From a virus (lineage: Duplodnaviria > Heunggongvirae > Uroviricota > Caudoviricetes): a stretch of 7,889 nt of DNA. The stretch covers positions 1 through 7,889 of IMG/VR virus record IMGVR_UViG_2778261509_000002; one strand, written 5' to 3'. Numbering within the stretch: the first letter of the stretch is position 1; the number at the start of each line of letters is the position of its first letter. The notes beneath the pieces are model-generated. The model searched no databases. It had not been told where the DNA came from and was given only the letters and a program-made list of their open reading frames with translations. The position numbers and the translations under genes were made by a program. Below are positions 1 to 7,889 of the stretch, one piece after another.

Positions 1-384
1 ATTGGCGGCAACCCGGAAACCGCCATGATAATTGGCAGCCTGTGGAGTGATGCCAGTCCGGCCCCCGGCAAAAGCCCGAAAGAAATCGTGGTCAGCGCGC
101 CGGACGGCGCGGTGTTCCGCTACGACGCGGACGCAGGCGCGCTGAGCGCCAGCGGCATGAAAACAGCCACCCTGCAGGCATCCGTCAGCGTGACACTGGA
201 CGCGCCCGTCGTGGAATGCACAGACCTTCTGAGAACAGCGACGCTTGACGTCACAAAAGGGGGAAAGATGAGCGGCAATATCACGCACAGCGGCGGCGAT
301 TTCACCTCAAACGGCATCACAGTGCATACGCATAAACACGGTGGCGTTAAAGGTGGCAGCGATTCGACAGGAGGCCCGCAGTGA
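1..384 (+). CDS. V: Baseplate central spike protein, P2 gpV-like (5'-truncated by window edge; C-terminal part only)
   Basis: Frame of the listed ORF 25..384 is open back to position 1 (IGGNPETAM...), so the gene starts upstream of the window. C-terminus carries an HTHKH motif typical of the HxH apex of gpV/gp5-type spikes. Position immediately upstream of W-J-I-H matches P2 order. Stop TGA 382-384 overlaps the W start. Confidence 0.8.
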   Translation: MGGNPETAMIIGSLWSDASPAPGKSPKEIVVSAPDGAVFRYDADAGALSASGMKTATLQASVSVTLDAPVVECTDLLRTATLDVTKGGKMSGNITHSGGDFTSNGITVHTHKHGGVKGGSDSTGGPQ

Positions 385-731
385 CAACCCGCTACACAGG
401 AATGAACCCGGACGGGACGGGAAACCTGAACGATATGGAGCACCTGAAACAGTCAGTCAGGGACATCCTGATCACCCCGCTGGCAAGCCGGGTTATGCGA
501 CGGGAATATGGCAGCCTTGTGCCTGATTTAATTGACGAACCCATGAATAACACCACGCGTCTGCAATGCATGAGTGCTGCCGTGATTGCGCTGACACGAT
601 GGGAACCCCGCATTGCCCTGGATGCCATCGACGTTGTCTGGAAGGCAGGAGGCCGCGCCGGGGTGACGCTGTCGGGCACTGTCATGCAGACCATGCAGAA
701 TGTTGAATTAACCATCACGCTAAGGGAGTAA
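381..731 (+). CDS. W: Baseplate assembly protein W (P2 gpW / T4 gp25-like)
   Basis: 116-aa ORF starting at GTG 381, preceded by AGGAGG at 369-374. GTGA overlap with the V stop suggests translational coupling. Size and sequence character (MTTRYTGMN..., RVMRREYGS) fit the gpW family as recalled. Synteny V-W-J-I. Confidence 0.85.
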   Translation: MTTRYTGMNPDGTGNLNDMEHLKQSVRDILITPLASRVMRREYGSLVPDLIDEPMNNTTRLQCMSAAVIALTRWEPRIALDAIDVVWKAGGRAGVTLSGTVMQTMQNVELTITLRE

Positions 732-734
732 ATC

Positions 735-1631
735 ATGCCCGCCGTTGACCTTTCACAGTTACCGGACCCCGCCATCATCGCGGAGCCTGACTTTGAGGCA
801 ATTCTGGCTGACACAAAGGCCATGATGATTGCGGCTTATCCCGCCGAACAGCGTGAAGCCGTCTCCGCCGCGCTGGAGCTGGAATCGGAACCCCTGAACG
901 TTATCGCTCAAACCATGTCGTTTCGTGAAATGCTGTTACGCCAGCGGGTTAACGAGGGCGCACGCGCCTGCATGTTGAGCCACAGCACCGGAACAGACCT
1001 GGACAACCTCGCGGGCAATATGAACACAAAGCGCCTGGTTATCACTCCGGCAACGGATACCACCGACGCGGTGATGGAAAGCGACACCTCGCTGAGACTG
1101 CGGGCGCAACGGGCGTACGACGGCCTGAGTGTTGCTGGCCCGTCAGGTGCATACGAGTATTTTGCCCGCAGCGCCAGCGGTCTGGTGCGTGATGCGCGGG
1201 CTATCAGTCCGTCTCCGGCAAATGTGACGGTTTCCATCCTGTCCACTGAAGGCGACGGCACAGCAACGGAGGCGTTGCTTAATACCGTTCGCGCCGTTCT
1301 GAATGCAGAGGATACCCGCCCGGTGGCCGACCGCCTGACCGTACAGAGTGCCAGAATCGTGACATGGCGGCTGAATGCAAAACTGTACTTTTACCCCGGC
1401 CCGGAATCCGAACCTATTCTGGCCGCGGCTGAATCGTCGTTCAGGAAGTGGCTGGCTGAGCAGGGGCTTATCGGTCAGGACGTGGCGTTGTCCGCCATTG
1501 CTGCCGCACTGCATGTGCACGGTGTGCAACGCGTGGAGATAACCGAACCCACACAGAATATGGCCATCAGCGACATACAGGCGGCGCGCTGTGAGTCGTT
1601 CACCATCAGCGAAGGTGGGCGCAATGAGTAA
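735..1631 (+). CDS. J: Baseplate assembly protein J (P2 gpJ-like wedge protein)
   Basis: 298-aa ORF with ATG 735 preceded by AAGGGAG at 722-728. Conserved stretches recalled from P2 gpJ (LESEPL, RQRVNE, GLSVAG, RPVADRVTVQSA, LY.YPGPESEPI, HVHGVQRVE). 3' end overlaps the I start in ATGAGTAA. Confidence 0.9.
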   Translation: MPAVDLSQLPDPAIIAEPDFEAILADTKAMMIAAYPAEQREAVSAALELESEPLNVIAQTMSFREMLLRQRVNEGARACMLSHSTGTDLDNLAGNMNTKRLVITPATDTTDAVMESDTSLRLRAQRAYDGLSVAGPSGAYEYFARSASGLVRDARAISPSPANVTVSILSTEGDGTATEALLNTVRAVLNAEDTRPVADRLTVQSARIVTWRLNAKLYFYPGPESEPILAAAESSFRKWLAEQGLIGQDVALSAIAAALHVHGVQRVEITEPTQNMAISDIQAARCESFTISEGGRNE

Positions 1632-2154
1632 TTCACTGTTACCACCATCAGCCAGCAGTTTCATGCGTTGTGCCGAAGCTGTCGGAACGCGCATTACAGA
1701 CATCCCGGTAGACCTCAACACGCTGTGGTCGCCGGACACCTGCCCGGTGCACCTGCTGCCTTATCTCGCCTGGGCATTTTCCGTTGACCGTTGGGATCGC
1801 AACTGGCCGGAAGAGGCAAAACGACAGGTGATTCGTGATGCATGGCTGATACACCGACACAAAGGGACCATCAGCGCACTGCGCAGGGCCATTGAGCCGC
1901 TGGGATACCTCATTCGCGTGTCTGAGTGGTGGGAGTTCGGCGGAGAACCGGGAACATTTACCGTTGAAGTCGGCACACTGGACAGTGGCGTGACGGAGGA
2001 AATGTATCTGGAAATGGAGCGGTTGATTGCTGATGCCCGTCCGGTCAGCCGCCACATGACAGGGCTGAATATCATTCAGGAAATTCCGGGGGATATTTTT
2101 GCAGCGGCGGCAACTTATGACGGTGAAGTTATTACCATTTATCCGGACGATTAA
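1624..2154 (+). CDS. I: Tail protein I (P2 gpI-like baseplate protein)
   Basis: The track ORF begins at 1591, but the internal ATG at 1624 (MSNSLLPP...) overlaps the J stop as ATGAGTAA, as in P2. The protein has the gpI hallmark LAWAFSVDRWD and EMERLIADA. Start choice 1624 versus 1591 is uncertain. Confidence 0.85.
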   Translation: MSNSLLPPSASSFMRCAEAVGTRITDIPVDLNTLWSPDTCPVHLLPYLAWAFSVDRWDRNWPEEAKRQVIRDAWLIHRHKGTISALRRAIEPLGYLIRVSEWWEFGGEPGTFTVEVGTLDSGVTEEMYLEMERLIADARPVSRHMTGLNIIQEIPGDIFAAAATYDGEVITIYPDD

Positions 2155-2156
2155 GC

Positions 2157-4451
2157 ATGAGTACCACAACACGAAAATTTAAAACCGTTATCACCGATAC
2201 AGGTGCCAAAAAATTAGCTCAGGCAGCCGCGCCAGATGGTAAGCCTGTTCGCCTGACTCATATGGCCGTGGGCGACGGTGGCGGCACGTTGCCCACACCA
2301 GACAGTAAGCAGACCCGTCTGGTGCATGAGGTGTGGCGACACACAGTTAATCGCGTCATCCTGGACGCAACACATCAGAACCGCATTATTGCGGAGCTGG
2401 TTATTCCTCCTGAAACGGGCGGATTCTGGATCCGGGAAATTGGTGTATTTGATGAGCACGGCGATTTAATCGCGGTGGGCAATACTGCCGAAAGTTACAA
2501 GCCAGCCGTTGCTGAAGGGTCCGGTCGTGCACAAACATTTCGCACCATTCTGACCGTATCCAGCACGGCCACCGTGGCGCTTACCGTGGATAACACCATG
2601 GTGATGGCCACAGTGGATTACGTGGATGACAAACTGAAAGAGCATGAACAGTCACGACGTCACCCGGACGCCTCGCTGACCGCAAAAGGCTTTGTTCAAC
2701 TCAGTAGCGCCACTAACAGCGTGTCTGAAACGCAGGCTGCAACGCCGAAAGCGGTTAAGGCCGCATATGACCTGGCTAACGGAAAATATACCGCTCAGGA
2801 CGCCACGACGGCACGAAAAGGCCTTGTCCAGCTCAGTAGCGCCACCAACAGCACGTCTGAAACGCAGGCTGCAACGCCGAAAGCAGTAAAGGCCGCGTAT
2901 GACCTTGCTAACGCAAAATATACCGCTCAGGACGCCACGACGGCACAAAAAGGGATAGTCCAGCTCAGTAGTGCCACCAACAGCACGTCTGAAACACTGG
3001 CCGCGACATCGAAAGCGGTTAAGGCGGTAATGGATGAAACGAACAAGAAAGCGCCCTTAAACAGTCCTGCGTTGACCGGAACGCCAACAACGCCAACTGC
3101 GCGACAGGGAACGAATAATACCCAAATCGCAAGCACGGCTTTCGTTATGGCTGCGATTGCCGCCCTTGTAGATTCGTCACCTGACGCACTGAATACGCTG
3201 AACGAGTTAGCGGCGGCGCTGGGAAACGACCCGAATTTTGCGACCACCATGACTAACGCGCTTGCGGGTAAGCAACCGAAAGATGCCACCCTGACGGCGC
3301 TGGCCGGGCTTGCTACTGCGGCAGACAAGTTTCCGTATTTTACGGGGAATGATGTCGCCAGCCTGGCAACCCTGACAAAAGTCGGGCGGGATATTCTTGC
3401 GAAATCGACCGTTGCTGCCGTTATCGAATACCTCGGTTTACAGGAAACGGTAAACAGGGCTGGTAACGCCGTGCAAAAAAATGGCGATACCTTGTCCGGC
3501 GGGCTTACTTTTGAAAACGACTCAATCCTTGCCTGGATTCGAAATACTGACTGGGCGAAGATTGGATTTAAAAATGATGCCGATGGTGACACTGATTCAT
3601 ACATGTGGTTTGAAACAGGCGACAACGGCAATGAATATTTCAAATGGAGAAGCAAACAAAGCACCACAACAAAAGACCTGATGAATCTTAAATGGGATGC
3701 TTTGTATGTTCTTGTTAAAGCTCTTTTCAGCAGTGAAGTAAAAATATCGACAGTCAATGCACTGAGGATATTTAATTCATCTTTTGGTGCCATTTTTCGC
3801 CGTTCTGAAGAATGCCTGCATATCATCCCTACACGAGAGAATGAGGGGGAAAATGGTGATATAGGGCCACTACGTCCCTTTACGCTTAATCTCAGAACTG
3901 GCCGCATAACTATGGGGCATGGTCTGGATGTTACAGGAGATATAACAACTAACGCCTGGGTGTATGCAAACAGGTTTGCTATTAATAGTGGCTCAACCTC
4001 ATGGATTGATATGCGAAACCAGAATGTCATTTTTGGTAGAAACGCAGTATCAACAAGTTCTGCGCAGGCTTTGTTAAGACAAGACCATGCAGAACGCAAA
4101 TTTTTTGTCGGTGGACTTGGTAACTACCAGTTTGGTTTTTACATGATTAATAACTCAAGGACAGCCAATGGCACCGATGGTCAGGCGTACATGGACAATA
4201 ACGGTAACTGGCTTTGTGGCTCGCAAGTTATTCCTGGCAACTATGGCAATTTTGATTCCAGATATGTGAGAGATGTTCGCCTGGGTACGCGAGTTGTTCA
4301 ATTGATGGCGCGTGGTGGTCGTTATGAAAAAGCCGGACACGCAATTACCGGATTAAGAATCATTGGTGAAGTAGATGGCGATGATGAAGCCATCTTCAGG
4401 CCAATACAAAAATACATCAATGGCACATGGTATAACGTCGCACAGGTGTAA
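2157..4451 (+). CDS. H: Tail fibre protein (P2 gpH-like); constant N-terminal part (aa 1 to about 426) fused in this orientation to a P2-H-like receptor-binding C-terminal part
   Basis: 764-aa ORF starting 2 nt after the I stop. N-terminus (TVITDTGAKKLAQA..., IAELVIPPE.GGFW.RE.G, TVMATVDYVDDK) is gpH-like. Contains VQLSSATNSTSET..TPKAVK fibre-shaft repeats. C-terminus ends ...INGTWYNVAQV. Crossover site L lies in-frame at codons of about 422-430 (VIEYLGLQE). Confidence 0.9.
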   Translation: MSTTTRKFKTVITDTGAKKLAQAAAPDGKPVRLTHMAVGDGGGTLPTPDSKQTRLVHEVWRHTVNRVILDATHQNRIIAELVIPPETGGFWIREIGVFDEHGDLIAVGNTAESYKPAVAEGSGRAQTFRTILTVSSTATVALTVDNTMVMATVDYVDDKLKEHEQSRRHPDASLTAKGFVQLSSATNSVSETQAATPKAVKAAYDLANGKYTAQDATTARKGLVQLSSATNSTSETQAATPKAVKAAYDLANAKYTAQDATTAQKGIVQLSSATNSTSETLAATSKAVKAVMDETNKKAPLNSPALTGTPTTPTARQGTNNTQIASTAFVMAAIAALVDSSPDALNTLNELAAALGNDPNFATTMTNALAGKQPKDATLTALAGLATAADKFPYFTGNDVASLATLTKVGRDILAKSTVAAVIEYLGLQETVNRAGNAVQKNGDTLSGGLTFENDSILAWIRNTDWAKIGFKNDADGDTDSYMWFETGDNGNEYFKWRSKQSTTTKDLMNLKWDALYVLVKALFSSEVKISTVNALRIFNSSFGAIFRRSEECLHIIPTRENEGENGDIGPLRPFTLNLRTGRITMGHGLDVTGDITTNAWVYANRFAINSGSTSWIDMRNQNVIFGRNAVSTSSAQALLRQDHAERKFFVGGLGNYQFGFYMINNSRTANGTDGQAYMDNNGNWLCGSQVIPGNYGNFDSRYVRDVRLGTRVVQLMARGGRYEKAGHAITGLRIIGEVDGDDEAIFRPIQKYINGTWYNVAQV
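2685..3030. repeat. In-frame 132-bp (44-codon) direct tandem repeat inside H: two full copies plus a diverged partial third copy
   Basis: The motif aaaagg...cagctcagtagcgcc recurs at 2684, 2816 and 2948 (period 132 nt). Protein copies are KGFVQLSSATNSVSETQAATPKAVKAAYDLANGKYTAQDATTAR, KGLVQLSSATNSTSETQAATPKAVKAAYDLANAKYTAQDATTAQ and KGIVQLSSATNSTSETLAATSKAVKAV.... The right boundary is approximate. Confidence 0.9.
3421..3446. repeat. Crossover site L for the DNA invertase (gix/pix/cix/hix-like 26-bp site), embedded in the H coding sequence
   Basis: TTATCGAATACC-TC-GGTTTACAGGAA: two 12-bp half-sites around a 2-bp core. Closely matches the gix sequence as recalled (TTATCCAAAACC TC GGTTTACAGGAA). 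It is the inverted partner of site R at 6492-6517. Confidence 0.8.
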
Positions 4452-4982
4452 ATGATGCAGCATTTAAAAAATATTAAGTCTGGAAATCCTAAAACGAAAG
4501 AACAATATCAGCTAACAAAGAATTTTGATGTTATCTGGTTATGGTCCGAAGACGATAAAAACTGGTATGAGGAAGTGAAAAACTTTCAGCCAGACACAAT
4601 AAAGATTGTTTACGATGCAAATAATATTATTGTCGCCATCACTAAAGATGCCTCCACGCTTAACCCTGAAGGTTTTAGCGTCGTTGAGGTTCCTGATATT
4701 ACAGCCAACCGCCGCGCTGATGATTCAGGAAAGTGGATGTTTAAGGATGGAGCTGTAGTTAAACGGATTTATACGGCAGACGAACAGCAACAACAAGGCG
4801 AATCACAAAAGGCCGCATTGCTTTCCGAAGCTGAATCAGTCATCCAGCCGCTGGAACGCGCTGTCAGGCTGAATATGGCAACAGACGAGGAACGCACACG
4901 ACTGGAAGCATGGGAACGCTACAGTGTTCTGGTCAGCCGTGTGGATACGGCAAATCCTGAATGGCCACAAAAGCCTGAATAA
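4452..4982 (+). CDS. G: Tail fibre assembly chaperone (P2 gpG / Mu U / Tfa family), expressed partner of the current fibre C-terminus
   Basis: 176-aa ORF whose ATG directly abuts the H stop (TAAATG). Size and position match Tfa proteins. N-terminal two-thirds closely similar to the convergent second copy at 5011-5544. Confidence 0.85.
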
Positions 4983-4987
4983 AAATT

Positions 4988-5007
4988 AAGGCCCGCGATC
5001 GGGCCTT
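4988..5007. terminator. Hairpin between convergent tfa genes; likely intrinsic terminator (U-tract best on the - strand)
   Basis: Perfect 8-bp stem aaggcccg / cgggcctt with 4-nt loop cgat. On the - strand the stem is followed by AATTTTTATT. On the + strand the downstream tract (GTCTCATTC) is weaker. Confidence 0.6.
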
Positions 5008-5010
5008 GTC

Positions 5011-5544
5011 TCATTCAGGTTGTTCGGGAAATGTTACTGGCAGGCTGGAGGTGTCTGTAGATTCGACTTTCTGCGCATAGAGCATCCACTCGGTTAATTT
5101 TTGTTTATTCTCGTCGGAAATGATGCCCAGCCGTAGCTGTGAGTCCCATAGCTGGGTTTTATCCCTAACGAGCTGTAGCAGGCTTTGCTTTTCATTTTCC
5201 GCCTGCTGCCTCTGCTCTTCCTCGGTATAAGTTCGCTTTACCACTACGCCATCTTTGAACATCCATTTACCAGAAATATCAGCCCGGCGATTTGCTGTAA
5301 TATCAGGAACCTCAACGACGCTTGCGCCTTCTGGATTAATTGCTGAAACATCCTTTTCAATACAAATAATAACGTTGTTGTGGTCATAGACCATTTTCAA
5401 CGTATCAGGCTGAAAGTTCTTTTGTTCCTCATACCAGTTTTTCCCATCCTCTGTATAAAGCCATTTGATGTTAAATTGTTTCGTTAGCTGGTATTGCTCT
5501 TTTGTTTTAGGGTTGCCAGCAGTAATATTTTTTAAATGCATCAT
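5011..5544 (-). CDS. Alternative tail fibre assembly chaperone (Tfa', Mu U'-like), cognate to the silent fibre cassette
   Basis: 177-aa ORF on the - strand with GGGGAG 9 nt upstream of its ATG. N-terminal about 110 aa parallel the + strand Tfa ([21 protein letters not shown]..., [30 protein letters not shown]); the C-terminal third diverges. Confidence 0.8.
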
Positions 5545-5546
5545 AA

Positions 5547-6500
5547 TTAAATACTCCCCGCGTTATACCACGTCCCATTAATGCAATACTGAATTGGCCT
5601 TGCCTGAGTTGTATCAATTAATTCATCACGGTTTCCGTTAACTGAACCCGTAACGACATAACCTGACCTGTCAGACCAGCCGGGACCATTCCATGTCTGA
5701 ACAGATGACAGACCGCCAAGGCGAATACCTGTAATAAACCTTGAGTTACATTCTGCCTGCGTGTATGCACCAACATCTCCCGCAGAGGGTTTGCGGGTCG
5801 TGGTGTAAAACTCTGACCAGTTAGCCTCAAATCCATAACCATCACGCGCTGAACGATAAAAAATACCGCCGTTCCTGTAATTCACGCGGAACTGTACAGC
5901 AGGGCAGCTCCCCGTATTCATATTGAAGTGGAGGATTAATGTCGATGCACCGCTGATATCTGCATCATAAACACCGCTATTCCAGTTCCAGCCAACAGCT
6001 TTATCATTTGCAACCCTGCTTCCTGTTTGCCCTAAAGCAAATGCAGGCTGCTGGTTTTTCGTGTTGTAGTCTCGTCGCCAGCCGGGGGCATAAGCATCAC
6101 CATGATCAATATAAGTGAATTGAGCGTTAGTAATTCCGCCACCGCTGGACGTGCTCGGCGTGGTAACGCGTATGGTCATTGCGCCGCGGGTTCCCATAAC
6201 CTCAATCACGGCTCCGGCAAGGCAGATATTTCCACAACCGGTATCCGTAATAACCCTGTTTCTGGCATAGGACCATGACCCTTTACACATCCAGTATGGA
6301 TGTCGGAAAGCTCCGTTATTCTCCAGCCACGAGATAAATGCAACTGTCGACCATGCACCTTGTGAACCATCGATATCAGTCTGACCGCTAAATGCACGAC
6401 AGGCCCCTGTGTTTTGTATGAATTTATCTTTATTCGGAATATCTGCACCGTTCTGGTTTTTCTGTAATGCGCCAGAAGCCTGATTTACCGTTTCCTGCAA
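5547..6500 (-). CDS. Promoterless alternative tail-fibre C-terminal cassette (H'v, Mu S'v-like); would be fused to the H constant region after inversion
   Basis: Open frame on the - strand running from site R to a TAA 2 nt upstream of tfa'. Its first codons ([15 protein letters not shown]) parallel H residues just after site L (LQETVNRAGNAVQKN). It ends ...[11 protein letters not shown], like H. There is no ATG or RBS; the track's M is a TTG inside the crossover site. Confidence 0.75.
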
Positions 6501-6517
6501 ACCGAGGTTTTAGATAA
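6492..6517. repeat. Crossover site R for the DNA invertase (gix/pix-like), inverted relative to site L
   Basis: TTCCTGCAAACC-GA-GGTTTTAGATAA. Its reverse complement TTATCTAAAACC-TC-GGTTTGCAGGAA matches site L at all but about 3 positions and keeps the same 2-bp core. Confidence 0.8.
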
Positions 6518-6571
6518 TGGCCGTTTCTGACCTGCATGGCATGATTTACGCTTTTGGACGGGAGATTCAGC

Positions 6572-7159
6572 GTGCTGATTGGCTATGTAAGGGTATCAAC
6601 AAATGACCAGAATACAGACCTGCAACGAAACGCTCTTGTTTGTGCAGGATGTGAACAAATATTTGAAGATAAATTAAGCGGGACAAAGACAGACCGACCG
6701 GGATTAAAACGCGCTTTAAAGCGCCTTCAACAAGGTGACACGCTGGTTGTCTGGAAACTGGATCGCCTCGGGCGAAGCATGAAACATCTGATTTCTCTCG
6801 TCGGGGAACTACGGGAGCGAGGGATTAATTTTCGCAGTCTGACCGACAGCATAGATACATCTTCTCCAATGGGGCGTTTTTTCTTCCACGTGATGGGTGC
6901 CCTGGCTGAAATGGAACGTGAATTAATTGTTGAACGTACACTGGCCGGACTGGCAGCAGCGCGCGCACGGGGGCGCACAGGCGGACGTCGCCCGAAGCTG
7001 ACAAAAGAACAGCATGAGCAAATAGCAAGGCTGATTAAAAACGGTCACGACAGAAAACAACTGGCAATAATTTACGGCATTGGTACATCGACGATTTATC
7101 GTTACCACCCCGCAGGAGAATCAAGCGGAACAATAGAGAAGAGTCAGAAAACAAAATAA
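6572..7159 (+). CDS. Serine site-specific DNA invertase (Gin/Pin/Cin/Hin family)
   Basis: N-terminus from GTG 6572 reads MLIGYVRVSTNDQNTDLQRNAL..., the family signature with the catalytic Ser in RVSTNDQ. Further conserved blocks: GDTLVVWKLDRLGRSMKHL, INFRSLTDSIDTSSPMGRFFFHVMGALAEMERELIVERT, GRTGGRRPKLT and a C-terminal HTH (IYGIGTSTIYRY). GGGAGA lies 7 nt upstream of the GTG. The track's TTG start at 6554 adds 6 non-conserved residues and is probably not used. Confidence 0.95.
   Translation: MLIGYVRVSTNDQNTDLQRNALVCAGCEQIFEDKLSGTKTDRPGLKRALKRLQQGDTLVVWKLDRLGRSMKHLISLVGELRERGINFRSLTDSIDTSSPMGRFFFHVMGALAEMERELIVERTLAGLAAARARGRTGGRRPKLTKEQHEQIARLIKNGHDRKQLAIIYGIGTSTIYRYHPAGESSGTIEKSQKTK
6593..6655. 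promoter_or_regulatory. Putative Fis-dependent recombinational enhancer (sis-like) inside the 5' end of the invertase gene
   Basis: Two G-N13-C 15-mers, GTATCAACAAATGAC (6593-6607) and GTGCAGGATGTGAAC (6641-6655), with centres 48 bp apart. Position corresponds to the enhancer within the 5' coding region of hin/gin as recalled. Inference from family knowledge only. Confidence 0.4.
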
Positions 7160-7186
7160 CCGCTAATCTGACCATTAGCGGTTTTT
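7159..7186. terminator. Bidirectional intrinsic terminator between the convergent invertase and gpU-like genes
   Basis: 9-bp stem accgctaat / attagcggt with 6-nt loop ctgacc, followed by TTTTTGTGTT on the + strand. On the - strand it is followed by TTATTTTGTTTT. Confidence 0.7.
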
Positions 7187-7194
7187 GTGTTAAA

Positions 7195-7689
7195 TCAGAA
7201 CAGCCCTTTAACGGAGCTGGCCGCGCTGTTAAGAGATGATGTCACCTTATCTTTGAAGCCGGACAGCATATCGCTGAACGATGAGGATTGCAGGCGCTCC
7301 CGCAAATCCTCATCACAGCGTTCAAGGGTCAGTGAAAATTCTATCTTTTTCGCCTTACCGTAGCGATCAAACTCGGAACGGGTCGTATTCGTTCCGGTCA
7401 GGACATACATGCCGTAAATCTGCCCGACGCCATCAATCAAAGGCCAGGGTCGTCCTGTATACGCCTGCGTGGTCAGCAGCGACAGCGATACTTCGCCACC
7501 TGTAATTTCAGGATAAAGCACACCAGAAAGAACGATGCGATCATCACCTGCACCGATATACTGCCAGCTTGCTGAACGGTTAACGCGTTCATTTTTCACA
7601 TGCCGCCAGCTTTTGTTTTGCTGTAACTGCTGATGCGGCAGCGTGCGCAGCTCAAAAACAAACATGCCGTAGATCATCATCATGGCCAT
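7195..7689 (-). CDS. Phage tail protein, P2 gpU-like (family assignment from recalled motif pattern)
   Basis: 164-aa ORF on the - strand. The pattern GMFVFELRT...SWRH..N.RV.R...WQY.G.G.D.I.LSGVLYPE.TGG...L.......G.PWPL.DG.G...GMYV......T.SEF...G...KIEFSL.LER resembles the GpU family as I remember it. GAGGAG sits 8 nt upstream of the second in-frame ATG (7683), so the true start may be 7683 rather than 7689. Confidence 0.55.
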   Translation of the reverse strand: MAMMMIYGMFVFELRTLPHQQLQQNKSWRHVKNERVNRSASWQYIGAGDDRIVLSGVLYPEITGGEVSLSLLTTQAYTGRPWPLIDGVGQIYGMYVLTGTNTTRSEFDRYGKAKKIEFSLTLERCDEDLRERLQSSSFSDMLSGFKDKVTSSLNSAASSVKGLF

Positions 7690-7695
7690 GACTCC

Positions 7696-7889
7696 TCAAT
7701 CTTTATCGTAAAAACTGCCACGCCCGGCACGGGCGCGCCGTTCCATTTCTGCCCTGACCATTTCACCGACCAGTTTCGCCAGTTCGCGGGGATTCTGTGT
7801 AACAACGTTATGCAGATGAACATGAATTTCACCGCCAAATCCGGAGGCAACAGGCTCCCGGTTACGGGAAGTTGCAGGAACTGATGCCA
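7696..7889 (-). CDS. 3' end of an upstream - strand phage gene (possibly tape-measure gpT-like by position); start lies outside the window
   Basis: Manual translation of the - strand gives an open frame ending ...GEIHVHLHNVVTQNPRELAKLVGEMVRAEMERRARAGRGSFYDKD with stop TGA at 7698-7696, 6 nt before the gpU-like start. Function is inferred only from its position upstream of the gpU-like gene. Confidence 0.3.
   Translation of the reverse strand, partial: ASVPATSRNREPVASGFGGEIHVHLHNVVTQNPRELAKLVGEMVRAEMERRARAGRGSFYDKD

Follow-up and report, generated by a model that had tools for sequence, protein, structure and literature searches.

A common P2-like prophage of Escherichia coli carries a working version of the "G-segment" flip-switch of phage Mu. 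The locus lies in the tail operon of a P88-type, P2-like E. coli prophage, within the 7,889-nucleotide stretch of DNA analyzed here (the window), and is very probably an active host-range switch that works by site-specific inversion of the Gin type (Din family). Our analysis established how it is built, that the fusion is in frame, to which family the enzyme and its sites belong, and that near-identical copies undergo precise flipping in vivo. The switch is real and functional, yet its mechanism, its enzyme family, and its prophage family have all been described before, and for that reason it carries little weight as a discovery.

Identity of the element and organization of its tail genes

Over its full length, the window is 95.5% identical in nucleotide sequence to the published Escherichia phage P88 (100% coverage). 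On its sequence, the element can be taken as essentially phage P88 (NC_026014 / KP063541; Xuanwuvirus, Peduoviridae). It is a Xuanwuvirus and not a Peduovirus: membership in the latter genus was rejected because gpU and the remaining tail module follow the invertase on the opposite strand, as they also do in P88, whereas they are co-directional in P2, in which the F operon (FI, FII, E, T, U, D) runs in the same direction as V-G.

The preliminary description had recognized a P2-type V-W-J-I-H-G module, and both the gene order and the homology of the products agree with that assignment (42 to 93% amino acid identity to P2; Table 1). The encoded part of V is 42% identical to residues 80-210 of P2 V, and the P88 annotation of this gene begins upstream of the window. 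Amino acid identity to the P2 counterpart is 61% for I (over 175 amino acids), 66% for the whole of H, and 46% for gpU. The constant part of H contains three 132-nt tandem fibre repeats at positions 2666-3061.

Table 1. Features of the window, with positions counted from its first nucleotide
Feature	Position	Strand	Basis and remarks
Baseplate spike gene V, 3′ part, truncated at the left window edge	25..384	+	Pfam Phage_spike, GpV Apex
Baseplate wedge gene W	381..731	+	Pfam GPW_gp25; 44% amino acid identity to P2 W
Baseplate gene J	735..1631	+	Pfam Baseplate_J; 54% amino acid identity to P2 J
Tail protein gene I, ATG at 1624, overlaps the end of J	1624..2154	+	Pfam Tail_P2_I, E=1e-50
Fibre gene H, constant region (codons 1-426)	2157..3434	+	Pfam Phage_tail_fib N-terminal domain, Phage_fiber_2 repeats
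Recombination site L, gix-type	3421..3446	+	TTATCGAATACCTCGGTTTACAGGAA; core TC at 3433-3434; within the H reading frame; identical to the P88 site
Expressed variable fibre C-terminus, Mu S-like and P7 Sv'-like	3435..4451	+	Pfam Gp34_trimer
Tail-fibre assembly chaperone of the expressed cassette, Mu U / P2 G type	4452..4982	+	Pfam Caudo_TAP
GC-rich palindromic hairpin, terminator-like, between convergent chaperone genes	4988..5007		Terminator scan
Silent alternative chaperone, Mu U' type	5011..5544	-	Pfam Caudo_TAP; 98% amino acid identity to Mu U'
Silent alternative fibre C-terminus, Mu S' type	5547..6503	-	89% amino acid identity to the C-terminal part of Mu S'
Recombination site R, gix-type	6492..6517	-	TTCCTGCAAACCGAGGTTTTAGATAA; core GA at 6504-6505 on the + strand
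Serine DNA invertase, Gin-type, 195 aa, probable GTG start	6572..7159	+	Pfam Resolvase, HTH_7; Gin homology
Presumed recombinational enhancer (Fis-dependent), within the invertase gene near its 5′ end	6590..6657		Homology only
Bidirectional terminator-like hairpin, between the convergent invertase and gpU genes	7158..7183		Inverted repeat; terminator scan on both strands
Tail protein gpU, first visible gene of the tail module on the opposite strand; outside the switch, given for context	7195..7689	-	Pfam Phage_P2_GpU; P88 gene order

Two fibre cassettes between inverted gix-type sites

Two inverted 26-bp sites with a shared 2-bp core had been proposed at 3421-3446 and 6492-6517, and our analysis confirmed both. 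The reverse complement of site R matches site L at 23 of 26 positions, the two sites are in inverted orientation with compatible cores (TC and GA), and each is identical to its counterpart in the Mu record sequence at 24 of 26 positions (gixL for site L, gixR for site R). Homology to Mu at the nucleotide level sets in precisely at site L and extends into the invertase gene. When the window was searched with a degenerate 26-mer pattern (≤3 mismatches), only sites L and R were matched; the pattern was built from these same two sites, and its chance expectation was 0 in 200 shuffles. As the window has no third gix-type site, the locus can take two states only and does not qualify as a shufflon.

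The 3.07 kb between the sites hold, as had been claimed, an expressed fibre C-terminus with its chaperone and an inverted alternative pair, with homology to S, U, S', and U' of Mu. The expressed C-terminus shares 66% amino acid identity with residues 167-502 of Mu S and, from about position 3583, 97 to 100% nucleotide identity with the P7 C segment. Its chaperone is 94% identical in amino acids to Mu U and 93% identical to P2 G. The silent fibre C-terminus has no start of its own and is in frame from site R. The alternative pair had also been called promoterless, and it may be so: a sigma-70 scan of the minus strand of the segment, whose model does not extend to P2-type late promoters, yielded no promoter-like site.

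In the present orientation, H encodes a fibre of 764 amino acids, followed by the U/G-type chaperone. The core of site L falls in H codon L426, in line with the earlier estimate of a fusion at about codon 426. Inversion in silico joins H codons 1-426 to the silent cassette in an uninterrupted fibre of 744 amino acids (about 743 had been predicted), with the second chaperone directly after it. In both orientations, the start of the chaperone gene adjoins the stop of the fibre gene.

The invertase and its presumed enhancer

The serine invertase reported directly outside site R is indeed there, adjoining the site and beyond the invertible segment, and it is Gin-like (Pfam Resolvase, E=2e-50; HTH_7, E=7e-14). 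Its nucleophile, Ser9, lies in the motif YVRVST, and the stretch MLIGYVRVS9T aligns residue for residue with Gin in structure 4m6f. Protein searches of the kind that the preliminary description had proposed place the enzyme in the Gin/Cin/Pin/Hin type and match the fibre C-termini with Mu S/S'. A resolvase-type enzyme with an unrelated site had been named as one outcome that would speak against a switch. We rejected a resolvase identity, since the protein scores 336 bits against the Gin structures 4m6f/3uj3 (E=3e-100) and 114 bits against gamma-delta resolvase (E=6e-32); the sites are gix-type. The enzyme is identical at 155 of 195 positions to Mu Gin and at 136 of 195 to Cin. Identity is distributed unevenly: residues 1 to about 130 are almost identical to Gin, whereas the C-terminal DNA-binding domain differs from it, with identity at about 24 of the final 60 positions. 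These last ~60 residues, which make up the HTH domain, match the invertase of other P88-type prophages.

Translation likely starts at GTG 6572, as the P88 annotation and the Gin alignment suggest; on the same two grounds, the TTG at 6554 was disfavored. Over its first 135 nt, the region of the presumed enhancer, the gene shares 133 positions with Mu gin, and the P7 record annotates an enhancer at cin +19..+86, to which the position in the window is equivalent. A loose Fis regular expression gave a single, uninformative match. By analogy, we suggest that the window switch may depend on Fis and on the enhancer.

Both orientations occur in nature

Among complete E. coli genomes that contain the whole locus, 133 have it in the window orientation and 137 in the flipped one; counts based on junctions only are 356 and 108 for the two orientations. 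From 2684 to 7889, the window flipped in silico runs parallel to EC361 (96.3%), and the inverted block is 3417-6521. Flipping is also seen between close relatives. The sole difference between strain 2020N21-110 and its derivative -15 is an inversion at this locus, and the same holds for strain 2022S01-140 and its derivative -18, where we infer the parent/derivative kinship from strain names, genomes within 10 bp of each other, and 100% identical flanks, with no publication behind it. Once inverted at the core dinucleotide, the parental sequence agrees with its derivative throughout, with 0 mismatches in 11,598 nt for the first pair and in 10,739 nt for the second. In both pairs, the invertase is identical to that of the window at 191 of 195 positions, and site L of the 2022S01-140/-18 pair equals the window site at 26 of 26. 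Near-identical copies (95 to 96% nucleotide identity) thus change orientation inside clonal lineages, and the exchange falls precisely at the predicted sites. The copy in the window's own strain presumably flips as well; flipping itself is documented for the near-identical copies.

Might the window nevertheless hold a frozen or relic switch, its parts intact but without a meaningful flip rate, so that the fibre stays S-like, as it does in P2? Poor invertase expression from GTG, the changed DNA-binding domain, or an A-to-G change in site R could be its cause. P2 provides a precedent, since its H contains a solo gix-like site (25/26) with no partner site and no invertase, and at position 20, in the inner half-site, site R of the window has a G that is absent from Mu, from P88, and from both lineages known to flip. 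However, the same G variant is present on the opposite side, at site L, in the flipped EC361, as expected if the variant went through an inversion. All five switch ORFs are intact, the silent cassette is undecayed, and the invertase is nearly the same as in P88 (194/195) and, as given above, in the lineages that demonstrably flip. We therefore regard a frozen switch as improbable.

Even more improbable, in our view, is that RecA-dependent homologous recombination generates the polymorphism and that the invertase is incidental to it. A longer imperfect inverted repeat does surround both sites (3417-3481 / 6457-6521; 65 nt, 77%) and exceeds the 26 bp of the sites, and the clonal pairs limit the exchange point only to ~24-26 nt (-1..+22 nt and -3..+22 nt around the core). 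However, the allowed interval always includes the core dinucleotide, with its left bound 1 to 3 nt away, and the longest unbroken identity between the repeat arms is ~25-38 nt, a poor substrate for RecA. The two chaperone genes form a longer internal inverted repeat (361 nt at 70%), which was never the exchange point in the six relatives compared in detail. The ~1:1 ratio of orientations over 270 genomes, together with flips in two independent derivative series, implies a high, invertase-like rate, and in Mu the homologous sites and enzyme are biochemically established (PMC3575834). Inversion by the invertase at the gix-type sites is the reading that we retain.

Proposed mechanism and its implications

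We propose that a late V-operon promoter, located upstream of the window, would transcribe the fibre gene H, whose codons 1-426 remain constant and whose reading frame contains the 26-bp site L. A dimer of the serine invertase would bind each of sites L and R. With Fis at the presumed enhancer, near the 5′ end within the invertase gene, a synaptic tetramer would cleave both sites at the central TC/GA; this cleavage chemistry is presumed for the window enzyme. The cut ends would then rotate and religate, inverting the 3.07 kb. After the flip, H codons 1-426 would continue into the Mu-S'-like C-terminus, with the U'-type chaperone directly behind. Because inversion would swap the fibre C-terminus, one lysogen population would give rise to two virion types with different receptor-binding tips. 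Assignment of a receptor to each fibre tip is conjectural.

For host-range engineering with P88-type prophages or their fibres, the switch means that both fibre types occur together in a lysate. The study that mapped P88 host-range determinants to fibre residues 716-746, which lie inside the invertible cassette, never mentions an inversion or an invertase (PMC5285337). For annotators, the locus is likely to yield assembly noise and fibre pseudogenes called "partial" or "frameshifted." The label "incomplete; missing N-terminus," routinely attached to the silent cassette, is an annotation artefact of the switch and not a sign of gene decay.

Comparison with known inversion systems

A close counterpart is the Mu G segment with Gin, its gix sites, and the sis enhancer, which has the same architecture and homologous DNA. 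From 3421 to ~6950, the window aligns with the G segment and the 5′ two-thirds of gin at about 88 to 96% nucleotide identity, with a divergent block at about 3720-4060. Unlike Mu, it has a P2-type tail module throughout, including the constant portion of the fibre, and no com/mom downstream. P88 has the same gene order, and its record annotates a "DNA invertase," two tail fibre proteins, and two assembly proteins. While its flanks are 97.5 to 99.6% identical to those of the window, the invertible segment is only 91% identical. Window positions 3783-4783 are 100% identical to the P7 C segment, whereas P88 reaches 80 to 90% there, which indicates that the cassette has been exchanged.

The C segment of P1/P7 (Cin, cix) follows the same logic of a constant part and alternative variable parts with chaperones, and window positions 3483-6473 are 95.7% identical to part of that of P7, with >1 kb at 100%. 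In P7, however, the segment is about 4 kb long, cin lies on the other side, and the cix core is AA/TT, unlike the gix-type sites of the window. P2 bears its gix-like site at the H codon equivalent to that of the window. As had been stated, P2 lacks an invertible segment: site R, the alternative cassette, and the invertase are missing at this position, and fun(Z) is found there instead.

Horizontal exchange of such fibre modules has long been proposed in the older literature. Tentatively, and with less than even confidence, we hypothesize that phages as unrelated as Mu, P1/P7, and the P88 type exchange the G-type cassette in one piece, which would comprise sites L and R, the two cassettes between them, and, with the enhancer, the 5′ two-thirds of the invertase gene. 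The joints would be the gix site in the fibre gene and the catalytic-domain coding sequence, and the products would be chimeric invertases (a Gin catalytic domain with a backbone-specific DNA-binding domain); the solo gix site of P2 would be a scar or a docking point. The mosaic pattern fits this reading, with Mu homology limited to 3421 to ~6950, 1 kb 100% identical to P7, and an HTH domain in common with the P2-like prophage of EPEC E2348/69.

In the latter prophage, inversion was demonstrated in 2014 by PCR and deep sequencing/WGS (Goldberg et al. 2014, PMC4272514). Located at 1.885-1.900 Mb, it has the same backbone as the window (94.5% nucleotide identity over V-I and 88% over invertase-gpU) and the same order of V-W-J-I-H, cassettes, and recombinase, followed by gpU and the tape measure gene on the opposite strand. 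It differs in having shorter Pin-type cassettes, three inverted repeats, pix-like sites, and four variants, with overlapping inversions listed at 1891695-1893703 and 1892127-1893703, whereas in the window two sites flank a G-type segment of 3.07 kb that offers two variants. In Salmonella, a tail-fibre gene inversion beside the fin invertase has been reported for the P2-like prophage Fels-2 (PMC7953296). The novelty that the preliminary description implied for the P2-type setting does not hold, since invertible fibre segments in P2-like prophages, including one on the same backbone, are already documented (PMC4272514, PMC7953296, bioRxiv 10.1101/2024.10.15.618418).

Gene content and architecture of the invertible segment

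On its plus strand, the window carries V-W-J-I-H and a chaperone gene, which together make up a P2-type baseplate/fibre operon as judged from open reading frames (ORFs) and Pfam matches. The constant part of H contains three tandem 132-nt (44-aa) fibre repeats at 2666-3061, which are 100%, 86% and 67% identical to the reference copy. The annotated fibres of the P88-type relatives that we fetched are 700 to 832 aa long, and additional copies of the 132-nt repeat are present in the alignments of the Escherichia coli relatives ETEC4090 and EC361. An NCBIfam scan of both fibre parts and both chaperones gave no matches, and the same scan of the invertase gave recombinase matches only, far below cutoff.

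Genes and terminator-like hairpins in the window
Feature	Position	Strand	Basis
V, 3′ part (truncated at window edge)	25-384	+	ORF, Pfam; 42% identical to P2 V
W	381-731	+	ORF, Pfam; 44% identical to P2 W
J	735-1631	+	ORF, Pfam; 54% identical to P2 J
I	1624-2154	+	ORF, Pfam; 61% identical to P2 I
Fibre gene H, 764 aa	2157-4451	+	ORF, Pfam; 66% identical to P2 H
Fibre-assembly chaperone, expressed cassette	4452-4982	+	ORF, Pfam; 93% identical to P2 G
Terminator-like hairpin between convergent chaperone genes	4988-5007		Terminator scan
Second chaperone	5011-5544	-	ORF, Pfam
Fibre C-terminus, 317 codons, without proper start	5547-6500	-	ORF
Serine recombinase	6572-7159	+	Pfam Resolvase + HTH_7
Bidirectional terminator-like hairpin between invertase gene and gpU	7158-7183		Terminator scan
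gpU tail gene	7195-7689	-	ORF, Pfam; 46% identical to P2 U

The two 26-bp inverted sites of the preliminary description, which proposed an invertase-driven tail-fibre switch of host range, lie exactly where it placed them. Site L (3421-3446, TTATCGAATACCTCGGTTTACAGGAA) equals the reverse complement of site R (6492-6517, TTCCTGCAAACCGAGGTTTTAGATAA) at 23 of 26 positions, and the central dinucleotides (TC in L, GA in R) make the cores compatible in inverted orientation. Each site matches the sites of the Mu record (gixL TTATCCAAAACCTCGGTTTACAGGAA, gixR TTCCTGTAAACCGAGGTTTTGGATAA) at 24 of 26 positions, and both are embedded in a longer imperfect inverted repeat (65 nt at 77%). A degenerate pattern built from L and R matched no third site in the window at up to 3 mismatches (0 expected, 200 shuffles). 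With just two sites, the segment has two states, which rules out a shufflon of three or more sites.

The exchange core coincides with codon L426 of H. In-silico inversion of 3433-6505 yields an uninterrupted fibre of 744 aa (H 1-426, Gly, then the silent cassette), whose stop directly adjoins the start of the second chaperone; the fusion of H codons 1 to about 426 to the alternative cassette is thus as originally predicted. That cassette had also been called promoterless, and a sigma-70 scan, which found no sigma-70-like promoter on the segment's minus strand, weakly suggests that it is. The segment also contains internal inverted repeats (4451-4811 with 5188-5548, 361 nt at 70%; 4398-4437 with 5561-5600, 40 nt at 80%), which reflect the paralogy of its two chaperone genes and of the far C-terminal ends of its two fibre cassettes.

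A Gin-type invertase and its putative enhancer

The gene adjoining site R encodes a 195-aa serine invertase that matches two Gin crystal-structure sequences (4m6f and 3uj3; E = 3e-100, 336 bits) better than it matches gamma-delta resolvase (6e-32, 114 bits). It carries Ser9, the nucleophile in Gin (PMC3575834), and is identical to Mu Gin at 155, to P7 Cin at 136 and to the invertase of Escherichia phage P88 at 194 of 195 positions. A resolvase-type enzyme with an unrelated site, the outcome that would have spoken against the proposed switch, is ruled out by these scores and by the gix identity of the sites.

The first 135 nt of the invertase gene equal Mu gin at 133 positions, and the enhancer annotated in the P7 record at cin +19..+86 corresponds to 6590-6657 of the window. 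We take a Fis enhancer to be present there, placed by homology alone; a loose regular expression for Fis sites matched once over 6500-6800, at 6665, and the placement does not depend on that match. Up to ~6950 (aa 1 to ~130, catalytic domain and enhancer), the gene is 98% and then 79% identical to Mu gin. Its 3′ end, encoding the HTH DNA-binding domain, shares ~50% identity with Mu but 85-89% with the invertase of the P88-type prophage of EPEC E2348/69, where Pin-type cassettes lie beside that HTH-matching invertase. The invertase is a mosaic, and the pattern suggests a recombination joint within its gene.

The segment is found in both orientations

Near-identical copies of the locus carry the segment precisely inverted. 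Once the window is flipped in silico, E. coli EC361 aligns with it colinearly over 2684-7889 (96.3% identity), and its comparison with the native window (segment as in the record) gives an inverted block of exactly 3417-6521; ETEC4090 has the same inverted arrangement. In complete E. coli genomes, we counted 133 native and 137 flipped whole loci (at least 80% of the query covered in one place). Queries of 600 nt across the junctions gave 356 native and 108 flipped, counts that also take in other elements sharing the fibre constant region.

Strain 2020N21-110 and its derivatives -15 and -24 are 100% identical in the flanks and differ only in having the segment inverted. Inversion of the 2020N21-110 sequence exactly at the TC/GA core yields that of isolate -15 without a single mismatch in 11,598 nt, and the exchange point falls within -1 to +22 nt of the core. 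The second pair, 2022S01-140 and 2022S01-140-18, has 0 mismatches over 10,739 nt after the flip (bounds -3 to +22 nt) and a site L identical to that of the window. The invertase of these flipping pairs equals the window's at 191 of 195 positions. We infer the parent/derivative status of the pairs from how the strains are named, from genomes whose sizes differ by no more than 10 bp and from the identity of the flanks. An A/G polymorphism in the inner half-sites (A in L and G in R of the window; G in L and A in R of flipped EC361) changes places with the segment and the outer half-sites keep theirs, a swap that fits exchange at the site centre. In the EPEC E2348/69 prophage, Goldberg et al. (PMC4272514) found coexisting inversion variants by WGS and PCR.

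Flipping by RecA-mediated exchange between repeats is unlikely: uninterrupted homology between the repeats is short, and the ~1:1 ratio of orientations implies a high rate. Moreover, the exchange point lay in the internal inverted repeats in none of the relatives examined, the 361-nt repeat being excluded in all six compared in detail.

In isolate 2020N21-110-24 (NZ_CM125672.1, 6763-8933), every gene of the segment is annotated as "frameshifted," and there are 33 gap openings relative to the parent in 3.1 kb of segment, with essentially perfect flanks, apparently consensus noise produced when a culture of mixed orientation was assembled. In five records, RefSeq/PGAP labels the silent fibre C-terminus a pseudogene ([quoted passage not shown]), a mis-annotation that recurs systematically for the half of the switch that is not expressed. 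The fibre junction also occurs in several small "plasmid" records (NZ_CP035755.1, 25 kb, with the whole locus; NZ_OZ282456.1, 46 kb; NZ_CP098182.1, 52 kb; NZ_CP158145.1, 48 kb), and these could represent phage-plasmids or circles formed on phage excision. O145 RM8843-C1 and NZ_OZ282453.1 have two P88-type loci each, one per orientation.

Proposed mechanism and relevance to host range

By analogy with Gin and Hin (PMC3575834, PMC3798978), invertase dimers would bind each site, and synapsis would need the Fis-bound enhancer. Double-strand cleavage at the 2-bp core, with phosphoserine linkage, would then be followed by 180-degree subunit rotation and religation. A lysogen population would release two virion types. 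Residues 716-746 of the P88 fibre determine host range (PMC5285337) and fall within the invertible cassette, which indirectly supports a role of the switch in host range. The word "invert" occurs 0 times in that P88 paper, and this silence on inversion was the one minor gap that we noticed in the literature.

Comparison with Mu, P7, P88 and P2

From 3421 to ~6950, the window shares homology with the Mu G segment and most of gin (95.7% identity over 3421-3721; 88% over 4062-6960). At the protein level, Mu S and U are 66% and 94% identical to the expressed C-terminus and chaperone, and Mu S′ and U′ are 89% and 98% identical to the silent ones. By every testable criterion, with the enhancer assigned through homology only, the switch is a member of the Mu G-segment family, and it resembles the Mu segment in how it works. 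Part of the P7 C segment is 95.7% identical to window 3483-6473. Across 3583-6180, identity to it is 100% over 3783-4783 and 94-100% over most of the rest. Identity of the segment to P88 is 80-90% over 3800-4400 and 68% around 6200-6400, with flanks at 97.5-99.6%. The segment is closer to P7 than to the otherwise near-identical P88, which indicates that cassettes were recently exchanged with an element of the P1/P7 type.

Overall, the window is 95.5% identical to P88 at 100% coverage. The record of this inducible coliphage, which is P2-like (Xuanwuvirus, Peduoviridae), already lists a DNA invertase together with a pair of tail-fibre proteins and a pair of assembly proteins, arranged as in the window. 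A carotovoricin-like tailocin is ruled out: P88 is inducible and complete as a phage, and head genes adjoin the module (PMC5285337). The EPEC E2348/69 prophage (1.885-1.900 Mb) has the same backbone (94.5% identity over V-I), with cassettes, recombinase and opposite-strand gpU and tape measure ordered as in the window.

P2 (NC_001895) lacks an invertible segment, as the preliminary description said. Its H gene has a solo gix-like site (TTATCGAATATCTCGGTTTACAGGAA, 4858-4883, ~codon 375; 25/26 match to site L) in an equivalent reading-frame position. The P2 regions that we examined contain no further site (next best match, 17/26), and P2 has no invertase, with fun(Z) in the corresponding place. 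P2 looks like a frozen "G(+)" state. The T-variant of site L seen in P2 also occurs in the 2020N21-110 lineage, which flips. In principle the window, too, could be a frozen copy of the kind that P2 exemplifies, but no part of its switch is damaged, and all parts are nearly identical to their counterparts in flipping copies. The window's switch is almost certainly functional.

The F operon of P2 is co-directional with V-G, whereas in P88-type phages gpU, tape measure, E/E′, tube and sheath (window 7195-7889; record L001, 16195-21770) lie opposite the V-W-J-I-H-G strand. Because of this opposite-strand module, the setting is P2-like and not P2-genus. The point of convergence is occupied by the invertase gene and the hairpin that follows it. 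The preliminary description considered a switch within a P2-type module distinctive, a view contradicted by P88, the EPEC prophages (PMC4272514), Fels-2 with fin as an example of a P2-like invertible fibre system (PMC7953296), and a survey of the Z/fun hotspot of P2-like phages, which found DNA invertases with inverted neighbouring genes (bioRxiv 10.1101/2024.10.15.618418). The observation is confirmed and its interpretation supported, and the switch belongs to a type already known from P2-like phages.

Follow-up and report, generated by a model that had tools for sequence, protein, structure and literature searches.

Do two convergent tail-fibre chaperone genes that mirror each other in a phage genome form a recombination device, or does their symmetry follow from the way the locus is built? 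The question is raised by a 7,889-nucleotide stretch of caudovirus DNA (IMG/VR record IMGVR_UViG_2778261509_000002, hereafter the window), in which the chaperone genes tfa and tfa' form a long inverted repeat around a perfect 29-bp core. The first-pass annotation of this DNA proposed that homologous recombination between the arms would invert the roughly 590 bp at the centre and swap the chaperone C-terminal domains, independently of the invertase encoded nearby. We dissected the locus, compared it with known invertible systems and searched public genomes for the predicted isomer. The repeat is very probably a structural by-product of an invertible cassette of the Mu G / P1-P7 C type, and its 29-bp core no programmed recombination site.

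An invertible host-range cassette in a P2-like prophage

The cassette starts within a plus-strand tail-fibre gene of the P2 H / Mu S type (2157-4451, 764 aa), an open reading frame with 90-96% nucleotide identity to the S regions of Mu, P1 and P7. Its Pfam matches (Phage_tail_fib, Phage_fiber_2 three times and Gp34_trimer) describe a P2-type collar domain and fibre repeats; the three Phage_fiber_2 matches belong to three tandem repeats of ~35 aa (…GLVQLSSATNSTSETQAATPKAVKAAYDLAN…) at 2660-2950, in the constant part of the fibre. A gix/cix-like crossover site (TTATCGAATACCTCGGTTTACAGGAA, 3421-3446, plus strand) lies inside this reading frame, where the constant part Sc (2157-3433, plus strand) gives way to Sv (3434-4451, plus strand), the variable part that is now expressed. 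The ATG of tfa (4452-4982, plus strand, 176 aa) directly abuts the fibre stop codon (4449-4451). Facing it is tfa' (5011-5544, minus strand, 177 aa), preceded across a gap of 2 nt by Sv' (5547-6504, minus strand), a silent alternative fibre C-terminal part of 317 aa that would be fused in frame to Sc on inversion and is 95-99% identical to Mu S'. The second gix/cix-like site (TTATCTAAAACCTCGGTTTGCAGGAA, 6492-6517, minus strand) closes the segment.

Both chaperone reading frames match Caudo_TAP (PF02413, E=1e-36 and 4e-37), and tfa matches the 'Tail fiber assembly protein U' of Mu (PDB 5YVQ_B, E=1e-107, ~95% identity), which bears out the first-pass reading of two convergent tail-fibre chaperone genes. 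The first, orthologous to Mu U, is predicted to serve the currently expressed fibre tip, and the second, orthologous to Mu U' (95-99% nucleotide identity to Mu U' modules), the silent one; the two are 59% identical overall. The 28-bp gap between their stop codons holds a GC-rich, terminator-like hairpin (4988-5007), whose T-run, by a simple consensus rule, fits the minus strand alone.

Next to the segment lies a serine DNA invertase of the Gin/Cin/Pin type (6554-7159, plus strand; Pfam Resolvase, E=2e-50, plus HTH_7), whose annotated homologues are named DNA invertase or recombinase. The program-called frame begins at TTG 6554; the starts of homologues indicate that the true start is probably a GTG near 6572 (VLIGYVRVS). 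An 18-nt inverted repeat (89%, 6-nt loop) at 7150-7191 overlaps the invertase stop, extends just past it and separates the gene from a convergent minus-strand tail gene (7195-7689); it is probably a terminator.

Can the whole segment be flipped? The two crossover sites, 26 bp each and in inverted orientation, are the only positions in the window that score above 17/26, and the left one belongs to an inverted repeat, 3417-3481 / 6457-6521. Inversion simulated at their central dinucleotides yields an in-frame alternative fibre of 744 aa, followed directly by tfa'. Multi-site inversion systems (Min of p15B, shufflons) have additional crossover sites inside the segment; a search for such sites here found only the two. 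Window positions 2400-7500, used as a positive control for the isomer search described below and run against the same E. coli set, recovered both isomers at a coverage of at least 80%, 76 inverted and 72 in the window orientation. Searches of this kind therefore do pick up true inversions of the segment. The closest E. coli genome (NZ_OZ282453.1) carries two related, equal-scoring copies (1216237-1221331 and 1598361-1603455), one in the window orientation and one flipped by the invertase. Thus an adjacent serine invertase, two inverted sites, an in-frame fusion and the natural occurrence of both orientations, the marks of the Din family (Gin/Cin/Pin/Hin-type), are all found here.

The closest relatives tell the same story. 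The G segment of phage Mu (S-U / S'-U' with Gin) shares the gene order, the type of 26-bp site and the adjacent serine invertase. The G segments of Mu and D108 are ~91% identical to the 3.3-kb region of the window, and the tfa' and Sv' modules of Mu are 95-99% identical in DNA to their counterparts here. Mu differs in its host element, however, since the window is a P2-like prophage with baseplate genes of the V/W/J/I type upstream and a P2-type fibre N-terminus. It also differs in the N-terminal part of U, just 87% identical to that of tfa, and in S, which can be aligned only partly with the Sv tip (82% over 139 nt). The best phage DNA match is the C segment of P7, 95.8% identical over 91% of positions 3300-6600 and laid out in the same way, with Sv-U converging on U'-Sv'; the C segment of P1, with Cin, is 92.5% identical to the window region. 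Both sit on P1-type plasmid prophages, and the P1 segment is bounded by inverted repeats of ~0.6 kb, whereas the terminal repeats of the window segment span ~65 nt. In P7 (AF503408.1, L207:1829-2362, minus strand), W95 of the tfa'-type gene is replaced by an in-frame stop (…ISGK*MFKDG…); the annotation splits the gene into Ua and Ub, and the interruption coincides with the boundary between N- and C-terminal modules.

The P2-like phage P88 (Xuanwuvirus) is colinear with the whole 3.3-kb region at 92% identity and carries two tail fibre genes, two tfa genes and a DNA invertase; P88 and related prophages differ from the window only in their alleles. Complete E. coli genomes that cover at least 80% of the whole window number 133; none of the E. 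coli records matches it letter for letter, the best reaching 97.1%, and a contig scan with tfa gave 7 loci, mostly distant. Given this anatomy, the in-frame inversion, the identity with P7, P88, Mu, D108 and P1 and the match to Mu U, the locus is a classical S-U / S'-U' switch, a known invertible host-range cassette of the Mu G / P1-P7 C type, here part of a P2-like E. coli prophage.

The inverted repeat and the source of its symmetry

The core, AGCGTCGTTGAGGTTCCTGATATTACAGC, is a perfect 29-mer with exactly two copies in the window, at 4677-4705 (plus strand), where it encodes 10 residues (tfa codons 76-85), and at 5294-5322 (minus strand) by exact repeat search. Not one of 200 shuffles produced a 29-mer inverted pair by chance. 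The first-pass annotation had both the sequence and the right copy correct and placed the left copy one position too far downstream (4678-4706). Around the core, a repeat finder delimits an imperfect inverted repeat of 361 nt, 70% complementary, with a spacer of 376 nt; its left arm (4451-4811) covers the 5' two-thirds of tfa and its right arm runs from 5188 to 5548. The nucleotide likeness claimed for the 5' two-thirds of tfa and tfa' is thus real, and the 29-bp core lies within it. The distance between the two 29-mers is 588 bp.

The symmetry does not stop at the chaperone genes. It runs beyond their starts into the last ~13 codons of both fibres (…RPIQ..INGTWYN…), where a patch of 40 nt, 80% complementary, pairs 4398-4437 with 5561-5600 at the 3' ends of both fibre reading frames. 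The extreme C-termini of the fibres are thus conserved together with the chaperone N-domains, their presumed binding partners.

What keeps the arms alike? In a codon alignment, codons 1-105 of tfa and tfa' are 78% identical in amino acids, with identities of 84%, 88% and 44% at codon positions 1, 2 and 3; from codon 106 to the end, amino-acid identity is 34% and the three positions stand at 48%, 48% and 35%. The chaperones are therefore alike in their N-terminal part and different in their C-terminal part, as had been noted from the letters alone. Third positions are near saturation between the two genes, which makes them old paralogues whose likeness is held at the protein level. Arm similarity would thus mainly reflect protein-level constraint.

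The core itself falls on the most conserved peptide block, codons 76-90, in which 15 of 15 residues are identical. Even so, a perfect run of 29 is moderately unusual for such paralogues (p ~0.008-0.013 in column and codon shuffles), and a short conversion patch is plausible because the run exceeds the shuffle expectation. A role as a conserved DNA element was considered and rejected: third-position entropy in the core is ordinary across 156 unique tfa genes, and its synonymous sites vary among them. When 80 unique convergent pairs are compared, their longest perfect repeats measure anywhere from 11 to 293 bp, and only 7 of the pairs contain the identical 29-mer pair. In Mu, the longest perfect repeat between U and U' is 17 bp and lies elsewhere (the KNWYEE block); against the 29-mer, Mu U shows 3 differences and Mu U' agrees at 27 of 27 positions, and the window tfa carries the U' state at the core. 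The perfect 29 bp is probably a lineage-specific coincidence of codons, possibly aided by a short gene-conversion patch.

The predicted sub-inversion and a rearranged relative

Exchange at the 29-mers would invert positions 4706-5293 and, in simulation, leaves two intact chimeric reading frames of 178 and 175 aa. The proposed geometry thus holds, with 588 bp inverted and both chimeras open. Its occurrence is another matter. We built the predicted isomer from window positions 4300-5700 with the centre flipped (1,401 nt) and used it as a BLAST query. Since the locus is a quasi-palindrome, parental loci also match the query in the opposite direction, with 84-86% identity across ~86% of its length, so that the raw count of 548 records at a coverage of at least 80% is meaningless and isomers were called by identity and ranking. 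No full-length match above 88% identity was found in 5,426 complete E. coli genomes, 72,556 plasmids and 50,697 phage records, all read as consensus assemblies, which are blind to isomers at low frequency within a culture. The best match anywhere covers 91% of the query at 87.8% identity and represents a different allele type, and ~750 E. coli records have the parental order at an identity of at least 90%. In ~500 IMG/VR stretches, the chimeric proteins gave nothing above 88% identity, and the parental tfa' was recovered at 80 loci with 96-99% identity.

The sub-inversion isomer that the first-pass annotation suggested seeking in related genomes is therefore nowhere among those searched, whereas the invertase isomers appear 76:72 in E. 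coli. That annotation had also named what would speak against its proposal, an isomer that never appears together with arms explained purely by protein-level constraint. This is largely what we see: third-position identity is 44% and the isomer is absent from the genomes. As a regular mechanism, homologous-recombination sub-inversion is unsupported. RecA-type exchange at the core, possible in principle, would be so infrequent that public genomes bear no mark of it.

How does this compare with inversions that homologous recombination does produce? Those known between rrn operons, between IS copies and between the C-segment repeats of P1 in cin mutants use hundreds to thousands of bp that are near-identical. 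As here, the segment lies between homologous stretches in opposite orientation, so placed that recombination across them would invert it. The window arms, however, offer 29 perfect bp inside 361 nt at 70%, and the isomer is unobserved. Neither of the two hallmarks we looked for, long near-identical repeats and both isomers in relatives, was found at this locus.

One relative has nonetheless been rearranged at its centre. The locus L003 of E. coli Z0117EC0013 (NZ_CP098219.1, GCF_023658405.1) contains an inverted repeat of 572 nt at 96% and encodes a chimeric Tfa (WP_250838112.1) that is A-type to about nt 292 and U'-type beyond. We compared it by BLAST alignments with L205 (E. coli 2015C-3108, NZ_CP027307.1), whose arrangement is common to ~98 genomes; that of L003 is unique. 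Positions 1-2948 of L003 are colinear with 502-3448 of L205 (2 mismatches), 2947-3960 match the reverse complement of 2941-3954 (0 mismatches), and 3961-6285 are again colinear, with ~4462-6784 (16 mismatches). The rearranged stretch as a whole is L003:2441-3960, against L205:2941-4461. The chaperone 3' ends and the hairpin are flipped relative to their surroundings. An exact inverted copy of the left arm has taken the place of the right arm, which would otherwise hold the N-terminal part of tfa' and the final 212 nt of its fibre, and the arms are perfect over roughly 508 bp by our reading.

At the junctions of L003 the shared sequence amounts to just 2 nt in one case and 1-3 nt in the other, the first junction being ~45 nt downstream of where the core lies. 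With so little identity, and that off the core, the rearrangement does not resemble homologous exchange at the 29-mer. It looks like a mirror-symmetric template switch, or like conversion first and then crossover in the homogenised arms; the sequence of L003 comes from one assembly, and an artefact is possible. Taken at face value, this assembly shows a prophage that is otherwise intact and yet encodes a chimeric chaperone.

What would a C-terminal swap achieve? North et al. (2019), as relayed in PMC9608196, assign fibre binding by Mu Tfa to its N-terminal domain and treat the C-terminal part as a generic oligomerisation module. In the same account Tfa is modular: its N-terminal fibre-binding domain changes along with the tip of the fibre, and its C-terminal helical module is conserved. 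Our survey concurs. Among 48 distinct architectures derived from ~200 fetched loci, nearly every convergent pair has a U-type C-terminal module on one side of the hairpin and a U'-type one on the other, and a third or fourth C type appears in just 3 architectures. These central modules are 85-99% identical to those of the window; N-terminal modules and fibre tips are far more diverse (~70-100% identity). Within the window cassette the paralogues show the reverse of this trend across families, diverging more in their C-terminal parts (34% identity) than in their N-terminal ones (78%). After a sub-inversion each fibre would still be paired with its own binding domain, and little new specificity is expected from it; on the published account, in which the C-terminal domain is generic, the functional consequence drawn in the first-pass annotation was overstated. 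An AlphaFold2 model of tfa made without an alignment (mean pLDDT 35) gave no domain boundary.

Across the 48 architectures, clusters of N-modules are almost always linked to one C type, and no reciprocal N/C swap between any pair of loci was found in the ~200 loci. An A-like N-terminal part joined to a U'-type C-terminal part does occur in 15 of 156 unique tfa genes; their N-terminal parts mostly belong to diverged lineages, 71-82% identical to that of the window. To judge from these genes, N/C reassortment has happened over evolutionary time. One further locus, L168 / L082 (IMGVR_UViG_2693429557_000008), carries two successive convergent tfa pairs (A_N A_C >< B_C, then A_N A_C >< B_C B_N tipB) and may represent a multi-cassette fibre region.

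Weighing the explanations

With high probability, then, it is the structure of the cassette that gives rise to the inverted repeat. Two units of fibre tip plus chaperone, Sv-tfa and Sv'-tfa', would be set opposite each other, and the serine invertase would flip the 3.07-kb segment at the two 26-bp gix-like sites, fusing one unit at a time to the constant fibre. The chaperones would be old paralogues in which protein-level constraint keeps the N-terminal fibre-binding domains and the last fibre residues similar. Such constraint would yield a nucleotide inverted repeat of 70%, the perfect 29 bp falling on the most conserved peptide block. Two findings count against this explanation. Pure chance is uncomfortable with a 29-bp run that exceeds the codon shuffles at p ~0.01, and N- and C-terminal parts do reassort in nature, both in the 15 of 156 genes and in the recent chimera of Z0117EC0013, which joins an A-type N-terminal to a U'-type C-terminal part (A_N::B_C).

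The first of these findings is the one that a short gene-conversion patch from tfa' to tfa would absorb. It would have arisen in this lineage as a non-reciprocal footprint without a function of its own, an account that we regard as possible but doubtful. It would explain why the run is longer than expected (p ~0.01), why the window tfa has the U' state where Mu U differs at 3 positions and Mu U' agrees at 27 of 27, and why no more than 7 of 80 unique pairs have the same 29-mer pair; L003 also shows that copying from arm to arm can occur. Yet the block is the most conserved peptide, with few sites free to differ, and the test is post hoc, the run having been picked for its length. RecA-dependent recombination nucleated at the core, inverting the 588 bp at a meaningful rate as a second, invertase-independent layer of variation, strikes us as improbable, even though the geometry is right and both chimeric reading frames stay intact. 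The core is about the minimal efficient length for recombination by the E. coli RecBCD pathway, reportedly put at ~23-27 bp by Shen and Huang in 1986, a natural A_N::B_C chimera exists in the otherwise intact prophage of L003, and flipping would be easy once arms are homogenised as they are there. Against this stand zero reciprocal isomers in E. coli, plasmids, phages and ~500 IMG/VR stretches, set beside invertase isomers at 76:72, and a nearly strict linkage of N-modules to C-modules. The flanks of the core are just ~70% identical, and mismatch repair suppresses exchange between sequences at that level. Moreover, the only flipped relative, L003, has junctions with 2 nt and 1-3 nt of shared identity, the first ~45 nt downstream of the core, and a C-domain swap that keeps fibre and binding domain together would bring little new specificity. 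Finally, the 29-mer might be a secondary invertase crossover site, as in Min of p15B and the shufflons, or some other DNA-level functional element. By eye its right half weakly resembles a gix half-site (GAGGTT..GATA), but its best match to the real sites is 13/26, within background, and only the true sites exceed 17/26. Its synonymous positions are not conserved in the family and Mu does without the perfect repeat. We rejected the crossover-site role on the 13/26 matches, and a DNA-level function of any kind is scarcely credible.

The structural by-product of the cassette thus remains our preferred reading, and there is no need to mark the repeat, which follows from the design of a textbook host-range switch, as a recombination device. 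The useful results here are negative ones: in public assemblies the invertase isomers are about equally frequent, and the proposed sub-inversion never appears. That sub-inversion is geometrically sound and unsupported, and its functional effect would probably be small. At the level of populations, our survey fits a modular Tfa, with a conserved pair of C-terminal modules at the centre and variable N-terminal modules and tips outside, a picture that may aid the engineering of fibre/chaperone cassettes. We also envision, as an unlikely extension, that the convergent tfa quasi-palindrome is a recurrent substrate for invertase-independent rearrangement of the kind seen in Z0117EC0013, in which chaperone 3' ends are flipped and units copied. 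Template switching, gene conversion or crossover after homogenisation of the arms might be the routes, and such events might now and then copy one unit of fibre tip and chaperone N-domain over the other and so create new combinations of tip and chaperone. If true, this would provide a slow second route for the evolution of host-range modules, on top of the invertase switch.

Follow-up and report, generated by a model that had tools for sequence, protein, structure and literature searches.

The gene order at the right end of this sequence is an ordinary one that is already represented in annotated phage genomes. The window, by which we mean the whole stretch of 7,889 nucleotides that was analysed, carries the tail-fibre end of a P88-like temperate phage (Xuanwuvirus-type, Peduoviridae), and its arrangement is normal for that lineage; we put the probability of this reading at roughly 90%. 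The initial annotation had raised the possibility of a rearranged or degraded prophage with a possibly non-functional tail. That reading is unsupported, because intact plaque-forming phages and about 45 prophages share the convergent layout. The annotation itself had considered that intact relatives might show the same convergent order as their normal organisation, and P88, PhiSM and SEN4 do.

Of the P2-like Peduoviridae late gene set (V, W, J, I, H, a fibre chaperone, FI, FII, E/E', T, U, D and ogr), the window itself holds the genes from V to H, both chaperones, U and the end of T (Table 1). Compared with Escherichia phage P88 (Xuanwuvirus), its DNA is 95.5% identical with 100% of the window covered; membership in Xuanwuvirus goes by high nucleotide identity over the genome, and this comparison spans the 7.9-kb window only, that being the whole contig. 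The gpU assignment was borne out by a profile search. Pfam Phage_P2_GpU (PF06995) matched the ORF from end to end, over profile positions 1-120 of 120 (E 1.5e-38; 131.5 bits, cut-off 27.5), and PHROG 76 'tail protein' matched it at 8e-75. The protein is 100% identical to P88 gp44; no NCBIfam model reported it. The gene upstream proved to be the end of the tape-measure gene T. Its DNA is 98.8% identical to the end of the annotated P88 tape-measure gene (28101-30908, carrying PF10145) and it gave PHROG matches at 5e-39, while a Pfam search with the 68-aa translation of positions 7686-7889 gave no match. On the minus strand T stops at 7696 and U starts at 7689, which places gpU directly downstream of T, in agreement with the P88 annotation.

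Table 1. Features of the 7,889-nucleotide window.
Feature	Coordinates	Strand	Evidence
gpV baseplate spike gene, 3' part, truncated by contig end	1..384	+	Pfam Phage_spike/Apex on product called in L070; colinear with P88 gp35
gpW (gp25-like baseplate wedge)	381..731	+	PF04965, E 6e-13
gpJ baseplate protein	735..1631	+	PF04865, E 3e-19
gpI tail protein	1624..2154	+	PF09684, E 1e-50; start as called in L070
Tail fibre gene (H/S type)	2157..4451	+	PF12571, PF03406, PF21446
Left gix-type crossover site, TTATCGAATACCTCGGTTTACAGGAA	3421..3446	.	Sequence reading; within inverted repeat I2
Tail-fibre assembly chaperone, in currently expressed orientation	4452..4982	+	PF02413, E 1e-36
Alternative tail-fibre assembly chaperone	5011..5544	-	PF02413, E 4e-37
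Alternative fibre C-terminal segment (Sv'-type), without own N-terminus	5547..6500	-	gp37_C, weak; matches to S' fragment annotation in Mu, D108, P7
Right gix-type crossover site, TTCCTGCAAACCGAGGTTTTAGATAA	6492..6517	.	Sequence reading; inverted repeat I2
Gin/Cin/Pin-type serine DNA invertase, 195 aa	6572..7159	+	PF00239 (Resolvase) E 2e-50; PF02796 (HTH_7) E 7e-14; PHROG 125 'DNA invertase' 4e-97
Two-way intrinsic-terminator-like hairpin, common to invertase gene and T-U operon	7158..7183	.	Terminator scan matches on both strands; folding
gpU tail protein, last gene of inverted F operon, 164 aa	7195..7689	-	PF06995; PHROG 76; P88 gp44
Tape-measure gene T, 3' end (63 codons plus stop), truncated by contig end	7696..7889	-	Translation; P88 alignment; PHROG

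The local layout described initially was confirmed in full: the gpU gene and the gene upstream of it lie on the opposite strand and converge on the invertase, with one bidirectional terminator-like element at the junction. The hairpin at 7158-7183 has a 10-bp stem, is preceded by an A-run and followed by a T-run, and received a terminator-like score on both strands. It folds at -15.7 and -16.9 kcal/mol (z -3.6 and -3.8), a stability reached in 0 of 200 shuffles. Many related loci have GC hairpins past the gpU stop, several of them with flanking A and T runs. Motif geometry, conservation and the analogy with P2 suggest that the hairpin would act as a terminator. It was also correct that no D-like gene follows U within the window; no D-like ORF lies anywhere in it. 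The window departs from the P2-type F operon in two respects. Past the U stop comes not D on the same strand but a convergent invertase stop after a spacer of 35 bp, and U and T lie on the minus strand whereas V to G lie on the plus strand.

The whole arrangement can be read in P88. Its minus strand between 27600 and 33175 carries U, T, E', E, FII and FI. D (PF05954) lies directly past FI on the plus strand at 33333-34433, and an unannotated Ogr-like ORF follows at 34476-34736. Head, lysis, baseplate, fibre, D, ogr and int are all in P2 orientation, and only FI-FII-E-E'-T-U is flipped. The same order is repeated in E. coli prophage L002, PhiSM, L068 (99.3% identical to the window), SEN4 and Klebsiella Kp4860-2. 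Pfam domains for FI, FII, E', T, D and Ogr were found in both L068 and P88, and a gene without a Pfam match is present at the E position in both. The RefSeq call of D in L002 is shortened; we considered whether this D is damaged and rejected it, as the translation is an intact 369-aa reading frame. Phages with this order are viable. P88 makes plaques and its virion has been seen by electron microscopy (PMC5285337), PhiSM makes plaques and lysogenises K-12 (PMC6456863), and SEN4/5 makes plaques and has myovirus morphology (PMC5261728).

These genomes bear on the explanation that D was lost or the tail genes were scrambled in this strain, leaving no working tail. What recommends strain-specific decay is the window itself, a short contig with no D gene and with flanks beyond reach. 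However, the window is the entire contig NLPY01000100.1, so that the missing D is uninformative about the parent genome. Two contigs with longer flanks match the window at 99.3-99.7%, and they have the same junction together with intact FI, FII, E, E', T, U, D and ogr. D is in place in these near-identical contigs as it is in P88, contrary to the idea that it had been lost. The identical junction of invertase, hairpin, U and T occurs in the plaque-forming P88 and PhiSM. Among 5,426 complete E. coli genomes, 133 contain 80% or more of the window. The window's ORFs are all full length when compared with P88, and its gpU is that of P88. On these grounds decay is very unlikely, and the near-identical contigs suggest that the source prophage was probably complete as well.

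The inverted order is not confined to these close relatives. It was found in about 45 prophages of about 18 enterobacterial genera, most of them without an invertase; the hosts include Salmonella, Serratia, Enterobacter, Kosakonia, Pantoea, Klebsiella, Edwardsiella, Morganella, Providencia, Photorhabdus, Xenorhabdus and others. All loci with a gpU at least 55% identical read ogr-, D-, FI+, FII+, T+, U+, H-, I-, J-, W-, V-, the order being scored wherever the genes were detectable in the fetched stretch, and an invertase adjoins U at only about nine of them. Where gpU is 39-45% identical, at loci from Halomonas, Acinetobacter, Idiomarina and Chitinimonas, the order is colinear. The colinear P2 order is likewise kept in P2, the invertase-bearing P2-like phage of strain T22, SopEPhi, Klebsiella Gegavirus, a Yersinia phage and phiCTX. 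In the FI (sheath), U and D trees the inverted loci all fall in one clade, these being simple neighbour-joining trees without support values for phages whose modules recombine. The most economical reading would be a single origin, in which the F operon was inverted once, long ago, and D stayed where it was.

The initial annotation was thus right to see an inversion behind the non-P2 order, but it named the wrong unit: the FI-FII-E-E'-T-U block was flipped instead of the fibre/invertase module. That the module rather than the tube block had been inserted or inverted has some appeal, in that the cassette of fibre C-terminus, chaperones and invertase is a mosaic, 91-96% identical to Mu, D108, P1 and P7, and was exchanged horizontally. 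Yet V, W, J, I and H lie on the strand of the head and lysis genes, D and ogr, as they do in P2, and only FI...U is opposite; the convergent order is also found in clade members without the cassette. We consider an origin through the module exceedingly improbable.

The cassette belongs to the Gin/Cin/Pin/Hin systems, since a serine recombinase with a C-terminal HTH adjoins a segment bounded by inverted 26-bp sites. The left gix-type site equals the reverse complement of the right one at 23 of 26 positions, and the right site has one mismatch to the P88 site. The arms of inverted repeat I2 span 3417-3481 and 6457-6521. The 3' part of the fibre gene (3421 onward) is within the invertible segment. 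Window 3421-6951 aligns with the G segment plus gin of Mu at about 91% identity, and 3483-6470 aligns with the C segment of P7 at 96%. For 6400-6951, which includes gix-R as well as the initial two thirds of gin, the DNA identity to Mu is 90.6%. The longest invertase ORF begins with TTG at 6554; the true start is probably the GTG at 6572, which gives the 195 aa called in P88 and L070.

The inverted block has an active-looking Gin-type invertase exactly at one of its ends, and this enzyme might be thought to flip the tail block, either as a programmed reversible switch or in a one-off event at secondary sites. We regard this as extremely unlikely. The two gix-type sites of P88 are its only ones and both flank the fibre segment; the FI-D and U ends of the block have none. 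The loci of the clade, about 45 in total, are all in one orientation, most without an invertase beside U. Colinear P2-like phages (the T22 phage and the SopEPhi remnant) have an invertase at the same position without any inversion. No inverted repeats flanking the FI-U block were found in P88. A reversible inversion mediated by the invertase or by repeats was therefore rejected, as P88 has neither extra gix-like sites nor inverted repeats at the ends of the block. Instead, the Mu/P1-like invertible fibre cassette and its invertase are a separately exchanged module that is at the junction by chance and is not the cause of the arrangement.

An old inversion of the F operon would account for the layout. 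An ancestor of the lineage would have flipped the segment from the pF promoter through gene U, with D and ogr unmoved. This has three results. U is now the last gene in its operon, converging on the fibre operon (or on the invertase if present) and meeting it at a predicted two-way terminator. D is uncoupled from U and lies back-to-back with FI. The spacer between FI and D, 158-217 bp long, appears to serve as a late promoter in both directions. In relatives it contains one conserved activator-type site, TGT-N12-ACA, with -10-like hexamers 34 nt off on both sides. Of 21 non-redundant FI-D spacers, all from relatives outside the window, 18 have an nAnnAT hexamer at a distance of exactly 34 nt from the dyad on the FI side and 17 have one on the D side; other offsets gave counts of 0-4. 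An exact search for TGT-N12-ACA in P88 gave no match at the late regions, and an alignment of 38 spacers placed the P88 dyad at 33255-33272 as TGT-N12-AGA, one mismatch from the consensus. The candidate -10 hexamers of P88 are GATGAT (33215-33220, minus strand, FI side) and GACCAT (33307-33312, D side), and the predicted late starts lie near 33206-33208 and 33319-33321, respectively. The annotated pF of P2 has the same dyad, a 35-nt spacer, GAAAAT and a start site 7-9 nt beyond. The P2 record also gives a single activator site (3057-3087) for pP (+1 at 3016) and pO (+1 at 3127). The relatives' spacers have the make-up of an Ogr/Delta-dependent two-way late promoter of the P2 pP/pO type, namely a single TGT-N12-ACA-type dyad flanked on either side, at about 34-35 nt, by a -10 element.

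Motif geometry, conservation and the analogy with P2 thus point to a promoter role for the FI-D spacer. One Ogr/Delta site would lie about 55 bp upstream of both predicted starts and would drive FI...U one way and D-ogr the other, much as the single annotated P2 site does for P and O. This predicted two-way late promoter is the apparent source of D expression. We lean towards the view that the symmetric late activator dyad let the F-operon inversion be tolerated and fixed in a large enterobacterial clade of P2-like phages and tailocin-like prophages: with the flipped pF beside D, a new -10 hexamer would have been all that the Ogr-bound site needed to drive D-ogr the other way, creating a second two-way late promoter of the pP/pO style. 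A search of non-subscription literature found no explicit description of the F-operon inversion or of a shared FI/D promoter, an absence that is weak evidence.

The P2 gene order is unsuited as a template for judging the intactness of P88-like prophages. Judged by it, an entire clade of functional phages would come out as "rearranged" or "missing D", and some tailocin clusters in Photorhabdus, Xenorhabdus and Kosakonia would probably be mis-flagged in the same way. The P88 clade would also provide a tidy example of an operon inversion that keeps correct late regulation through one shared symmetric activator site, as predicted here.

Among known systems, P88 (NC_026014) and Citrobacter PhiSM are the closest, with the same gene order including the junction. 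P88 differs from the window by about 4.5% sequence divergence, mostly in the fibre region, while the organisation is alike. Salmonella SEN4 (Senquatrovirus) and Klebsiella Reginaelenavirus prophages share the inverted FI-U block and the D gene divergent from FI and belong to the one clade in the FI, U and D trees. By contrast, their gpU is only 53-62% identical, and the SEN4 junction is without an invertase or an invertible fibre segment. The fibre alternatives, two chaperones, gix sites and invertase are those of the Mu G segment with Gin and the P1 and P7 C segment with Cin (91-96% DNA identity). In Mu and P1, however, the cassette lies at the genome end or in another tail-gene context, whereas here it has been joined to an H gene of the P2 type and borders directly on the end of U.

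P2 and a P2-like Peduovirus (NC_001895; NC_041848 from E. coli T22) share this late gene set (V W J I H G, FI FII E E' T U, D, ogr), and the T22 phage likewise combines an invertible fibre segment with an invertase past G. The late promoter type of P2 is the same, with a TGT-N12-ACA site centred near -55. The difference lies in the order. In P2 the genes from V to ogr are on one strand, and FI...U-D-ogr form one operon downstream of G in which U and D overlap by one base. In the P88 lineage FI...U is inverted, D has been separated from U and diverges from FI, and U runs up to a predicted terminator that faces the fibre module. A regulatory parallel is pP/pO of P2, where a single activator site serves two back-to-back late promoters with starts about 55 bp on either side, just as the P88 clade has one dyad and two -10-like hexamers. 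The P2 pair lies at another place in the genome and serves other genes, whereas the FI-D promoter of the P88 clade, for the sheath operon and D-ogr, is predicted.

The Pfam assignments for the genes of the window were all as expected. The 164-aa protein matched Phage_P2_GpU at E 1.5e-38 (131.5 bits against a cut-off of 27.5), which confirms by profile search that it is gpU. Its upstream neighbour matched two PHROG families (about 5e-39), and positions 6400-7889, 98.8% identical to Escherichia phage P88, lie under the P88 annotation "tail tape measure protein"; by homology, this cut-off gene is the tape-measure gene T. No D-like gene was found in the window. The stops of the invertase gene and gpU are 35 bp apart, and between them lies a hairpin (7158-7183) with a 10-bp stem and, at its opposite edges, an A-run and a T-run. 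On both strands the hairpin scored as terminator-like; its folding energies are -15.7 kcal/mol (z about -3.6) and -16.9 kcal/mol (z about -3.8). The initial annotation, which described gpU and its upstream gene converging on the invertase across one bidirectional terminator, with D absent, was thus correct in every particular. Within the fibre gene, an overlapping tandem duplication (2666-2893 and 2798-3025, 87% identical) corresponds to the three Phage_fiber_2 repeats.

Features of the window and of the U to Ogr-like region of phage P88
Sequence	Feature	Position	Strand	Remark
Window	gpV 3' end, gpW, gpJ, gpI, 764-aa tail fibre gene, fibre-assembly chaperone		+	in that order
Window	26-bp crossover sites	3421-3446 and 6492-6517		
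Window	Second chaperone and alternative fibre C-terminal segment		-	
Window	Serine invertase	stop 7159	+	Resolvase and HTH_7 domains (Pfam)
Window	164-aa gene, gpU	stop 7195	-	Phage_P2_GpU over full profile
Window	Gene T (tape measure)		-	last 63 codons, runs off window end
P88	U, T, E', E, FII (tube), FI (sheath)	27600-33175	-	
P88	D, 366 aa	33333-34433	+	Phage_GPD domain; directly beyond FI
P88	Ogr/Delta-type zinc-finger ORF, 86 aa	34476-34736	+	after D; unannotated

The entire window aligned with positions 20406-28294 of P88 (Xuanwuvirus, Peduoviridae) at 95.5% identity, and among 5,426 complete genomes of E. coli, 133 carried at least 80% of it. The same fibre protein occurs on longer contigs of two other assemblies, 99.3% and 99.7% identical over the full window. 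On the former, the sheath, tube, E-position, GpE (E' product), tape-measure and GpU genes all lie on one strand, with GPD and Ogr_Delta opposite; the E-position gene had no Pfam match. The P88 layout was also found in Citrobacter phage PhiSM and in an E. coli chromosomal prophage, which is bounded by its integrase gene on one side and by raiA of the host on the other. The window is the whole of contig NLPY01000100.1 (7,889 bp) in draft assembly GCA_002231095.1. Both of its ends fall within conserved P2-type genes, V and T, suggesting that the assembly broke where further P2-like prophages in this genome repeat the sequence.

For D of the E. coli chromosomal prophage (L002, 32922-34031), RefSeq has a shortened 267-aa protein and an opposite-strand pseudogene; the frame is intact despite this call, with the full 369 aa uninterrupted. 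In the RefSeq record of P88, the label "head closure" stands on the tube protein FII and "baseplate hub" on gpX; in the record of PhiSM, D is named "ogr" and the sheath "late control gene D". A P88-like prophage with a gpU 97% identical to that of the window also appears on a contig attributed to a Firmicute, "Vagococcus sp. WN89Y" (NZ_JBQPOM010000071.1); this assembly is probably contaminated or mislabelled.

In P2 the order is G, fun(Z), FI, FII, E, E', T, U, D, ogr, and all genes past fun(Z) lie on a single strand. Relative to one another, the head, lysis, baseplate, fibre, D, ogr and int genes are oriented in P88 as they are in P2, so gene order identifies FI-FII-E-E'-T-U, not the fibre/invertase module, as the flipped unit. 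Downstream of G, a P2-like phage of E. coli T22 carries the fibre inversion cassette with an invertase, but its FI to U, D and ogr are still colinear. A search of P88 for inverted repeats and gix-type sites gave no trace of an inversion mechanism: no inverted repeats were found flanking the FI-U block, and the only two gix-type sites lie at the bounds of the fibre segment.

A gpU protein scan, with one genome per bacterial species, gave 55 loci, and tblastn was used to place V, W, J, I, H, invertase, FI, FII, T, U, D and ogr at every locus. Wherever the genes were detectable, all loci with gpU at least 55% identical had ogr and D on the minus strand, then FI, FII, T and U on the plus strand, then H, I, J, W and V on the minus strand. 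The hosts were Salmonella, Serratia, Enterobacter, Kosakonia, Trabulsiella, Symbiopectobacterium, Mixta, Pantoea, Izhakiella, Kluyvera, Klebsiella, Yokenella, Edwardsiella, Citrobacter, Morganella, Providencia, Photorhabdus and Xenorhabdus. A reversible, invertase-driven flip of the FI-U block is contradicted by this uniform orientation. Since the invertase adjoins U in only about nine of the inverted loci, the convergent arrangement is independent of it. Loci with gpU 39-45% identical (Idiomarina, Acinetobacter, Chitinimonas, Halomonas) were colinear and P2-like, as were SopEPhi, a Klebsiella Gegavirus, a Yersinia phage and phiCTX. All inverted genomes, SEN4 and the Klebsiella Reginaelenavirus Kp4860-2 among them, formed a single clade in neighbour-joining trees of FI, gpU and gpD, with phiCTX as the root. 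The most economical reading is a single old inversion that a large enterobacterial clade has inherited; this is likely rather than proven, because the trees carry no support values and these phages are mosaic.

The arrangement had been taken as a possible sign of a rearranged or degraded prophage. Three demonstrably viable phages share the inverted order, the very outcome that the initial annotation had named as refuting this reading. Induction of strain K88 yielded P88, which forms plaques, has been imaged as a tailed virion and changed its host range when its fibre was engineered (PMC5285337). PhiSM lysogenises E. coli K-12, is released spontaneously and forms plaques (PMC6456863). Salmonella phage SEN4/5, also inverted as in P88, is plaque-forming with myovirus morphology (PMC5261728). 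The convergent order is therefore not a defect and has no implication for tail function. The PhiSM tail was described by TEM as long, non-contractile and Siphoviridae-type (PMC6456863), at odds with the P2-type sheath, tube and baseplate encoded in its genome; either a different particle was imaged or the tail type was misread.

The suggestion that the fibre/invertase module had been inserted holds in part. Identity to the Mu G segment plus most of gin is about 91% over positions 3421-6951, and identity to the P7 C segment is 96% over 3483-6470; the cassette is a horizontally exchanged host-range module grafted onto a P2-type fibre gene. It does not, however, explain the convergent orientation. 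In Trabulsiella odontotermitis (L010, about 10000-16500), U is followed by an opposite-strand invertase, gpI and a fibre gene on the strand of U, and a second invertase, which may reflect a larger flip, bounded by invertases, of the fibre/baseplate end, or else two elements side by side.

Overall, the convergent arrangement is real but ordinary, being the standard, already sequenced and annotated layout of a known genus and a much wider clade. The one modestly new point is the putative combination of a clade-defining F-operon inversion with a common symmetric activator site that would serve it. A search of non-subscription literature found no published discussion of this, which is weak evidence.

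After the inversion, U is the final gene of its operon, with a hairpin as putative terminator; in the window this hairpin is common to the gpU operon and the invertase gene. Many clade members have a GC-rich hairpin of variable sequence 3' of the U stop, flanked in several by A and T runs, and these hairpins may act as terminators. The last structural gene of the P2 F operon is D, which overlaps U by 1 base; once U had been inverted away from it, D would need its own promoter. Aligned FI-D spacers from 38 distinct loci (158-217 bp) had one conserved core in common, a TGT-N12-ACA-type dyad (TGT-N12-AGA in P88, 33255-33272). In a set of 21 representatives with pairwise identities below 85%, an nAnnAT hexamer sat at a distance of exactly 34 nt from the dyad, on the FI side in 18 and on the D side in 17, against counts of 0-4 at every other offset from 24 to 45. 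Colinear relatives had the -10 element on the FI side only, one chance match aside. The annotated P2 promoter pF shows this geometry too, with dyad TGTGCTGTCGATTAGCCA, a 35-nt spacer, GAAAAT and a mapped start 7-9 nt further on. From the dyad, the -10-like geometry on both sides and the parallels with pF and pP/pO of P2, we infer a second two-way late promoter of the pP/pO type, dependent on Ogr, in the FI-D spacer of the P88 clade; it would transcribe FI to U in the direction of the window and D-ogr in the opposite direction. At P/O, the divergent terminase/scaffold region of P88, a single TCT-N12-ACA site (14216-14233) is followed by ACAAAAGC, the flanking motif of the FI/D site, with -10-like hexamers about 34-35 nt off on each side. 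This repetition of motif and spacing suggests that P88 has two two-way late promoters. In the P2 record, one activator-binding site (3057-3087) is annotated for both pP (+1 at 3016) and pO (+1 at 3127), about 55 bp to either side.
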